Shown: in pieces, positions 1 through 64,000 of the stretch
How positions within the stretch are numbered: the first letter of the stretch is position 1
How the letters are laid out: the number at the start of each line of letters is the position of its first letter
IMG/VR virus record: IMGVR_UViG_3300027833_000021
Location: 1 to 64,000 of that record
DNA length: 64,000 nt
Reading direction: 5' to 3' (one strand)
DNA from: a virus
Notes under the pieces: model-generated
Database searches by the model: none
Told to the model about the DNA's origin: nothing
The model's input: only the letters and a program-made list of their open reading frames with translations
Translations under genes and position numbers: made by a program

Positions 1-2
1 AA

Positions 3-284
3 GTACAGACACAATTAGACCACAGAACTCAAAGAGGTCCTTCAGCAGGTACTAACTATAAGTTTTCAACATTGATTGAAATCTTAGATGGTAACTCAGG
101 TAATGCGACTGAAACTTGGGAACTAGAGGGCTGTTTTGTTACTAATGCAGACTATTCACAAACTGATTATGCGGTTTCAGACCCAGTTACAATCACATTG
201 ACACTACAGTATGATAATGCTATGTTGAATGATGATTTGATGCCTGAGATTCCATTCCAAAACAATTCATCTTCAGCAGGTTAA
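3..284 (+). CDS. Tail tube protein (T4 gp19-like), C-terminal part; gene begins before the window
   Basis: Frame open from position 3; ETWELEGCF...ITLTLQYDNA matches the gp19-type C-terminus. Confidence 0.75.
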   Translation, partial: VQTQLDHRTQRGPSAGTNYKFSTLIEILDGNSGNATETWELEGCFVTNADYSQTDYAVSDPVTITLTLQYDNAMLNDDLMPEIPFQNNSSSAG

Positions 285-299
285 TAGAGGCGCAAGCCA

Positions 300-1808
300 A
301 TGGCTGATGAAAGACAAAGTGCTAAGAACACTACAGGAAGAGTTTTAGCGGACAGTGCTAACGCAAAACATAGATTTGGTTTTGCGGGCGCTGGCAATCG
401 TACTCTTGGTGGTACAGCACCAAAACTTTCGGATTTATTCTTTTTAGAATTCACCACAGTTACTGAAGGTAGTTCACAGATACTACCAGACGTATCTGTG
501 TTGGCAAAATCGGTATCTCCAATTTCAATTCAAACATCTAGTATGCCCGTTGACCAATACGGTAAACGAATTTATATTCCAACACGTGTTGACTTTCCAG
601 AAGTAAGTCTTACGATGTATGATTCAATTGATGGTAAAGCATTTGATATAGCCAGTCAAATATATGGTAAGTTCTTTAAGAACCAATCAGCAGAAGTAAC
701 TGGCGCAACAGCAGAAGAAGTTATCACAAGCAACAATAGACATGGTAGAAAGTTACCAAGTAATGAACATGACTACTATCATCAGCATTTTGAAAAGGTA
801 ACAATATATCATTTCTTTGGTAACCTTGATTCTGCTAATGACTCTGGCATGGAACAATCAATTGCAGGAAATACTGGTCAAGGAACAATTCAAAAAATTG
901 AATTAATAAATCCTCTAGTTACTGGTATGGTGTTTTCGGGTAGTGACTATAGTGTTGCTGAATTGAGAACGTTAGACCTAACACTTCAGCCAGAAAATAT
1001 AATATTAGGAAAACCAGAAGAAGGCGTAACATTCCCAGATTGGATGACGCAAGGTATGAATTACATAATGGACACATTAGTTTATGAGCCTAGAACAGCA
1101 GTTTCTACCTATCCTACAGAACAAGAAGCAAGAGATAAATTTGCAGGAACTGAAGAAGAGATTGCTAGAAAAGAAGCAATCATAGATGAAGCAAATGATA
1201 AAGATACAAACTTTAAACTTAATGAGTTGATGCAATTATATAATGCTCAAATACAAAATCCTAATGAACAAGGTAACGAAGCATTAGAGATGGCTTTAAA
1301 ATCTCGTATTGGTACATTAGATGCCGCAAGAGCGAACAAGTTCAACAAAACGGGAAAAGATGATTTTAACGCTAGAGATGAATCTACTTATAAATCAGTA
1401 TATCTAAATCCTGATGTGCCAACATTTGGCGGTGTTGGAAGTAGTAATCCACCTAACACTCAGTTTGTTCCATATTCTCCTGATTTAGGCGATGCAATGG
1501 TACAAGAGTTGGTAAGTGCAACATTTGGAAATCGTAGTTTTAATTCAAATAATGTTTTTGACCTAAAAAATCAAATGAGAGGCCTTGCAAATGAAGTTCA
1601 GTCAGCAATGACAAGTAACTTATCAAGTAACTACTTGACAGTAGATGGACAAAGAGTTTTAGATGCGGCAATTAATGCTAATAATGGTGCTTTTGCAACT
1701 ACAACTCAAGCAATAGTTCCTGAAAAAAATACAGATAGAAAAGTTATTAACACAGGAAATCACACAGGTGTTAGTAAACGAATCGTAAATAGAAAACTAT
1801 TTGATTAA
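300..1808 (+). CDS. Tail-tube-like baseplate/tube initiator protein (gp48/gp54-like N-terminal domain)
   Basis: KSVSP...VDQYGKRIYIPTRVDFPEVSLTMYD and IELINPLVT...DYS are gp19-fold motifs; follows the tube gene. Confidence 0.55.
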   Translation: MADERQSAKNTTGRVLADSANAKHRFGFAGAGNRTLGGTAPKLSDLFFLEFTTVTEGSSQILPDVSVLAKSVSPISIQTSSMPVDQYGKRIYIPTRVDFPEVSLTMYDSIDGKAFDIASQIYGKFFKNQSAEVTGATAEEVITSNNRHGRKLPSNEHDYYHQHFEKVTIYHFFGNLDSANDSGMEQSIAGNTGQGTIQKIELINPLVTGMVFSGSDYSVAELRTLDLTLQPENIILGKPEEGVTFPDWMTQGMNYIMDTLVYEPRTAVSTYPTEQEARDKFAGTEEEIARKEAIIDEANDKDTNFKLNELMQLYNAQIQNPNEQGNEALEMALKSRIGTLDAARANKFNKTGKDDFNARDESTYKSVYLNPDVPTFGGVGSSNPPNTQFVPYSPDLGDAMVQELVSATFGNRSFNSNNVFDLKNQMRGLANEVQSAMTSNLSSNYLTVDGQRVLDAAINANNGAFATTTQAIVPEKNTDRKVINTGNHTGVSKRIVNRKLFD

Positions 1809-1820
1809 TAAGAGATAAAC

Positions 1821-2084
1821 ATGAAATTAGATATATTAACAGCAAAATTATTAAAGAAAGGCTTTGCACAAGAAAAGGCAGAAGCATATGCTGTGGAAAT
1901 TACAAAAATAGCAAGAATGTACGGTGTAAATTCATATGATTTCATAGATGAACTCTCAGAAGAATCTGATTTCACTGATTTAGGTGCAGTCATCTTTAAT
2001 AATGCTTTGCGATTTGGTTACAAGACGGGCAAACTTGCTCCTCGTTCTCCAAACACTTATGTCGCAAGGGCAATTATTAAATAA
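1821..2084 (+). CDS. Hypothetical protein
   Basis: 87-aa ORF in operon, stop overlaps next start. Confidence 0.7.
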   Translation: MKLDILTAKLLKKGFAQEKAEAYAVEITKIARMYGVNSYDFIDELSEESDFTDLGAVIFNNALRFGYKTGKLAPRSPNTYVARAIIK

Positions 2085-2557
2085 TGGCAAAATTTCACAA
2101 AGGCAAATACACAGTAATAAACGAAGAAAAATACTCAGGAAATGGTTCACCCGTTTTTAGAAGTAGTTGGGAACAAACGTTTATGCAATTCTGTGACAAT
2201 AATCCAAATGTTATGGCATGGGCAAGTGAACCTGTCAGAATAACATACAAACATCCTTTAACTGGCAAACTAACATCATATGTTCCTGACTTTGTAGTTG
2301 TATACAGAGATTCGAACGGTAAAAAGAACGCAGAGTTAATTGAAATCAAACCTGCTAATCAATCTAATCCTAAATTTGCACGTGGTAGGGCACAACAGGC
2401 ACAAGTAGCAATAAATTATGCTAAGTGGGATGCCGCCACACATTGGGCAAAAAAACGAGGCATGAAGTTTAGAGTTCTTAATGAGGGTGATATCTACTCT
2501 AATACTAAGAAACCTAAAGCAGTCAAAAAACCTAAGAAACCAATTAAACCAAGATAA
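2084..2557 (+). CDS. Head completion nuclease (T4 gp4-like, TnsA-N/PD-(D/E)XK fold)
   Basis: FRSSWE..FM.FCD.NP.V..WASE, YVPDF, LIEIKP, N.AKW.AA motifs. Confidence 0.85.
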   Translation: MAKFHKGKYTVINEEKYSGNGSPVFRSSWEQTFMQFCDNNPNVMAWASEPVRITYKHPLTGKLTSYVPDFVVVYRDSNGKKNAELIEIKPANQSNPKFARGRAQQAQVAINYAKWDAATHWAKKRGMKFRVLNEGDIYSNTKKPKAVKKPKKPIKPR

Positions 2558-2559
2558 CA

Positions 2560-2649
2560 CACCTTAGGACCGATATAAGTTACTTATATCTAAGGTGAGG
2601 ATGCCGTTATCCATTAGTTGTATCGCTACTACGACTACAAAAAACGGCA
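2560..2649 (+). ncRNA. Putative structured RNA element (bulged hairpin plus H-type pseudoknot)
   Basis: CACCTTA/TAAGGTG and GATATAAG/CTTATATC stems; GGAT/ATCC stem whose loop GCCGTT is complementary to AACGGC at 2643-2648; internal hairpin TAGTTGTA/TACGACTA. Confidence 0.5.
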
Positions 2650-2660
2650 ACTTTATTTTT

Positions 2661-2668
2661 GATAAATA
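2661..2668 (+). promoter_or_regulatory. T4-late-like promoter GATAAATA
   Basis: Recurrent intergenic octamer resembling T4 TATAAATA, upstream of terminase small subunit. Confidence 0.65.
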
Positions 2669-2696
2669 CGAATATAACTAATTAAGAGTGTACATT

Positions 2697-3215
2697 ATGA
2701 CAAAGAAATTAGAAGAAACATTCAATATAAGTCCAGCAGAAGAAGAACCTGTCGAACAATTAGAAGAAGAAACACCTACGATTGAAGAATCTACAGAATT
2801 AACTAATATTCTCTATTCAGAGTTAAAAACTACTGAAAAGATTGACAGTGCGTTACCACTTGTACAAGACCTTAATCAACATGATAAAGAGATGGATGAT
2901 ATTCATCAAAAGGCATTAGATGCATTTAATGATTTAGTTCAATTAGGAATGAATGTAGAAGTACATGCTGGTGCTAAGTTACTAGAAACAGCAAATCAGA
3001 TGTTAAAAACGGCAATGGAAGCAAAAGATAGTAAAGTTGATAGAAAACTAAAGATGATTAATCTTCAATTACAAAAAGCCAAGTTAGACCATAGCGTTAA
3101 GAAGTCATTACCAGAGGGTTCAGAACTAGAAAGTGACGGAGCAATCACAATTGACCGAAATGAACTGTTAAAACGTATTGACAATGCCCAAAAAGACATT
3201 AAAAATGATAAATAA
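2697..3215 (+). CDS. Probable terminase small subunit (gp16-like)
   Basis: Helical; AKLLETANQMLKT and C-terminal IDRNELLK resemble gp16-family segments; near terL; ATG at 2697 preferred. Confidence 0.5.
   Translation: MTKKLEETFNISPAEEEPVEQLEEETPTIEESTELTNILYSELKTTEKIDSALPLVQDLNQHDKEMDDIHQKALDAFNDLVQLGMNVEVHAGAKLLETANQMLKTAMEAKDSKVDRKLKMINLQLQKAKLDHSVKKSLPEGSELESDGAITIDRNELLKRIDNAQKDIKNDK
3207..3214 (+). promoter_or_regulatory. T4-late-like promoter GATAAATA
   Basis: Octamer overlapping upstream stop. Confidence 0.6.
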
Positions 3216-3256
3216 GAATAGAACAATTATACTTTAAAACATATTTGGAAAGCGTT

Positions 3257-3826
3257 ATGAAAACATTTAAACAATATTTAACAGAGTCCACTAAGGAACA
3301 CAAATTTACATTAAGATTCTGTTGCGAACTAGATGAGATGGGTGCAAATCGTATTGAGACATTCTTGTCAAAATATGACCTTAAGTCGATGTCAAAAACA
3401 TCTACTACACCAATTACTAAGAATCCAATGTTTTTCAAAGACGTAGAGAACTCAAAAGTTTCAAAAGTCGATATCGCAACAGGATATCCATTATCAGCAG
3501 ATATTCTAAGACAACAACTAAGTGATTTACTTGGTATGCATCTTACACACGTTGCTGTTCATCCTGAAGGATGGGAACCAGAAGAAGAGGTTGTTGACGA
3601 AGATAAAGAGGCATTATTGGCATCAGATTATGATGAAACATCAGACGATGGCAAAACATATGGTAAAACTTTTGTAGATAAGTTTTTAAATGATTTAGAG
3701 AAAAAAGAACATGATGTTGTAGAGAACGAATTGAGCGTAACGCCAAAATCTGACCCTGCACCAGAACAAATGTCAAAAGATGAGAAATCTACTCCATCTG
3801 TCATAACAGGAGACGAAAATGACTAA
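3257..3826 (+). CDS. Putative internal head protein with capsid-targeting-like leader
   Basis: N-terminus MKTFKQYLTE resembles the T4 internal-protein targeting sequence (MKTYQEFIAE type); acidic C-half. Confidence 0.55.
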   Translation: MKTFKQYLTESTKEHKFTLRFCCELDEMGANRIETFLSKYDLKSMSKTSTTPITKNPMFFKDVENSKVSKVDIATGYPLSADILRQQLSDLLGMHLTHVAVHPEGWEPEEEVVDEDKEALLASDYDETSDDGKTYGKTFVDKFLNDLEKKEHDVVENELSVTPKSDPAPEQMSKDEKSTPSVITGDEND

Positions 3827-4847
3827 GAAATATACCTTAACAACATCAGAAGAAACTGTTACAGAAAATCCAGAAGATATCATCAGATTAATGAAACTAG
3901 CAGGTCTTTCTAATGCACAAGCAGTTGCTGAAGAAGAAGTAAACGAAGATGTTTATGAGCCTACTGAAGCAAATGATGAATTGGACTTAGATGATTATTC
4001 TAAGAAATCTCCAGAAAGCATTTCTAAACAGAAGAAATCAATTCAACCATCACATGGCGACAACCCATTAGAGTATTCATTAGACGAAAACGAAATCTAT
4101 GAAGCGATGATGAAAGAATTCAACGAAATCGAAGAAGGTAAACTTCCACCTGGATTACAAGCATATCAGGATAAGAAAAATGGCAAAAAAGATGAAGCAG
4201 TTGAAGAAACAGTTGAAGAAACAGATGAGTCAATTGAAGAATCAAAGCCAGACTTTTTAGATTTAGATAAAGATGGCGACAAAGAAGAGTCAATGAAAAA
4301 AGCGGCTAAAGATAAAAAAGAAAAAGCCGATGAGTCATTAGACGAAGCAACAGAAGGTTGTGCTGATTGTGAGTACATGAAAGATGAAACTGATGGTGAA
4401 ATCGATACTTGTGATGAGTGTGCCGCTGAAGAACGTGAGAACGCAAACGAAGAAACAGTAACTGAAGATGCATCTGTATGGTCAGATTTCAAAAAAGCAC
4501 ATGCAGTAATGGATGATGATTCTGAAGATAGAATGTTCTTTAGTTTAAAAAATTGGTCAGGACATCGTTTTGAAATTCAAAGTGATATAGAAGGCGAAAA
4601 CGGAACAGTAGTTCTAGGTATGCATATAGCAAACCAAGATGGCGAGACTGAATTTCTTCAAAATAGAAAGTTTGCATTAAGCGATATTGAAGCAAATATC
4701 ACTGGTGCTGGTTGGTATGCAGATGGTGGAACTGTACTTAAGACAACTATTGGTGACTTCACAGGAATGGATATGGAAGAAGAAGAGGTTACTGAGCCAA
4801 ATGAATCTTCAGATATGGACAGACTTAGAAAATTGTCAGGTATGTAA
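3819..4847 (+). CDS. Acidic prohead core/scaffold-like protein
   Basis: Very Glu-rich; many [LIV]-x-E sites; RLMKLAGL and RLRKLSGM motifs. Confidence 0.5.
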   Translation: MTKKYTLTTSEETVTENPEDIIRLMKLAGLSNAQAVAEEEVNEDVYEPTEANDELDLDDYSKKSPESISKQKKSIQPSHGDNPLEYSLDENEIYEAMMKEFNEIEEGKLPPGLQAYQDKKNGKKDEAVEETVEETDESIEESKPDFLDLDKDGDKEESMKKAAKDKKEKADESLDEATEGCADCEYMKDETDGEIDTCDECAAEERENANEETVTEDASVWSDFKKAHAVMDDDSEDRMFFSLKNWSGHRFEIQSDIEGENGTVVLGMHIANQDGETEFLQNRKFALSDIEANITGAGWYADGGTVLKTTIGDFTGMDMEEEEVTEPNESSDMDRLRKLSGM

Positions 4848-4871
4848 TAACATATAAAAATTTAAATAAAG

Positions 4872-4897
4872 AAAGTCTCCTTAGTGAGACTTTTTTT
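4872..4897 (+). terminator. Rho-independent terminator
   Basis: AAAGTCTC/GAGACTTT stem followed by T run. Confidence 0.8.
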
Positions 4898-4910
4898 ATG
4901 GGCGCCCAAT

Positions 4911-4937
4911 AAAAAACCCGACATAAAGCCGGGTTTT
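4911..4937 (-). terminator. Rho-independent terminator for the minus-strand gene
   Basis: AACCCG/CGGGTT stem with A6 on + strand (U tract on - strand). Confidence 0.7.
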
Positions 4938-4957
4938 CTAATATATGTTAGAGCCGA

Positions 4958-5251
4958 TTAGTAACCGTAAGTTTCGTCATTGTTTCTGATAACAGAAGAC
5001 GCCGCATCTGTAATAGCACCAAAGTCCTGTGTGTCAACTTTAACACCAGTAATTGCTCCTAATTCAGTATAGCCACGTGTTCTACCAGTTGAACCTAACG
5101 CCGCAGAACTATGTCCTGCGCCTCTAGTTGGTAAATCATCACCGCTTGATGTAATCGCACCAAAGTCGCCCATCTCTCTTAAATCGATAGTACGTCTAAC
5201 TTTAATACGAGCCATTCCAGCGACTGCTCTTAAACCTCTATATCTTGCCAT
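4958..5251 (-). CDS. Small virion-associated protein with three [DE]-[FL]-G-A-I-T repeats
   Basis: ATG at 5251 with GGGAGA RBS; own late box at 5307-5314 and terminator. Confidence 0.75.
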   Translation of the reverse strand: MARYRGLRAVAGMARIKVRRTIDLREMGDFGAITSSGDDLPTRGAGHSSAALGSTGRTRGYTELGAITGVKVDTQDFGAITDAASSVIRNNDETYGY

Positions 5252-5306
5252 TTTTATTTCTCCCATGTAATGATGTCGAAGGTGGGAATCCCCCAATCAT
5301 CAATAG

Positions 5307-5353
5307 TATTTATCACATATGCCATTTTATTAAGTTCTAACGAATGATAAATA
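5307..5353. promoter_or_regulatory. Divergent pair of late promoters (GATAAATA on - at 5307-5314, on + at 5346-5353)
   Basis: Back-to-back octamers between divergent genes. Confidence 0.7.
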
Positions 5354-5377
5354 CTATTATAATTAAGTGAGTATATA

Positions 5378-6937
5378 ATGGCAGATTTAACTAAAAAACC
5401 ATACGCAAAAACACAATTTAGTAATGCACAACTATTAGAATTCAGTAAGTGCATGAATGACCCATTCTATTTTTTGAATCATTACTTTATGATTCAGCAT
5501 CCTACAGAAGGTCAAATGTTGTATAAAGCATATGATTATCAAACCGAGTTGACAAATTCATATCACAATTATAGATTTTCTATATCTATGTTGGGCAGAC
5601 AGATGGGTAAGTCAACAACTGCTGGTGGATATCTATTGTGGTATGCAATGTTCAATCCAGACCAAACAATTCTAATTGCGGCACACAAATATTCTGGTGC
5701 CCAAGAAATTATGCACAGAATTAGATATGCATATGAGATGTGTCCAGATTTTATTCGTGCAGGTGTAACAAACTATAACAAAGGTAGTATTGAATTTGAT
5801 AATGGTTCCCGTATCATTGCTCAAGCAACAACAGAAAATACTGGTCGTGGTCTTTCAATCTCATTGCTATACGCAGATGAGTTTGCATTTGTGCGACCAT
5901 CAATTGCGAAAGAATTTTGGACTTCTATATCTCCAACACTAGCAACAGGTGGTAAAGCGATTATCACATCAACACCAAACAATGATGATGACCAGTTTGC
6001 TATGATTTGGTCAGGCGCTAACAAGAGATTAGATGACTACGGAAATGAAACAGAAGTTGGTATTAATGGCTTTAAACCATACAAAGCATTATGGCATCAG
6101 CATCCAGACAGAGATAAACAATGGTCAGTTGAAGAAGAAGCACGTGTTGGTAAAGAACGTTTCTTAAGAGAACATGAATGTCAGTTTATTGCTTATGATG
6201 AAACACTAGTAGATAGTCTGAAGTTAGCAGGAATTAAAGGCAGAGAGCCAATCCTGAGAACAGGACAGATTAGATGGTATGAGAATATAAACAAAGATGC
6301 CACATATGTTATAGGTTTAGACCCATCAATGGGAACAGGTGGTGATAATGCCGCTATTCAAGTATGGGCATTGCCAGAATTAGTACAAGTTGCAGAATGG
6401 CAGAATAATAGAACAGATGTGAGAGGGCAAGTACAAACGATGCACACCGTTCTTACTATCATTAAAGATGAGATGAGAGAACTAGGAAATACTAGTCCTG
6501 ATATTTATTGGTCAGTAGAGAACAACTCATTAGGTGAAGCCGCTCTTATCGTTATTGAAGAAATGGAAGAAGACAGATTTCCCGGTACATTCTTACATGA
6601 ACCTAAGAAGAAAGGTAGACAACGAGTTTCCAGAAAAGGTTTCACCACAACTTATAAAACAAAAATTACGGCTTGTATGAAGATGAAATCTTGGCTTGAA
6701 AGTGATAAGATGGTGCCAACAAGTAAAAACTTCATAAGAGAGTTGAAAACATTCATAGCAAAGGGTAAAAGTTATGAAGCAAAAACTGGTGAAACAGACG
6801 ATTTAGTTTCAGCAACCCTTTTATGTGTTCGTCAAATACAATTCATCTCAAGGTTTGAAGAGGGCTATGAAGAGATGCTTGGTGAGAGTTTAGATGGTGA
6901 AGCAGAATATAACGAACCACTTCCTATCATATTTTGA
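5378..6937 (+). CDS. terL: Terminase large subunit (T4 gp17-like)
   Basis: Walker A GRQMGKST, Walker B LLYADEFAF, ITSTP, nuclease GLDPS and DDLV motifs. Confidence 0.95.
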   Translation: MADLTKKPYAKTQFSNAQLLEFSKCMNDPFYFLNHYFMIQHPTEGQMLYKAYDYQTELTNSYHNYRFSISMLGRQMGKSTTAGGYLLWYAMFNPDQTILIAAHKYSGAQEIMHRIRYAYEMCPDFIRAGVTNYNKGSIEFDNGSRIIAQATTENTGRGLSISLLYADEFAFVRPSIAKEFWTSISPTLATGGKAIITSTPNNDDDQFAMIWSGANKRLDDYGNETEVGINGFKPYKALWHQHPDRDKQWSVEEEARVGKERFLREHECQFIAYDETLVDSLKLAGIKGREPILRTGQIRWYENINKDATYVIGLDPSMGTGGDNAAIQVWALPELVQVAEWQNNRTDVRGQVQTMHTVLTIIKDEMRELGNTSPDIYWSVENNSLGEAALIVIEEMEEDRFPGTFLHEPKKKGRQRVSRKGFTTTYKTKITACMKMKSWLESDKMVPTSKNFIRELKTFIAKGKSYEAKTGETDDLVSATLLCVRQIQFISRFEEGYEEMLGESLDGEAEYNEPLPIIF

Positions 6938-6943
6938 TAAATA
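6936..6943 (+). promoter_or_regulatory. T4-late-like promoter GATAAATA
   Basis: Octamer at end of terL. Confidence 0.6.
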
Positions 6944-6969
6944 CATAAAACAAGTTCGGAAATATAATT

Positions 6970-8427
6970 ATGGCAATAAATTTAAATGACATATCAACAA
7001 AAGTGATGAAACTGATGCAAGGCAGTGGACACGCAATGAAAATGTTCGATGCTAATAGTGGCAAGAGCGTTGCGACACCTGAAGAGGCACGTTTCTTTTA
7101 TGTTAAAGAACCAAATATGATGGTTCATATCGATGGAAACACTAAGGAACTAAAGTTTCATATTGGCGAAGATATTGACATAGATAACGAACAAATACAT
7201 AATATGATGAACCAATTGAAATCTTTAGCAAGAACTAACATGCTAGACTTTGATATTCGTTCATTTGGAAAACATATAGAACCTAAGAATTATGCATATA
7301 AGGTTAAACAAAATAAGGAGAATACCATGAATGACCACGTCAATGAAGGCATGGGCCCGTTGTCTGGGTCGTCACGTACTAGCCGTCAAACATTAGAAAA
7401 TGTAAAACTAATATTAAAACATAGAGCGCCAGTAAACGAAGAATCTCGTGGCTCTCGTTCTCGTAATATCTCAGCAATCTTTGTTGAGACAGGTGAAGGC
7501 GAACGTTTTAAATATCCATTTATTCACTTAAATGGTGCAAGAGCAATGGCAAGACACGTTGCATCTGGTGGCGAAACACATGATATGGTAGGCGAAGCAA
7601 TCATTGAGATGTCTGATAACTTATCAAGGCTAAAAGAATTTATGAATGTTGTAAACAAGCAAGGTCTTGTAAATGAAACCAACCGTGCTGATGTTTGGAA
7701 TGTGAAACGTAGTGTTATGGCTATCAAAGAAAAGATACAAAGAATTCAAGGACCAAAAGGTTATGCGAATTTTGTTGAAGACATGGCTCTTAACGGAACA
7801 AGAATACAAGAAGAAATGTCAGAAGAAATGGTAGATGCATATGTACAAAAGTTTACAAAATCTACATTCGAAGAAAACTTAAAAGATATTTTTCCATTAC
7901 TACATAAAGTAAATGAAGAAGAAATGGAAAATCGTAGAGATAATCAAACTAATAGAGTTATAGAAATTATGACTGCAAAAGTCAAAAAGACTGGCGAAAA
8001 AATAAACACAATTACTTTTGGTGCGCCAAGTTCTGACAATTATGACTACTCAAAAATCAAAAATCAATTTGCTGAACCACGCAATCCAGAAGAAGCGGCT
8101 CAGATTAAGATTAATAAGATTGCGATGACATTTGATGACCTTGCTGACAGAGTTCAAGTAGATACGTTGTTAGACAAGAAAGGCAAAAAGAAAGGTCACG
8201 ATTTAGCGGCAGAGATTTCTTTTTTCTTAACTGATATTGCTAACGAAATTCGTTCAAACCCAAGAGGTATGGACAAAAAAGACATGCAAGTAGCAGGCGC
8301 ATTAATGAAGATGTCAAAAACTTCAGTAGAAACTGTAGAGCCAAAATCAGCAGATACACAAATATCTGAAATGCTTGAAGAAGCATTCTCAAAATTCGAC
8401 CCAGACAGAGTGCTTAAAGAAAGTTAA
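6970..8427 (+). CDS. Hypothetical (probable virion/head) protein; possible internal in-frame start at 7327
   Basis: 485-aa ORF under late box; internal AAGGAG-N6-ATG. Confidence 0.7.
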   Translation: MAINLNDISTKVMKLMQGSGHAMKMFDANSGKSVATPEEARFFYVKEPNMMVHIDGNTKELKFHIGEDIDIDNEQIHNMMNQLKSLARTNMLDFDIRSFGKHIEPKNYAYKVKQNKENTMNDHVNEGMGPLSGSSRTSRQTLENVKLILKHRAPVNEESRGSRSRNISAIFVETGEGERFKYPFIHLNGARAMARHVASGGETHDMVGEAIIEMSDNLSRLKEFMNVVNKQGLVNETNRADVWNVKRSVMAIKEKIQRIQGPKGYANFVEDMALNGTRIQEEMSEEMVDAYVQKFTKSTFEENLKDIFPLLHKVNEEEMENRRDNQTNRVIEIMTAKVKKTGEKINTITFGAPSSDNYDYSKIKNQFAEPRNPEEAAQIKINKIAMTFDDLADRVQVDTLLDKKGKKKGHDLAAEISFFLTDIANEIRSNPRGMDKKDMQVAGALMKMSKTSVETVEPKSADTQISEMLEEAFSKFDPDRVLKES

Positions 8428-8435
8428 TTTTCTGC

Positions 8436-8465
8436 TTGACATTCATAGTCTATCTATGCTATAAT
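8436..8465 (+). promoter_or_regulatory. sigma70-type promoter
   Basis: TTGACA-N18-TATAAT with extended -10 TG. Confidence 0.65.
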
Positions 8466-8467
8466 CA

Positions 8468-8494
8468 AAGAGAGTGTTAAAACTCTCTTTTTTT
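8468..8494 (+). terminator. Rho-independent terminator
   Basis: AAAGAGAGT/ACTCTCTTT stem plus T run. Confidence 0.7.
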
Positions 8495-8532
8495 ATGCTT
8501 CCAAAAAACATTCAAAAAGACTGATTTAATGC

Positions 8533-8561
8533 TTGACTTTGGTAAAAAAGATAAGTATAAT
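8533..8561 (+). promoter_or_regulatory. sigma70-type promoter for the SSB gene
   Basis: TTGACT-N17-TATAAT. Confidence 0.7.
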
Positions 8562-8654
8562 AGTATCATTAGTAGAAATATGTATGGTACATAAAAACTA
8601 ATATAAAACTAATAGTAATAAAACAACTAATAAAGGCTAATATAGGAGAAAATA

Positions 8655-9647
8655 ATGGCTACACTAGCAGAAATCCGTGCGAAATTACTCGCACAAGACA
8701 GCAAAGCATCAGACAATGCATCCTCAAACAGAGGGTCAGATGCAGTATACCCTTTCTGGAATATGGACAATGACAATACAGCAGTATTGCGTTTTCTACC
8801 AGACTCAGACCCAACAAACACATTCTTTTGGAAAGAACGCCAAGTTATCAAACTTCCGTTCCCTGGTGTTAAAGGTGGTGATGAACAGAAACGAGTAATC
8901 GTTCAAGTACCTTGCGTTGAAATGTGGGGCGAGTCTTGCCCAATTCACGCAGAAATACGTCCATGGTTTAAAGACCCAGCAATGGAAGACCTAGGTCGTA
9001 CATATTGGAAAAAGCGTTCATACGTTTTCCAAGGCTTGGTTGTAACTGACCCTATCGGTGGTGAACAACCAGAAAATCCAGTTCGTAGATTTATCATTGG
9101 ACCACAAATCTTCAAGTTATTGAAGGCGGCTCTAATGGATCCAGATATGGATAATCTACCTACGGATTATGAACAAGGTACTGATTTCCGTCTAACAAAG
9201 ACAACTAAAGGTCAGTATGCAGACTATTCAACTTCATCGTGGTCTCGTAAAGAGCGTTCACTAAATGAAGAAGAACGTCAAGCAATCGAAACTCATGGTC
9301 TTTATGACTTGAATGAGTTTATGCCAAAGCGTCCAACAGAGGATGACATGCGAATTATCACAGAGATGTTTGAAGCATCTGTTGATGGTGAATTGTATGA
9401 CCCAACCCGTTGGGGTCAGCACTATAAACCTTATGGGTTAGATGTTCCAGCAGGAACTTCTGCACCAACTCCAACTCCATCTGCTCCAAAAGTAGAAGAA
9501 GTTAAAGCAGTTGCACCAGCAGAAACAACACCTGTTGCTGAAACATCAGCACCGACTCCGGCTCCAGCAACTCAGGTTGAACCTGAAGCACCGAAGTCAG
9601 ATGCGGCAGATATCTTAGCAATGATTCGTAGTAGAAAAACTGACTAA
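8655..9647 (+). CDS. Single-stranded DNA-binding protein (T4 gp32-like)
   Basis: AVLRFLP, CPI, YWKKRSY, GTDFRLTK, YADYSTS; precedes uvsX. Confidence 0.85.
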   Translation: MATLAEIRAKLLAQDSKASDNASSNRGSDAVYPFWNMDNDNTAVLRFLPDSDPTNTFFWKERQVIKLPFPGVKGGDEQKRVIVQVPCVEMWGESCPIHAEIRPWFKDPAMEDLGRTYWKKRSYVFQGLVVTDPIGGEQPENPVRRFIIGPQIFKLLKAALMDPDMDNLPTDYEQGTDFRLTKTTKGQYADYSTSSWSRKERSLNEEERQAIETHGLYDLNEFMPKRPTEDDMRIITEMFEASVDGELYDPTRWGQHYKPYGLDVPAGTSAPTPTPSAPKVEEVKAVAPAETTPVAETSAPTPAPATQVEPEAPKSDAADILAMIRSRKTD

Positions 9648-9659
9648 GAACCAATAATT

Positions 9660-9693
9660 GAGTATGGGGAGTATCGACTCCCCTACTCTTTTT
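9660..9693 (+). terminator. Rho-independent terminator
   Basis: GAGTA.GGGGAGT/ACTCCCC.TACTC stem plus T run. Confidence 0.8.
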
Positions 9694-9715
9694 ATATCAC
9701 ATAAGGAGAATTTAT

Positions 9716-10786
9716 ATGGCAAGAGCCTTTGATGCGAGTAAATTTCGCAAGAATATAACAAAATCTGTTCCTGGTATGAGTGTTGGTTTTAGAGACCCAG
9801 ACACTTGGGTATCAACAGGTAATTATACATTAAACAAACTTATCAGTAATGACTTTCATAAGGGTGTCCCACTAGGTAAGGTAACAGTCTTTGCAGGTGA
9901 AAGTGGTGCAGGTAAATCTTTTATTGCCGCTGGTAACATTGTTAGAAATGCACAAGAACAAGGAATTTTTGTAGTCTTAATCGATAGTGAAAATGCACTA
10001 GATGAAAGTTGGCTACATGCACTTGATGTAGATACTACACCAGAAAAACTATTAAAATTAAACGTAGCAATGATTGATGATGTTGCTAAAATTATTTCAG
10101 ACTTTATGAAAGGTTATAAAGAAGACCATGCAGATAAGCCAGACGAAGAACGTCCTAAAGTCTTATTTGTTATTGATAGTCTTGGAATGATGATGACCCC
10201 AACCGATGTTGACCAGTTCAATCGTGGTGACATGAAAGGTGACATGGGTCGTAAACCAAAAGCCCTAGCGGCACTAGTAAGAAATAGTGTGAATATGTTT
10301 GGTGATTACAATGTAGGACTAGTTGCTACAAATCACACATATGCATCACAAGATATGTTTGACCCAGATGATAAAATCTCAGGTGGTCAAGGCTTTATCT
10401 ATGCTAGTTCTATCGTTGTCGCAATGCGTAAACTTAAACTAAAAGTAGATGCAGATGGCAACAAAACTTCACAAGTACACGGTATTCGTGCGGCTTGTAA
10501 AGTGATGAAGACAAGATATTCAAAACCATTTGAAAGTGTGCAAGTTGAGATTCCATATGAAACTGGTATGAGTCCCTACAGTGGTCTTGTTGAGTTTTTC
10601 GAAGCAAAGGGTTTACTTATTAAACAAGGAAATCGTTTGAAGTATGTAACAAAAGCAGGTGAAGAAATGATTGAGTTCCGTAAGAACTGGTCAGATGAAA
10701 AACTTGACATTGTTATGAACGACTGGAATAATGAAGACATAGTAGATGTGCCTGAGTTGGAAAACGTTGAGTCAGAAGAAGCATAA
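9716..10786 (+). CDS. uvsX: RecA-like recombinase UvsX
   Basis: GESGAGKS, IDSENA, VIDSLG, NHTY, SGG.G..YAS. Confidence 0.92.
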   Translation: MARAFDASKFRKNITKSVPGMSVGFRDPDTWVSTGNYTLNKLISNDFHKGVPLGKVTVFAGESGAGKSFIAAGNIVRNAQEQGIFVVLIDSENALDESWLHALDVDTTPEKLLKLNVAMIDDVAKIISDFMKGYKEDHADKPDEERPKVLFVIDSLGMMMTPTDVDQFNRGDMKGDMGRKPKALAALVRNSVNMFGDYNVGLVATNHTYASQDMFDPDDKISGGQGFIYASSIVVAMRKLKLKVDADGNKTSQVHGIRAACKVMKTRYSKPFESVQVEIPYETGMSPYSGLVEFFEAKGLLIKQGNRLKYVTKAGEEMIEFRKNWSDEKLDIVMNDWNNEDIVDVPELENVESEEA

Positions 10787-10791
10787 AAATC

Positions 10792-10817
10792 AAGCAATCT
10801 GTATAAATAGATTGCTT
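10792..10817 (+). promoter_or_regulatory. Late promoter TATAAATA (10802-10809) within a 9-bp inverted repeat
   Basis: AAGCAATCT-gtataaat-AGATTGCTT. Confidence 0.6.
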
Positions 10818-10849
10818 ACATCAACAAGACAAAACTAAGAGGAGCCAAC

Positions 10850-11086
10850 TTGGAATCAGAATCACTATACGAATTGTGGGAAACTTTAGTGAACTACATA
10901 CCTGGCAAAGATAAAATAGAAGCCGGCGAAATGTTCATAAAACAATGCGATGATTTAGGAATGAGCAGTGGAGACATAGAGATACTTATCGATGGTAACC
11001 CAATTCTTTTGGTTTCTTTAGATAGGTATTTTGAAGATGAAGAAGACGAAGATGATGAAGAGGACGAAAATGATGATTGGTACTGA
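10850..11086 (+). CDS. Small acidic hypothetical protein
   Basis: GAGGAG RBS, TTG start, Asp/Glu tail. Confidence 0.7.
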   Translation: MESESLYELWETLVNYIPGKDKIEAGEMFIKQCDDLGMSSGDIEILIDGNPILLVSLDRYFEDEEDEDDEEDENDDWY

Positions 11087-11550
11087 TGAACTGGTATAGC
11101 AAAATAGTAAAAGATTGGAGTGAAATTCCAAACTGCATTCAATTCTTTGATAACGAGTTGAAAGATGCAAGAAAAGAAGTGAAGATAAATGGCAACATTG
11201 AGAAAAATGCTACTTATCTTCCTGCTTATGTTGAATTGCGTTTTGGTCAATTACAAGAGATAGAAGCCATACTAGAGCATCTAAACATACAGTTGCGTAA
11301 AAAAAGAAGTGAATATTTGCGTAAGTATTTAGAGAACTACAATAAGGTATTAAGTAGTAGAGATGCTGAAAAATATGCAGATGGAGAAGATGAAATTGTT
11401 GCGATTGGTGAATTAATAAACCAAGTTGCACTTATTAGAAATCAATATCTCGGAATAACAAAGGGGTTTGAAATTAAACACTTTCAACTGTCTAACATAA
11501 TTAAGTTACGTGTTGCAGGCATGGAAGATTCAGAGATAACAACATATTAG
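11086..11550 (+). CDS. uvsY: Recombination mediator UvsY-like
   Basis: Helical ~154 aa, AEKYADGE, FQLSNIIKLR; near uvsX. Confidence 0.7.
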   Translation: MNWYSKIVKDWSEIPNCIQFFDNELKDARKEVKINGNIEKNATYLPAYVELRFGQLQEIEAILEHLNIQLRKKRSEYLRKYLENYNKVLSSRDAEKYADGEDEIVAIGELINQVALIRNQYLGITKGFEIKHFQLSNIIKLRVAGMEDSEITTY

Positions 11551-11563
11551 GGTAGAGGAAATA

Positions 11564-13858
11564 ATGACCGGGATTCATATAGTTAAACGAAATGGGGACA
11601 AAGAGGAACTAGATTTAGAGAAAATGCACAAGGTCGTTTTCGAAGCATGTAATGATATTAATAATGTATCAGCGAGTGAAGTTGAATTAAAATCACACAT
11701 TCAATTTTACAGTGGTATGACAAGTAGTGAAATACAAGAAACATTAATCAAGGCAGCCGCTGAACTAATAACAGAAGATACTCCAAATTATCAATGGGTG
11801 GCAGGCAATCTAATCAATTATCATATTAGAAAAGAAGTATATAACGACTTTCAACCTTGTCATATTATTGAATTAGTTAATACAAATACTAAATCTGGGT
11901 TTTATGATAAGGCGTTACTAAAAGATTATTCTGTAGAAGAATGGGATAAGATTAACGGCTTTATTAAACATGACAGAGATTTTGATATATCTTATGTAGG
12001 CATGGAACAATTCCGTGGCAAATATCTAGTACAAAATCGTGTAACTAAAGAAGTATTCGAAACACCACAAATGGCATACATGCTAATTTCAGCAACATTG
12101 TTTAGTAACTATCCAAAAGAAGAACGACTAAAGTATGTAAAAGATTACTATGATGCGATTAGTACGTTTGATATCTCATTACCAACTCCTGTTATGGCTG
12201 GTGTTCGTACACCACAAAGACAATTCAGTAGTTGTGTATTAATTGAAACAGATGATAGTTTAGACAGTATTAATGCAACATCCAGTTCAATTGTTAAGTA
12301 TGTCTCTCAGAAAGCAGGAATTGGGGTTGGTGCGGGTAGTATCCGTGCAATAAACTCACCTATTCGTAATGGCGATGCAAGTCATACTGGCGTTATTCCA
12401 TTCTATAAGATGTTTCAAGCGGCAGTTAAATCATGTTCACAGGGCGGTGTCCGCGGCGGTGCCGCAACATTATACTATCCTGTGTGGCATTATGAAGTTG
12501 AAGATTTACTTGTTTTAAAGAATAACAAAGGCACAGAAGACAATCGTGTTCGTCATATGGACTATGGTGTTCAGTTCAATAAACTGATGTATGAACGTCT
12601 AATGACTGGTGGTAACATCACATTGTTCAGTCCACAAGATGTCCCAGGACTATACGAAGCATTCTTTAATGACCAAGATAAGTTCCGTGAACTTTATGAA
12701 ACAGCAGAACGTAAAACATCTATTCGTAAGAAAACAGTTCCAGCAATTGAGTTATTTTCATCGTTTATGAATGAACGTAAGAATACAGGTCGTATCTATT
12801 TGATGAATGTTGACCACGCAAATGACCATAGTTCTTTTGATACAAAAGTGGCACCAATCAAACAATCAAATCTATGTTGTGAGATTACTCTTCCAACTAA
12901 GCCATTGAGTAGTGTGATGGACGAAGAAGGTGAAATTGCTCTCTGTACACTTAGTGCTATCAATTGGGGTAATATTAAATCACCAGAAGATTTTGAAAAG
13001 CCTTGTGAGTTGGCAGTAAGAGGACTTGATGCTCTATTGAGTTACCAAGATTATCCACTCATTGCGGCCGAGTTAGCAACAGATAACAGAAGACCTTTGG
13101 GCGTAGGCATTATTAATTTTGCGTATTGGTTGGCTAAGAACGATACGAATTATACTGACCCTAACTTAGAGTTGGTTGATGAATGGGCAGAAGCCTGGAG
13201 TTATTATCTAATCAAAGCCTCAAATAATTTGGCAAAAGAAATTGGAGCATGTCCAAAATCTGATGAAACAAAGTATGGACATGGTGTAGTACCAATTGAT
13301 ACTCGTAAAATAGAGATTGATGAACTAGTTAAACACACAGAAAGAATGGATTGGAAATCTCTTAGAAAAGATTTAAAAGAACACGGAGTAAGAAATTCAA
13401 CTCTAATGGCACTTATGCCTGCAGAAACATCAGCACAGATTTCAAACTCAACGAATGGTATTGAACCACCAAGAAGTTATGTATCTATCAAACAATCTAA
13501 ACATGGTGTATTGAAACAAGTTGTTCCTGGAATTCACAAATTGAAGAACAAGTATGAACTCTTATGGGACCAAAAATCACCAGAGGGTTACTTAAAGATT
13601 ATGGCAGTATTACAAAAGTATATTGACCAAGGCATATCAGTGAACACAAGTTATAATCCTGTGCATTATGAAGATGAAAAGATTCCAATGTCAGAAATGT
13701 TACAACATCTGATTATGTTTTATAAGTATGGTGGTAAACAGTTGTATTACTTTAATACATTTGATGGTCAAGGAGAAGTAGATATCAATGCTCTTAATGA
13801 TGAACCATTAGAACCAGGATTAATAGATGATGAAGATTGTGAAGGCTGTACTATATAA
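11564..13858 (+). CDS. nrdA: Ribonucleotide reductase class Ia alpha subunit
   Basis: ATP cone, PTPVMAG, FSSCVL, SQGGVRGGA, SNLCCEI, C-terminal CEGCTI. Confidence 0.97.
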   Translation: MTGIHIVKRNGDKEELDLEKMHKVVFEACNDINNVSASEVELKSHIQFYSGMTSSEIQETLIKAAAELITEDTPNYQWVAGNLINYHIRKEVYNDFQPCHIIELVNTNTKSGFYDKALLKDYSVEEWDKINGFIKHDRDFDISYVGMEQFRGKYLVQNRVTKEVFETPQMAYMLISATLFSNYPKEERLKYVKDYYDAISTFDISLPTPVMAGVRTPQRQFSSCVLIETDDSLDSINATSSSIVKYVSQKAGIGVGAGSIRAINSPIRNGDASHTGVIPFYKMFQAAVKSCSQGGVRGGAATLYYPVWHYEVEDLLVLKNNKGTEDNRVRHMDYGVQFNKLMYERLMTGGNITLFSPQDVPGLYEAFFNDQDKFRELYETAERKTSIRKKTVPAIELFSSFMNERKNTGRIYLMNVDHANDHSSFDTKVAPIKQSNLCCEITLPTKPLSSVMDEEGEIALCTLSAINWGNIKSPEDFEKPCELAVRGLDALLSYQDYPLIAAELATDNRRPLGVGIINFAYWLAKNDTNYTDPNLELVDEWAEAWSYYLIKASNNLAKEIGACPKSDETKYGHGVVPIDTRKIEIDELVKHTERMDWKSLRKDLKEHGVRNSTLMALMPAETSAQISNSTNGIEPPRSYVSIKQSKHGVLKQVVPGIHKLKNKYELLWDQKSPEGYLKIMAVLQKYIDQGISVNTSYNPVHYEDEKIPMSEMLQHLIMFYKYGGKQLYYFNTFDGQGEVDINALNDEPLEPGLIDDEDCEGCTI

Positions 13859-14466
13859 TGGAATTGGATGGAGCCAGTATTTGGGATTATAAAGATGAAA
13901 AGGGCTTATGTGTTAGACCACTATCGCCAATCAGTACAGAATTAGGATATTTTAATCATTGTATGGAACATCCACAGGTAAAATCAAATAAAATAGTAGA
14001 AGATGAATTTTTTTCTGGTAGAGGTAGATTTTATAACTATGACATTAAACTTGATATGCATATAGGCATTGACAAGTATAAAAGATTTATAACAGAATTT
14101 TTAAGAAGAGGCGAAACAACTGATTGTTTAATCCACTTTTCAAATTCAATGTGGGACATTACACGTGATAAACAATTAGTATCACTATATGACTTACCAC
14201 ATTTGTTAGAATTTATAGAAATAACTACTTCTATTCCGCAACCTGTATATGTTGATTTGGATGATAAAAGATTTGCACCTACCACAAAAAGAGAATTAAT
14301 TGAAGTAACTAATTTGTGTAGACTATTTGGAGATATGCCAAATGTACATAAATTTGCAATGAGTGAAACAATATTTACAAGACATATATGGGGTATTAAA
14401 CCTACAGATAAATTACTAGTATTGAGTGAACTTAACTACAAAGAACTACTCGTAAACGAAGAATAA
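13858..14466 (+). CDS. Hypothetical protein between nrdA and nrdB
   Basis: 202-aa ORF coupled to nrdA stop. Confidence 0.65.
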   Translation: MELDGASIWDYKDEKGLCVRPLSPISTELGYFNHCMEHPQVKSNKIVEDEFFSGRGRFYNYDIKLDMHIGIDKYKRFITEFLRRGETTDCLIHFSNSMWDITRDKQLVSLYDLPHLLEFIEITTSIPQPVYVDLDDKRFAPTTKRELIEVTNLCRLFGDMPNVHKFAMSETIFTRHIWGIKPTDKLLVLSELNYKELLVNEE

Positions 14467-14480
14467 AATATGATGCATAA

Positions 14481-14488
14481 GATAAATA
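14481..14488 (+). promoter_or_regulatory. T4-late-like promoter GATAAATA
   Basis: Octamer upstream of nrdB. Confidence 0.5.
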
Positions 14489-14522
14489 TAAAACCTACAA
14501 GAGAAAATTAAGAGAGAGAACT

Positions 14523-15653
14523 ATGAGTGTATTTAATTCAAATAATAAAGCGGACCACACAAAAGCGAAAGCATTTTTGGACCCGTCTGGTGGAGTAACA
14601 ATTCAGCGTTACGACATGTTGAAGTATAAACAATTTGATAAACTAACTGATAAGCAGTTAGGTTTCTTTTGGCGACCTGAAGAAGTTGATGTATTGAAAG
14701 ATGCAAATGACTTTAAACTTCTGACTGAAAATGAGAAACATATCTTTACAAGTAATCTTAAAAGACAAATCATATTAGACAGTGTACAAGGACGTGCGCC
14801 AGTAGAAGCATTTGGACCACTAGTATCTATTCCAGAACTAGAAGCATGGATTCAGACATGGACATTCAGTGAAACAATTCACTCACGTTCATATACTCAT
14901 ATCATTCGTAATGTGTATGCAAATCCTAGTCAAGTGTTTGATGAAATGATGGATATCGATGAGATTACAGATTGTGCTGATGCTATTAGTACTAACTATG
15001 ATGAACTTATTGACCTGTCATTGAAGTATCAATTATTAGGTGAAGGCAAACATACAGTCAATGGCAAGAAAGTTGAAGTAGACCTATACGAACTTAAGAA
15101 AGCATTATACAAAACACTAATGAGTGTTAACATCTTAGAAGGTGTTCGTTTCTATGTATCATTTGCATGTTCATGGGCATTCGCAGAACTTAAAAAGATG
15201 GAAGGTAATGCTAAGATTATTAAACTAATTGCACGTGATGAAAACTTACACTTAGCATCTACACAATCACTTCTTAAGATTTTACCAAAAGATGACCCAG
15301 ACTATATTAAGATTGCTAAAGAAACAGAAGAAGAGTGTATTCAAATGTTTGTTGATGCAGTTGACCAAGAAAAAGCATGGGCTGAATATTTGTTCAAAGA
15401 TGGTTCTATGATTGGTCTTAATTCACAATTACTAAATGATTATATTGAGTGGATTTGTTGTAAGCGTATGATTGCTGTTAATCTAAAATGTCCATATGCA
15501 GTGTCACAAGCAAACCCATTGCCATGGACACAAAAATGGATTGCTGGTGCAGATGTTCAAGTAGCGCCACAAGAAACAGAAATCACTTCTTATGTTCAAG
15601 GTGGAGTTAAACAGGATGTAGATACTAATACGTTTGGTGGCATGTCTTTATGA
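14523..15653 (+). CDS. nrdB: Ribonucleotide reductase class Ia beta subunit
   Basis: FFWRPEEV, ETIHSRSY, LEGVRFYVSF, RDENLH, VAPQETEITSY. Confidence 0.97.
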   Translation: MSVFNSNNKADHTKAKAFLDPSGGVTIQRYDMLKYKQFDKLTDKQLGFFWRPEEVDVLKDANDFKLLTENEKHIFTSNLKRQIILDSVQGRAPVEAFGPLVSIPELEAWIQTWTFSETIHSRSYTHIIRNVYANPSQVFDEMMDIDEITDCADAISTNYDELIDLSLKYQLLGEGKHTVNGKKVEVDLYELKKALYKTLMSVNILEGVRFYVSFACSWAFAELKKMEGNAKIIKLIARDENLHLASTQSLLKILPKDDPDYIKIAKETEEECIQMFVDAVDQEKAWAEYLFKDGSMIGLNSQLLNDYIEWICCKRMIAVNLKCPYAVSQANPLPWTQKWIAGADVQVAPQETEITSYVQGGVKQDVDTNTFGGMSL

Positions 15654-15913
15654 TTGAATTAGATACAATTGGTACAGTAGATTATGAAGTAAAAGATTTT
15701 GTTGCATTGACACCACACAACGATGCTCATTTCTGTCTAGTTCCTAGGAAGCCAGACCAACAGATAATTCTAAAGTTACAAAAGATTATGATGGACATTG
15801 GCAATGCAAATATTGAAAACGGTATCTGTGAAAAATATCATACTGTAATGAAATTTGTCAATGAACACCCTATTGTAGAAATACATATGAAAAAAGTTGA
15901 CAAGATACCATAA
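15650..15913 (+). CDS. Hypothetical protein
   Basis: ORF overlapping nrdB stop. Confidence 0.6.
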   Translation: MIELDTIGTVDYEVKDFVALTPHNDAHFCLVPRKPDQQIILKLQKIMMDIGNANIENGICEKYHTVMKFVNEHPIVEIHMKKVDKIP

Positions 15914-15925
15914 AGGTGCTATACT
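15897..15925 (+). promoter_or_regulatory. sigma70-type promoter
   Basis: TTGACA-N17-TATACT with TG extension. Confidence 0.65.
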
Positions 15926-15957
15926 AGAAATATATCAACAACTAAAGGAGTCTACCA

Positions 15958-16119
15958 ATGAATATGAATTTTCGAGCATGGCTACAAAATGTTTGGTTTG
16001 AACATAAAGACGAAAAGTCGGCATGGAATGAAACAGTTGATTATACGATAGATGAATGGATTAGCAAGAACTTAAAGTTTCTAACTAACCGATACAAGAC
16101 TGAGATTAAATCAAAATGA
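15958..16119 (+). CDS. 53-aa hypothetical protein (not in ORF track)
   Basis: AAGGAG RBS; MNMNFRAWLQNVWFEHKDE...KSK; stop overlaps next ATG. Confidence 0.7.
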   Translation: MNMNFRAWLQNVWFEHKDEKSAWNETVDYTIDEWISKNLKFLTNRYKTEIKSK

Positions 16120-16895
16120 AAATAGTCTTAGCAACAGGTGGATTTGACCCGATACATTCTGGTCATATTTCCTATCTTAAAGCCGCTAGAGAATTGGGCG
16201 ACATGCTCATTGTTGGCTTAAACTCAGATGAATGGTTAGAACGCAAAAAGGGTAAATCTTTTATGCCTTGGAATGAACGTCTAACAATTCTCAATAACTT
16301 ACAAATGGTAGATGAAGTCTTCACCTTTATGGATGACGATGACACTGCTATCAATTTCATTAAACAAGTTATTGCACATTATCCAAATGACCAAATAGTC
16401 TTCGCCAATGGCGGCGACAGAAAAAAAGGCAATACGCCTGAAGTAGAATTTGCAACATCTATTGCAGATATTTCACCTGGATTTGGTTTTATATGGGGTG
16501 TTGGCGGTAATGAAAAGAAAAATTCAAGTAGTTGGATATTAGAAGAGTGGAAAGCACCAAAAACAATTCGCAGTTGGGGATGGTATAGAGTACTAGACGA
16601 TAAGCCAGGATATAAAGTCAAAGAATTGATTATTACTCCAGGACAAAGCCTAAGTATGCAACGACATCAACTTAGAGCAGAACATTGGTATATTCTCAAA
16701 GGAGAATGTTCGTTTAATACAATAAATGTTTCTTCTGACATAGAAGAACTAGGCACTTATACAGAAAATAAGTCTATCACAATTGAAAAGAAACAATGGC
16801 ACCAAGCCTGTAACGTTACGAATGAACCTTGTCATATTTTAGAAGTACAATATGGCGAAAAATGTGAAGAACAAGATATTGAACGGTTGGAATGA
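16116..16895 (+). CDS. Cytidylyltransferase-like domain fused to mannose-6-phosphate isomerase (cupin) domain
   Basis: GGFDPIHSGH (HIGH-type), ANGGDR; RSWGWY, LSMQRH..RAEHW, ILEVQYG. Confidence 0.85.
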   Translation: MKIVLATGGFDPIHSGHISYLKAARELGDMLIVGLNSDEWLERKKGKSFMPWNERLTILNNLQMVDEVFTFMDDDDTAINFIKQVIAHYPNDQIVFANGGDRKKGNTPEVEFATSIADISPGFGFIWGVGGNEKKNSSSWILEEWKAPKTIRSWGWYRVLDDKPGYKVKELIITPGQSLSMQRHQLRAEHWYILKGECSFNTINVSSDIEELGTYTENKSITIEKKQWHQACNVTNEPCHILEVQYGEKCEEQDIERLE

Positions 16896-18082
16896 ATAAA
16901 GAAAAACTCATAAAATTTATGAGAGATAACAAACATAAGTTCGTATTCTTCTCATACAAAGGTGGAATGGGTGGAGAAACAATCTGTAATTATCTGACAC
17001 GAGAAACTGAATATTTCTATAATAAAAACTTCGGTAGTTCTGATTATACAGAAGTGGGAGCAAAGAATAGTAATAGGTCATTATTTAAAGATTGGATGTT
17101 TGGTGATTTTTTTATGAATGAATCATTAATGTCTCCCTATAATTCTGTGGACAACGATTGTCATAATGGAAGTAAATTAACAGAATTCGACACTGTACAT
17201 ACATGGGAAGATTGGTATGATAAGTTTTGCGAAATAACTTCATCTTCATCGTCTCACTTTCATCCTTCAGTACTTGACAATTCAATGGATGAAGTCATAG
17301 ATGAATTTACAAGACAAGACAAACCTTATTTAATCAGATTACACTCTATAACTCCTTTAATGAAACTATTTGAAGGTACTATAATAATTGACATTGCACC
17401 AAATGAATGGGAAAAATATTGTACTACATTGTCCGAAGCAAAAGTATTTTGTAGTCCATTAATAACATACGATGAAAAGACAGAAGCCATTTCAGAATTG
17501 TGTAGGTATTATGAAGAGGGCTTAGAAGTCTGGATTGATAATGATACGTTATCTACTGATGTGACTGTACATACTTCTGAAGAAGCCTCTACACTTAAAA
17601 AATTCCTATTAGATTATGTTGGTGATGAATTACTCAACGATGAATCGTGGACCTTATATTTTAAAACACTAGATGTTTTAGTGAATATCGATAAATACCA
17701 ACTAGATTTAGATTCATTTAAAAATGTAGTAGAGTTAAACACATTTGTACATGCTCTTCATATGTGGCGGTCATTTCCAATGATGCTTACACAACGCATG
17801 AGGAGAGAAGTTTTATCTTGGGATGCTAGGAAAGATTATGGCACTAAGATAGATGAAGTTAATCATCATAATCCATGGTGGCCAACTATGTACAAATATG
17901 AAAGAGAATGGTACGATAAAATAAATCCTCAGTTGTATAACATGAATGATTTATTTAGTGGTACTTTTATTAAAGAGCAATTCGGTCTTGATGTAAAACC
18001 ATATGTAAAGATGTACGAAGAATGGCACAACAAAAATTGTAAATTTCTTAAATCACAACATATGACTAATTATTTACCATAA
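16892..18082 (+). CDS. Hypothetical protein (weakly sulfotransferase/P-loop-like N-terminus)
   Basis: 396-aa ORF; FSYKGGMGGE near the N-terminus. Confidence 0.55.
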   Translation: MNKEKLIKFMRDNKHKFVFFSYKGGMGGETICNYLTRETEYFYNKNFGSSDYTEVGAKNSNRSLFKDWMFGDFFMNESLMSPYNSVDNDCHNGSKLTEFDTVHTWEDWYDKFCEITSSSSSHFHPSVLDNSMDEVIDEFTRQDKPYLIRLHSITPLMKLFEGTIIIDIAPNEWEKYCTTLSEAKVFCSPLITYDEKTEAISELCRYYEEGLEVWIDNDTLSTDVTVHTSEEASTLKKFLLDYVGDELLNDESWTLYFKTLDVLVNIDKYQLDLDSFKNVVELNTFVHALHMWRSFPMMLTQRMRREVLSWDARKDYGTKIDEVNHHNPWWPTMYKYEREWYDKINPQLYNMNDLFSGTFIKEQFGLDVKPYVKMYEEWHNKNCKFLKSQHMTNYLP

Positions 18083-18094
18083 AAGGAGAAGTGT

Positions 18095-18322
18095 ATGAAT
18101 ATAATAAAAACAGGAAACATCTATGATAAGGACAATTCAATGAATTTATTAAACTTAACGGAAACTGAAATCAATCAACTAATCAAGTCGTTAGCGAAAG
18201 ACCCATCTATCGAAGAAGACAAAAAAGAACCAACATTACAATGGTTACGTGAGCAATTGTCTGAACAGAAAATAGGCGGTGCATGGAAACGCAGACTAAG
18301 AGAAAAGGGACATGTCATTTAA
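18095..18322 (+). CDS. Hypothetical protein
   Basis: AGGAG RBS. Confidence 0.65.
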   Translation: MNIIKTGNIYDKDNSMNLLNLTETEINQLIKSLAKDPSIEEDKKEPTLQWLREQLSEQKIGGAWKRRLREKGHVI

Positions 18323-18731
18323 AAATCTAATTTATGCAACTGTTATTACTTTTGTAATAATATTTGTTTTTATAAAGTCAGTCGAAGCACAACCACACGA
18401 TGTTGTTGATACTGGCCCTAAGTTGCTTGAACTTGCAACTGAATTAGAAGATAAAGACCTGGCTATTATGGTATTGGGCGGAATAGACTATTATGTCCAA
18501 GAATGCACAGAATTAACTTCACGTGGTGTTATATATAGAAACAAAATAATCACATACCATGAAATAAATGAAGCCTTATTACCAATCAATCCTCTGTACA
18601 TCAAAGGTTCTATCGCAGTATCTGGATATGATTGTTATGAAATGTATGAATTGATAACTTCTTTCGAAAATAACATAGTAGAACAACCAGAACACCCAGT
18701 AGATAAACAACAGACAATTACAGAAATTTAA
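18312..18731 (+). CDS. Hypothetical exported protein
   Basis: Hydrophobic N-terminal signal ending VEA. Confidence 0.6.
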   Translation: MSFKNLIYATVITFVIIFVFIKSVEAQPHDVVDTGPKLLELATELEDKDLAIMVLGGIDYYVQECTELTSRGVIYRNKIITYHEINEALLPINPLYIKGSIAVSGYDCYEMYELITSFENNIVEQPEHPVDKQQTITEI

Positions 18732-18760
18732 TTGACATTAATTGTATCATATGTTATAAT
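18732..18760 (+). promoter_or_regulatory. sigma70-type promoter
   Basis: TTGACA-N17-TATAAT, consensus. Confidence 0.75.
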
Positions 18761-18783
18761 ATCTATTAATATTAGAGGAGATA

Positions 18784-19008
18784 ATGATGGGAATAGACAT
18801 GATATTTGTGACGGGTGCTTTTATTAGTATCTGTGCATATTTTAGTTATAGAAGCGGAGAGAAAGACGGTTATCAACAGATGGCACGTGAAGTTGCATCA
18901 TCAATAGTTGAAATACATATGGAGCAACAAAAAATCGAAGTAATGAAACTCGAAGTTGAACAAATAAAAAGAGAATGCCTACAATTAATGGAAGAAAACC
19001 AAACATGA
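18784..19008 (+). CDS. Small membrane-anchored coiled-coil protein
   Basis: GAGGAG RBS; N-terminal TM segment. Confidence 0.65.
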
Positions 19009-19955
19009 AGATTATATCTGGTAATAGTAATTTAAAACTAGCAGAAGAAATAGCATCACATTGTTTTGCTACTCTAGTTCCTGCTGAAATCAAAGCATTT
19101 GCAGATGGTGAAAGTAGTGTAGAGTTCTTAGAGAATGTTCGAGGCGAAGATGTCTTTATTGTACAGAGTACAAGTACTCCAGTAAACGACAATCTGATGG
19201 AAATGCTAGTAATGATTGATGCCGCTAAAAGAAGTAGTGCTAAACGTATTACAGCAGTCATACCTTACTTCGGTTATGCACGACAAGATAGAAAAAGTGC
19301 AAGTCGTACACCAATTACTGCAAAACTAGTAGCAAATCTAGTAACAGAAGCCGGTGCAGATAGAGTTTTAACAATGGACTTACATGCTGGACAAATCCAA
19401 GGCTTCTTTGATATTCCAGTTGATGATTTGACAAGTCGTATTGTATTTGCTAAAGATATTAAGAGACGATTAGGTGATAAAGCCTATAAAAATACAGTAT
19501 TCGTTTCACCTGATGCAGGTGGTACTATGAGAGCCCGTAAATTTGCTGAAATGTTTCATGGTGATATTGCTATCGTAGATAAACGTAGACCTAAAGCAGG
19601 TCAAAGTGAAGTAATGAACATTATTGGAGAAGTTGAAGGTCAACATGCGATATTAGTTGATGATATTATCGATAGTGGTGGAACATTATGTAATGCCGCA
19701 CAGGCTATTATGGATGCAGGTGCATTAAGTGTACGAGCATACATCACTCATGGAGTTTTGACTGGTGAAGCATGTCAAAAAGTGGAAAAGAGTGTGTTAG
19801 AAGAATTAGTCATTACAGATAGTATAGAATTTCGTTGTCCTAGCAATTTAAAGAAGACACGACAAGTTAGTGTTTCGAAATTGTTCGGTGAAGCAATTCG
19901 TAGAGTAAGTAATGAAGAAAGTGTAAGTTCACTATTTTATAATCAGAAAGTATAA
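19005..19955 (+). CDS. prs: Ribose-phosphate pyrophosphokinase (PRPP synthetase)
   Basis: [45 protein letters not shown]. Confidence 0.97.
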
Positions 19956-19970
19956 CAAAAAGAGATTACA

Positions 19971-20186
19971 ATGGATGCAAGAATGCTACAAGTTGGCACA
20001 ATAATAGTTCATAAAACAACTAATAAGCAGGCTAAAATTACAGATGCTTATCATCCGCCAGATAATCCTTTTGTAGTGTCAATAACTTACAAATATGTAG
20101 ATACGGACAGAGTTCGTACTATAATTGACAGCACTTTAGAGCATTTCAGTGAAAATTGGACTGTTTTAGAAGAAAATCCTGTTTAA
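19971..20186 (+). CDS. Hypothetical protein
   Basis: 71-aa ORF. Confidence 0.6.
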   Translation: MDARMLQVGTIIVHKTTNKQAKITDAYHPPDNPFVVSITYKYVDTDRVRTIIDSTLEHFSENWTVLEENPV

Positions 20187-20209
20187 TTTGAAATAAAAAC
20201 CCCAAAAAC

Positions 20210-20239
20210 TTGACAAATCCTCGAATCAATGTATACTAT
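20210..20239 (+). promoter_or_regulatory. sigma70-type early promoter
   Basis: TTGACA followed by TATACT, A-rich UP-like region. Confidence 0.6.
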
Positions 20240-20269
20240 AAGTATATTCAATAAAAGAGAGGGTTAAAT

Positions 20270-20698
20270 ATGGCTTATATATCAACTGATGAAGTAAAAG
20301 CAGTTCGAGTTGCTCTTAAAGAGCGTTTCAAAAACAAACTTAAGTTCTCCGTTCGTAGAGAACACTATTCAAGTCTTAATGTTTCTATCGTTTCTGGTGA
20401 AATAAACTTCTTTGACGGAAGTTTAGACCGAAAAGACCCATGGAACAAAGAAGCCCCAAGTCATAAGTTTGATGGCTATGAGCAAATCAATGAGTATTAT
20501 CCTGAAAACTATGGTAAGCACTCAGAACTATTCAAAAACATTGTTGAGATTATGAAAACTGCACCTGCTAATGTAAAAGGTGGTCGTGCTTGGTATGATA
20601 ATTCAGATGCAATGACTGATTATTTTGATACTGCTTATTACACTCACATTAATGTTGGTAAGTGGGACAAGCCTTATGAATTTAAGGGAGCGAAATAA
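20270..20698 (+). CDS. Conserved phage early protein (LPD29-like)
   Basis: KFSVR and YDNSDAMTDYFD motifs. Confidence 0.55.
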   Translation: MAYISTDEVKAVRVALKERFKNKLKFSVRREHYSSLNVSIVSGEINFFDGSLDRKDPWNKEAPSHKFDGYEQINEYYPENYGKHSELFKNIVEIMKTAPANVKGGRAWYDNSDAMTDYFDTAYYTHINVGKWDKPYEFKGAK

Positions 20699-20949
20699 TG
20701 TCAGTAGAGTTAAAACCAATACTTGATAAAATCTATATCGATATAGATGGTCCTAATGGAAATGCATTTAATCTATTAGGAGCCGCTTCGGTTTTATCTA
20801 AGAAATATGATTTTCCTGGTGAGACGATTAGAGATGAAATGGCATCAGGTGATTATATGAATTTACTAAAGGTATTTGATGATAATTTTGGTGAGTTCGT
20901 AGTGTTACAAACTGAAAATGCTGAGTATCTTGAGGCATTTGCAAAATGA
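20698..20949 (+). CDS. Conserved small phage protein
   Basis: GPNGNAFNLLG and M.SGDY..LL motifs. Confidence 0.65.
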   Translation: MSVELKPILDKIYIDIDGPNGNAFNLLGAASVLSKKYDFPGETIRDEMASGDYMNLLKVFDDNFGEFVVLQTENAEYLEAFAK

Positions 20950-20955
20950 AAAAAC

Positions 20956-20983
20956 TTGACAGATATGATATCTGTGCTATAAT
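20956..20983 (+). promoter_or_regulatory. sigma70-type promoter with palindromic spacer
   Basis: TTGACA-N16-TATAAT; ACAGATAT-G-ATATCTGT. Confidence 0.6.
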
Positions 20984-21015
20984 ATAGTTATATTAAACAA
21001 TTGAGAGGGTTAAAT

Positions 21016-22029
21016 ATGAACATAGTAAAAATCGAAAACGGGTTATACAACAATACCGAAATCAACGGTTGCTTTCCATTAATCAAAGGTATCACTAAGT
21101 CGAAAGACGGGTCTTACTTTGTAAAAATTAAAGTAACTGATTCCGATGAAAAAGTATTTGCAGGACGTGATGCTTGTCGAATTAAGATTTCTAACCAAGA
21201 CCAAATCACCGAAGTTGAAGGTGATGCAGGCAAAGAATTAGTTGAAACAGAAGACCAAGCAATTGATAGAATTGCCGAGCGTTTCTCTATTTTAGAAGAA
21301 ATGACTGGTGCTACACTTGATGGAATCGTGCGAGGCATGGTGGTTACAGGACCTCCAGGAGTTGGTAAGACATTTGGTGTTGAACAAATACTTGAAAAAG
21401 ATAGTTTGTTTGATGTGATGGCAGACCGACCACTTCGTCATACATTTGTTAAAGGTGCCATGTCGGCAATTGGTTTATACAGTACACTTTACAAGTATTC
21501 GGACTCAAAAAGCATTGTAGTCCTAGACGATTGTGATAGTATTCTGTTTAATGAAGATGCTTTGAACATTCTGAAAGCCGCACTTGATAGTGGCAAGAAA
21601 AGACGTATTTCTTGGAACTCTGATTCCAACTTCCTACGCCGTGAAGGTGTTCCTGGTGAGTTCGAATTCAAAGGTTCAGTTATCTTTATTACAAACTTAA
21701 AGTTTGATAGTACTAGACAAACTAAAATCAAAGACCACTTAGAAGCAATTCTTTCTCGTTGTCATTACCTTGACCTTACACTTGATACTACACGTGATAA
21801 GATTATGAGAATTAAACAGATTGCACGTGATGGCGGTTTGTTTGATACTAAAGGTCTAACTAAAATCGAAGAGCAAGAAATTATTGAGTTCATGGTTGAT
21901 GAACAAGATAGATTACGTGAAGTTTCATTGCGAATGGCTCAAAAGATTGCTGACCTTCGTAATATGAATAAAGTAAGATGGAAAACTCTAGCGGAATCAA
22001 CATGTATGAAACGCAGAGTTAATTCATAA
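21016..22029 (+). CDS. AAA+/P-loop ATPase
   Basis: GPPGVGKT, VLDDCD, FITN, SRC arginine finger. Confidence 0.85.
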   Translation: MNIVKIENGLYNNTEINGCFPLIKGITKSKDGSYFVKIKVTDSDEKVFAGRDACRIKISNQDQITEVEGDAGKELVETEDQAIDRIAERFSILEEMTGATLDGIVRGMVVTGPPGVGKTFGVEQILEKDSLFDVMADRPLRHTFVKGAMSAIGLYSTLYKYSDSKSIVVLDDCDSILFNEDALNILKAALDSGKKRRISWNSDSNFLRREGVPGEFEFKGSVIFITNLKFDSTRQTKIKDHLEAILSRCHYLDLTLDTTRDKIMRIKQIARDGGLFDTKGLTKIEEQEIIEFMVDEQDRLREVSLRMAQKIADLRNMNKVRWKTLAESTCMKRRVNS

Positions 22030-22052
22030 AAGTTTAAAAAGTTAACCCCTCG

Positions 22053-22086
22053 GCGCCAGTAATAGAAATGTTACTGGCGTTTTTTA
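22053..22086 (+). terminator. Rho-independent terminator
   Basis: CGCCAGTAA/TTACTGGCG stem plus T run. Confidence 0.8.
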
Positions 22087-22098
22087 TGCAGAAACCAC

Positions 22099-22127
22099 TT
22101 GAATTATTCGGTGAGATATGTTATACT
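22099..22127 (+). promoter_or_regulatory. sigma70-type promoter
   Basis: TTGAAT-N17-TATACT with TG extension. Confidence 0.55.
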
Positions 22128-22153
22128 AAGTTAAATGTTAAGAAAAGATAATA

Positions 22154-23599
22154 ATGAATAAATGTACAATCATAATCAAGGACGAAGTAAACGTTAAGTT
22201 AGAAGGTCTTGACCCATCAACTCGTAGAAAATGCAGTGACAAATTGAAGTATTTCTTACCTCATGCATATCATATGCCTGCATACAAACTCGGTCGATGG
22301 GATGGCACAGTCCGCTTTTGTGATGTCGGTGGCAGAACATTTCTAAATCTATTAGATGATGTTTTACCAGTAATCATCGAACAAGGTTACGAGATAACCA
22401 TCGATGATAGGCGTGAGAACGAAGAAATGAGTTTTCCTATTATAACTGAGAACTTCTGGGAGGGAGTTACTTGGCCTGAAGGACATGCAAAAGCGGGCGA
22501 ACCAATCATCTTAAGAGACTATCAAGTAGAAGTAGTAAATCAATTCATATCAGCACCGCAGTGTTTACAAGAGATAGCCACAGGTGCAGGTAAAACGATT
22601 ATGACTGCAACTATGAGTAGAGTAGTTGAAAAATATGGCAGGTCAATCATCATTGTGCCTAACAAAGATTTGGTAAGGCAAACAGAAGAAGATTACAGAA
22701 ACTGTGGACTAGATGTTGGTGTATATTTTGGTGACAAAAAAGAAGAAGGCAAGACACATACAATTTGCACATGGCAATCTCTCAATTCGTTATTGAAGAA
22801 GACTAAGAAAGGTGAAGCAAACATCCAAGAATTCATCGAAGGTGTATGTTGTGTAATTGTTGATGAAACTCACCAAGCAAAAGCAGATGTATTGAAAGAT
22901 TTACTTACTAGTGTATTTGCTAATGTTCCTATTCGTTGGGGACTAACAGGAACTATTCCTAAGAGTGATTGGGAATCTGCTAGTTTGCGTAGTTCACTAG
23001 GTGAAGTAATAAACAAACTATCAGCAAAAGAATTACAGGACCAAGGTGTTCTAGCAAATTGTCATGTGAATATTGTACAGACACAAGAAACGGCTGTGTA
23101 TTCCAATTATCAAAATGAAATGACATTTTTACTTGAAGATAAAAAGCGGTTAGACTATGTTTCGAAAATGGTTAAAGATATCTCTAAAACCGGAAACACT
23201 TTGGTTCTTACAAATAGAATTAAAAATGGTGAAGCACTACAGGAGTTGATACCAGAATCTGAGTTCGTTCAAGGTTCGATGGCAGTCACAGATAGAAAAG
23301 ATGCTTATAATGAAATAAATGAAGGAACAAACACAATCACAATTGCTACTTATGGAGTAGCCGCAGTTGGTATTAATATTCCTCGTATCTTTAACTTAGT
23401 GTTATTAGAGCCAGGAAAATCTTTTGTTAGAGTTATCCAGTCAATTGGACGTGGTGTTCGAATGGCAGAAGATAAAGACTTTGTACAAATATGGGATGTA
23501 ACAAGTCGTTGTAAGTTTTCAAAAAGACATTTAACAGAAAGAAAAAAGTATTATAAAGAGGCATCATACCCATTCACAATCGATAAGATTACATATTAA
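22154..23599 (+). CDS. uvsW: SF2 DNA helicase (UvsW-like)
   Basis: LRDYQ, ATGAGKT, VDETH, LTGT, QSIGRGVR. Confidence 0.9.
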   Translation: MNKCTIIIKDEVNVKLEGLDPSTRRKCSDKLKYFLPHAYHMPAYKLGRWDGTVRFCDVGGRTFLNLLDDVLPVIIEQGYEITIDDRRENEEMSFPIITENFWEGVTWPEGHAKAGEPIILRDYQVEVVNQFISAPQCLQEIATGAGKTIMTATMSRVVEKYGRSIIIVPNKDLVRQTEEDYRNCGLDVGVYFGDKKEEGKTHTICTWQSLNSLLKKTKKGEANIQEFIEGVCCVIVDETHQAKADVLKDLLTSVFANVPIRWGLTGTIPKSDWESASLRSSLGEVINKLSAKELQDQGVLANCHVNIVQTQETAVYSNYQNEMTFLLEDKKRLDYVSKMVKDISKTGNTLVLTNRIKNGEALQELIPESEFVQGSMAVTDRKDAYNEINEGTNTITIATYGVAAVGINIPRIFNLVLLEPGKSFVRVIQSIGRGVRMAEDKDFVQIWDVTSRCKFSKRHLTERKKYYKEASYPFTIDKITY

Positions 23600-23608
23600 A
23601 GGATAATT

Positions 23609-24109
23609 ATGAAAATATTAACACCAGATAACAAATGTTTTGAAATGAACAGTTTACCAGAAGAAATTGATGACATTCGTTATTGTGTCATGGACGTAAC
23701 AGACAAAGACGACCCAGATTTCTTTTTTATTCCTTTAGTATTCATTGAGACTTTCAGTGCGCCTAGTATGAATATAAGTATTGGACCATATAACATTGAA
23801 ATGCCAATTGACTGGAATATTATGATTGGCGAGGCAGACCTAGGAGTTTGTGAATTCATTCCTCTTACAAGTATTAATGAAAGAAAATTTGATACACTAT
23901 TGACAAATCCATTAAAAGGGTTTACAATGGATTGGCAACCAATTAAAGTTAACAATGTGTTTGCAGATGTGAAATGGTTCTTTCCTAAATTGAAGTATGG
24001 ACACATTCTTGCAATACCATTAGAATATGGAGATAGCCCGAAATGTGCATATTTTGTAAAAGACTTAAATCGTATTCCGGACCAAATGGCAAGTTATGAC
24101 TTCTTCTAA
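23609..24109 (+). CDS. Conserved hypothetical protein
   Basis: AAGGA RBS, 166 aa, in replication operon. Confidence 0.7.
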   Translation: MKILTPDNKCFEMNSLPEEIDDIRYCVMDVTDKDDPDFFFIPLVFIETFSAPSMNISIGPYNIEMPIDWNIMIGEADLGVCEFIPLTSINERKFDTLLTNPLKGFTMDWQPIKVNNVFADVKWFFPKLKYGHILAIPLEYGDSPKCAYFVKDLNRIPDQMASYDFF

Positions 24110-24299
24110 TAAACACATGATAGCGATAGACGACATAGACGAAAGTAAGAATGCGTTTCTGTGGTGTAAAGAAAAGTTGAAAGTCAATAGTTGGTGCTAT
24201 AATGTAGGAAGTAATGCAGATTACTTTTTCTTTAATGAAGACAAAGACGCACAGTTTTTTATTACTGTGCATGGTGGAAGGTATTACGATGGCCGCTAA
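24096..24299 (+). CDS. Small hypothetical protein (WC...FxFxxxxDAxxF family)
   Basis: Shares C-terminal pattern with 26406-26726. Confidence 0.55.
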   Translation: MTSSNKHMIAIDDIDESKNAFLWCKEKLKVNSWCYNVGSNADYFFFNEDKDAQFFITVHGGRYYDGR

Positions 24300-24774
24300 G
24301 TTGCCTCTAAGTGATGTACTAAGTGCAATTGATAGAAGAGATTTCAATTGGTATGCTAACCTTGATGCTGAGAAAAAGAAAGCATGGAGTAGTTGGCTAT
24401 TCATTCGATATGTGAGTTCTACAAAGGGCAAAGATAGAGATGAACTATTACTCAATACGAATGAGTTTGTAAACAAGAACTATGGTGATATTCATAAACA
24501 TGAAGAACTTGTTTGGAAGTTAATGTGTTTGACTGGCACAGGTAAGAAACAGTTCCATGAGTGGATTAAGCCACCTAATTCGAAGATAAAGAAAGATGCA
24601 ATCTCACAGTTCGTATCAGAAACATATCCTACCTTAAATGGTAGAGAAGTAGAATTGATGATAAAGATGAATGACGTTGCTGATATAAAACAAATGGCAA
24701 TCGACATGGGTATGTCTGATAAAGAAGTCAGTGAAATTTTTGAAAAAAAGAAAACAAAGAAGAAGAAAAAATAA
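24289..24774 (+). CDS. Probable clamp-loader small subunit (gp62-like)
   Basis: W...RYVS...NE..N....KKQFHEWIK pattern; ATG at 24289. Confidence 0.45.
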   Translation: MAAKLPLSDVLSAIDRRDFNWYANLDAEKKKAWSSWLFIRYVSSTKGKDRDELLLNTNEFVNKNYGDIHKHEELVWKLMCLTGTGKKQFHEWIKPPNSKIKKDAISQFVSETYPTLNGREVELMIKMNDVADIKQMAIDMGMSDKEVSEIFEKKKTKKKKK

Positions 24775-25446
24775 ATGTTTGAATGTCAATATTGTCAGAA
24801 AAAGTTCAAAGGTGAAAAGACCTTAATGGTCCACGTCTGTGAACCTAAAAGACGATACATGAATAAAAATGAGAAGTATTCTAGGTTGGCATTTTATGCC
24901 TTCAATCGTTTTTATGAAATGACACAAGCAGTTGGTAAACCAATTGAATTTGATATGTTTGCAAAAAGCAAGTTTTATCTAGGGTTTACTAAATTTGGTA
25001 AACATATCATAAATATAAATGCAATAAATCCGGAAGAATATATTGACTTTGTTATACGAAATAGTGTAAAATTAGATAAATGGACATCTGATTCAGTATA
25101 TGAAACTTATATACAAGAACTGAATAGAAAAGAATCAGCCGACCGAGCAGTAGAACGAAGCATACTATTGATGCAGAAGTGGGGCGAAGAATATGATAGA
25201 CCTTTTAACAAGTTTTTTAAAGAAGTCAGTAAACCATTGGCTATTCATTATATCAAATCAGGACGCCTTAGTCCTTGGGTTATTTTTAATAGTGATAATG
25301 GTGCTGAGTTGATTGATAGTTTTTCTGACCATGAGTTGACTTTAATAAATGAGAATTTAGAGCCAGCATTTTGGACAAGAAAATTTAATGCAAGAGCAGA
25401 AGATGTTCAGTTCGTTAAAATGATATTGAAGAAGGCAGGTATATAA
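24775..25446 (+). CDS. Zn-finger-containing conserved hypothetical protein
   Basis: N-terminal CQYC..F......HVC. Confidence 0.65.
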   Translation: MFECQYCQKKFKGEKTLMVHVCEPKRRYMNKNEKYSRLAFYAFNRFYEMTQAVGKPIEFDMFAKSKFYLGFTKFGKHIININAINPEEYIDFVIRNSVKLDKWTSDSVYETYIQELNRKESADRAVERSILLMQKWGEEYDRPFNKFFKEVSKPLAIHYIKSGRLSPWVIFNSDNGAELIDSFSDHELTLINENLEPAFWTRKFNARAEDVQFVKMILKKAGI

Positions 25447-25637
25447 TGGCAACAAAAAAAGAAACCTCTGTAGTTGGCAGTTTGCTAATTCAGAAAGACC
25501 CAGAAACAGGTGAATTATATATAGAGTTACCAAAGGGAACTTTAGAGAAGTTGGGTTGGACAGAAGACGATGATTTAGAGTGGATAGAAAATCCAGACGG
25601 TAGTTGGAGTGTAATCAAAAAGGAGAATAAAAAATGA
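25446..25637 (+). CDS. AbrB/MazE/SpoVT-like small DNA-binding protein
   Basis: LYIELP...LEKLGW...D.LEW. Confidence 0.6.
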   Translation: MATKKETSVVGSLLIQKDPETGELYIELPKGTLEKLGWTEDDDLEWIENPDGSWSVIKKENKK

Positions 25638-25927
25638 ACCCAGATGATTTGATGATAACATTAGATTCAGATAGCGATGATAGTGGTTACACATCACCCA
25701 CTACAATAACACTTGATGATAATTATTGGACTGATATGGTAACGGATACAAGAGACCAAGAAGCATTCAAATCAATAAATGACAGACTGTCAACTATTGA
25801 AAGTCGCTTATCAATTCTTAAACCAGACGCAGAGATGTTATCAAAATATGAAGTATTACAAGATATTTACAAACAATACAAGGCGGCAGAAGCATTGCTT
25901 TCTGGACCAGATGCGGAGACAGAATGA
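25634..25927 (+). CDS. Hypothetical coiled-coil protein
   Basis: AAGGAG RBS; INDRLSTIESRLSIL. Confidence 0.65.
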   Translation: MNPDDLMITLDSDSDDSGYTSPTTITLDDNYWTDMVTDTRDQEAFKSINDRLSTIESRLSILKPDAEMLSKYEVLQDIYKQYKAAEALLSGPDAETE

Positions 25928-26418
25928 AAAATACTAGAGAATATACTTGGCAAGGAGTAGAAGAGGCAGTTAATTCAATTGCTATGCAAATGTTTAAAGA
26001 TGAATGGCGACCAGATTACATTGTTGGTATAACTCGTGGTGGTTTAGTGCCAGCAGTTCTTCTTTCACATGCTACTGATATTCCAATGAAAACATTATGC
26101 GTTCAATTAGAATCAGATGGGTTAGAAGCAAATACTGAACGAAATGCCATCATGGCTAAACATGCATTAAAAGAATATAAGAAAATTCTTATCATTGATG
26201 ATATCAATCGAGGCGGCGATGCACTACAATGGATTCAAAATGATTGGCAAGATGCTATGGGTTTCTCAGGTGACTACACGCCAGAACAATGGCATACAAA
26301 TGTAAGATTTGCTTCACTAATTGATAACCCTAATTCAAAAGTTCCTATGGACTACTGTAACGAAGAAATTGATTTAGATGATGAAGAACTCTGGGTGGAG
26401 TTTCCGTGGGAGAGTTAA
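25924..26418 (+). CDS. Type I phosphoribosyltransferase (Gpt-like)
   Basis: IVGITRGGLVPA, ILIIDDIN.GG, WVEFPWE. Confidence 0.85.
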   Translation: MKNTREYTWQGVEEAVNSIAMQMFKDEWRPDYIVGITRGGLVPAVLLSHATDIPMKTLCVQLESDGLEANTERNAIMAKHALKEYKKILIIDDINRGGDALQWIQNDWQDAMGFSGDYTPEQWHTNVRFASLIDNPNSKVPMDYCNEEIDLDDEELWVEFPWES

Positions 26419-26726
26419 TCAGAAGAAACCCACTTAGAACACAAGAACGTCTTATGAGACTTCGTAGAATTGTAGGTCCTGAGAAGAACCCTAAAAGACG
26501 TTTTGCTTCTGATTTTGATAATGATGATTATTTAAAATGGACTGCTATCTCGTCTGATAAGATAGATTACGAGTTGAAGCCATTAGTAAGAGGTGCAGGT
26601 CGATTAGGAGAACTAGTTGATTGGTGTGATGACAATTGTAATGGAATATATGTTATAGGAAAAAGTGATAAGATATATTTCGAAGACGAAAATGATGCGG
26701 CAATGTTCGCTTTGGTGTGGAAATGA
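26406..26726 (+). CDS. Hypothetical protein (WC...FEDENDAAMF)
   Basis: Overlapping ORF in operon. Confidence 0.6.
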   Translation: MGELIRRNPLRTQERLMRLRRIVGPEKNPKRRFASDFDNDDYLKWTAISSDKIDYELKPLVRGAGRLGELVDWCDDNCNGIYVIGKSDKIYFEDENDAAMFALVWK

Positions 26727-27316
26727 ATGTAGTAAAAACTGATATTGATATTGATGTAGTGAGTAGAGATGATTTGCTTGTACACTTCAAGCACATACCT
26801 GCCATTATAAAAAAGAAAGACAATACATATGATAAACATAACAGCGGTGTATATCTTCAGCCTATTCCATTTGACCAACTTACCGGTCTTTCATCAATTG
26901 ATTATAAAGAGGCAGAAGACAGAGGATACTTCAAGTTAGATTTTCTAAACAACTCTCTATACGAAGGTGTTCGTAATGAAGAACACTTGGATAAATTGAC
27001 AAAACAAGAACCAATATGGGACTTATTACAACATGAAGATGTTGTTAAAAATCTCGCACATGTTCACGCTCATATCAAAGTATTAAGAGTATTAAAACCT
27101 CAGAGTATTATAGAACTTGCAGAAGTATTAGCAATCATTCGCCCAGCAAAAAGACCTCTCTTAAATGAGAGTAAAGAAAAAATTAAAAAAGAAGTATGGG
27201 TAAAACCAATGGACGGTTCATATTATTTTAAAAAAGCACATGCTATTGCATATGCTGTTAGTATCGTTGTACAACTTAATCTATTTTGCGAACAAGTTGA
27301 ACAGAACGCCTCTTAA
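26723..27316 (+). CDS. DNA polymerase III alpha (DnaE)-like catalytic core, miniature/split
   Basis: DIDID, HNSGVY, GYFKLDFLN, LAIIRP, FKKAHAIAYA correspond to DnaE motifs. Confidence 0.8.
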   Translation: MNVVKTDIDIDVVSRDDLLVHFKHIPAIIKKKDNTYDKHNSGVYLQPIPFDQLTGLSSIDYKEAEDRGYFKLDFLNNSLYEGVRNEEHLDKLTKQEPIWDLLQHEDVVKNLAHVHAHIKVLRVLKPQSIIELAEVLAIIRPAKRPLLNESKEKIKKEVWVKPMDGSYYFKKAHAIAYAVSIVVQLNLFCEQVEQNAS

Positions 27317-27668
27317 TTCTCTTTTGAATTATATTCGATAAACTAGTTTCAGGTCCCCATAACACTTCGCAGTCTTTAGTATTCATGTTTAGAATATATT
27401 CACTGAAAGGCTCAATTTGAGAACGAAGAAAAAGGTTTATAGGAATTAGTCTATTCGATTCCCACCACCATTGTTCGCCAAGTTCAATGAAATGCTTTCT
27501 AGCCTCTGCGGACTCTAGCAGTTCAAAGTTGTACATTGACGTTATAGTAGCATCACTGTTAATTATGATTCCAAGATATTCAGTGTATTCCTTTTTATTG
27601 CCATATTTGACACAGGAAAAGAACGGATAGTTTTCTTGGAGCCATTGTATTTTATCTTCGTCTATCAT
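27276..27668 (-). CDS. Conserved hypothetical protein
   Basis: 130 aa with WWWESNR.IPI; late box CATAAATA on - strand at 27675-27682. Confidence 0.7.
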   Translation of the reverse strand: MIDEDKIQWLQENYPFFSCVKYGNKKEYTEYLGIIINSDATITSMYNFELLESAEARKHFIELGEQWWWESNRLIPINLFLRSQIEPFSEYILNMNTKDCEVLWGPETSLSNIIQKRIKRRSVQLVRKID

Positions 27669-27674
27669 AAAATA

Positions 27675-27714
27675 TATTTATGCAATCTGGAATTCGTCTT
27701 CTGGAAGATAAATA
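27675..27714. promoter_or_regulatory. Divergent late promoters (CATAAATA on -, GATAAATA on + at 27707-27714)
   Basis: Back-to-back octamers 5-6 nt upstream of each ATG. Confidence 0.65.
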
Positions 27715-27719
27715 CATAT

Positions 27720-28523
27720 ATGATAAACTTTAACTTATACCAATATACACGAGAAATAGAAGTTGTTATGCAAGATGGCGACAACAATGCAACTATGACT
27801 CAATTCCTGGGGAATATGCCGATGTATGATACTACACACAAACTACACAAGGGTATTGATAATACTCTTAGATTTAAATTTAGAGATACAGACAGAAAGT
27901 CTGTAGACCTTACTGGAAAAACAGTTATATGGAAAATGTATGACCGACAATCCAGAGAGAATGTTCTCTTTAGATATCTTACAGTTACAAATGCAACCAA
28001 AGGAATGGCTACAGTTTCAATACCAACATCAGATACAATCATGCTCCCAGAAGGATTTTATCAATATGCGATGTACACAGTTGAAAATGGTGTAGAGCAA
28101 ATCATTTATACAGATACAAATGATAATGCTCATGGTGTACTTGAAGTATTAGATGACGTTTATCCTACATTTGCTGATTCACAAGAAACATCTACTTTCT
28201 TTAATGACGGTTCAAAGATGATTTCAACAGTGTTTGATGGAGCAGGTGATACAATCAAATCAAAATCACTACATACATTTGCTGTTTACTATACAGGATT
28301 TACAGGAGTTATAAAGATAGAAGGTGATTTGAGTGAACAAGCAAGTTCATCAGATAACGATTGGTTTGACCTAACACCTAGACTTATGTATGACCCGTCT
28401 ATTACGATTAATAATGAAACTGGTGTACAAGGTTATGTTATTCAAGCAAACGTAAACTGGCTTAGAATTACATATCCAAATACAGCAACAGGTACAGTAG
28501 ATAAGATATTACTAAGAAACTAA
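27720..28523 (+). CDS. Virion structural protein (BppU-like beta-sandwich N-terminus)
   Basis: GIDNTLRFKF.D.D.K.VDLTG...G.Y.Y pattern; late box; ATG at 27720. Confidence 0.5.
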   Translation: MINFNLYQYTREIEVVMQDGDNNATMTQFLGNMPMYDTTHKLHKGIDNTLRFKFRDTDRKSVDLTGKTVIWKMYDRQSRENVLFRYLTVTNATKGMATVSIPTSDTIMLPEGFYQYAMYTVENGVEQIIYTDTNDNAHGVLEVLDDVYPTFADSQETSTFFNDGSKMISTVFDGAGDTIKSKSLHTFAVYYTGFTGVIKIEGDLSEQASSSDNDWFDLTPRLMYDPSITINNETGVQGYVIQANVNWLRITYPNTATGTVDKILLRN

Positions 28524-28531
28524 TTAACCTA

Positions 28532-28560
28532 TTGACATTTGTGTTCCATTGGTGTATTAT
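28532..28560 (+). promoter_or_regulatory. sigma70-type promoter for primase (leaderless)
   Basis: TTGACA-N17-TATTAT, ATG 7 nt downstream. Confidence 0.6.
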
Positions 28561-28566
28561 AAGTAC

Positions 28567-29565
28567 ATGGAATTACAACAAACTGTTTATCAATTCATTC
28601 CCGGTAAGACAAGACAAAGTTCAGGCGGTTGGCTGAGTTTTAATTGTCCGTGTTGTATCGACCAAGGTGAAACTAGGTCAGATACTAGAATGAGAGGTGG
28701 GTTGAAAAACGAGGGTGATTTAGTATCATATCATTGTTTTAATTGTGGCATTACGGCATCTCATAGAAAAGGTCAAGTCATAAACAAGAATTTTGTTAAG
28801 TTTATGAGATTACTTGGTGTTCCTGAAAGTGAGATAAAGAGACTACAGATTGAAAGTATCCGAGAAAAAGAATTATCAGAAGGTCCGTGGGTGTTTAAAT
28901 CAAAAACTCAAACTACAAGAATACCATCATTTCCTGGAATGGAGTTGCCTGAAAATTCCGAAACATTGGATGATATACTAAATAAAGATACCCCACCTGA
29001 AGGTGCGATTATGGCGGCAAAATATCTACTTGATAGAGGTGTTTATGATTTTGTTGATACATATTGGAGTAGTTCGTTTGGATTTAAAAATCGAATCATA
29101 TTTCCATTCACACAAGGTGATAGAATTGTAGGTTACACAGGTAGAGACTTTACAGGCAAATCAGAGTCTAAGTATATGACGAAGCAACCAAAGAATTTTT
29201 TATACAATTCTGATAAGATTAGAGAAGATAAAGAATATCTGATTGTAGTTGAAGGAACAATAGATGCGGCAGTCTTAGACTGTGTTGCAATAATGAGCAA
29301 CGAAGCATCACAGAATCAGATTGATTACATTAATCAGTTCAAAGGGGAAGTTATCGTATGTCCTGACAGAGATAACGCTGGTAAGAAGTTGATATATCAG
29401 GCACAAGAAAATGGTTGGAGTGTTTCATTTCCAAATTGGCAAGAGCATATTAAAGATGCGGCAGATTCAGTTAAAGAGTATGGAAAATTATATACTCTGA
29501 AATCTATTATTGATGGTCGCATAAGTAACAGTACAAAGATAAGCGTAAAAACAAGAATAATGTAA
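28567..29565 (+). CDS. DNA primase (gp61/DnaG-like)
   Basis: Zn ribbon CPCC...HCFNC; TOPRIM VVEGTIDA and PDRDNAG. Confidence 0.88.
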   Translation: MELQQTVYQFIPGKTRQSSGGWLSFNCPCCIDQGETRSDTRMRGGLKNEGDLVSYHCFNCGITASHRKGQVINKNFVKFMRLLGVPESEIKRLQIESIREKELSEGPWVFKSKTQTTRIPSFPGMELPENSETLDDILNKDTPPEGAIMAAKYLLDRGVYDFVDTYWSSSFGFKNRIIFPFTQGDRIVGYTGRDFTGKSESKYMTKQPKNFLYNSDKIREDKEYLIVVEGTIDAAVLDCVAIMSNEASQNQIDYINQFKGEVIVCPDRDNAGKKLIYQAQENGWSVSFPNWQEHIKDAADSVKEYGKLYTLKSIIDGRISNSTKISVKTRIM

Positions 29566-29639
29566 ATTTAAAAGTCACATGGCAGGAGGGACTCATAACG
29601 ACCTGCTACTAATAAAAAGCGTAGGAGCATAATAATAAA

Positions 29640-30287
29640 ATGAAAAATAAAGAGATTAAGATTAACGTGATACCAGAACCTAAAGAAGCACCGGCGCCAC
29701 TGCCGATGCCACCAATGCCACAACCACCAGCACCACCAAAACAACCTGGTGAATTCTTAAGGGAAAATGGTGTGTTACATATGGACAAAGAATTTAACCA
29801 AGACAATTGTATGCCATTAGTTAAAATGATAATGGAATATAATCTAATGCCTGCAGATAAGGCACCAGAAATTATTCACTTATACATCAATTCTCCTGGT
29901 GGTTATGTAGATAGTTGTATGCATCTTATTGATGTTATTAAACAATCTCGTATTCCAGTTTACACATACGGTATGGGGTCAATTGCATCCTGTGGTGTTA
30001 TGCTTATGATGTCTGGTGTAAAAGGACATAGATATCTGACACAGAATACAGCAGTTATGTCACATGAATTTAGTGGCGGAACTCAAGGTCAGTACCATGA
30101 TATGTTAGATGCACATGCTCACATGGAATGGACAAATCAAAAGTTGATGGAACATTATATTAAATGTACTGGAAAGAAAGAGAATTATATTCGTAAGCAT
30201 TTACTTGCACCAAAAACAGACCATTGGCTAACTCCTGAAGAAGCAGTTAAACACGGTATTGCAGATACATTAATTGAAACATATTAG
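29640..30287 (+). CDS. clpP: ClpP-family protease with Pro-rich N-terminus
   Basis: LYINSPGG, IASCG (Ser), MSHE (His), TDHWL (Asp), EEAVKHGIAD. Confidence 0.9.
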   Translation: MKNKEIKINVIPEPKEAPAPLPMPPMPQPPAPPKQPGEFLRENGVLHMDKEFNQDNCMPLVKMIMEYNLMPADKAPEIIHLYINSPGGYVDSCMHLIDVIKQSRIPVYTYGMGSIASCGVMLMMSGVKGHRYLTQNTAVMSHEFSGGTQGQYHDMLDAHAHMEWTNQKLMEHYIKCTGKKENYIRKHLLAPKTDHWLTPEEAVKHGIADTLIETY

Positions 30288-30289
30288 TA

Positions 30290-30318
30290 TTGACAAAGAG
30301 TAAAAAAACTTGTATAAT
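30290..30318 (+). promoter_or_regulatory. sigma70-type promoter
   Basis: TTGACA-N17-TATAAT. Confidence 0.75.
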
Positions 30319-30342
30319 AGTATAAACTTTCCAGGAAACTAA

Positions 30343-31764
30343 ATGTCAGAAGTCAAAAACTACTCACCAGACTTACAAAGATTATTTGTTCAATTTATGT
30401 TGACAGATCCGCAGTTGTTTACTAGAGTGATGGGCATAATTGATGAACGCCACTTTGATAGACCAAGCCGTGATATTGTGGGATATCTAATCAATTATAG
30501 TGAAGAATATTCTACTATGCCATCTGTTGAACAAATAAAAGCAGAGACCGGCCAAGAGATAGAATTACTAGAAGATATAGTAAAGCATAGTGACTGGTTT
30601 GTAGATGAGTTTGAAACATTCTGTAGACACAAAGCAATTGAACGAGCAATCGTTAATAGTGCTGATTTACTTGAAGAAGGTAAATATGGTGAAGTAGAAA
30701 CAACAATTAAAGATGCAGTTCAGATAGGTTTAGCAAGGTCTTTAGGTACTGATTATTTCCATGACCCGAGAGCAAGACTTGAAATGCTCAAAGATAACAA
30801 TGGACAAATTACTACAGGTTGGAAGGACTTAGATGATAAACTTTACGGTGGTATTAATCGAGGTGAAGTAACTATCTTTGCCGGTGGTTCTGGTTCTGGT
30901 AAATCTTTGTTCATGCAAAATATGAGTTTGAACTGGGCAGAAGCAGGAATGAATTGTGTATATCTTACTTTAGAATTATCTGAAGAATTATCAGCAATGC
31001 GTATCGATGCGATGGCAACTGACAAGAGTACTAGACGTATCTTTAAAGAACTAGATGATGTTGAGTTGAAAGTTAAGACTATCGGTAAAAAGTCTGGTAT
31101 GCTTAGAATTAAATATATGTCCTCGGGTTCAACAATCAATGATGTTCGTGCTTATCTAAAAGAACTTCAAATTGTAACAGGCAAAACAGTTGATTGTATT
31201 TGTATTGACTACTTAGATTTGTTAATGCCTGCTACTAAGAAAGTAAATCCAGGTGACTTGTTTATTAAAGACAAATATGTCACAGAAGAAATTCGTAACT
31301 TTGCAATGGAATCACAGACAGTTGTAGTGACTGCATCCCAGTTAAATCGTTCAGCAGTAGAAGAAGTAGAATTTGACCACTCTCATATTGCTGGTGGTAT
31401 CTCTAAAATTCAAACTGCTGATAATGTTATTGGTATCTTTACTAGTAATGCAATGAGAGAACGTGGCCAATATCAATTACAATTATTGAAAACAAGAAGT
31501 TCTAGCGGTGTTGGTTCCAAGATAAATCTAGTATTTGACAGAGATAGTTTACGAATTAGTAATTCAGACTTAGAAGATGATGATTTAGCAGTTAGTTCAA
31601 ATGATTCTCAAACTGCAAAAATAATGGATAAATTAAAGAATTCAACTACAGTAACAAAGTCGAATGATACAGATTCTGCTATCCCACCAGAAAAAACAGA
31701 GTCCGCAATGAGTCTCCGAGCAATGGTTAAGTCTAAAAAGGCTAGTCCATTTGATGATAATTGA
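30343..31764 (+). CDS. Replicative helicase (gp41/DnaB-like)
   Basis: GGSGSGKS, LELSE, IDYLDL, TASQLNR, LKTR. Confidence 0.92.
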   Translation: MSEVKNYSPDLQRLFVQFMLTDPQLFTRVMGIIDERHFDRPSRDIVGYLINYSEEYSTMPSVEQIKAETGQEIELLEDIVKHSDWFVDEFETFCRHKAIERAIVNSADLLEEGKYGEVETTIKDAVQIGLARSLGTDYFHDPRARLEMLKDNNGQITTGWKDLDDKLYGGINRGEVTIFAGGSGSGKSLFMQNMSLNWAEAGMNCVYLTLELSEELSAMRIDAMATDKSTRRIFKELDDVELKVKTIGKKSGMLRIKYMSSGSTINDVRAYLKELQIVTGKTVDCICIDYLDLLMPATKKVNPGDLFIKDKYVTEEIRNFAMESQTVVVTASQLNRSAVEEVEFDHSHIAGGISKIQTADNVIGIFTSNAMRERGQYQLQLLKTRSSSGVGSKINLVFDRDSLRISNSDLEDDDLAVSSNDSQTAKIMDKLKNSTTVTKSNDTDSAIPPEKTESAMSLRAMVKSKKASPFDDN

Positions 31765-31770
31765 TAAATA
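31763..31770 (+). promoter_or_regulatory. T4-late-like promoter GATAAATA
   Basis: Octamer at start of late operon. Confidence 0.65.
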
Positions 31771-31789
31771 CTGGTAGGAGAATTATTTT

Positions 31790-32053
31790 ATGACTAGTAA
31801 GAAACCACGTAGAAGTCTGTTCGAAGAGTTAAACTCTATGGCGATTTCTAAAAATGAACCAGAGAGATTTGTCGAACAAAAAGGCGAACATATTATTTCT
31901 GGCGCAATTAACTTAATTGAATTCATTCACCGTGAATTCGATAATGATATTGCTGTGGACTTAACAAAACGTCTTGTTAATAGCATTCGTACTGGCGACA
32001 TGAGAAAATTCAAAAGAGGAATAACTCATGCGAAACGAAAAGATGAATCTTAA
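31790..32053 (+). CDS. Hypothetical protein
   Basis: AGGAG RBS. Confidence 0.7.
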   Translation: MTSKKPRRSLFEELNSMAISKNEPERFVEQKGEHIISGAINLIEFIHREFDNDIAVDLTKRLVNSIRTGDMRKFKRGITHAKRKDES

Positions 32054-32261
32054 GCAACAACTAGAAGAGTTGAAAGTCTTAGCAGGTATCTATAAGCCAT
32101 ACCAAATGGAAGATAGTACGCAAGAGAATATTTCCTATACGGGTACTGAAAAATCTAAGTATCAAAAGAAACATAAAGTAGAACCAGGAACAAAAGAGTG
32201 GTTCAAGTTATGGTTTTCAAAACCTTATATGACAGGTGAAAACCCATACGGGAAGAAATGA
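32043..32261 (+). CDS. Small protein with LKVLAGI motif
   Basis: LEELKVLAGI; PGTKEWFKLWF. Confidence 0.65.
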   Translation: MNLKQQLEELKVLAGIYKPYQMEDSTQENISYTGTEKSKYQKKHKVEPGTKEWFKLWFSKPYMTGENPYGKK

Positions 32262-32262
32262 T

Positions 32263-33471
32263 ATGAAAGTTAGAGACATATTAGGCGCAGGCTTAGAAAG
32301 AAGATTTAGAGGTCCAAGAAAACCTCGTAATAAACAAATTGGTTTTCATCAGAAGATGAAGAAACTACTGGACAAAGCACTTAATGAAGAAGGTGCTAGA
32401 ATTCAGCATTTAGAAGACTTAATTATCTGGGATGGTTCAGTCGGTGGTCAAAAAGCAATTGCAAAACTACATCAAGTAGAAACTTCTCCAAAATCAATTA
32501 GTATTAAATGGGATGGCTCACCAGCCGTTATCTTTGGTCGTAATGAGAATGGCGAATTTGTTCTTACAGACAAAAGTGGATTTGGTGCTAAAGGTTATGA
32601 TGGCAGAGTAACAAGTGCAGATGCGTTAGGTGATATGTTTAACAATCGTAAAATGCGAGACCCATCGCCAGAAAAAGTAGCAGACAAAGAAGCGTTTGTT
32701 AATAATATGAAAACTATATGGGACAAAGTTGAAAGTGTTATACCTGCGGATTTCAGAGGATACTTACACGGTGACTTGTTATGGTTCTCAACACCACAAT
32801 CAAAAGACGGTAGACTTATATTCAAGCCAAACACAACAACATATTCAGTAGATGCTAAAAGTGATATCGGTAAAAAGATAATCAACTTTGATGTAGGTAT
32901 CGTAGTTCATGTAGTGATTGACTTAGATGGCAATAAAAGCAATGTAGATATGGGCAAACTTCAAGCAGGTAAAACATGGATTATGCCTCCAGTATATGTT
33001 ACTAAATCTCCTGGTGTTGACTTACCAGAAGTAGACAGATTAGAAAGTTATTTAAAATCAAATGCAAATGCAATTGATAAGTTACTAGCAGTTCCAGCCG
33101 AATTAAAAATGGCAGACTTTGGTAACATTCTTTACACTTATATCAATAATAGTGTAAAAGCAGGCAACCTAGATAAACTAGGAAAAAATTTCAGTGAATG
33201 GGTAGAAACATCAAAACTAAGTGGACCTAAGAAAGAACGAGCAGTTCAGTGGGTAGAACAAAATAGTGATGGCTTTGAAGCAATCTTCCAATTCATTAAT
33301 GGTGTTATGACCACAAAGAACAAAATTATTAAAACGTTAGATTCTCAACCAGCAGATATCGAAGCCAGTACAAATGGCGAAAGAGGTGGAGAAGGCTATG
33401 TGATAGATAAAGATGTGAAACTGGTAAATAGAGCAGGGTTCACAGCGGCAAACATGAGGCAAGAGAGATAA
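32263..33471 (+). CDS. ATP-dependent ligase / covalent nucleotidyltransferase-superfamily protein (RNA-ligase-like)
   Basis: Motif I SIKWDG, III YLHGDL, IV GEGYVI, V VKLVNR. Confidence 0.6.
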   Translation: MKVRDILGAGLERRFRGPRKPRNKQIGFHQKMKKLLDKALNEEGARIQHLEDLIIWDGSVGGQKAIAKLHQVETSPKSISIKWDGSPAVIFGRNENGEFVLTDKSGFGAKGYDGRVTSADALGDMFNNRKMRDPSPEKVADKEAFVNNMKTIWDKVESVIPADFRGYLHGDLLWFSTPQSKDGRLIFKPNTTTYSVDAKSDIGKKIINFDVGIVVHVVIDLDGNKSNVDMGKLQAGKTWIMPPVYVTKSPGVDLPEVDRLESYLKSNANAIDKLLAVPAELKMADFGNILYTYINNSVKAGNLDKLGKNFSEWVETSKLSGPKKERAVQWVEQNSDGFEAIFQFINGVMTTKNKIIKTLDSQPADIEASTNGERGGEGYVIDKDVKLVNRAGFTAANMRQER

Positions 33472-33496
33472 TTTTTTAACTACTAATAATAAGACC

Positions 33497-33634
33497 ATGG
33501 GAAAAAGAGCAGTACCACACGTAAAAACACCAAAAAGAGGACAGAGAGCAACTAAGAAGAATCTCTCACACTCAACATTCGTATCAAAAAGGCACCCTAA
33601 CAGCAAACGTGTCACAAGTGGTGCAGTCACATAA
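33497..33634 (+). CDS. 45-aa highly basic peptide (not in ORF track)
   Basis: MGKRAVPHVKTPKRGQRATKKNLSHSTFVSKRHPNSKRVTSGAVT fills the gap between genes. Confidence 0.5.
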   Translation: MGKRAVPHVKTPKRGQRATKKNLSHSTFVSKRHPNSKRVTSGAVT

Positions 33635-33642
33635 GATAAATA
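33635..33642 (+). promoter_or_regulatory. T4-late-like promoter GATAAATA
   Basis: Octamer flanked by TCACAT/ATGTGA. Confidence 0.6.
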
Positions 33643-33668
33643 CATGTGATATGTAAGAAAAGGAAGAA

Positions 33669-33869
33669 GTGATGTACAGCAAAGAGTGTAAATTGCATTT
33701 AGACGAAGCAAAGATGACACGATGGCAACATTTCAGACATGCACTTAGTATTGCTTGGAATTTAAAAAAGGCGGCAGGTGCAGTATTCATTCATGCATTT
33801 GCGCCAAGATATTTCAAATCATACGCAAGTGAAACATGTGACAGGATTGCGAAAGAGAACAAAAAATGA
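33669..33869 (+). CDS. Small protein (DUF6356-like)
   Basis: HL.E..MT.WQHFRHA...IHAF.P..F...AS pattern. Confidence 0.5.
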   Translation: MMYSKECKLHLDEAKMTRWQHFRHALSIAWNLKKAAGAVFIHAFAPRYFKSYASETCDRIAKENKK

Positions 33870-34621
33870 GTAAATTAAAACTTGTAAATACTTTATCAGA
33901 AAGTAGATTATTCAGAACAAAACAAATGGCTGGCAGTGTCAAAATTGATGATGCCGCAGAATTAGTTTTTGTTCATTTACTTATATTGAATATCTTTAAT
34001 AAAGATTATGACTTCTCTCCGTTGGCTGGTGATATAGCATCACGTACAATGTCTTATAGAAACTTTGATTACTTTAGAACTAATGGCACCGATATGTACA
34101 TGGCTCTCAATCGTTTGATGGGCAAAGATAATGATATTGGTGATAATGAAAAAGATGAAATAGCAAAGAGTAGACTTTCATTACAGAAAGCAGACGTTTT
34201 GAGATTTCTACTTCATTTCTCTAATAATAGAAGTGATGCATCTTTTGAACAAAGATACTTACTAAGATACCAAAGAAACCTTAATATACAAGATGGATTG
34301 TTAAAATCTTTACGTAGATTAGTTGGTGATTGGGATAATCTTAATCAAAATCAAAGAGCCTTGGTAGTTACAAGACTAGTACAATATATGCGTAGAAAGG
34401 CAAGACTTGCTGAAATAATGCCAGCACTTCTAAAATTACAGAAACGTGGTAATTATATGCATAAAGATAGTGATGAGGCTAAAGATACAGTCAAAAAAGT
34501 ATGGGATAACCCAATAGTTAAGGCTGGTGCCGCAATTGCAGGCTATAAGGCAGTACAATCACTAGGTAGAAGATTAGGTGCTACTACGTACACTACTGAT
34601 AGAAAACTTCGTAAGTTTTAA
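33866..34621 (+). CDS. Hypothetical (putative head-packaged) protein
   Basis: N-terminal LSE|S cleavage-like site; late operon. Confidence 0.65.
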   Translation: MSKLKLVNTLSESRLFRTKQMAGSVKIDDAAELVFVHLLILNIFNKDYDFSPLAGDIASRTMSYRNFDYFRTNGTDMYMALNRLMGKDNDIGDNEKDEIAKSRLSLQKADVLRFLLHFSNNRSDASFEQRYLLRYQRNLNIQDGLLKSLRRLVGDWDNLNQNQRALVVTRLVQYMRRKARLAEIMPALLKLQKRGNYMHKDSDEAKDTVKKVWDNPIVKAGAAIAGYKAVQSLGRRLGATTYTTDRKLRKF

Positions 34622-34661
34622 TCAAAATCCATAAACAACGTCTTAATTATCCTCACTTTTT

Positions 34662-34669
34662 GATAAATA
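34662..34669 (+). promoter_or_regulatory. T4-late-like promoter GATAAATA
   Basis: Octamer upstream of structured leader. Confidence 0.65.
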
Positions 34670-34756
34670 AGTGTGTAGGGTTATGAAACCCTAACAGTAA
34701 AGACTACGAGATACTATCTCAAAGTTTAAATTAACATTCTTTTAAGGAGAAATAAA

Positions 34757-35047
34757 ATGGCTTCAAATACACTAGGTGGACAATCAAACGGTCTAGGTTC
34801 AAAAACTACAATCGTTAAATTAGCACTAACAAACATGACAGCGGCTAACTTAGGCACTATCTATGCGGCAATGGGCGCATTAGGTCACACAGTTGCTGGT
34901 TCAGGTACAGCAGACGGTTCAGCATTCGTGGCTGGCACAACTGACGTATTATTCATCGCTCTACAAGGCGTTGACTATACAGCAGACGCTACAAATGCCC
35001 ACGGCGTAACTGGCGCGGTTACTACTGTTGAAGCAGTAATTGGCTAA
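34757..35047 (+). CDS. Small Ala/Gly/Thr-rich virion protein
   Basis: TAAGGAG RBS; monocistronic late unit with terminator. Confidence 0.7.
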   Translation: MASNTLGGQSNGLGSKTTIVKLALTNMTAANLGTIYAAMGALGHTVAGSGTADGSAFVAGTTDVLFIALQGVDYTADATNAHGVTGAVTTVEAVIG

Positions 35048-35069
35048 TACCTAAACTTTTAATTAAGTG

Positions 35070-35098
35070 AAAAAGCCCTCTTTATGAGGGCTTTTTTT
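35070..35098 (+). terminator. Rho-independent terminator
   Basis: AAAAGCCCTC/GAGGGCTTTT. Confidence 0.85.
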
Positions 35099-35128
35099 AT
35101 GTCTAAACATATCCTTTTAATCTTTTTA

Positions 35129-35136
35129 TATAAATA
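35129..35136 (+). promoter_or_regulatory. Late promoter TATAAATA
   Basis: Exact T4 late consensus, 200 nt upstream of giant fibre gene. Confidence 0.7.
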
Positions 35137-35140
35137 CATG

Positions 35141-35304
35141 TGTAAGAGATTCAACTCTTACAGATGGTTGAGATATCTTCCGACCAATCAGATGCATGAG
35201 ACTTTTCCGTGCAGTACATTGAGAATCCTTCCGATGTATAAAAAATAAAAATAAGTAAAATAAACGTTATGTATATTATTTCATGGAATGGTCCGTGGAG
35301 TAAT
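35141..35304 (+). ncRNA. Structured 5' leader with tandem hairpins sharing TGAGA..TTCCG
   Basis: Five hairpins; three share the same apical motif with different stem sequences. Confidence 0.6.
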
Positions 35305-35335
35305 TAATAACAATGGCTAATTATAGGAGATAATA

Positions 35336-38300
35336 ATGGCTGATATTAAAAACTTTGGTATCCGTGGTATAGGTGCTGATGTTCAGTTCGGTAAGTCGGG
35401 CGGTCGTGTTGTATATGATTCAGGTAATTCCCTGTTCAAAGTAACAACTGACGGTACTACTTTAGGTAACATGAATGTTGCAACTCCAACTTCGGACAAC
35501 CATGCGGCAAACAAGAGTTATGTTGACTCAATCGCTTCTGGACTTGATGTTAAACAATCAGTTCGTGCGGCTTCAACAGCAGATGTAACTCTAAGTGGAC
35601 CGGGCGCAACAATCGATGGCGTAACTATGTCATCAGGTGACCGTGTTCTACTAAAAAACCAGTCGGCAGCGGCTGAAAATGGTATCTATCTATGGACAGG
35701 TGCGGCGTCAGCAATGACACGTGCAACTGATATGGACGGTGCCGCTGAATTTGTTGGCGCTTTTTTCTTTGTTGAAGAAGGTACAATAAACTCAGACCAA
35801 GGCTTTGTATGTTCAACTAACGGTACAATTACTGTTGATACAACTGCAATCGCCTTTACACAATTCACAGGTACTGGTCAGTTAACAGCAGGTAATGGTT
35901 TATCTAAATCAGGTAACACATTCAATATTAACGTTGACGATACATTTGTGGAAATTAATGGTTCAGATGAACTAACTATTAGAGGTACTTCGACTACTGG
36001 TCAAGCACTACTTTCAGACGGTTCAAATGGTGTAACATATGGTGCAGTTAACTTAACTTCTTCAAGTGCAGTTACTGGTGCTTTACCATTAACAAACGGC
36101 GGTTTAGGTGTTGATGCATCTGATTCATCAGGCAAAACTACAGCACGTTCAAACTTAGGTTTGGGCTCAATGGCTACTCAGAACTCTGGTTCTGTTGCTA
36201 TTACAGGCGGTTCAATTGATATTTCTGGTGGTACATTAACTCTAGCAAATGACCAAATCTCTGGTAACTCAATTTCTGGTGGTACAATTGACTCAGCGAA
36301 CCTTTCAGGTGGCGCAGGCAAGACTATCTCTGGTTTCGATGTAACAATCGCGGCTGGTAAAACATTAGACGTTGACGGTGCAGTAGATATCGATGCTTCA
36401 AGTGGTAACATGGATGGCGTTGCTATCGGTGGTACAACTTCAGCGGCTGGTACATTTACAACTATGGCTTCTGACTCAGTAGATATTAATGGTGGTGCTG
36501 TTGACGGTACAACTATTGGTGCTAACGTGGCAGCGGCAGGTACATTTACAAACGTAGATGCTACTGGTACAATCAAAACTAATACACTAGACAACTATGA
36601 TGGCACAAACATTACTGTTTCTGCTCCATTGGATGTTACTGGTGATATTACTGTAACTGGTCAAGTCTCTGCGACTACCGGTATGGTTACAGACACAATT
36701 GCTGAATTAACTGGTAATGCTGGTGTAACTGTTGATAGTGTTGTACTTAAAGACGGTGTTGTAACTGGTGATTTAACTGGTGATGTAACTGGTGATGTAA
36801 CTGGTAACTTAACAGGTAACTCTGCTGGTGTTCATACAGGTAATGTAACTGGTAACTTAACTGGTAACAGTGCAGGTGTTCATACAGGCGCAGTAACTGG
36901 TAATGTAACTGGTGATGTAACTGGTAACTTAACAGGTAACTCTGCTGGTGTTCATACAGGTAATGTAACTGGTAATGTAACTGGTGATGTAACTGGTGAT
37001 GTAGCAGGTGATGTAACTTCAACTGGAACTTCAACGTTTGCAACTGTTGACGTTAACGGCGGTGCAGTAGATGGAACAGTAATTGGTGCTAACACATCAG
37101 CGGCTGGTACTTTCTCAACAATGACAACAGCAGATGCGGCTATAACAGGCGGTGCTATTTCAGGAACAAGTATTGACCTTTCAGGACAAACTTTGACATT
37201 GACTTCGGACTCTGTGTCTGGTGATTCAGTTCATGGTGGTACTATTTCTAACTTCGCATCAACTGGTATTGACGATAATGCATCATCAACAGCATTGACA
37301 ATCGATTCAAGTCAAAATGCTACATTTGGTTCAGACTTAACAGTTACTGGTGACTTAACAGTTAACGGTTCTGTAACTTCAATCTCTTCAACTAACACTA
37401 CTATCGAAGACAACACAATTGTTTTAAACAATGGTGAGTCTGGTGCTGGTGTAACTGAAGGTTCAGCAGGTATTTCTATCGACCGTGGTACAGCGGATGA
37501 TGCACTTATCAACTGGAATGAGACAACAGATGAGTTCGAACTAAAAGTTGGTGCTTCATATGGTGACTTAAAAGTTTCAGCACTTACAGGTGATGTAACT
37601 GGTGCCCTAACTGGTAACGTAACAGGTAATGTAACTGGTAATGTAACAGGTAATGTAACTGGTGATTTAACAGGTGATGTAACTGGTGATTTAACTGGTG
37701 ACGTAACAGGTAATGTAACTGGTAATACTGCTGGTGTTCATACTGGTAATGTAACTGGTAACGTAACAGGTAACGTAACTGGTGATTTAACTGGTGACTC
37801 TGCTGGTACACATACTGGTGCAGTTGTTGGTAACGTAACAGGTAACGTAACTGGTGATTTAACTGGTGATGTAACTGGTGATGTAACTGGTGATGTAACT
37901 GGTGATTTAACAGGTAACTCTGCTGGTACACATACTGGTGCGGTTGTTGGTAATGTAACTGGTAACTTAACAGGTAACGTAACAGGTAATGTTTCTGGCA
38001 ATGCTGGAACAGTAACTAACGGTGTTTATACAACTGACACTGGAACAGTAACTAACACAATGTTAGCAGGTTCAATTGGTAATGCTAAATTATCAAATAG
38101 TTCATTTACTGTTGGTTCAACTGCGATTAACCTTGGTGATACAACGACAAGTCTTGCAGGCTTATCTTCAGTAACATCAACGGCATTCGTAGGTGATTTA
38201 ACTGGTGACGTAACTGGTGATACTGCTGGTACTCATACTGGTGCAGTAACTGGTAACGTAACTGGTAACATTACTTCAGCAGGTACAAGTACATTTACAG

Positions 38301-40405
38301 ACGTTGACGTTAACGGCGGTGTTATTGATGGAACAACTATTGGTGCAACATCATCAGCGGCTGGTACATTCTCAACATTGGCATCTGCTTCAGCGACATT
38401 AACTGGTGGTACTGCTACTGGCATGACAACAGTTACAGCGACTAACCTAAACTCAGGTAACGTTGGTATTACTGGTGGTTCTATTTCAGGAACATCAATC
38501 GACTTATCAGGTCAAACCCTAACTCTAGGTAATGACTCAGTTTCAGGTGACTCAATCCACGGTGGTACTATTTCTAACGCTTCATTGGCCGGTGACGCTA
38601 CCGACACAATGACTGGTTATGATATTACTGTTGGTGCGGGACGTGAATTAGACGTATCTTCGGGTACTCTAACACTAGGTGCTAACCAGATTTCTGGTGA
38701 TAAAGTACACGGTGGCACAATCTCTGATTTTGCTTCAACTGGTATCGATGATAACGCTACATCAACTAAAGTAACTCTATCTGATACAACTGCAACATTT
38801 GGTGTTGCTGGTGACTTCGGTTCTAACGACCTAGACGCCGGTGCTTCAACACTTGGTTCGCTTTCTGTAACAGGTAATGCTTCAATTACTGGTAACTTGA
38901 CAGTTTCTGGTTCAGTAACTACAACTTTATCTGAGATTGTAAATATCGAAGATAACAACATTGTTCTTAACTCAAACGCAACTGGTTCGGCTACTGCTGA
39001 TGCTGGTATTACGATTGAGCGTGGTGATGATGATAATGCTGTTGTTCTCTGGAACGAAACTTCAAATGCATTCGAACTTACTGTAGGCGCGGCTAAGGCT
39101 GACCTAACAGTTAATGATTTGACTGTAAATGAGATGACACTAGCAACTGACCTTGCGGCAAGCATGGGTGGTACGGGTACTGATACTTCAGCATTCGCGG
39201 CTTCATCTATCATGTTAAACAGTGGTTCAGGTACAGTAACAGAATTGGCGAAAGGTGCTAACTCAACTGTATTAAAAGTTGGTTCAACTGGTACTCTAGG
39301 TTATGCAAAAGTCGATTTGACTGCTGACGTAACTGGTACAATGCCAATAGCAAATGGTGGTACAGGTATCACTTCAGCAGGTTCTGATAATAAAGTTATG
39401 ACTTCAGACGGTTCTGCATTAGGTATGGAATATGTACAACATGTACGTAATTCAACTGGTGTAGTTGCGTTAGACGGTTCTGGCGTTACTTCAGGTTCTG
39501 GTGAATATATCGCAATTACTAACGCTACTGGTAAAGTAACACTAACAGCCAAAAATGCGGCGGCATCTGGTGCTGTAGATATGTATCTACAAGGCCAAGG
39601 TGGCGGTGACGTATTTATTGTTGGTCAATCTGGCGAAGCCTTAATTCAAGGTGAAAACGATACAGACCTAACAGTTGCTGGTGGTGATGCTTCTGGCGGT
39701 GATGCTGGTGACTTAATCATCAAAGGTGGTAACGGTACAGGCGGTAACGCCTCTGGTGCAGTTGTCATTAAAGGTGGTAACGGTGGTGCATCAGACGGAA
39801 ACGTTCAAATTAAAGGTGCAGATGATACAGCAATCGCTACTTTCGTAGAGACTGCCTCAGCAACTGACTCTTTAACAGTAACTAACGGAACTGGCGGTGT
39901 AGAACTAGCAATGTCTGGTGGCACAAACGTCAACATGAACTTAGCACCAAAAGGCGCAGGTATTATTCTTGCACCAAATGGCTATGACATGTCTTCAGCG
40001 GCAGACCACGCCCTAGCAACTAAAGAATATGTAGATGACAAAGCGTCAACTTCAGGTTCTTCTGGTACTAGACGTGTTGAGTTTACTGCTAACGGTTCTT
40101 CATCATTTACAATCGGCACAATGGCTAACATTTCAGGAAAAACTTATTACATTAAGCGTATCACTGCAAAAGTTACTACTGCGTTTGTTGGTTGTGATGA
40201 ATTAGTCGTTTCTGACGGTACAAATACTCTAATGTCTGCAAGTGAGGCTGACCTTTCTGAAGGCGGTTTATATATTGTTGATTTAGGTTTTGACGATGCT
40301 ACAACAGGCGGCGCAACTATTACTGGTACTTTACAGAATGGCGGCTCATCTGCTTCACCTACAACTGGTGTTATAATTGTTACTGCGGAATACAAGCAAC
40401 TCTAA
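35336..40405 (+). CDS. Giant Gly/Thr/Ser-rich fibre/virion structural protein (1689 aa)
   Basis: AANKSYVD..ASGLDVK, LATKEYVD, TG[DN][VL] repeats, duplicated modules. Confidence 0.8.
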   Translation: MADIKNFGIRGIGADVQFGKSGGRVVYDSGNSLFKVTTDGTTLGNMNVATPTSDNHAANKSYVDSIASGLDVKQSVRAASTADVTLSGPGATIDGVTMSSGDRVLLKNQSAAAENGIYLWTGAASAMTRATDMDGAAEFVGAFFFVEEGTINSDQGFVCSTNGTITVDTTAIAFTQFTGTGQLTAGNGLSKSGNTFNINVDDTFVEINGSDELTIRGTSTTGQALLSDGSNGVTYGAVNLTSSSAVTGALPLTNGGLGVDASDSSGKTTARSNLGLGSMATQNSGSVAITGGSIDISGGTLTLANDQISGNSISGGTIDSANLSGGAGKTISGFDVTIAAGKTLDVDGAVDIDASSGNMDGVAIGGTTSAAGTFTTMASDSVDINGGAVDGTTIGANVAAAGTFTNVDATGTIKTNTLDNYDGTNITVSAPLDVTGDITVTGQVSATTGMVTDTIAELTGNAGVTVDSVVLKDGVVTGDLTGDVTGDVTGNLTGNSAGVHTGNVTGNLTGNSAGVHTGAVTGNVTGDVTGNLTGNSAGVHTGNVTGNVTGDVTGDVAGDVTSTGTSTFATVDVNGGAVDGTVIGANTSAAGTFSTMTTADAAITGGAISGTSIDLSGQTLTLTSDSVSGDSVHGGTISNFASTGIDDNASSTALTIDSSQNATFGSDLTVTGDLTVNGSVTSISSTNTTIEDNTIVLNNGESGAGVTEGSAGISIDRGTADDALINWNETTDEFELKVGASYGDLKVSALTGDVTGALTGNVTGNVTGNVTGNVTGDLTGDVTGDLTGDVTGNVTGNTAGVHTGNVTGNVTGNVTGDLTGDSAGTHTGAVVGNVTGNVTGDLTGDVTGDVTGDVTGDLTGNSAGTHTGAVVGNVTGNLTGNVTGNVSGNAGTVTNGVYTTDTGTVTNTMLAGSIGNAKLSNSSFTVGSTAINLGDTTTSLAGLSSVTSTAFVGDLTGDVTGDTAGTHTGAVTGNVTGNITSAGTSTFTDVDVNGGVIDGTTIGATSSAAGTFSTLASASATLTGGTATGMTTVTATNLNSGNVGITGGSISGTSIDLSGQTLTLGNDSVSGDSIHGGTISNASLAGDATDTMTGYDITVGAGRELDVSSGTLTLGANQISGDKVHGGTISDFASTGIDDNATSTKVTLSDTTATFGVAGDFGSNDLDAGASTLGSLSVTGNASITGNLTVSGSVTTTLSEIVNIEDNNIVLNSNATGSATADAGITIERGDDDNAVVLWNETSNAFELTVGAAKADLTVNDLTVNEMTLATDLAASMGGTGTDTSAFAASSIMLNSGSGTVTELAKGANSTVLKVGSTGTLGYAKVDLTADVTGTMPIANGGTGITSAGSDNKVMTSDGSALGMEYVQHVRNSTGVVALDGSGVTSGSGEYIAITNATGKVTLTAKNAAASGAVDMYLQGQGGGDVFIVGQSGEALIQGENDTDLTVAGGDASGGDAGDLIIKGGNGTGGNASGAVVIKGGNGGASDGNVQIKGADDTAIATFVETASATDSLTVTNGTGGVELAMSGGTNVNMNLAPKGAGIILAPNGYDMSSAADHALATKEYVDDKASTSGSSGTRRVEFTANGSSSFTIGTMANISGKTYYIKRITAKVTTAFVGCDELVVSDGTNTLMSASEADLSEGGLYIVDLGFDDATTGGATITGTLQNGGSSASPTTGVIIVTAEYKQL
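36761..37020 (+). repeat. 12-bp degenerate tandem repeat encoding TG[DN][VL]
   Basis: ACTGGT(A/G)ATGTA-type units with interspersed AGVH. Confidence 0.9.
37585..37995 (+). repeat. 12-bp degenerate tandem repeat encoding TG[DN][VL], second block
   Basis: Same units, longer array. Confidence 0.9.
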
Positions 40406-40451
40406 TTTGTGAGTAATCTAACGTAATTATTACCATCATGGTGATAATAGA

Positions 40452-40479
40452 AAGGGGGACTTCGTGTTCCCCTTTTTTT
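40452..40479 (+). terminator. Rho-independent terminator
   Basis: AAAGGGGAC...TTCCCCTTT plus T run. Confidence 0.8.
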
Positions 40480-40523
40480 ATGTCTTATAGCCAAAGTGTT
40501 ACCAGAGTAATATTAGCATATTA

Positions 40524-40531
40524 GATAAATA
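40524..40531 (+). promoter_or_regulatory. T4-late-like promoter GATAAATA
   Basis: Octamer. Confidence 0.65.
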
Positions 40532-40608
40532 CTTACAGAACTAAAATCTTTAACGACAGACTTAATTTATTAAGACTGACATGAAATAACCGACGTTGAG
40601 GAACGACA

Positions 40609-41460
40609 ATGGCTGTAATCATAAATGCAAAAGGGACCAGTGTCCCTTACTTTAAAATTGGAAAATCTGGAACCACCTTCTATCAAGGAGATGCAGATCC
40701 GAGTAGTACATACACAATAAACACAAATGACATTTGGTTTGATACCACAAATGGCACTGTAAAGTTTCGAACATCAAACTCTTGGTCAGGCATTACAACT
40801 GCTTCTGATTTAACTGTAACTGGTGACTTAACAGTTCAAGGTACAACTACAACCGTAAACTCAACAGAGATACAAGTTCAAAATACTTTAAAGTTTGAAG
40901 GCGCAACTTCAAATGAATACGAAACAACTCTAACAGTTGTTGACCCAACACAAGATAATGTAATCACAATACCAAATGCAACAGACACTTTAGTTGGTCT
41001 TGCAACAACAAACACGTTAACTAATAAATCAATTAATCTAGCGAGTAATACTTTATCAGGCTCATTAGCAGAATTTAATACTGCATTGTCTGGTGATAGT
41101 TTTGTTTCTTTAACAGGTGCTGAAACACTTACAAATAAAACTTTAACTAGTCCAGTTCTTAATGGAACACAAATGACACCAACTGGTGCTATCGTTATGC
41201 CAGTTGGCACAACAGCACAAAGACCAGGAACAGGTGTTGTTGGTATGATGCGTTTTAATTCTGACATAGATGCTTTTGAAGGTTACAATGGTGCATCTTG
41301 GGTTAAACTTGGTGGCTTGACTCCATCAAATGATTCCAGAGACAACGGATTAATTACTGATAGTGAAGTCTTTGATGTAGATTATGGTGCTATTACTGAC
41401 ACTGACACAGCCTCATACACATTAGATAGAGGTCTTATAAGTGATAGTGATACAGTTTAA
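40609..41460 (+). CDS. Fibre-like virion protein with C-terminal D-x-G-x-I-[TS]-D repeats
   Basis: LTVTGDLTVQGTTTTVNST, ETLTNKTLTSP, PVGTTAQRP...GMMRFN..FEGY. Confidence 0.7.
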   Translation: MAVIINAKGTSVPYFKIGKSGTTFYQGDADPSSTYTINTNDIWFDTTNGTVKFRTSNSWSGITTASDLTVTGDLTVQGTTTTVNSTEIQVQNTLKFEGATSNEYETTLTVVDPTQDNVITIPNATDTLVGLATTNTLTNKSINLASNTLSGSLAEFNTALSGDSFVSLTGAETLTNKTLTSPVLNGTQMTPTGAIVMPVGTTAQRPGTGVVGMMRFNSDIDAFEGYNGASWVKLGGLTPSNDSRDNGLITDSEVFDVDYGAITDTDTASYTLDRGLISDSDTV

Positions 41461-41476
41461 TTATACTGTAAATTTA

Positions 41477-41484
41477 GATAAATA
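41477..41484 (+). promoter_or_regulatory. T4-late-like promoter GATAAATA
   Basis: Octamer. Confidence 0.65.
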
Positions 41485-41511
41485 CTATTAACAAGAGTTC
41501 GGAGAAATAAA

Positions 41512-41901
41512 ATGGCAAGAACAAACGGAGCCGCATCGGCAAGTGAAGTAGTATCAGGTAACATTAACTTCTATACAATGTATGTATCGGGATTAGATAT
41601 TACACATACTGGTGATATATTAGACCAGTCACAACAAAATTTAGATGATATTGTTAATATCGTATCATTGGTAGCACAACCTGTTATTATGAATAATCCA
41701 TTATCAGTCACTTTAGGCGGACTAGCACCAACATTGACGGGTTCAGGATTTGTTTTTAAATTTGCAGTAGAACATGCAGACGTTTTTAAACGAAACTCTG
41801 ATGATGTTTTCATTCTAAAAGAATTAATTCACGGCATAACAATTGATGCTGTTGCATTATCGGCATCAAATATAGAATTTGTAATGTCTGATATACTTTA
41901 A
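41512..41901 (+). CDS. Small virion protein
   Basis: GGAG RBS, late box, terminator. Confidence 0.7.
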   Translation: MARTNGAASASEVVSGNINFYTMYVSGLDITHTGDILDQSQQNLDDIVNIVSLVAQPVIMNNPLSVTLGGLAPTLTGSGFVFKFAVEHADVFKRNSDDVFILKELIHGITIDAVALSASNIEFVMSDIL

Positions 41902-41926
41902 ACTAATTATTCCTAATTAATTTTAA

Positions 41927-41953
41927 TAAAAGAGGACAATGTCCTCTTTTTTT
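41927..41953 (+). terminator. Rho-independent terminator
   Basis: AAAAGAGGAC/GTCCTCTTTT. Confidence 0.8.
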
Positions 41954-41985
41954 GTTGTGGTTGGACATAATTTCTGGCACCAAAT

Positions 41986-41993
41986 GATAAATA
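41986..41993 (+). promoter_or_regulatory. T4-late-like promoter GATAAATA
   Basis: Octamer. Confidence 0.65.
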
Positions 41994-42026
41994 CAATTAA
42001 TGAATATTAATTAGGGAGTTGCGAAG

Positions 42027-42275
42027 ATGTCAGAGAAAGAACCAAAACTAGCACATCTGGAAGCAGAGAGTTTAGAGACACATGTGGCAGTATGTTATGA
42101 ACGATACCACCACTTCAATAAGTCATTAAAAGATATTAATGATAAAATTGAAAAGCAAGAAGTTGAAATGGATAAAGGGTTCAGCGAACTAAAAAAGATG
42201 GTTATGTGGACTGCATCTACCCTGTTTTCAACAATGCTTATTGCCTTATTTGCACAGATGTTTAAAATATTTTAA
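42027..42275 (+). CDS. Coiled-coil protein with C-terminal TM helix
   Basis: LETHVAVCYERY, coiled coil, hydrophobic tail. Confidence 0.65.
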   Translation: MSEKEPKLAHLEAESLETHVAVCYERYHHFNKSLKDINDKIEKQEVEMDKGFSELKKMVMWTASTLFSTMLIALFAQMFKIF

Positions 42276-42284
42276 GAGTTTACT

Positions 42285-42563
42285 ATGTTATTTGAAGAGA
42301 TTGCAGAAGAGATATATGAAGCCAAACTAGTCTATGCTAGAAAAGGACGTACAATCGTCCGTAAGTATAGATGTGGTTCAGGAAGACTTAAAGGTAAGAC
42401 AGTAACAACACCTGGTGCATGTTTTAAACCTGTTAATATGAAGAAACGTTTCACATTAGCAAGAACTAAAGCAAAAATGGGTGCTAGAATGAAACGTAAA
42501 GCGAAAATGACTCGTAGAATGAATCCAGCGAGTAAGAGATTAAAAACTCTAAATAGACGATAA
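42285..42563 (+). CDS. Basic protein with acidic cleavable-like leader
   Basis: MLFEEIAEEIYE|A followed by Lys/Arg-rich body. Confidence 0.7.
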   Translation: MLFEEIAEEIYEAKLVYARKGRTIVRKYRCGSGRLKGKTVTTPGACFKPVNMKKRFTLARTKAKMGARMKRKAKMTRRMNPASKRLKTLNRR

Positions 42564-42574
42564 CGGAGAATAAA

Positions 42575-43312
42575 ATGTCATTAAAGAATGAAATAGAAAA
42601 AACAATGTTTAAAGAAAGCATCGAGGATAGATTCCAAGATATTGCTTCTCTTATTGATTCTCCAGTAGAAGATGTACAAAAAAGAATGAAAACTTTAAAT
42701 TTTTCTGATTACATTAAAGTAATGTCTGCTTTAAAATCTAAAGATATCAGTACAATTAAAAGTATGATGGGATTGACAGAAGGTTGGTCAGAACTTCCTG
42801 CTATGGACAGAGAAAAATATATAGCAAGAGATGGACTAGAAGGTCCAATTATGACTAAATCTGGTAAGGTGGTATACTATGACCCGAAAGAGGGTAGTTA
42901 TTATGACCCAGATACTGACATGTATATAGACTACGAAACATGGAAAATGTTAGATAGTGAAAACATGCATAAAATCGATATGGAAGTTCCAGAAGCATAC
43001 AGTACAGGTTCACAAGGTCCTGAGGCTGGACAAGAAGCGGAACCATCGGCATCGGATATGAAAGCCGCAAACAACAAATTAAAGACACAAAGAACACAAG
43101 CCATGCAAAGACTTGGCAGAGACAATTTAGGCGGTGCAACAGCACAGATGGCCGCAAATGCAATTGATAACGCAGAACAAGGAAAAGTATTGACTCCTAT
43201 ACAGCGACAAGCATTGGCACATCAAGCCGCCAACCTAGACCAACTGGCAATGAACCCAGATACTAGGATGCAGTTTAGAAATTTACTTAATAAACTTAAT
43301 AGAGAGCAATAA
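42575..43312 (+). CDS. Hypothetical head-associated protein
   Basis: GLEGP...YYDPKEGSYYDPDTDMY module; [LFI]-x-E sites. Confidence 0.65.
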   Translation: MSLKNEIEKTMFKESIEDRFQDIASLIDSPVEDVQKRMKTLNFSDYIKVMSALKSKDISTIKSMMGLTEGWSELPAMDREKYIARDGLEGPIMTKSGKVVYYDPKEGSYYDPDTDMYIDYETWKMLDSENMHKIDMEVPEAYSTGSQGPEAGQEAEPSASDMKAANNKLKTQRTQAMQRLGRDNLGGATAQMAANAIDNAEQGKVLTPIQRQALAHQAANLDQLAMNPDTRMQFRNLLNKLNREQ

Positions 43313-43506
43313 TGAAGTTAAAAGAAATATTAGGTGGATTATTTGTAATGATTACTGAGGAAGAGGAAGATTTAATAACTAAATATTTCTCAGAAGGTGA
43401 TTACGTAAATGAATCGCAATTGTCAGGAAGAGAACAAGTCCTGGCAGAGAAACTAACACATAAAGGTGTGTTAGTTCCTACTTTGCGTGGATATAAAACT
43501 GTTTAA
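43312..43506 (+). CDS. Small hypothetical protein
   Basis: MKLKEILG N-terminus. Confidence 0.65.
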   Translation: MKLKEILGGLFVMITEEEEDLITKYFSEGDYVNESQLSGREQVLAEKLTHKGVLVPTLRGYKTV

Positions 43507-43523
43507 CAACTATGGAGTTCTAA

Positions 43524-44144
43524 ATGTCAATACCAAGTCAAAAAGATGTAAACATGATGGCCAATCTAATGAAAGTTATGAATGGCGAGACTGTTAAACT
43601 ACAAGAAGAAACATCTTCTGAACCTAATTCGCCAAAACCAATCGATATAAGCCCTGGCGTAAAACGTGCAGACGTTGATGCTATGGCAAAGATTATGAAA
43701 GGTTTCAGTGAAGCAACTACTAGTGTTGCACATAAGGTAAAGAAGACAATTACAGAGTCTACTAAAACTGAAAAAGGTGTCAAAGTTGGCGCATTTTCAG
43801 TAGAGAAAAACAAAGAAGAAAGATACGATATACTTGATACTCGAAGTGATTCTATATTATTTGAAGGTATCAAACTGTACGAAACAGTTTGTTGTATTGC
43901 TAATCATTTGAATGAAGGAAAAACAATTAATTCATCAGAAATTATGGAAATAATTAAAATTAATGAATTATTTGACCGCCATTATAGTAATGCTGTTCAG
44001 CATAAACATTCGTATCAAGTTGCCAAAAGAGCGGTTAATGAAGGTAGAATGGATATTGCACAAGCAAGATTTTCACAATCAAAGCATGAAGCAGGCAAAG
44101 CCAAGCGTAAAATAACTAATCTTTACGAAAATATAATCCTTTAA
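43524..44144 (+). CDS. Hypothetical protein
   Basis: GGAG RBS; 206 aa. Confidence 0.7.
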   Translation: MSIPSQKDVNMMANLMKVMNGETVKLQEETSSEPNSPKPIDISPGVKRADVDAMAKIMKGFSEATTSVAHKVKKTITESTKTEKGVKVGAFSVEKNKEERYDILDTRSDSILFEGIKLYETVCCIANHLNEGKTINSSEIMEIIKINELFDRHYSNAVQHKHSYQVAKRAVNEGRMDIAQARFSQSKHEAGKAKRKITNLYENIIL

Positions 44145-44187
44145 TAGAGTATTAAATTAGTGCATAAATAGAATTATGTATTAAAAA

Positions 44188-44195
44188 GATAAATA
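44188..44195 (+). promoter_or_regulatory. T4-late-like promoter GATAAATA
   Basis: Octamer; second CATAAATA at 44163-44170. Confidence 0.6.
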
Positions 44196-44226
44196 CATGT
44201 AATATGCATTAATATTGGGATTTATT

Positions 44227-44832
44227 ATGAACTTAAACGACAACAAATTTTTTAACTCAACAGACATCCATGTGTCTTCTCGTATGAATGAATACTTGAA
44301 GAAAAACTTTGGATATGCAGTTGATGGAGATATGGCTACTTTAGAAGAAGCAAAGCAGTCATTACAAGCAGAACAAGTTCAATTGAAAAAAGAAGATTAC
44401 ATGGGTAAAAAGTATATGGAAAATATGCTTATGATTGAAACAATCACTTCTTTATTAAAAGCCCACGGCGAAGATACAGCATCTTCATACAAGCATGAAG
44501 AGGTTACTGAAGAGTTGGACTTACCAGAGACTGGCGATACAACTACCAGTGACGCTAGTCCAGAAACAGAAGAAGTAGAAGTAACAGAAGCCAAACCGGC
44601 AAGTGCTGAACATCATAGATACAAAAACGACTCACAATTGGCTAGGTCAAAGGGTCAATTAATAGACACTATGAAAACACTAGAAATGGCTATTGAGTAC
44701 AGAAGCCAAAACAGTGCTGGTTTCTTTAATAATGGTGACAAAGCAGGTACAGGCGAGTTGGCTAGAATGCATGACAAACTAAAAGATATACTAGATAACT
44801 GGGATGAAAATATCAAATATTACGGAATGTAA
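44227..44832 (+). CDS. Hypothetical acidic head/core protein
   Basis: VTE|E, VTE|A sites; late box. Confidence 0.6.
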   Translation: MNLNDNKFFNSTDIHVSSRMNEYLKKNFGYAVDGDMATLEEAKQSLQAEQVQLKKEDYMGKKYMENMLMIETITSLLKAHGEDTASSYKHEEVTEELDLPETGDTTTSDASPETEEVEVTEAKPASAEHHRYKNDSQLARSKGQLIDTMKTLEMAIEYRSQNSAGFFNNGDKAGTGELARMHDKLKDILDNWDENIKYYGM

Positions 44833-44856
44833 TTAATTAATAACCAAGGAAATAAA

Positions 44857-45312
44857 ATGGAAAAAACTAACTTAGAAAAGACTTTAATGGAAGAGTTAAA
44901 CGCTCTACTTGAAGTTGATGCGGCTGAGGCGGAAATCACAATGGCTGCCAGAGGCATTGTTGATGAATTACAAGACGTAATTGAGAAACTAGGCAAAATT
45001 CAAAACGACCAAATCGGTCCATTATCAGACGAAATGGCATATTCACATGGTCCTGACCAAGCGGCAACGTTTAAAGGTTCAGTTGATGATGCGATTAACG
45101 GTCTACTAGGACAAGCACGTTCGGCTAAAGATGCAGTACAAGATGCAACTTTAGTACTATCAGGCGAAAAATCATCTGATGATATGGGTGATGTTGAACT
45201 TGGTGGCGATATGGGTGATGACTTTGTTGATGACATTACAGCAGAAATTGGTGGTGACGAATCAGCATCAGGCGGAGAATCAAATCCATTAGGTAGAGAA
45301 GAAAGAGACTAA
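44857..45312 (+). CDS. Acidic prohead-core-like protein
   Basis: LLE|V site; Asp/Gly tail ending PLGREER. Confidence 0.6.
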   Translation: MEKTNLEKTLMEELNALLEVDAAEAEITMAARGIVDELQDVIEKLGKIQNDQIGPLSDEMAYSHGPDQAATFKGSVDDAINGLLGQARSAKDAVQDATLVLSGEKSSDDMGDVELGGDMGDDFVDDITAEIGGDESASGGESNPLGREERD

Positions 45313-45313
45313 T

Positions 45314-45634
45314 ATGAAAATTAGTGGACTTCTGTTAGAGAAGGCAAATTATGATGCTCAGTTAATGGGTGATATTAATGCTTATCTCATTTCATTGAAG
45401 GCAAATGATATTCCTTCTGTACCCATGGACATGATGGTCCGTGAACTAGAAGGTATGGGATATTCTTTGAATGCAGAGTCGATGGTAGATTTATTATCTA
45501 ATAGTAAGTATATATCTAAAGTCACTGTAGATACTATTGAATTAGATTCTAAATATAATAAAAGTGACAAGGCTGATAAAGACTCAGTACGCAAACTGGC
45601 AGTCAAAACAGCGAAAAAGAAGGTGAAAAAATAA
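45314..45634 (+). CDS. Hypothetical protein
   Basis: MKISGLLLE leader; basic C-terminus. Confidence 0.65.
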   Translation: MKISGLLLEKANYDAQLMGDINAYLISLKANDIPSVPMDMMVRELEGMGYSLNAESMVDLLSNSKYISKVTVDTIELDSKYNKSDKADKDSVRKLAVKTAKKKVKK

Positions 45635-46044
45635 TGGCATTTATAGTTAAAGGCGGCGTTAAAGAAATCTCTAAAAAAGAGATGTCAAAACACATGAAAA
45701 ACTTAAATAAACAAGACGATGCATTAGCAGGTCTTTCAGATGCAAAGAAGCAGATTAGAAAAGAAGTTGAATCTGCTAAAAGACACCGTGAATTTATGGG
45801 TCGTGTTGCAGAAAATGAAGCCAGAGATTTAGCAAACGCAGTAGCGACTAGTGAAATCGTATCAATTGCAGTTGGTGAAACAATTGAAACAGAAGTAGAA
45901 CCAGTTGCAGATATGATAGATGTTGATTTCTTATCAATGACTAAAAAGCAAATCGATGAATGGGCTGAAGAAAATCTAGGTATTCAATTAGACAGACGCC
46001 ACACTAAAGCAAAACTAATCGAAGAAATTAAAGAAAAACTTTAA
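45634..46044 (+). CDS. Hypothetical protein with C-terminal Rho-N/HeH-like helical motif
   Basis: SMTKKQIDEWAEE.LGI.L....TKAKLIEEI. Confidence 0.55.
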   Translation: MAFIVKGGVKEISKKEMSKHMKNLNKQDDALAGLSDAKKQIRKEVESAKRHREFMGRVAENEARDLANAVATSEIVSIAVGETIETEVEPVADMIDVDFLSMTKKQIDEWAEENLGIQLDRRHTKAKLIEEIKEKL

Positions 46045-46051
46045 TAATCTC

Positions 46052-46080
46052 TTGCTTTCTATCTCAAAGTATAGTATAAT
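46052..46080 (+). promoter_or_regulatory. sigma70-type promoter (leaderless)
   Basis: TTGCTT-N17-TATAAT, ATG 7 nt downstream. Confidence 0.6.
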
Positions 46081-46086
46081 AATACT

Positions 46087-46776
46087 ATGCTTAATGAAAA
46101 ATTCACTTATAATCCCTTAGAACGAGTAAACATCAAAGGCAGTCGGCATTATCAAACGCCCGACGGTCAACCTTTGCCTAGTGTTACTACCGTACTTGAT
46201 GCATTAAAAGATAAATCTGCTTTATTTGAATGGCGCAAACGTGTCGGCAATGAAGAGGCAGACAGAATCATGCGACTTGCTACTGGTATCGGAACACAAG
46301 TTCACTTACACCTTGAAAAATACATCTTAGAAGAAGACAGACCTAATGGGTCAAATCTTATACATCAAATGGCAAGAGAATTGTCAGAGATTGTAATCGA
46401 TAAAGGTTTATCAAACATAGACGAAGTATGGGGAACAGAAGTTCCATTATATTATCCTGGTCTATATGCAGGCACAACAGACTGTGTTGGTGTATGGAAT
46501 GGAAAGCCAGCAATCATTGATTTCAAAACAACTCGTAAGCCAAAGAAACGTGAATGGATTGACGATTACTTTTTACAAGGTGCGGCATATGCCGAAGCAC
46601 ATAATGAAATTTATGGAACTGATATAAAAACAATTGTTATTATGATGATTGGCTGGGATGCCGAGGCGGATAACATGGGTAACTACCAAGAATTTGTTGT
46701 TGAAAGTGATGAGTATCAACGTTATGCATTATCTTGGGCTGGTAAGGTCCAAGCGTATTTTGATAAATACATGTAA
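46087..46776 (+). CDS. PD-(D/E)XK exonuclease
   Basis: PSVTTVL, GT.VH..LE, YAGTTDC, IIDFKT, Q..AY. Confidence 0.85.
   Translation: MLNEKFTYNPLERVNIKGSRHYQTPDGQPLPSVTTVLDALKDKSALFEWRKRVGNEEADRIMRLATGIGTQVHLHLEKYILEEDRPNGSNLIHQMARELSEIVIDKGLSNIDEVWGTEVPLYYPGLYAGTTDCVGVWNGKPAIIDFKTTRKPKKREWIDDYFLQGAAYAEAHNEIYGTDIKTIVIMMIGWDAEADNMGNYQEFVVESDEYQRYALSWAGKVQAYFDKYM
46762..46769 (+). promoter_or_regulatory. T4-late-like promoter GATAAATA
   Basis: Octamer upstream of fibre gene. Confidence 0.6.
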
Positions 46777-46791
46777 TAACGGGAGTTTAAC

Positions 46792-49020
46792 ATGGCAACA
46801 AATGTAAAAATATTATTAAGAAGAGGCAAACGTGTTGAGTTATCTGGTGAAATATTATCACCTGGAGAACTAGGTTACACGACTGACACTAACCAATTGT
46901 ATGTTGGTATAGAAGAAGCAATAAATGAAATACGCTTTGACCCTTTTGCTAATGCACATGCTACTATCCAAAACTGGCTAGATAGTGCCGACTGTCCTGT
47001 GGTAGGTTTAACAATAGACGAAGATTTAGTTGTTGCTGATATTCCAGCAGGCGAAATTGATAATATTATGACTGCGTTGAATACGTATTCCCAAACAATT
47101 GTTTTTAATAGTAACACGGCTACATTTAACTTAGGTGAACTTCTAACACAGTATAAGAAGAAATCAACGAAACTTGTCTCGCCAAATTTAATTCCAAATC
47201 TAACTTCAATCACTTCAACTTTTGCAGTTGAGGGCGAAACTATTACGGTTAGTGGTGTAACTTTATCAGCATTATTGACCACATTACAAACTAATGCGGC
47301 AATTAAAGTTGCAAACGTAGAAGTTACTTTAAATTCAAATGGTAATAAACTTGTATTCACAAAAATTGACGGTTTAGAACTAAATGTTACTTTTCCTACA
47401 GAAGCAGATGCAACTGCAATCGGTTTCATACAAAATATTAAGCCTACGAATATAGTATCATTAGTTTCAGGAACAGTGTATACAATAACATCATTAGGAA
47501 ATAACACTCTCACGTCAGTAACTGCTGGTTCATTTGTAACTGGTACAGAATATACGATATCCACTCCTGGCACTACAGACTTCACATTAATTGGTGCGGC
47601 TGATAGTAATACTAGTACGGTATTTACTGCCACAGGTCCAGGTACAGGAACGGGTAATGCTACTTACGTATCATCAAAAATCCAAGCAAACTGGGAAGCC
47701 GCTGGAGCACCAGCAATCAGAACAGCAGGTTCATTTGTAGTTGGTACTTCTTATAGAATTGTAAATCAAGGCACTACAGATTTCACTCAATTCGGTGCGG
47801 CTAATAATAACGTTGCTACAGTATTCACTGCAACAAATGTAGGTGTAGAAGAAATTAATGCAGGCTCATTTGTAGTTGGTAGACAGTATACGATTAGTAC
47901 AAAAGGAAATACAGACTTTACATTAATAGGCGCAATTAACAATAGTGTTGGTACATTATTTACAGCATCGGGCGTTGGTTCAGGTACTGGTGTTGCAAAC
48001 TATCAAGGTACTGGTACTGCATCCTCAGTTATGGTAGGAACAGTATTTACTGCAACTGGTAGCGGATTAGGAAATGGTGTTGCAACTTATGATAATGGCG
48101 CTAATACAGTAGCGGCAATTGATGGTTATGACGTTTATGCAAACGGAACAATAAAATCTGCATCAGTTAGTGGTAGTAATACTACAGTTGTGGTTGATGT
48201 TGATGAAAACTCTGATTACTTTTCTATACAACAAGAAGGCACAAATGCTAAACCTTATGCAACTGCGCCAGACAACGAAGCATTTTACTACTTCGGTACT
48301 CCTAGTACCCCTAATTATGCAACAGAAAGCCCATCAGTAGAATCAACATCAGTAACAGGTGGTACAGATACTAAGATTGGCTTGTTTGGTCATAAAAGAA
48401 GAAACGTAGAAGTTATTACTGAAGAGTCCAGAAATCAATTATTTACTAATCAACATTTAAAGTCTTATTCATCCGCAACAGGATTGCGTTCAGATTTATA
48501 TAAGAAAACGTTAAATGTCGTTGATACTACAATTAATGCAACTTCTTGTTTAGAAGGAAAGCAGTATGAAATCGTGGTAGCAGGAACAACAAACTTTACA
48601 TTAAACGGTGCAACAGACAGTACTGTTGGTACTAGATTTTATGCAAACGCAACAACTCCAGTTGGAACTGGTACTGTAAAACAAATTGGTACATTCTTAA
48701 AATATAAGAAAGCAGATTGCACATCTTTCTTCATTGATTATTCTTTGAAACAATCAGACGGCTCAAATATGTTTGTTCGTGTTGGAACAATCAGAGTTAT
48801 TAATGGCGTGCCTCAAGGTATTGCTAAAGTAAATATAACTGATGAAAACACAGAGATATGGCAAGACATAAACACCGATACTATTGTACAGGAAGACGAT
48901 GAATTTTCAAATATCGAATTTCAGACAGTAATCAATGGTGATGATTTAGAAATAAATTACACACAAGATGCAAGTAATTTCACTGAGATTAGTTATACAG
49001 TAAAAAGATGGACGATGTAA
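46792..49020 (+). CDS. Tail-fibre-like protein (Mtd-N-type N-terminus) with AGSFVVG..Y.I...G.TDFT repeats
   Basis: KILLRRG...L.PGELGYTTDT..LYVG; five ~45-aa repeat units. Confidence 0.7.
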   Translation: MATNVKILLRRGKRVELSGEILSPGELGYTTDTNQLYVGIEEAINEIRFDPFANAHATIQNWLDSADCPVVGLTIDEDLVVADIPAGEIDNIMTALNTYSQTIVFNSNTATFNLGELLTQYKKKSTKLVSPNLIPNLTSITSTFAVEGETITVSGVTLSALLTTLQTNAAIKVANVEVTLNSNGNKLVFTKIDGLELNVTFPTEADATAIGFIQNIKPTNIVSLVSGTVYTITSLGNNTLTSVTAGSFVTGTEYTISTPGTTDFTLIGAADSNTSTVFTATGPGTGTGNATYVSSKIQANWEAAGAPAIRTAGSFVVGTSYRIVNQGTTDFTQFGAANNNVATVFTATNVGVEEINAGSFVVGRQYTISTKGNTDFTLIGAINNSVGTLFTASGVGSGTGVANYQGTGTASSVMVGTVFTATGSGLGNGVATYDNGANTVAAIDGYDVYANGTIKSASVSGSNTTVVVDVDENSDYFSIQQEGTNAKPYATAPDNEAFYYFGTPSTPNYATESPSVESTSVTGGTDTKIGLFGHKRRNVEVITEESRNQLFTNQHLKSYSSATGLRSDLYKKTLNVVDTTINATSCLEGKQYEIVVAGTTNFTLNGATDSTVGTRFYANATTPVGTGTVKQIGTFLKYKKADCTSFFIDYSLKQSDGSNMFVRVGTIRVINGVPQGIAKVNITDENTEIWQDINTDTIVQEDDEFSNIEFQTVINGDDLEINYTQDASNFTEISYTVKRWTM

Positions 49021-49464
49021 ATGCGAGATAAAGCAATATTGCTTTATGAATGGCGACAATTACGATTAAAACTACAAGAAGAATTAACACAATCAACTCT
49101 ACAAGAAATCGTTAATTGGTGGAAAGCCTTTCCTTATCATAGCAATGGATTTAATTACGATGATGTGAAGACTTGGCCAGATGTATGGGAATACATCAGC
49201 GAAGAATTCTATACGAATAGTGGTAATGGATTAGGATGTTTCTATACTCTATACCACTCCTACCCAGAACATAACCCAGAAATATGGCTAATATTAGACC
49301 TTACGGAAGGCGGTGAAATATACTTAGTTGCCCATATGGACGGTTATGTTCTGAACAGATTAAATGGCAAAGTCGAAAAATATGAAGATATTAAGAACGA
49401 TATTGACATTATGGAACGAACTGTGTATAATGACATAGAACCGCACCTTAAGAATAGAAAATGA
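49021..49464 (+). CDS. Hypothetical protein
   Basis: 147 aa, adjacent to the fibre gene. Confidence 0.65.
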   Translation: MRDKAILLYEWRQLRLKLQEELTQSTLQEIVNWWKAFPYHSNGFNYDDVKTWPDVWEYISEEFYTNSGNGLGCFYTLYHSYPEHNPEIWLILDLTEGGEIYLVAHMDGYVLNRLNGKVEKYEDIKNDIDIMERTVYNDIEPHLKNRK

Positions 49465-49519
49465 TTAAGTGCGAAGTTTCTGACTAAATAAATACATATA
49501 ACAACAACGGACAAACAAA

Positions 49520-49831
49520 ATGCTAAAAGAAAATACATATCAAAGCGGTGACATTGTAACTTTATACTTACAAACAGGACAAGAAATTTTAGGTAAATTC
49601 GTGTCTGAAGATACGACTTCAACTGTTATTACTAAACCATTGACTATCGCAATGGGACCAAAAGGTGCGGCATTTCAAACATTCACTGTAACTGGTGATA
49701 GTGAGAAAGAAGTTCACTTTAAGTCAAATAAGATTATTTCAGTATTAAAGACTAGAAAAGATACGGCTGATTCATATACTCAAGCAACATCTACAATCAT
49801 AACTCCTGACAAAGGGGGCTTGATAACATAA
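49520..49831 (+). CDS. Small beta-rich (Sm-like) conserved phage protein
   Basis: GDIVTL.L.TG.EILGK...I.KP. Confidence 0.55.
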   Translation: MLKENTYQSGDIVTLYLQTGQEILGKFVSEDTTSTVITKPLTIAMGPKGAAFQTFTVTGDSEKEVHFKSNKIISVLKTRKDTADSYTQATSTIITPDKGGLIT

Positions 49832-50628
49832 TGCCACAGGCCGCTAGAACAACTGACCCTATTTCTGCCCACAATCCTTGTGGCGAAGAAAGATGTGGTG
49901 CCGGTAGTTCTGACGTTATCATTCAAAATCTACAAGCATATCGAGTTACTGACCAAACTGAACCACACGGTGTTCCAAAACCAAGAGTAGGTTGTGTTCC
50001 ACACGTTACTCAATTAGTACAAGGTTCATCAAACGTTTATATAAACTCCAGCCCTGCAGGAAGAGTAGGAGATTCTCATTCTTGTGGCGTTATAATTACA
50101 TCAGGTTCAGATAAAGTTTATATTAATGGTGGCGGTACACCAGGTGTAGAAGCAAGAGTTATAAACCATCATCCACCGGCACAAGCGTTCTCAAGTGTTC
50201 CTAATGATTTAACTGATTACATAAAGTCTAAAGAACAGTTTAGTCCAAATGCATTCTGGGACCACAAACAATATACTAATGGTTATGGAACAGAAGCATT
50301 AAGTTCTACAGAAAGTATATCAGAAGAAGAAGCAGTACGTAGATTAAACGAAGACCTAACACAACGTAGAAATTTTGTTGCTACCTATTCTGCTAATAAT
50401 AATCGCAATTGGTCTCCTGACCAAATTGATGCTCTTACTAGTTTCGTATTTAATTTAGGTACAGGTACACTTAACCAAGTAACTAATGGCGGAACTCGTA
50501 CAGATGCCGAAATCGCAGATTCTATGTTACTATATGATAAAGCAACAGTAAATGGCGTATTACAATCTCTTCCTGGACTTACTACACGTAGAACAGAAGA
50601 AAGTGATTGGTTTAAAAGAGGAATGTAA
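49831..50628 (+). CDS. PAAR spike-tip protein fused to GH24-type lysozyme
   Basis: AARTTD, AYRVTD, PAGRVGD, GS..V.IN; C-domain KEQFSPNAFWD..QYTNGYG, DALTSFVFNLG, GLTTRRTEE. Confidence 0.8.
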   Translation: MPQAARTTDPISAHNPCGEERCGAGSSDVIIQNLQAYRVTDQTEPHGVPKPRVGCVPHVTQLVQGSSNVYINSSPAGRVGDSHSCGVIITSGSDKVYINGGGTPGVEARVINHHPPAQAFSSVPNDLTDYIKSKEQFSPNAFWDHKQYTNGYGTEALSSTESISEEEAVRRLNEDLTQRRNFVATYSANNNRNWSPDQIDALTSFVFNLGTGTLNQVTNGGTRTDAEIADSMLLYDKATVNGVLQSLPGLTTRRTEESDWFKRGM

Positions 50629-50630
50629 TA

Positions 50631-52430
50631 ATGGCTAGTGAAGCAGAAATCGAAAGACTATATCAATTATTTGTAGCGAATGGTGGCGGAGCATTTTCAT
50701 TTTCTAATACAAATCTGACACCGAAACAATATTCTGAAGCAGTAAACGCCTCAAATCTAACACCATTAGAAATGGCACAGTTAGAAGCAAGGCAACATCA
50801 GTATAATAGACAAAAAGCATTAAACACAATAGCAGATGAAATTGATGCTAATACATTTACTAATCCTTATGCGGCTAGGTCAACTTATGGAAGTTCACTG
50901 TTTTCTAACTTAGGCACATCACAAGGTTCTATCAATGCAGGATTACTTGCTGGTGGTTTTAGTGGATATAGCGATGCCAATAGGGCACTAGTTGTTGCAG
51001 GAGTTTTATCAGCAACAGGTGTAGACTTAGAGAATATTATAAAAATTGCAGGATTAACTGCGTTGGGTACTACGATGTATTCATCATTAAGTAATCACAC
51101 GAATAATCAAACAGCAAACTTGCCAAAAACATTAGAAGATGCAAATTCTTTATCTAGTATGAATGCACAGTTTGGTGAACAAGGCGACCCATGTGGATTC
51201 TTCAATCAAATAATGGGAATATTAAGTGGTATATTTAATGGTACTTTAGATTTTATTGAAACAGGAATTGGTGATATAATTTCTTTGGTAAATGCAACAG
51301 GTATTCCAGCAATATTATCAAGTATCCTTTCAGCATTAACATCTGCTGGCGGCATTGTTGCGACTGGAATTGCAGGAGTAGTTGGATTGATTGCTGGTGG
51401 AATAGCAACGATTTTACAACAATTATCACCTCTAGTTGGAAAAATTATTAATGCAATTGGCGATATCACTACACAAATCGCTTCAGAGATTGCTTCTCTT
51501 GCCGATATGGCTGCCTCTCTTATAAGAAAAGCATTAGCATTACTTATTGGAAGTGCGGCAACTGACCCTTGTAAACAAAATGTATTGAAAAACACAGGTT
51601 CACCTGCCATGCAAGGTGCAATTGCTCAACTAAATCAACCATTAGGACATGGCAATCCTCATAATATACCAACAACTTTAGATGATAGAGCAAATCCAGA
51701 TGAAGTGACAAAGAAACTTACAGCGGCAAAAGCCGAAGCATTGTTAAAGGCTGGTGTACCTCAATCACCATTTACAGATGCGGCAAAAGAATATACTACA
51801 AATGATTCTGTATTACATTCTTCAGCAGAAACAACATCTGTCCGTCCAAAATCAAGACCATCGTCTAATACTACATACACAACTACAGGAGAAGCAACAT
51901 CATCTAGTAGTTTTGATGAAGAATTAATGCCAACAAGAAAAGCCGGCGAAACTATGGACGAATTTATGAAGCGTATTGGTGCAACAAGACAGGCAACAGT
52001 TGAAGAAAGAGAATCAGAAGCAATGAAGAGCCGAGAAGTAGTTTCACTACAAGTTCGAGCAATGGTAAGAGAATGGCAACCAAAACAATTAGACTATACA
52101 AGAGATTCAAGGGCATTAATGAGTAAGATGCGTTTTGCTTTGGATACTAAGAATTTTACAAACAAAACTTCACTAAAGAGTAGGTTGAAACAATTACTTG
52201 ATATTCAATACGATAACCAAGTAAGAGTAGAAAATTTAACAAATCAATATGCGGAAGCATTCAAATACTGGACTGATGGTGGTATACCAAATAAAGTAAC
52301 AGAAGCAAAACTTAGACTTCAATATAATGCTCGTATCAGACCAGCACAAACTCGTACATATAATAATGCAGTTTCTTCTAAAAATGCAGTAGAAACCGAA
52401 TGGAATAGTATTGACAGTCAGTTGTATTAA
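50631..52430 (+). CDS. Hypothetical tail-associated protein with long hydrophobic Gly/Ala/Ile region
   Basis: 599 aa; follows PAAR gene. Confidence 0.6.
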   Translation: MASEAEIERLYQLFVANGGGAFSFSNTNLTPKQYSEAVNASNLTPLEMAQLEARQHQYNRQKALNTIADEIDANTFTNPYAARSTYGSSLFSNLGTSQGSINAGLLAGGFSGYSDANRALVVAGVLSATGVDLENIIKIAGLTALGTTMYSSLSNHTNNQTANLPKTLEDANSLSSMNAQFGEQGDPCGFFNQIMGILSGIFNGTLDFIETGIGDIISLVNATGIPAILSSILSALTSAGGIVATGIAGVVGLIAGGIATILQQLSPLVGKIINAIGDITTQIASEIASLADMAASLIRKALALLIGSAATDPCKQNVLKNTGSPAMQGAIAQLNQPLGHGNPHNIPTTLDDRANPDEVTKKLTAAKAEALLKAGVPQSPFTDAAKEYTTNDSVLHSSAETTSVRPKSRPSSNTTYTTTGEATSSSSFDEELMPTRKAGETMDEFMKRIGATRQATVEERESEAMKSREVVSLQVRAMVREWQPKQLDYTRDSRALMSKMRFALDTKNFTNKTSLKSRLKQLLDIQYDNQVRVENLTNQYAEAFKYWTDGGIPNKVTEAKLRLQYNARIRPAQTRTYNNAVSSKNAVETEWNSIDSQLY

Positions 52431-52474
52431 TGTTATAATATTCAGTAAGATAATCACAAACTTTAAGATAAATA
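52411..52474 (+). promoter_or_regulatory. Tandem sigma70 promoter (52411-52439) and late box GATAAATA (52467-52474)
   Basis: TTGACA-N17-TATAAT plus octamer. Confidence 0.65.
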
Positions 52475-52503
52475 CTACAAAGTTGTAATTTTAGGAATAT
52501 ATT

Positions 52504-53217
52504 ATGAGAGTAAATGAAATAATTGGTAGTATTGAAGAAGGTGTCGATGACCCTCATATCTTTAAAGCAGTGTTTATGGCTGGTGGACCAGGAAGTGGCA
52601 AAAGTCGTATCGCAGGTTCGCCTATTCTAAAAGGTGGTGGTCTAAGACCTATCAACTCAGATGATGTCTACGAATACAAGATGAAAAAAGCAGGATTAGA
52701 TTATGGTGACCCAGATGTTATCTATTCTGACCAAGGCCAAGAAATTCGTGGTAAAGCAAAAGAAGTTACTGCTAAAAGAGAGCAGATGTACTTAGATGGC
52801 AGATTAGGTGTTATTATTGACGGAACAGGAAGAGATGTTAATAAGATATCAACATCCGTAGAAAAACTAACACAAATGGGCTATTCATGTATGATGGTTT
52901 TTGTGAATACAAGTTTAGACATTGCACAAGAAAGAAACTTGAATAGAAAAAGAACTCTAAAGCCAGAAGAAGTCGAAAGAATGTGGAACGAGGTTCAAAA
53001 CAATATGATGAAGTTTCAACAGTTGTTTGGTAAAGGAAAGTTTCAAATCGTTGACAACAACGGTGGATTAGAAGACCCAGAAAGAAAGAAAAACTTTGAC
53101 AAAGTTCAGAAGAATGTTACTGCATTTCTAAATCGACCACCTTCAAATCCTCATGCGAAAAAATGGATGCAAAATCAAAGACGATTGAAGAATGCACAAA
53201 ATCAACAAGAAAAATAG
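52504..53217 (+). CDS. P-loop kinase (Pnk/zeta-toxin/AAA_33-like)
   Basis: MAGGPGSGKS, INSDD, IIDGTG, ERNLNRKR lid. Confidence 0.75.
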   Translation: MRVNEIIGSIEEGVDDPHIFKAVFMAGGPGSGKSRIAGSPILKGGGLRPINSDDVYEYKMKKAGLDYGDPDVIYSDQGQEIRGKAKEVTAKREQMYLDGRLGVIIDGTGRDVNKISTSVEKLTQMGYSCMMVFVNTSLDIAQERNLNRKRTLKPEEVERMWNEVQNNMMKFQQLFGKGKFQIVDNNGGLEDPERKKNFDKVQKNVTAFLNRPPSNPHAKKWMQNQRRLKNAQNQQEK

Positions 53218-53224
53218 GTAAGCG

Positions 53225-54070
53225 ATGGTAATAGTAGATAAGTTGGCTGAATATAGAAAAGATATTGACTTAAATTTTATCAAAAAGACACACGTTCATT
53301 ATTGTACACCCTGTTACGCTGGACAAATTTCAGAACCATATTTTAGGTCATGGACTAAAGGTCACATGATGTTCACAAAATATGATATTCCATATACATT
53401 AACTACCTCAGCAAATGAGAGTTTAATATCACGTGCAAGATGTCATATGGTTGCATACTTCATGGCTAATCCAGAAGCAACACATATGATGTTTATCGAT
53501 GCAGATATTAATTTCGATGCTATGGATATATTGCATATGTTACAACATGATAAAGACATTATTGTTGGTGCATATCCGAAAAAACAATTAGACTGGGAAT
53601 CTATTAAAGACGCATCAGAAAGAGGATTAGATATAGGAACACTCAAAGATTGTGCGGCAAATTATGCCATAAATCCTGACTGGGATTATAACGAAGAAAC
53701 TGATACACGCAAATTGCATATCGAAGATGGAGTAGTACGGCTTAAAGATGCCGCAACAGGCTTCATGCTTATTAAACGAAGTGTTATAGAAAAAATGGTA
53801 GAAGCATATCCTGAAATGCACTTCAATAATGATTTACACTTTGAAGAAGAATTTGCTAAATGGACATACCTATTCTTTGATTGTATGCATGAAGAAGGTA
53901 CAAAGAGATACTTAAGTGAAGACTATGCATTTTGTAGAAGATGGCAAGCATTGGGTGGTGAAGTTTGGTTAGACCCACTTGTAAAACTAGACCATGTTGG
54001 TCATTATACATTTAATGGAAACATTGGCAAAATGTTCTATACTTCTTCTCCAAAGATAGAAGATTTATAA
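53225..54070 (+). CDS. GT-A fold glycosyltransferase-like protein
   Basis: ESLISRAR, MFIDADI (DxD), ATGFMLIKR, LSEDYAFC..W, L.H.G. Confidence 0.75.
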   Translation: MVIVDKLAEYRKDIDLNFIKKTHVHYCTPCYAGQISEPYFRSWTKGHMMFTKYDIPYTLTTSANESLISRARCHMVAYFMANPEATHMMFIDADINFDAMDILHMLQHDKDIIVGAYPKKQLDWESIKDASERGLDIGTLKDCAANYAINPDWDYNEETDTRKLHIEDGVVRLKDAATGFMLIKRSVIEKMVEAYPEMHFNNDLHFEEEFAKWTYLFFDCMHEEGTKRYLSEDYAFCRRWQALGGEVWLDPLVKLDHVGHYTFNGNIGKMFYTSSPKIEDL

Positions 54071-54078
54071 TATAAATA
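54071..54078 (+). promoter_or_regulatory. Late promoter TATAAATA (leaderless)
   Basis: Exact consensus; ATG starts 6 nt after last A. Confidence 0.65.
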
Positions 54079-54083
54079 GTAGC

Positions 54084-54545
54084 ATGAAAGATGCTATACA
54101 AAAATGGTTGGATGATTTTGTCACCAAACCTAATCCATTATTAAATGGATTCCCGCCTTGTCCTTATGCAAGAGCGGCAATTGTTGATTATATTGAGACT
54201 AACCATATTCGTTCAGAACTACATGATTTATTAAATAATTGGACAGATGATGTCCAAGTTGTAATCGTACACACATCTACAGATAATTACACACCAGAAC
54301 ATCTTTCCCATATAGTTGATGAGTTTAATGAAATAGCAATGAAACAAGATATTGTTGCTTTAGAAGACCATCCTAATGATGAAGAATTTGTGAATGGTGT
54401 ACATATGAACTTTGGTGAATGTATCATAGTCTTAGTACAAAGATTGAGTAAAGTAAACGAAGCAAGTACAATACTTAAGAAAAAAGGATACTATGATACA
54501 TGGAGTAAAGAAAACTTAGATGATGTCGTCAACTGGAGAGAGTGA
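54084..54545 (+). CDS. DUF1415-like protein
   Basis: W...FV......N...PCPYA, D-H-P motif. Confidence 0.55.
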   Translation: MKDAIQKWLDDFVTKPNPLLNGFPPCPYARAAIVDYIETNHIRSELHDLLNNWTDDVQVVIVHTSTDNYTPEHLSHIVDEFNEIAMKQDIVALEDHPNDEEFVNGVHMNFGECIIVLVQRLSKVNEASTILKKKGYYDTWSKENLDDVVNWRE

Positions 54546-55024
54546 TGAGTTATTCATATGCGAGGATTAATTTAGAAAAAACAAACTATAGTAAAATAGA
54601 TAATTATCAAATACTTCTTAATCCAGTTCCTAAAGAACTAGATGAGATTTACTTTACATATTGTAGGCATCATAATTTTAGTAGTGTTATGCCTATATTT
54701 GATTCTGAATACTATGATAATGATGTTATAGGATATTATGACGGAGATGTACTAGTTGCATTTTCTCTTATAACAAGATATAATGATGAGAATGCAGAGT
54801 GTTTGCAATTCGCATGGGATTATAATAAACCAAAGATGTTTTTAGGTCTTGCAAGTTTAAGAAATGAATGTGCTATGTACAAAGAATTAGGTTTTAAATA
54901 TCTTTATGTTGGTGGTGCAGATGCATATAAAAACAACATGGATGGGTTAGAAATTATGACACCCGTTTCATGGATAGATAATAGGTGGAGAATAGATGGA
55001 TTCGAAAAAGTACAAGGTAAATGA
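54542..55024 (+). CDS. Aminoacyl-tRNA-protein transferase (ATE/Bpt C-terminal)-like GNAT protein
   Basis: YYDGDVLVAFS, FAWDY..PKMFLGLASL..E....KELGFKYLYVG...YK. Confidence 0.6.
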   Translation: MMSYSYARINLEKTNYSKIDNYQILLNPVPKELDEIYFTYCRHHNFSSVMPIFDSEYYDNDVIGYYDGDVLVAFSLITRYNDENAECLQFAWDYNKPKMFLGLASLRNECAMYKELGFKYLYVGGADAYKNNMDGLEIMTPVSWIDNRWRIDGFEKVQGK

Positions 55025-56180
55025 AGTAAACGCATGGAATGGATGGGATCCGTTAAAGCAAGTAGTTCTTGGTAATTGTTTCCCACCTGAGTTCTTCGAG
55101 GATGTGAAAGACACAAAACTCAGAGACTTATTACAACGTCTACTATATGAAACAAGAGAAGATTTACAAAATATTCAAAATACACTTGAGGGTTTAGGGG
55201 TAGAAGTAGTTCGTATGCCAGAATATGGCATGACTAATTTTCCTTTAGTGCGACATGAAAGCCCAAAGACGATAAACGAAGCCGCTGAACTAGGTATGCA
55301 AGGTGCATATAGAGACGGTAAAGTTCACGGTTTTCCTAAACCTTGTCTTACTCCACGTGATGATATTATAACTCTTGGTAATAAATGTTTGTTTACTAGT
55401 AATCTATTAGACAATGTTATAGAGGATGGTGAGATATTTAATCCTGACCACTTAGATTTGTTTAGTCAAAAAGAATGGAATTTATACAGACAAGGTAAAG
55501 TATTAAAAGGACCATTAAATCCTACACCTCATTTAATAAAAGATGCTACTGAACAAAGAAGATTTGATGCATCATTCCAGTTTTGGGCACCACTCATACA
55601 TAGGGTTGGCGACAGACTTGTTGTAGACCAACAAGATTGGGCAAATCTATCTGATGTAATATTGAAAAGATATCCACAATTCACAGCGGCAAATATTGCA
55701 GTTGGTGGACACACAGATGGTTCAATGAATTTACCAAAACCTGGACTTGTTATATGTGGTGATTGGATGGGACCAGAAGACTTTAAACATACATTGCCTG
55801 GATGGGATGTATTGAGAATAGAACATCCAAATCAGACAAAAAGTGAGTTTGGAAGTTGGGCTGATGAGAAACATATCACACAGGGAAGATGGTGGACACC
55901 AGAAGCAAAATCTAATCCTGAACTTGTAGATTTTGTAGACAATTGGTTAACTAATTGGGTAGGTTATGCAGAAGAAAGCATATTTGAAGTAAATATGTTA
56001 TCTGTAAATCCAGAAACGATATTAAGTTTGAACTATCAACCAGAAGTACATAACGCACTGAAAAAACACGGAATAGAACCAATCTATTGTAGATTTAGAC
56101 ACAGAAACTTTTGGGATGGTGGATTACACTGTTTAACAGTTGATACAGTAAGAGAGGGCGGAATACAGTCATATTTTTAG
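54996..56180 (+). CDS. Amidinotransferase (glycine/inosamine-phosphate amidinotransferase family)
   Basis: N.WDPLKQVVLG, PRDD, HTDG, VNMLSV, GGLHCLT.D. Confidence 0.85.
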   Translation: MDSKKYKVNEVNAWNGWDPLKQVVLGNCFPPEFFEDVKDTKLRDLLQRLLYETREDLQNIQNTLEGLGVEVVRMPEYGMTNFPLVRHESPKTINEAAELGMQGAYRDGKVHGFPKPCLTPRDDIITLGNKCLFTSNLLDNVIEDGEIFNPDHLDLFSQKEWNLYRQGKVLKGPLNPTPHLIKDATEQRRFDASFQFWAPLIHRVGDRLVVDQQDWANLSDVILKRYPQFTAANIAVGGHTDGSMNLPKPGLVICGDWMGPEDFKHTLPGWDVLRIEHPNQTKSEFGSWADEKHITQGRWWTPEAKSNPELVDFVDNWLTNWVGYAEESIFEVNMLSVNPETILSLNYQPEVHNALKKHGIEPIYCRFRHRNFWDGGLHCLTVDTVREGGIQSYF

Positions 56181-56190
56181 TAATTTGCTA

Positions 56191-56219
56191 TTGCATAATG
56201 ATTAAAAGTGTGTTATACT
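56191..56219 (+). promoter_or_regulatory. sigma70-type promoter
   Basis: TTGCAT-N17-TATACT with TG extension. Confidence 0.55.
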
Positions 56220-56248
56220 TATTAGATGATTATTATGGAGAATACTGA

Positions 56249-56509
56249 ATGAGTATGGTTTATTGTACAAAATATGGCAAAGAATTGCCTGCCCTAACAA
56301 CTGCACCTTTTCCTGGCGAAGCAGGTGAAAAAATCTTAAATGAAATCTCAGCACAAGCATGGTTTGAATGGCTTGAGATGCAGACTATGTTTATCAACGA
56401 AAATCAATTAAACATGATGGACCCACAGGCTAGAGAGTTTCTAGCAGAACGAAGAGATGAATTTCTTTTCGAAGGTGGTGATATTATTGAACCGCCAGAG
56501 CCTATCTAA
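56249..56509 (+). CDS. yggX: Fe(II)-trafficking/oxidative damage protection protein YggX
   Basis: V.C.K...E...L...P.PGE.G..I...IS..AW..W...QTM.INE..L. Confidence 0.9.
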   Translation: MSMVYCTKYGKELPALTTAPFPGEAGEKILNEISAQAWFEWLEMQTMFINENQLNMMDPQAREFLAERRDEFLFEGGDIIEPPEPI

Positions 56510-56904
56510 TGAAAGAGTTGACTTATCAACTTCATGCGGCAGATGTTCCATTGAATATGCATGGAAGCGTAACGGGTGCATGGTTGTTTGATGTACTAGA
56601 TAGAGCGGCACTTGTTTGGATTAATGAAAACATTACCAACAAAATCAAAGGTGTCTCCGTAGCAACACATACTGCCGATGTAAAGTATCATCAGAGAGTT
56701 TTACAATATGGTTTTGTTTCGGCATATGCTGAATGTATCAGTGTTACTCCTGGTAAGATTACAATTGATGTTGATTTATACAATAGAACACAAGATGAAG
56801 CGGAAGGCGAATTAGCCGTTTCTGGCACATTAGCATTTAGTATGATAGATAATGCTACTTATAGATTAAAAAAAATACCAAGAGAATTCTTAAGTATTAA
56901 ATAG
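56509..56904 (+). CDS. Hotdog-fold acyl-CoA thioesterase (YciA-like)
   Basis: N.HG.V.G.WL...LD.AA, VAT. Confidence 0.7.
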   Translation: MKELTYQLHAADVPLNMHGSVTGAWLFDVLDRAALVWINENITNKIKGVSVATHTADVKYHQRVLQYGFVSAYAECISVTPGKITIDVDLYNRTQDEAEGELAVSGTLAFSMIDNATYRLKKIPREFLSIK

Positions 56905-56912
56905 GAGAATAC

Positions 56913-57815
56913 ATGCAAACAAATGGCAAAGTGCTTGTCACTGGCGGAGCGGGATTTATAGGAACTGAATTAGTACAACAGTTACACAATAAAGGTTATG
57001 AAATAACCATCTTGGATAAACAAGAAAAACCAATCGGTCTAGACCATGTGAAATATATTCAAGGTGATTTGTCAAGTCCTGCAAGATGTGTTATGGCATG
57101 TGCTGGTCAAGATTATGTTATTCATTTGGCAGCCAAAGCCAGAATACCAGAGAGTTTTATTAATCCAGATGCATACTTTGATGCAAATGTAACGGGTACA
57201 AGAAACATCTTAACAGCCGCAAGTGCGGTAGGTATTAGAAAATTTGTGTATGCGGGTTCTAGTTCAGTATATGGAAACAATGTTGCACCTAACAAACCAA
57301 CTCATAAACCAGACCCACTAAATTATTACGCAATGTCAAAGTTATTTGGCGAACATCTATGTAAGCAATACAAAATTATGTTTGATTTGAACTATAACAT
57401 TATGCGTTTCTTTACAGTATACTCTAAAAATCAACCTACTTCTCTTATGTTTGGAAAGTTTGCCCAACTTGTTAAAGAAGGTAAACCAGTCACTATCCAT
57501 GGTGATGGAGAAATGAGAAGAGATTACATACATATTTCTGACGTAGCATCAGCACTTATTGCCAGCATAGAAAGTAAAGTTAAGAACGATACATTCAATG
57601 TAGGAACTGGTAACAATATATCAGTTAATGCAGTTGTTGATATATTAAGAGAATATGCACCAGAATTAGAAGCAATTAACGTAGAAAAACCAAAAGGATA
57701 TGCACCAGAAACATTAGCAGATATTAGCAAGACTAAAAATCTACTACAATGGTCTCCAGATACTTTAATAGTTCCTGGACTAAATGAGATGTTTAAGACT
57801 ATATTTAAGAAATGA
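56913..57815 (+). CDS. NAD-dependent sugar epimerase/dehydratase
   Basis: VTGGAGFIG, HLAA, SSSVYG, YAMSK, RDYIH. Confidence 0.92.
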   Translation: MQTNGKVLVTGGAGFIGTELVQQLHNKGYEITILDKQEKPIGLDHVKYIQGDLSSPARCVMACAGQDYVIHLAAKARIPESFINPDAYFDANVTGTRNILTAASAVGIRKFVYAGSSSVYGNNVAPNKPTHKPDPLNYYAMSKLFGEHLCKQYKIMFDLNYNIMRFFTVYSKNQPTSLMFGKFAQLVKEGKPVTIHGDGEMRRDYIHISDVASALIASIESKVKNDTFNVGTGNNISVNAVVDILREYAPELEAINVEKPKGYAPETLADISKTKNLLQWSPDTLIVPGLNEMFKTIFKK

Positions 57816-58801
57816 TAAGTATTGTACAATTTTCAAGTAAAGCCGGAGCGGCAAGTAATTACATTGCTAAACAATGTATGTGGGCAGGAGTCGTAGATAA
57901 GAGAATTGACAGAGAACCAAATAAAAAAGTCAATGAATATACTATTCCAAGAACTAAAATAGGAAATCATTTTGAAAATAGACATGAACTCTGGAAGATG
58001 AAATGTGACGATGAAGAACTATTACAAAAGACAAGTGTAATTAAACCAAAATTAATGGAATTACATTACTGGTGCAAAGATAATAAACCTGAAACATTAC
58101 TGAATTCTGCTAATGCAAAAGAAATAGCACAGCGAATGGAACACAATAGACGACAAGTAATTGAAAAACTTGATATTATGTGGAAAGACGAATGGTGTAT
58201 GGCTTATTCTGCTTTTTGGAACTGGGAAGATTGGGGTAGATTATCAGGAAAGTCAGTTGTACTATCTGAATATGTACTAGACCTGATAGAAGATGTTCAG
58301 CAGTATTTCGTAGATTGCAAATTGTATTATTGGAAAGTTTGTGAACAAAAAGGTTGGAATATTCTTAGTATTTCACATCAGCATACATACGTAGAAACAC
58401 CAGGACTTATATTGCCTGATAATTTTGTACACGGATATCTTAGATGCGATATCGCTTCAAGCAAATATATAGATACTTTATTAGAAATAAAGCGTGGCGT
58501 AACAGTTACATCTGAGTATTTGAATAAAATACTAAGTTCAGATATAGATAAAGACCATGACCCAACATGGGGTGTGTCAAAATGGACAGAAGAATTATCA
58601 CATGAAATATTTGACTATAGAAAGATATTCATAGATAACGATAGCAATGAGATACAGCGGTTGTATGACTTCTTTCTTAATTTAGAATACTTTGAAGAAC
58701 ACAAAGAAAGAATTCTACAAGAGTTCTTTGATTATAATGATAAAAATATGAAACTTATGAAATCATTAGCATTGCCAATGTATGAAGAAGTGAATAAATA
58801 A
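57812..58801 (+). CDS. Hypothetical protein
   Basis: 329-aa ORF overlapping epimerase stop. Confidence 0.6.
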   Translation: MISIVQFSSKAGAASNYIAKQCMWAGVVDKRIDREPNKKVNEYTIPRTKIGNHFENRHELWKMKCDDEELLQKTSVIKPKLMELHYWCKDNKPETLLNSANAKEIAQRMEHNRRQVIEKLDIMWKDEWCMAYSAFWNWEDWGRLSGKSVVLSEYVLDLIEDVQQYFVDCKLYYWKVCEQKGWNILSISHQHTYVETPGLILPDNFVHGYLRCDIASSKYIDTLLEIKRGVTVTSEYLNKILSSDIDKDHDPTWGVSKWTEELSHEIFDYRKIFIDNDSNEIQRLYDFFLNLEYFEEHKERILQEFFDYNDKNMKLMKSLALPMYEEVNK

Positions 58802-58833
58802 AATATATAGTTAAGGAATAACAAGGAATTATA

Positions 58834-59262
58834 ATGAAATTAGTAGATAAAACAAATAAGATATTAAAGACTGTCTGCGATGAACATATCATTTCAGAAC
58901 ATTCTGAAAAAATGGCATATGATATGATTTTAGTAATGCAAGAGCATGATGCAATTGGACTTGCCGCACCACAAGTCGGTGAGAATACAGCATTGATGAT
59001 AATTGGTCATAAAGACAATGGTTATGTTGTTTGTTCAAATCCAACGTGGGAAGAAGCAGAAGATAGTGAAGATGAAGAATTCTTAGAAGGATGTGTTAGT
59101 TTTCCTGGATTAGAATTAAAAATCACTAGACCTAATAAGATATTGGGTACATTTACAAATTTAGCAGGAGAAAGAAAAACATCAATGTTCGTAGGAGTAT
59201 GGGCTCAAGCATTTCAACATGAGTGTGACCATCTAAATGGCATTACATTTGATACTCTATAA
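58834..59262 (+). CDS. def: Peptide deformylase
   Basis: IGLAAPQVG, EGCVS, QHECDHLNG. Confidence 0.93.
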   Translation: MKLVDKTNKILKTVCDEHIISEHSEKMAYDMILVMQEHDAIGLAAPQVGENTALMIIGHKDNGYVVCSNPTWEEAEDSEDEEFLEGCVSFPGLELKITRPNKILGTFTNLAGERKTSMFVGVWAQAFQHECDHLNGITFDTL

Positions 59263-60185
59263 TGAATTTTTCTGAATATACATTAATCAGTCTAGGTGAT
59301 AGTTTTACATTTGGGCAAGATACTATTCCTGACCCAAAACACCTTCCAGGTGAAGATTCTCCAACTTTTGGTAGACGATGGAAGAAAGCATGTAATAAAC
59401 TTTCTTTTACTAACCGTCTTACTGAAAGAATGGAGTTCAAATATAACGTGAACTTTGGAATAATGGGTGGGTGTAATGAAAACTCTCTCACAATATTAGA
59501 ATCATTTTTACGAAGCAATCCAGGTATGAAGATATTTGTGTTGTTTAATTTTACTAGTTCTGGTAGAATGATGAATTTCTTTCAACTGCCAGGACAGAAA
59601 GTGTATCACAAACGAAATGTAGTACCACATCATGCAGTCGAAGTTGACACATTAATAAATTACGGTATTAATTCAAAAGATGTTGCTGACTATTATACTT
59701 TGTGGAATAATTCCATACAAGAGATATACAATCATATAGGATATAGAAGAAGATTACAGCACATTTTATCTTTTTATAAAACCCCATACATATCATTTGA
59801 TATTGCTAATAATACTGACTATCTAATAAATAGAGATAATCCTTTACGATATATAGGACCAAAACATCAACACAGTATTGATGGTCATTTCTTTGATGAT
59901 ATGTATGACGATGATAGGTTTAATTTTCCAGAATTTGATTATGTAAAGTCTTACATTGATAATGTAATAAATGAAGTTCCGCCACTTACTAATCATATAA
60001 CAATGCGTGATATGAATGGTAGTCGTAACCTTATAGAATACATGGCTCTTAAAGCAATTTCTGAGGGTAGAAAAAAGGATTACTATTATGCAAAAAGAAT
60101 TGCTGATGGTGGACATTGGACAGAAGACGGACATCTCGTAGTAACAGATTTACTACAAAAAAAGATATATGAGAGATACAATTAG
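59262..60185 (+). CDS. SGNH/GDSL-like hydrolase
   Basis: LGDSFTFG, N.G..GGCN, C-terminal DGGHW...GH. Confidence 0.6.
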   Translation: MNFSEYTLISLGDSFTFGQDTIPDPKHLPGEDSPTFGRRWKKACNKLSFTNRLTERMEFKYNVNFGIMGGCNENSLTILESFLRSNPGMKIFVLFNFTSSGRMMNFFQLPGQKVYHKRNVVPHHAVEVDTLINYGINSKDVADYYTLWNNSIQEIYNHIGYRRRLQHILSFYKTPYISFDIANNTDYLINRDNPLRYIGPKHQHSIDGHFFDDMYDDDRFNFPEFDYVKSYIDNVINEVPPLTNHITMRDMNGSRNLIEYMALKAISEGRKKDYYYAKRIADGGHWTEDGHLVVTDLLQKKIYERYN

Positions 60186-60198
60186 AAAGGAGTAAAAT

Positions 60199-60357
60199 AT
60201 GAAATTCTTAACAAGTAGATTAAAAGAAAAAGCCTCACACGGCGGACTAGGTTTGGTCGCAGTGGGTTTAGTGATTCTTTTTCTAGGTAGTTGGGTAAAT
60301 ATAGCCGCTTATGCCGCTATTGCCTTCGGTGCATATCAAGTACTAACTAAAGGCTAA
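60199..60357 (+). CDS. 52-aa two-TM membrane protein, holin-like (not in ORF track)
   Basis: AAGGAG RBS; MKFLTSRLKEKASHGGLGLVAVGLVILFLGSWVNIAAYAAIAFGAYQVLTKG. Confidence 0.7.
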   Translation: MKFLTSRLKEKASHGGLGLVAVGLVILFLGSWVNIAAYAAIAFGAYQVLTKG

Positions 60358-60371
60358 AACTCTAAAAATAG

Positions 60372-60419
60372 TTGACAATTACGCCAGTTTGGGTTATAAT
60401 ATATCTAACTGGCGTAATT
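60372..60419 (+). promoter_or_regulatory. sigma70 promoter embedded in a 13-bp perfect inverted repeat
   Basis: TTGACA-N17-TATAAT; AATTACGCCAGTT / AACTGGCGTAATT. Confidence 0.7.
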
Positions 60420-60433
60420 TATGGAATAGAGTC

Positions 60434-60586
60434 GTGGCAAAGAAGAAGAGTAAGAAGAAAAAATTAAAAATTAATAAAAGAAATCCTGTTGCAAAAGCAC
60501 TTCGAACTCCTAAATTTAGAAGCCGAGTAGAGATAGATAGAAAAAGAGAGATGAAAAGTACAGGAAAGTATTTAGATGAGGAATAG
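60434..60586 (+). CDS. Small basic ArfA-like protein
   Basis: [18 protein letters not shown] aligns by eye with ArfA DNAIEALLHDPLFRQRVE; GTG start. Confidence 0.45.
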
Positions 60587-60591
60587 ATGAG

Positions 60592-60936
60592 ATGGCGTAT
60601 GTAGTAACACAAGATTGTATTAAATGTAAGTACACGGATTGCGTAGAAGTGTGTCCAGTGGATTGTTTTTACGAGGGCGAAGACTTTCTAGTAATAAACC
60701 CAGATGAATGTATTGACTGTGGAGTTTGTGAGCCAGAATGTCCAGCAGATGCTATTATAGCCGACAATAATCCATTGTTTACTCAACGTCTTTTGGATAT
60801 AAACGACAAGATGTCTCAGATATGGCCGGTAATTGTAGAACAGATAGACCCATTGCCAGATGCAGACAAATATAATCCTAAAAAGGGTTATACAGAAGAT
60901 AAAACACCATTATTAGATAAGTTTGATAAAGAGTAG
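60592..60936 (+). CDS. fdxA: 7Fe/8Fe ferredoxin (FdxA-type)
   Basis: [21 protein letters not shown]...[13 protein letters not shown]. Confidence 0.93.
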
Positions 60937-60950
60937 AGGAATACAATACA

Positions 60951-61457
60951 TTGATGAAAACATTTAAGACACGACTTGATGACTTTTTTCATTGGGTTAA
61001 GGGAACTGAACTTGTAGAACTAACAGATATTGATGTCAGTGAAGACCCAGTAAGACCAGGTTTAGATTTAGAGTTTAGAACAAGTTATGGTCGCAAGATA
61101 TATGGGTTGAAATACGAGAATAATATAGAAGGTATCATTTGTATAGCATATTGTAATGATGTACCCGAATCAGAAAGAGAATTAGACTTGATAAGTCAAA
61201 ATGCACATTACAAAGAAGAATTCAATACAGCAGTAGCATATACGGTCTGGAGTCGCAAGAGAGGGGCTGGTAAAGAGATTATGACGAAACTAAAGGATTA
61301 CTTGATTGCTAATACAAATGTCAAAAGAGTAGTCACATTATCACCATTAACCCCTATGGCAACCCATTTTCACATCAGAAATGGTGCAAAATTGATTAAT
61401 ATTAACGCTACCACACAAAATTTCGAATATAAACTTAAAAAAACGGCAAAAACTTGA
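60951..61457 (+). CDS. GNAT-fold protein (malonyl-CoA-decarboxylase-like motifs)
   Basis: TAVAYTVWS..RGAGK, VTLSP, FH.RNGA. Confidence 0.5.
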   Translation: MMKTFKTRLDDFFHWVKGTELVELTDIDVSEDPVRPGLDLEFRTSYGRKIYGLKYENNIEGIICIAYCNDVPESERELDLISQNAHYKEEFNTAVAYTVWSRKRGAGKEIMTKLKDYLIANTNVKRVVTLSPLTPMATHFHIRNGAKLININATTQNFEYKLKKTAKT

Positions 61458-61481
61458 CAAAAGCGGAGTTTGTGCTATAAT
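61454..61481 (+). promoter_or_regulatory. sigma70-type promoter
   Basis: TTGACA-N16-TATAAT with TG extension. Confidence 0.65.
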
Positions 61482-61512
61482 AATTAAGAATCAACAACTA
61501 AAGGAAGTAAAA

Positions 61513-62031
61513 ATGAAAAATATAGTAACTATAATTGCATTAGCAGTGAGTATGTTTTCAGTTAGTGCAATGGCTTCGGCTTCAACAGCAACAATTGATG
61601 GTACTGTTATATCAAGTACTCCTATCATGCAAGAAGTAATTAGAAATAATCCAACGCAATCTTGTAACATCATAGAAGTTCCTGTTTACGGCAATACTAA
61701 AGGCACTGCCGGTGATGCAATCGCAGGCGCACTTATTGGTGGTATTCTAGGTAATCAAGTTGGTAAAGGCTCTGGTAAAGATGCCGCTACTATCTTCGGT
61801 GCTATTCTTGGTGCGAAAGCAGGTGAGAACAACGGTGGTAAAAAAGTTATCGTTGGCTACAAACAAGTAGAACAATGTGAAGTAAGATATGTACAAGTGA
61901 GAGAATCAGTGGTATCTGGTTATGAAACATCTGTCGAGTTGTACGGTGAACTTATTCATACTTTCACTACTAAAAGACAGTACAGCACAGGTTCTATTGT
62001 ACCAGTCAGAATGACGTTATCATTGAATTAA
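61513..62031 (+). CDS. Exported glycine-zipper 2TM protein (YcfJ-like)
   Basis: Signal peptide; GALIGGILGNQVGKGSGKDAATIFGAILG. Confidence 0.8.
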   Translation: MKNIVTIIALAVSMFSVSAMASASTATIDGTVISSTPIMQEVIRNNPTQSCNIIEVPVYGNTKGTAGDAIAGALIGGILGNQVGKGSGKDAATIFGAILGAKAGENNGGKKVIVGYKQVEQCEVRYVQVRESVVSGYETSVELYGELIHTFTTKRQYSTGSIVPVRMTLSLN

Positions 62032-62098
62032 GTACACACTTATTATAACTGATGATGTAATTTCTCTATAATATCTCATAAATACATATGAGAGAAAC

Positions 62099-62124
62099 AA
62101 AAGCCTCTTTTTAGAGGCTTTTTT
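62099..62124 (+). terminator. Rho-independent terminator
   Basis: AAAAGCCTCT/AGAGGCTTTT. Confidence 0.8.
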
Positions 62125-62150
62125 ATTACATTATAGAGGAGGTATTTATT

Positions 62151-63641
62151 ATGTTATTTCCAATAATTACATTTATAACCGCTATCACTATCGCGGCAAT
62201 TGCCGCATACTTTTCAGTTGCTGGTCTTATGGCTATCTTTACTGCATCGGCAATTTCTGTTGCCATTATGGCAGTAGCATTAGAAGTCGGTAAACTAGTT
62301 TCAGCATCTTGGGTTTATAGAAACTGGAAAAGGGCACCATTTCTTTTGAAATCATATCTTACTATTGCAGTAGTGATATTGATGTTCATCACTTCAATGG
62401 GCATTTTCGGTTTCCTATCAAAAGCACATTTAGAACAAGCCGCAGACAGCGAAGAGAACACTGCTCGTATTGAACGTATCGTACAAGATATGGCTAGATA
62501 CGAAAATACAAATGATAGACTTGAATTAAAGATTGTAAAATTAGATTCCGAGGGCGAAACAGATACCTCAAAGGTACAAGACCAAATTGATACAGAAGAA
62601 AATAGAATGGACAATGTTATGGTCCGTATTCAACCTTCTATTGATGAACAGAATTTAATCATCACTACTGAACTATCGAAAGATGATGATAAAATTGCTC
62701 CGTATCTAAATCAAATGGATAGCCTAGATAAAGAACTTGATAAACTTGAAGAACAGGCTAAGAAGTATGAAAATGATATTACTAACGTTGGCAAAGATAC
62801 AACAAGTTATGATTATGCGATAGCACCATTCCAGGACCAGATTGATAAAATTAAATCTGATACTGCTACACTTAAAGAAATGTCAAAGTCTGGCACACAA
62901 GAAGACCTTAGAAAAGCCCAAAACGCAGTTGGTATTCCTTGGGGTTTCTGGAGAAACTCAGAAGTTCTTAAAGAATGGAATGAAGCAAACACGTTAAAAT
63001 TGACTGAACTAGGAATGAAGATTGCAGATGTTCGTAAAGAGTATGAAGAGCAATATAAACAAGAACGCATTAGACTAAGTAATCTGGTAGTCAAGTTAAG
63101 AGGTGTTGATACTCAATCTGTGAATAAACGTAAGATGGACTTACTAGAAAAGATTGAAGATACAAGAGGCGTAGAGTCTCCTGTAATATCTTCCGCTAGA
63201 GAAGAAATCAAAAGATTGCGTGAGAAAGCAGATAGAGAAGTTGCAGGTTCTTTAATTATCCTTGATAGATTACGTAACGAATTATTGAACGTATCACAAG
63301 TTGACAATTCAGTAGAAGTTGAGCAGTTGCAGTTGAAAATAAATGCAAATGATGATGCTGTCGATGAATTGATTGACCAGAAGTTTGAATTAGAACGTGA
63401 GATTAGAGCAATAGAAACTGAAGTAGGACCTATCAAGTATATTGCAGAACTGGTTTATGAAAATACAGATGGCGATACGATTGATGAAGCAGTTAGATGG
63501 CTTATCATTATATTCATCTTTGTGTTTGACCCGTTAGCAGTATTACTATTGATTGCGGCAAACTATAGTTTTCAAAACAGAAACAGTGGTGGCAGACAGG
63601 AAGAAATCTTCGACAAGTTTACTTTCAAAAAAAAAAATTAA
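62151..63641 (+). CDS. Membrane protein: N-terminal TMs, long coiled coil, C-terminal TM
   Basis: AAYFSVAGL, LEVGKLV, ITSMGIFGFLS, VGPIKYIA, IFVFDPLAV. Confidence 0.8.
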   Translation: MLFPIITFITAITIAAIAAYFSVAGLMAIFTASAISVAIMAVALEVGKLVSASWVYRNWKRAPFLLKSYLTIAVVILMFITSMGIFGFLSKAHLEQAADSEENTARIERIVQDMARYENTNDRLELKIVKLDSEGETDTSKVQDQIDTEENRMDNVMVRIQPSIDEQNLIITTELSKDDDKIAPYLNQMDSLDKELDKLEEQAKKYENDITNVGKDTTSYDYAIAPFQDQIDKIKSDTATLKEMSKSGTQEDLRKAQNAVGIPWGFWRNSEVLKEWNEANTLKLTELGMKIADVRKEYEEQYKQERIRLSNLVVKLRGVDTQSVNKRKMDLLEKIEDTRGVESPVISSAREEIKRLREKADREVAGSLIILDRLRNELLNVSQVDNSVEVEQLQLKINANDDAVDELIDQKFELEREIRAIETEVGPIKYIAELVYENTDGDTIDEAVRWLIIIFIFVFDPLAVLLLIAANYSFQNRNSGGRQEEIFDKFTFKKKN

Positions 63642-63922
63642 AGAAACCACTTGACATTTCACCCAAAATAAGCGATAATATTACTAATGACGAAGTAATA
63701 GAAGATACAATCACGTCAGAAGAACCTGAAGAAGAAAGTTTTGGTGTAATCTTAGATGATGCTAAGATTGATGAGGGAATAGAAAAAGTTGACGAAATCG
63801 AAGAAGACTTAACTCCAGAAGAAGTTGAAGAAGTTAAGAAAGAAGTCCAACGTAAGATAAATACAGAAGTGTTCAAGCGAGACGGTTGGTTAGATGATGT
63901 TGACACTAATACTAAAAAGTAA
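63638..63922 (+). other. Start-less acidic reading frame in -1 frame continuing the upstream gene across an A11 run
   Basis: LKKPLDISPKISDN...DTNTKK*; 94 sense codons, no ATG or RBS. Confidence 0.6.
63651..63679 (+). promoter_or_regulatory. sigma70-type promoter
   Basis: TTGACA-N17-GATAAT. Confidence 0.5.
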
Positions 63923-63939
63923 AAAGGCGTAGGTACATA

Positions 63940-64000
63940 TTGGCAGAAAATAAAGAATTTAAATGTTCGTTTTGTGGTAAACCAAAGAACGAAATTAAAA
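63940..64000 (+). CDS. clpX: ClpX-like protein, N-terminal Zn-binding domain (truncated by window end)
   Basis: TTG start after AGGT; MAENKEFKCSFCGKPKNEIK. Confidence 0.65.
   Translation, partial: MAENKEFKCSFCGKPKNEIK

Follow-up and report, generated by a model that had tools for sequence, protein, structure and literature searches.

In T4-like phages, one type of promoter serves all late genes, yet the virion proteins that these genes encode are required in very different numbers. How virion protein ratios are set is mostly obscure for uncultured phages, and the leader described here bears on that question. Among the systems described to date, the one that we judge nearest by mechanism is the leader of the MS2 maturation (A) gene, in which a distant upstream tract pairs with the SD sequence and thereby keeps a low-copy virion protein scarce. 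In T4 itself, the SD sequences of the lysozyme gene e and of soc are masked by a local hairpin, which is removed when a late promoter starts transcription inside the helix. RNAIII and RsaE/RoxS of the Firmicutes carry pyrimidine-rich anti-SD loops that act in trans on many targets, and are encoded by separate genes with terminators. Finally, the operators of the leviviruses MS2 and PP7, which work in tandem arrays, consist of a bulged A on the 5' side with two base pairs above it and a small loop.

The locus of interest here is the leader of a giant fibre-like gene, which carries a row of hairpins whose loops are complementary to the SD region of the same mRNA. With the MS2 A-gene leader, it would have in common a structured leader of several hairpins, a far-upstream SD-pairing tract, and the purpose of low translation. 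There is, however, no sequence relation between the two, the present leader belongs to a DNA phage with a late promoter, its tract lies in hairpin loops and is present in one to three copies, and its SD is displayed in a loop, such that the predicted contact is between two loops rather than a closing helix. As in the case of T4 gene e and soc, this is a T4-type phage in which mRNA structure around the SD may set translation, but the entire structured region in this case follows the late promoter, with the pairing partner >140 nt away. RNAIII and RsaE/RoxS likewise have several hairpins with a short C/U-rich, SD-pairing tract in the loop, whereas here these hairpins are part of one mRNA and fit the flank of its own SD.

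The Levivirus operator resembles the hairpins of those clades that carry three of them in its single bulged A, the two pairs above it and the small loop; however, the loops are CUUU, UAUCU or AUCCU rather than the four-base ANYA, and the bulged-A form is absent in clades with a single hairpin. To our knowledge, a levivirus-type coat protein gene is not to be expected in a DNA myovirus. CsrB/RsmZ sponges, too, are rows of similar hairpins with a fixed loop motif, but at this locus GGA is found on the minus strand only, where the stems carry mismatches, and there is no match to these families in Rfam. Stabilizer hairpins of the ompA type, situated at the 5' end of an mRNA, are comparable to the first hairpin of the leader (H1), which lies at the predicted first bases of the transcript, but leave the three hairpins that follow (H2–H4) unexplained. 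The element is not a member of the MS2 A-leader, coat-protein operator or anti-SD small RNA groups, a literature search for a described equivalent found nothing relevant, and we rate the element, as judged from its sequence, as an anti-SD leader of marine jumbo phages that is borne on hairpins and specific to one gene.

The window, that is, the whole 64,000-nt stretch of DNA analyzed here, comprises positions 1–64,000 of IMGVR_UViG_3300027833_000021, the parent contig of which is 115 kb long and rated 31% complete. As relatives of this contig reach up to 342 kb, and one of them has terminal repeats, the source is an uncultured marine jumbo phage. The contig has a G+C content of ~35% and carries T4-like replication and recombination genes (primase, a DnaB-like helicase and UvsX), and its large terminase shows 53% identity to that of the jumbo phage PA5oct and 52% to that of Atu_ph07; the phage is a DNA myovirus. 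All long ORFs of the window with matches to known families lie on the plus strand, and no tRNA or tmRNA was found in the 64-kb window. The features of the locus, in positions of the window, are as follows.

34757–35047: 96-aa gene, rich in Gly, Ala and Thr, upstream of the hairpin leader
35073–35100, plus strand: intrinsic terminator of the 96-aa gene (GCCCTC/GAGGGC stem followed by a T run, as read from the sequence)
35129–35136, plus strand: T4-type late promoter box TATAAATA, exact match
35141–35162, plus strand: H1, hairpin of 8 bp at the predicted 5' terminus of the transcript
35165–35186, plus strand: H2, motif hairpin with loop AGAUAUCUUC at 35171–35180
35193–35213, plus strand: H3, motif hairpin with loop AGACUUUUC
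35215–35238, plus strand: H4, motif hairpin with loop AGAAUCCUUC
35239–35269, plus strand: A-rich spacer, unpaired in the minimum-energy and consensus folds
35275–35304 (core 35276–35303), plus strand: H5, 12-bp hairpin rich in G·U pairs
35315–35341, plus strand: start-site hairpin, in which GGCUA..UUAU pairs with AUAA..UGGCU, with loop AGGAGAUA at 35325–35332
35336–40405, plus strand: gene of the 1689-aa fibre-like virion protein, from the ORF list

Parts of the 1689-aa ORF match PHROG head-decoration, tail-fibre and baseplate families, and the N-terminal domain of the protein has matches to proteins of cultured phages that are annotated as tail fibres; Pfam gave no match in the protein. At E ≤ 1e-40, the protein has 381 relatives; the 120 best-scoring ones (P0003–P0122) are ~1450–2000 aa long, and a few of these 120 are named "fibronectin-binding autotransporter adhesin" by JGI. 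We also note that the G+C content inside the gene is 42–43%, compared to 35% around it.

The contig contains 42 plus-strand and 11 minus-strand copies of ATAAATA, usually in the form GATAAATAC, with corresponding counts of 22 and 2 for GATAAATA, and half of the plus-strand copies of ATAAATA lie 26–41 nt 5' of an SD and ATG. Based on this strand bias and spacing, ATAAATA reads as the T4-type late promoter of this phage, and the box is present in all homologous leaders. As transcripts from T4 late promoters start ~6 nt after the box, the fibre transcript is predicted to begin near position 35142, at the first bases of H1, which would thus lie at the very 5' end. Late leaders elsewhere in the contig are mostly short, making the ~195-nt leader of the fibre-like gene unusual in length, and, among the late promoters of the contig, only those of the fibre-like gene and of the 96-aa gene are immediately followed by a strong hairpin.

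All five hairpins that the initial annotation had read upstream of the fibre-like gene are found in the sequence at the positions given there, and the leader folds far more stably than expected by chance (−52.9 kcal mol–1 for 203 nt, compared to −34.9 ± 3.8 kcal mol–1 for dinucleotide shuffles; z = −4.7). The minimum-energy fold contains H1–H5, as well as a last hairpin over the start site, with the SD GGAG (35326–35329) in its loop and the AUG (35336–35338) in its stem. For the repeated motif, annotated as TGAGA-N3-4-TTCCG, the pattern TGAGA-N2-6-TTCCG has three matches in the window where 0.39 are expected, none of 100 shuffles reaches three, and there is no copy beyond the three of the leader in the 115-kb contig. 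H2–H4 are copies of one module, comprising a variable stem, closing U·G and G–C pairs, and a loop of 9–10 nt. With regard to the apex of this module, the A·C mismatch followed by a G·U pair of the earlier description is better read as a bulged A, as the consensus fold gives G–C, bulged A, G–C, A–U and a loop of 4–5 nt, and a compensatory change of the apical A–U to U–A in H3 of leader L010 supports this register. The apical mini-helix is present in the three-hairpin clades only. A small ORF that runs across the hairpins (35084–35248, 54 aa) was considered and rejected, as it starts upstream of the promoter and the indels in the H1 loop of relatives are not multiples of three.

Homologous loci were searched for in IMG/VR and marine metagenomes with the N-terminal 300 residues of the fibre-like protein, giving 67 distinct homologous leaders among the marine viral and metagenome loci listed, a set that leaves out 322 further metagenome relatives and ten lineages of the protein search (P0120, P0103, P0113, P0111, P0112, P0121, P0087, P0095, P0119 and P0031). 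Further scans of viral contigs with L287, L221 and P0120 gave no new leaders. Common to all clades are the promoter box, a hairpin at the 5' end, a conserved GCUA(U) shortly ahead of the SD, and the start AUGGC; this GCUA(U) is the arm of the start-site hairpin, found in all clades at a varying distance to the SD. The copy number of the motif hairpin differs, being three in a monophyletic group (100/99 support) that includes the window, two in L221, one in the other clades, and zero in the long-branch L283. More distant marine T4-like phages that share the N-terminus carry short leaders lacking the motif. The A-rich spacer varies in length, with an extra hairpin inserted in some relatives.

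The hairpins are kept upstream of homologous genes, and compensatory changes preserve the pairing of their stems, as had been proposed from the single locus. Among 26 motif hairpins of relatives, pairing of the 6-bp lower stem reaches 100% of cells, a value that is partly by construction as these hairpins were chosen with a filter of at least 5 bp, and four of the six pairs change on both sides. An unfiltered RNAalifold analysis of 38 whole leaders recovers H1–H5 and the start-site hairpin, with compensatory changes at 16 of 52 pairs. In this alignment, 10 of the 38 leaders show a two-sided change at the H1 pair of columns 18/32, and three stem pairs of H2 and four of H4 covary. Stem pairs of H3 covary as well, and many pairs of H5 switch between G·U and A–U or G–C, several of them changing on both sides. 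As the closing U·G is kept in 21 of the 26 motif hairpins, and both this pair and the many G·U pairs of H5 are mismatches on the minus strand, the structure is a plus-strand RNA.

The element is, furthermore, tied to one gene. A covariance model of the hairpin was run on five phage records: the contig of the window and four relatives, two of them 342 kb long with completeness ratings of 100% and 92%. Only the leader copies scored, apart from two weak matches (E ~0.13) inside a coding region in G003 and G004. A pattern of two adjacent motifs has 40 matches over 2.9 million IMG/VR viral contigs. Those with 6–8-bp stems (22 of the 40) all lie in leaders of these fibre-like genes, and the other 18, which have no such stems, look like chance matches or coding repeats. 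We therefore rejected a regulon-wide operator, as the covariance model gives leader copies only and hairpin-embedded arrays are found only in fibre leaders. In a cmscan of positions 34000–36500 against Rfam 15 (E up to 10), no family reached its threshold and nothing was found on H2–H4; the weak leader and small RNA matches fall only on the terminator-like hairpin upstream, the best of them at 27.5 bits against a threshold of 55.

On their 3' side, the motif loops finish with (U)CUUC next to the closing C, a sequence complementary to the SD core GGAG(A). In the window, this complementarity extends further, such that the H2 tract UAUCUUC (35174–35180) can form 7 bp with GGAGAUA of the start region, at −6.9 kcal mol–1 and between two loops, while the H3 loop has ~5 bp of complementarity to the SD. 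When every 12-nt stretch of a leader was scanned against its own start region, the motif loop ranked first in the single-hairpin leaders scanned (−8.5 to −11.7 kcal mol–1), with the exceptions of the L033 type (second) and L215 (ties first), and H2 ranked first or second in clade A. Across clades A, B and C, the complementarity is 7–9 bp at −6.9 to −11.7 kcal mol–1. The calculated cost of opening the two partners is small, at 2.45 kcal mol–1 for the loop tract and 0.32 kcal mol–1 for the SD tract, and the loop–SD duplexes (−6.9, −9.4 and −8.5 kcal mol–1) are as strong as those of the 16S tail with the same SD (−7.3, −9.2 and −7.3 kcal mol–1).

The loop and the start region also correspond in their variable letters. 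UAUCUUC occurs with GGAGAUA (UAUC/GAUA) in 32 of 32 distinct clade-A leaders, GUUUCUUC with GGAGAAAC (GUUUC/GAAAC) in all 15 distinct leaders of that type, and GUUCUUC with GGAGAAC (GUUC/GAAC) in all six of a third. A loop placed on its own start region extends the core by 3–4 pairs, compared to 1–2 when cross-paired to the other two types. Permutation of those loop letters that lie outside the core yields P = 0.067, 0.067 and 0.114, which our Fisher combination brings to ~0.02, a modest signal carried by approximately three independent types of loop and start region. We note that the CUUC/GGAG core never varies, so that covariation cannot test the core, and that the leaders look like mosaics when set against the protein tree, which prevents a clean count of evolutionary events; a count of co-changes on the protein tree was dropped for this reason. 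The extended pairing is not universal among clades, with a core of only 5–6 bp in the basal three-hairpin clade (L243, L246, L253, L256, L263 and L280), in L276, in L221 and in L033-like leaders, and chance alone can readily pair a U-rich loop with an A-rich start region.

The pattern of conservation within clade A (31 distinct leaders) bears on the same point. Here, only 1 of 10 columns is variable in the H2 loop and 2 of 29 in the start-site hairpin, these being the two least variable parts of the leader, compared to 7 of 9 columns in the H3 loop (10 versions) and 8 of 10 in the H4 loop (7 versions). Of the three motif hairpins, only the one with a fit to the SD flank thus has its variable loop letters frozen.

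Taking these observations into account, the evidence points more to RNA–RNA masking of the ribosome-binding site than to a protein operator or a small RNA, and we put at about even the chances that the element is a cis-acting translational throttle, the loops of which mask the SD of the fibre-like gene itself. According to this model, the late mRNA would start ~6 nt past TATAAATA, with H1 at its very 5' end, where it probably protects the mRNA. The start region would form a weak hairpin, with the SD exposed in the loop and the AUG held in the stem, and the H2 loop UAUCUUC would pair with the start loop GGAGAUA in a 7-bp loop–loop contact. This contact would then compete with the 30S subunit, leading to less translation of a very large protein, with H3 and H4 as weaker spare copies of 4–5 bp. 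That the contact forms in the cell and represses translation is what we infer from the sequences of the loops and start regions.

The initial annotation had instead suggested a multivalent protein-binding operator, for example to control fibre stoichiometry, or a standalone small RNA or sponge. What holds of this proposal is the presence of a conserved, structured RNA of regulatory appearance, for which control of fibre output is plausible; the two mechanisms themselves are no more than candidates. In the first of these, the hairpins would be sites for a protein (the fibre protein itself, an assembly factor or a translational repressor of the phage) that binds one to three copies and thereby sets fibre output, and the likeness to an anti-SD sequence would be secondary. 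We regard this as a strong competitor of masking by the loops, though a less likely one. The stems vary while the closing U·G and G–C pairs, the bulged A, the mini-helix of G–C and A–U and the small loop are kept, which is the architecture of the coat-protein operators of the leviviruses; the tandem copies suggest multivalent binding, and those clades that have only the 5-bp core nevertheless keep the motif. Against this stand the confinement of the motif to one gene, which leaves no regulon, and the absence of the apical mini-helix from the single-hairpin clades. Furthermore, a RegA-type protein (PF01818) was matched neither in the contig nor in the two near-complete 342-kb relatives (100% and 92% complete), in a search whose control likewise matched the family nowhere. 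Binding of a protein would also leave unexplained both the loop letters that match SD-adjacent bases in three clades and the freezing of H2 alone in clade A.

A protein operator and the anti-SD tract could also act together, with the module as the operator of a new gene-specific RNA-binding regulator of giant marine phages (for example, the conserved N-terminal domain of the fibre protein or its assembly factor) that feeds back on its own mRNA, such that operator copy number, from one to three, and the anti-SD tract would jointly tune fibre stoichiometry. We consider this doubtful; if true, it would amount to a new circuit of autogenous control in virion assembly.

It is unlikely that the hairpins serve mRNA stability or processing only, by obstructing RNase E and exonucleases in the vicinity of an A-rich cleavage site, with loops whose sequence plays no specific part. 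The position of H1 at the predicted 5' end, the A-rich unpaired spacer between H1–H4 and H5, and the 5' hairpin with which the upstream 96-aa gene also begins are all in line with such a role. However, the loops are conserved across clades while the stems drift, when a pure barrier needs stems only, and the module occurs in one to three copies at the fibre-like gene only.

Quite improbable, in our view, is that H1–H4 (~100 nt) are cut off to give a trans-acting small RNA, the pyrimidine-rich loops of which would mask GGAG sites of phage or host mRNAs. The core UCUUC does fit the common GGAG(A) SD of the genes of this phage, a hairpin at each end would make for a stable fragment, and three loops would provide multivalency. 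However, a scan found no plus-strand terminator within 35141–35335, H4 being followed by an A-rich run, and so a standalone RNA of the kind initially proposed would need processing by a hypothetical cleavage; moreover, the extended H2 tract fits the SD flank of its own gene and not a general one.

Finally, a functional minus strand, with GGA in each loop (GGAAGA, similar to the GGA loops of CsrB/RsmZ), a sigma-70-like match at 35349–35320 and an H1 that scores as terminator-like on that strand, or a reading of the repeats as DNA sites, is scarcely credible and was rejected on account of the G·U pairs and the stem covariation, as the U·G pair of 21 of 26 hairpins and many G·U pairs of H5 become C·A or A·C mismatches on the minus strand, the long ORFs with known families are all on the plus strand of the window, and stems that change sequence yet keep pairing cannot be protein sites in duplex DNA.

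Whichever mechanism applies, the leader is a conserved and covarying RNA element of a single giant fibre-like gene, present in a widespread group of marine jumbo phages and absent from Rfam, and is a good candidate for a new RNA family. If the contact between loop and SD is real, the leader would also be a compact natural example of translation set by a loop–loop contact, would illustrate the evolution of the copy number of a module from one to three, and would offer a ready design for tunable synthetic leaders.

A number of further observations concern the leader and its surroundings. In L009, L021, L023 and L055, the extra hairpin between the A-rich spacer and H5 is AAGAAUCC-UUUUU-GAGGUAAUUCU, which looks like a decayed fourth copy of the module, derived from H4, and which suggests that the module multiplies by tandem duplication. 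In members of the basal three-hairpin clade (L246, L280, L243 and L263), the H5 loop, ~40–50 nt before the start codon, reads AAUUUUC or UUUCUU and is complementary to the SD flank (GAAAAUU or GAGAAA), ranking first as partner of the start region; this pairing may be a replacement, or may be due to chance, as U-rich loops easily meet A-rich start regions.

In clade A, the AUGGCU in the 5' arm of the start-site hairpin (35314–35337) opens a mini-ORF of six codons (AUG GCU AAU UAU AGG AGA UAA UAA), which extends over the SD, ends in UAAUAAUG and overlaps the main AUG. A similar mini-ORF is present in L036, and, as most clades have no AUG at that place, the clade-A mini-ORF is probably incidental.

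The unit of the upstream 96-aa gene (34663–35100) is self-contained, with its own GATAAATA promoter (34662–34669), a 5' hairpin similar to H1, a strong SD and a terminator. Its product has no match among Pfam or PHROG families. The gene precedes the fibre-like gene only in the clade of the window; in other clades, a different gene, ending in ...VTVTYV, lies directly before the promoter. The leader of the 96-aa gene contains a small hairpin, GAGAU-ACU-AUCUC, at 34708–34720, the 3' arm of which (UAUCUC) complements GAGAUA in the start region of the fibre-like gene; this would be relevant for read-through transcripts only and may be a chance match.

The short leader of the distant marine T4-like phages, which share the N-terminus MADIKNFG (L169–L202; for example, L171:1400–1500), is itself conserved, and comprises an ATAAATA box, a 5' hairpin (GUAACGUU...AACGUUA) and the palindrome GUUAUCGAUAAC, with the SD in the loop of a small hairpin, GUAU-UAGGAG-AUAC.

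Follow-up and report, generated by a model that had tools for sequence, protein, structure and literature searches.

A recurrent phage gene module with an ATE/Bpt-like transferase, a small Cys-Pro protein and an amidinotransferase-family protein: a candidate arginine/guanidine tailoring pathway

Three overlapping genes, ORF1, ORF2 and ORF3, in a 64-kb window of DNA from a large marine phage (the whole stretch analyzed, positions 1 to 64,000 of IMG/VR record IMGVR_UViG_3300027833_000021) encode real protein families, and the three-gene set recurs in hundreds of uncultured phages and in almost no cells. The fixed core is ORF1 plus ORF2, and the amidinotransferase encoded by ORF3 can be replaced by a DUF6614 protein or occur alongside one. 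Judging from profile comparisons, ORF2 is a true relative of the ATE/Bpt transferases and not a generic acetyltransferase. The analysis shows which family and fold each protein has, which residues are conserved, the synteny of the genes and their restriction to phages. We give an even chance to the reading that ORF1-3 form a phage-specific tailoring module of arginine/guanidine chemistry, with a small metabolite as its product late in infection.

The reading frames of the window place the three genes on the + strand, directly after an exact TATAAATA box (54071..54078, +) that forms the left boundary of the module, 5 nt before the ORF1 ATG. ORF1 (54084..54545, +; 153 aa) is a small Cys-Pro protein, tentatively DUF6875/DUF1415-like, with PCPYA at residues 25-29. 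ORF2 (54545..55024, +; 159 aa from the ATG, or 160 aa from an alternative GTG start at 54542, +) is a single-GNAT-domain relative of ATE/Bpt aminoacyl-tRNA transferases with the motif FAWDY..P..LG..SL..EC..YKELGFKYLY.G. ORF3 (54996..56180, +; 394 aa) belongs to the AGAT/StrB1/SxtG/HsvA family of amidinotransferases and carries PRDD, GGHTDG and GGLHC. The ORF1 stop and the ORF2 ATG have one base in common (TGATG), and ORF2 and ORF3 overlap by 29 nt. The coordinates bear out the layout given in the preliminary description, a box followed by three overlapping ORFs with the named motifs. Upstream, the window encodes a PAAR-lysozyme protein and a 599-aa protein, and no tRNA genes were found in its 64 kb. 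A gene does lie directly upstream of the module (53225-54070), where the preliminary description placed a GT-A glycosyltransferase (GT); the GT assignment is weakly supported, the product matching a glycosyltransferase PHROG at 4e-4, Pfam Anp1 under the cut-off and, at 1e-43, phrog_1574, whose function is unknown, with no PDB sequence match. This gene adjoins the module in the closest relatives only, and is ~4.8 kb from it in relatives with 97-99% identical module proteins. The kinase and GT genes are outside the conserved module.

ORF1 is the obligate partner of ORF2. The two lay side by side in 79/79 viral loci with room (79/83 overall, the other 4 ending at a contig edge), and among the 61 loci with room on both sides a third partner was present in 60: ORF3 in 22, the DUF6614 protein in 28 and both in 10, with the pair alone in 1. 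Both ORF1 and ORF2 were next to ORF3 homologs of at least 45% identity in 27/27 loci. Co-occurrence of the trio in other phage genomes, which had been a point to check, was thereby confirmed. The adjacency survives inversion and reordering (loci L026, L149, L167 and L172), and in related loci the module has late- or structural-gene neighbors: baseplate hub, tail tube gp19 and UvsY. Amidinotransferases of 30-36% identity were mostly found without ORF1 and ORF2 (ORF2 in 7/42), which counts against a tailoring module.

ORF2 was matched by 1273 proteins; its family comprises >1200 protein clusters and was found on at least 550 viral contigs; across 185,579 species genomes, it turned up on just 2 MAG contigs. 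The ORF1 profile matched 3580 proteins, and ORF3 matches were present on at least 577 viral contigs. This exact stretch is present in metagenomes of several studies and years. Among cultured and deposited phages, the 12-kb region had no nucleotide match and tblastn with ORF2 returned nothing at E up to 1. ORF1-like proteins without ORF2 occur in cyanomyophages, HMO-2011 and roseophages, so ORF1 has a function of its own; such proteins count against small-metabolite tailoring. The DUF6614 protein showed a weak match to coproheme decarboxylase (E 0.014), taken as a lead only. In the 115-kb fragment, ~31% of the phage genome, no genes of the DUF6614, 2Fe-2S ferredoxin, AdoMet decarboxylase or thymidylate-synthase type were found; the missing ferredoxin gene counts against a tailoring module.

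The resemblance of ORF2 to the C-terminal GNAT domain of ATE1/Bpt, proposed in the preliminary description, was upheld by a chain of profiles that leads to solved ATE1. The window protein alone was sub-threshold with ATE_C (PF04377; E 8e-4, 20.4 bits vs. a cut-off of 25), and as a single sequence it had no PDB sequence match; PF04377 is carried by many of its close homologs. The ORF2 family profile reached Bpt-like proteins of 225-270 aa that pass the ATE_C cut-off (hhalign, 99.95%, E 2e-38), and these matched solved ATE1 in a profile comparison with E 4e-9. The fold of ORF2 is GNAT, of the kind in tRNA-dependent aminoacyl transferases, and its top matches include the tRNA-dependent MprF, FemX, L-PGS and Sbb17 beside ordinary GNATs, with similar Z. 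By the profile chain, ORF2 is not an ordinary acetyltransferase devoid of an ATE-like relation.

Residues W92, S105, E109 and K130 vary little or not at all across the ORF2 family, E109 being invariant, and align with klAte1 Trp260, Ser273, Glu277 and Lys304. Of these, Trp260 belongs to the site of the tRNA end, Glu277 to the donor pocket and Lys304 to the active site. The other two pocket positions, klAte1 Ser255 and Tyr289, are A/C87 and L121 in ORF2 and Bpt-like, a mapping drawn from short profile alignments of 16-40 bits. Binding of the Arg of Arg-tRNA requires an acidic residue at the klAte1 Glu277 position, and Bpt, which uses Leu, has Gln there (PMC9351520). In the ATE_N part, klAte1 R80 and Y87 recognize N-terminal Asp/Glu (PMC9351520). 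The ATE_N acceptor-binding domain is missing from ORF2, which begins at the R-I-x-L motif that follows the N-terminal region in longer relatives, and therefore does not contain that region. We rejected ORF1 as a split-off N-terminal domain of a Bpt-like protein (hhalign 0.2%); the sole hmmsearch match among the long relatives was a 61-aa fragment.

The earlier label of ORF1, DUF1415-like, stands as a weak but real lead. The window protein matched DUF6875 with E 0.041 (14.4 bits vs. a cut-off of 24.5). DUF6875 was matched by 11/26 family members (best 3e-5) and DUF1415 by 2/26, and in hhalign the ORF1 family matched a DUF1415 alignment across 50 N-terminal columns with 82.8% (E 9e-6). An Atlas feature search listed DUF1415/DUF6875 clusters at 0.92 for ORF1. 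PF08892, the YqcI/YcgG family of thiolate-heme guanidine N-hydroxylases, was not matched by ORF1 itself and was matched by one of the 26 members at E 0.046; hhalign of the ORF1 family with YqcI/YcgG gave 10% (E 3e-3) and 16.5% (E 1.5e-3). A GntA-like YqcI profile did not find AglA in the PDB, hence the YqcI/YcgG family is very divergent internally.

YqcI/YcgG enzymes are characterized by a sandwich fold with a four-stranded sheet and an N-terminal Cys ligand in an FPC motif. AglA, a member of this family, was the best structural match of the ORF1 model and the sole one over nearly the whole chain, and the order of helices and strands in ORF1 is the order described for AglA; TusA-type structural matches, at model residues 29-121, begin past the Cys. 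The heme ligand of AglA is an N-terminal Cys, and in three profile comparisons the invariant Cys26 of ORF1 falls on the family Cys of YqcI or DUF1415. AglA and GntA-like proteins have 230-274 aa and a C-terminal CP(F/Y); the C-terminal substrate loop and the CPF motif are absent from ORF1, which ends at residue 153. ORF1 may be a minimal YqcI/YcgG-like thiolate-heme protein.

The assignment of ORF3 as an amidinotransferase proved right at the family level. Its family profile matched AGAT (5e-27), SxtG (1.4e-26), HsvA (5.7e-24) and StrB1 (2e-22) at full length, covering both the N- and C-terminal parts. The single sequence matched at the C-terminus only (1e-6), and the window protein had no Pfam match. 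R121, D122, H239, D241 and C379 are invariant, the last four among 19 family members, and these four align with Asp170, His303, Asp305 and Cys407 of AGAT. In AGAT, Cys407 and His303 are catalytic, Asp170 and Asp305 bind the guanidinium group and Asp254 is the third triad residue. In the sequence alignment the Asp254 position is W197 in ORF3 and W, Q, N or S in most relatives, Asp being kept by L026 only; this loss counts against small-metabolite tailoring. Sequence alone cannot tell transfer from hydrolysis by ORF3.

The TATAAATA box is not enriched in the window, because 3 occurrences were seen vs. 8.7 expected. The GATAAATA box is enriched (18 vs. 6.3 expected, 17 of them on the + strand; none of 100 shuffles reached 18) and usually lies 19-42 nt before an ATG, compared with which the TATAAATA box of ORF1 is atypically close. 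This box is kept at exactly -13 from the ATG in the relatives L002, L003 and L007 despite differing upstream DNA, and strain variants diverge directly upstream of it (54065-54070). Possibly it acts as a late-promoter element, in which case the leader would be unusually short or missing. Contig ends at 54065-54072 were rejected as a mapped transcript start; they are the strain junction. The nearest typical late-promoter-like box upstream is a GATAAATA at 52467..52474 (+), 29 nt before the kinase gene, a possible promoter of a longer transcript spanning the kinase, GT and ORF1-3 genes. Between 52500 and 56180 no terminator-like site was found on the + strand apart from one weak site inside ORF3. 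Metatranscriptome contigs from four libraries of four studies cover ORF1-3 with 95-99% identity, with DNA carry-over possible; such contigs are blind to strand, starts and true transcription, and were not counted as expression evidence.

In our reading, the predicted module type is Arg-tRNA-dependent, amidino-transferring and possibly N-hydroxylating tailoring; we infer the tRNA donor, the Arg specificity, heme binding, the order of steps and the small-molecule target. ORF2, as a cut-down ATE/Bpt-type transferase, would use aminoacyl-tRNA as the donor of a basic amino acid, with Arg the likeliest, and attach this to an amine acceptor. N-terminal Asp/Glu of a protein is presumably not that acceptor, since ORF2 has no domain to recognize it. 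ORF1 would either supply the acceptor site or, as a minimal thiolate-heme protein, N-hydroxylate the guanidino group of the conjugate. ORF3 would transfer the amidino group of arginine onto an amine, and thereby either generate the acceptor (a polyamine or amino compound in amidinated form, for example) or decorate the product further. This product would most likely be a small metabolite, aminoacylated and amidinated, that is formed late in infection. The fullest version is improbable as a whole: a minimal machine of two proteins, a half-size Arg-tRNA-dependent transferase and a miniature thiolate-heme N-hydroxylase, would together with an amidinotransferase or a DUF6614 protein yield an N-hydroxyguanidine or arginyl-amidino metabolite in late infection, in phages of several lineages. 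If true, the product could inhibit a class I ribonucleotide reductase, of a competitor or of the host, by radical quenching, or could alternatively be an antimicrobial or DNA-condensing guanidino-polyamine, and the pathway would be the first virus-encoded tRNA-dependent one for a natural product.

Protein modification is a rather unlikely alternative, in which ORF2, with ORF1 as a substitute acceptor-recognition subunit, would add Arg or another residue to a phage or host protein (a virion protein after prohead/tail processing, or a host protein marked for degradation), and ORF3 would amidinate a protein lysine or act separately. The characterized ATE_C-family enzymes (ATE1, Bpt) all modify proteins, the module sits among late or structural genes, and a virion-associated amidinotransferase was reported in cyanophage S-SCSM2R (PMC12801897). 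However, ORF2 is without the part in which the residues for N-terminal Asp/Glu recognition reside, ORF1 is unrelated to that part by hhalign (0.2%), the module showed no ClpS/ClpA-type partner, and AGAT-family enzymes are known on small amines, not proteins. We doubt that ORF1 is a Cys-based carrier, redox or scaffold protein and not a heme enzyme, which might hold the acceptor or an aminoacyl thioester for ORF2 and leave a product without N-oxidation: AglA, its best structural match, alone spans nearly the whole chain, the TusA-type matches begin past the Cys, and this Cys aligns with those of YqcI and DUF1415.

Phages hypermodify bases with amino-acid-derived groups, a precedent for an aminoacyl or amidino group on a base or on the nucleotide pool that would evade host restriction. 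Stand-alone phage amidinotransferases lie among ribonucleotide reductase genes in L152, L158 and L168, and Campylobacter phages with modified guanine carry an amidinotransferase. Nevertheless, we consider this very unlikely, given that a search of the 115-kb fragment (genome ~31% complete) gave no homolog of a hydroxymethylase-type thymidylate synthase, that no DNA transglycosylase, kinase or glycosylase-fold transferase adjoins the module in 83 loci, and that ORF1-3 do not resemble DNA-binding enzymes. It is most improbable that the genes are unlinked accessories, co-traveling by chance or through a shared insertion site, with ORF2 an acyl-CoA-dependent GNAT. Against this stand the invariant ORF1-ORF2 pairing, the 27/27 presence of ORF3 within its clade, the third partner in 60/61 loci and the adjacency kept through rearrangements; the profile chain to ATE1, with the donor-pocket Glu, Trp and Lys retained, likewise argues against an acyl-CoA enzyme.

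Literature searches turned up no publication on ATE-like or Bpt-like genes of phages or on the ORF1-3 module, in agreement with the preliminary description, which knew of no such phage pathway. Were the tailoring reading confirmed, it would extend the non-translational use of aminoacyl-tRNA to viruses, and ORF2 would be the smallest known ATE-type transferase, its acceptor half replaced by a separate protein. Confirmation would also provide a function for the DUF6875/DUF1415-like proteins of many marine phages, cultured cyanophages included, and possibly reveal a new phage-made metabolite or modification.

Compared with ATE1 and Bpt, ORF2 has the ATE_C GNAT core, the (F/I)xWD and LG motifs and the Y-x-Y-L-G...YK motif, and shares the donor-site Trp, the acidic pocket residue and the Lys. 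In contrast to them, it is without ATE_N or an equivalent N-terminal region, and so has no site for N-terminal Asp/Glu; it is also shorter (~140-160 aa vs. ~240 aa for Bpt and ~500 aa for ATE1), always paired with ORF1 and found in phages only. ORF3 matches AGAT, StrB1 and SxtG from end to end and retains both catalytic residues (Cys, His) and the pair of guanidinium-binding Asp, but the triad Asp254 is replaced (W197) and identity to the solved members is low.

In the biosynthesis of argolaphos by Streptomyces monomycini, AMPn-Arg is made with ArgRS, tRNA and the Arg-tRNA-dependent ligase AglC and is then N-hydroxylated by the YqcI/YcgG enzyme AglA, and the cluster also contains GNAT-type tRNA-dependent ligases. 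As is predicted for the phage module, an aminoacyl-tRNA-dependent transferase is combined with a small Cys-ligated sandwich-fold protein (AglA), there acting on an arginyl conjugate. The ligases named as tRNA-dependent in the cluster, AlpF and AlpO, however, are Acetyltransf_6-type GNATs of ~340 aa and not ATE_C proteins, and AglA is ~90-120 residues longer than ORF1, with a substrate loop and heme-propionate ligands. The argolaphos cluster is bacterial, not phage; it has phosphonate genes, which the phage module lacks, and no amidinotransferase. The hsv operon of Pseudomonas syringae, which yields phevamine A, an amidinated, aminoacylated polyamine, is likewise bacterial and has no ORF1-like protein, and there the ATP-grasp ligases HsvB and HsvC, not a tRNA-dependent GNAT, attach the amino acids; like the phage module, it holds an AGAT-family enzyme, HsvA, in one operon with amino-acid-attaching enzymes. 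By analogy, the logic of the phage module appears to parallel argolaphos and phevamine biosynthesis.

The genome fragment carrying the module (35.6% G+C) belongs to a 115-kb parent viral record with an estimated completeness of ∼31% (CheckV). All 50 of its 50 longest non-overlapping ORFs (at least 150 aa) lie on the + strand, and its gene content includes a large terminase, a class I ribonucleotide reductase, helicases and a PAAR-lysozyme protein. The gene at 49831–50628 joins a PAAR-motif domain to an endolysin-like domain; its product, a probable tail-tip or injection protein, is encoded directly 5′ of a 599-aa Gly/Ala/Ser-rich protein. The module consists of three + strand genes: ORF1, a small Cys-Pro protein (54084–54545, 153 aa), ORF2, a half-size ATE/Bpt-like transferase (54545–55024), and ORF3, an AGAT/StrB1-type amidinotransferase (54996–56180, 394 aa). 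The ORF1 stop overlaps the ORF2 ATG, with an in-frame GTG at 54542, and ORF3 overlaps ORF2 by 29 nt. All motifs cited for this stretch in the preliminary description were found in the window. Genes for a YggX-type Fe(2+)-trafficking protein (match 1.7e-30), a 4HBT thioesterase, an NAD-dependent sugar epimerase/dehydratase and a peptide deformylase follow at 56249–57815 and 58834–59262, and their conservation is confined to the closest relatives.

With the ORF2 profile, we fetched 83 viral loci. In 79 of these, ORF1 adjoined ORF2; the remaining 4 end at a contig edge. Of the 61 loci in which both flanks extended for at least 1.5 kb, 22 carried ORF1, ORF2 and ORF3, 28 carried ORF1, ORF2 and a DUF6614 (PF20319) protein of 110–115 aa, 10 carried all four genes, and 1 carried the ORF1–ORF2 pair alone. 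Thus, of the trio proposed earlier, the ORF1–ORF2 pairing stood, but ORF3 was not a constant partner, since DUF6614 is the third gene without ORF3 in 28/61 loci. Adjacency was kept despite changes in order (ORF2–DUF6614–ORF1 in L026 and L037; divergent ORF3 in L149 and L167). DUF6614 (e.g., L055 6438–6773, L047 6420–6767 and L026 6420–6752) is almost exclusively viral, and its sole outside match, to coproheme decarboxylase (N-terminal domain), is a weak one (E 0.014). In the converse search, from ORF3, ORF1 and ORF2 accompanied ORF3 homologs of at least 45% identity in 27/27 loci, and ORF2 was present in only 7/42 loci with homologs of 36% identity or less. Stand-alone phage amidinotransferases, 30–34% identical to ORF3 and with neither ORF1 nor ORF2, lie between nrdA and nrdB, by nrdB, by a class II RNR and by a SPASM radical SAM enzyme, respectively (L158 1731–6386, L152 2593–5200, L168 2074–5089 and L140 3986–6378). 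In 12/83 loci (L004 7575–9518 and 11 further loci), which form one marine clade, genes for a SAM methyltransferase and a radical SAM enzyme lie between ORF3 and UvsY, bringing the module to five genes.

Phages that carry the module include large marine myoviruses as well as T4-like genomes in which baseplate hub, gp19 and UvsY genes lie nearby. ORF2 was not found in cultured phages, and among 185,579 species genomes its homologs were confined to two MAG contigs (L086, a 183-kb contig of a Haliscomenobacter MAG, and L087), which may be binned phage DNA. The glycosyltransferase-like (GT) gene, the kinase, YggX, thioesterase and epimerase genes neighbour the module solely in the closest relatives.

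The GT gene, described earlier as lying immediately upstream, is adjacent to ORF1 in the window, but lies ∼4.8 kb away in L001 and L002. Natural strain variants diverge at 54065–54070, and this strain junction (54065–54072) lies immediately 5′ of an exact TATAAATA box (54071–54078, + strand). Here the GT-like gene is separated from ORF1 by ∼4.8 kb of different DNA that contains a 508-aa ORF, both in metagenome and metatranscriptome contigs and in relatives with module proteins of 97–99% identity (L001 and L002, 742–5543). The box ends 5 nt ahead of the ORF1 ATG, leaving almost no leader, and sits at exactly −13 in L002, L003 and L007 despite different upstream sequences. Of the earlier promoter claim, the exact box was confirmed, but TATAAATA is not enriched in the window (3 observed vs. 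8.7 expected). We take TATAAATA to mark the module's conserved left border, where it may serve as a promoter of unusual geometry.

The GATAAATA box occurs 18 times in the window (e.g., 2661, 5346, 6936, 14481, 31763, 41477, 46762 and 52467) vs. 6.3 expected (0/100 shuffles reach 18), with 17/18 copies on the + strand and most copies 19–42 nt 5′ of an ATG. It looks like the late-promoter box of this phage, carrying G at the position of a T in T4. The copy at 52467 lies 29 nt ahead of a zeta-toxin-like kinase gene and just 3′ of a perfect (12/12) sigma-70 consensus (52411–52439; TTGACA, 17 nt, TG-TATAAT), suggesting dual early and late promoters for the kinase gene. The kinase, the GT-like gene and ORF1–3 follow in this order with no convincing + strand terminator between them, so a longer late transcript from 52467 spanning all five is plausible.

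The ORF2 window protein scored just under the Pfam ATE_C cut-off, and many of its 1273 relatives (∼140–160 aa) have a precomputed ATE_C match. In a search of 1.8 billion representatives, the ORF2 profile reached the C-terminal two thirds of 225–270 aa proteins, which exceed the ATE_C cut-off, match the ORF2 family alignment with 99.95% probability and match solved ATE1 structures at 4e-9. This profile chain upholds the proposed likeness to the C-terminal GNAT domain of ATE1/Bpt.

These alignments were compared with residue roles from a study of K. lactis Ate1 (PMC9351520). ORF2 W92 aligned with Trp260, a contributor to Arg-tRNA binding, S105 and E109 with Ser273 and Glu277 of the Arg side chain pocket, and K130 with Lys304, a conserved active-site residue. 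The Glu277 position requires an acidic residue in Ate1, and the Leu-transferring Bpt carries Gln there (PMC9351520). Since Glu109 is invariant in ORF2, these short alignments suggest that the aminoacyl donor is basic, in the simplest case Arg. ORF2 starts at an R-I-x-L motif and lacks the part preceding it in longer relatives; in Ate1, the residues recognising N-terminal Asp/Glu are in the N-terminal part (PMC9351520). ORF2 has thus retained the donor half of an ATE-type enzyme but not the known acceptor half.

The ORF1 family (3580 proteins) has one invariant Cys, located in P-C-P-(Y/F)-A, along with a D-H-P motif; Glu, Asn, Tyr, Trp and Arg residues are likewise invariant. Pfam assigned DUF6875 to 11, DUF1415 to 2 and YqcI_YcgG to 1 of 26 members. 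Against profiles of proteins from Bacteroidota genomes, ORF1 matched DUF1415 at 82.8% (E 9e-6) over the N-terminal 50 columns and YqcI/YcgG weakly (10–16%, E 1.5e-3 to 3e-3), with Cys aligned to Cys in every comparison. YqcI/YcgG enzymes are ∼80 residues longer and have a C-terminal CPF motif that ORF1 lacks. We give ORF1 a roughly even chance of being a thiolate-heme protein with the YqcI/YcgG-type fold. ORF1-like genes without ORF2 occur in cultured cyanomyophages (Syn1, L084 2881–3420, just upstream of baseplate gp25), the podovirus HMO-2011 (L085 2980–3507) and roseophages; the cultured cyanomyophages and podoviruses offer systems for studying the ORF1 family.

Searched as a single sequence, ORF3 matched SxtG, StrB1, HsvA and AGAT over their C-terminal 60 residues only, and a Pfam search of the window protein gave no match. 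A profile built from 19 family members covered both protein halves (AGAT 5e-27, SxtG 1.4e-26, HsvA 5.7e-24 and StrB1 2e-22). Its invariant D122, H239, D241 and C379 align with AGAT Asp170, His303, Asp305 and Cys407. The position of AGAT Asp254, the third residue of the catalytic triad, is occupied by W197, and by W, Q, N or S in most relatives. The proposed amidinotransferase with catalytic Asp/His/Cys is thus confirmed at the family level, as a member with an altered triad; the comparison favours, short of proof, transfer rather than hydrolysis.

The module thus has a fixed core, ORF1 and ORF2, to which ORF3 or DUF6614 is added as third partner. ORF2 retains a putative Arg-type donor site but no acceptor site, its constant partner ORF1 resembles enzymes acting on arginyl conjugates, and the relatives of ORF3 transfer the amidino group from arginine. 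Considering this composition, the traits of the ORF1–3 families and the argolaphos and hsv precedents, we favour, at about one chance in two, a small-molecule tailoring pathway. That the module instead modifies a protein is unlikely, and a non-heme role for ORF1 within the same pathway is somewhat less probable again. Modification of DNA or a nucleotide is improbable, and the absence of any functional link among the three genes very improbable.

A literature search found no paper describing the module. The enzyme families are already known, and the principle of combining them is familiar from bacterial gene clusters. What is new is (i) a half-size transferase of the ATE type whose obligate partner is a separate protein; (ii) their combination with an amidinotransferase or DUF6614; and (iii) the restriction of the module to phages. 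The closest precedent for tailoring by the ORF1–ORF2 core pair is argolaphos biosynthesis, where an Arg-tRNA-dependent ligase forms aminomethylphosphonate-Arg, whose guanidine is then hydroxylated by the thiolate-heme enzyme AglA. For an amidinotransferase paired with amino-acid-adding enzymes it is the hsv operon (phevamine A), whose HsvA is among the structural relatives of ORF3.
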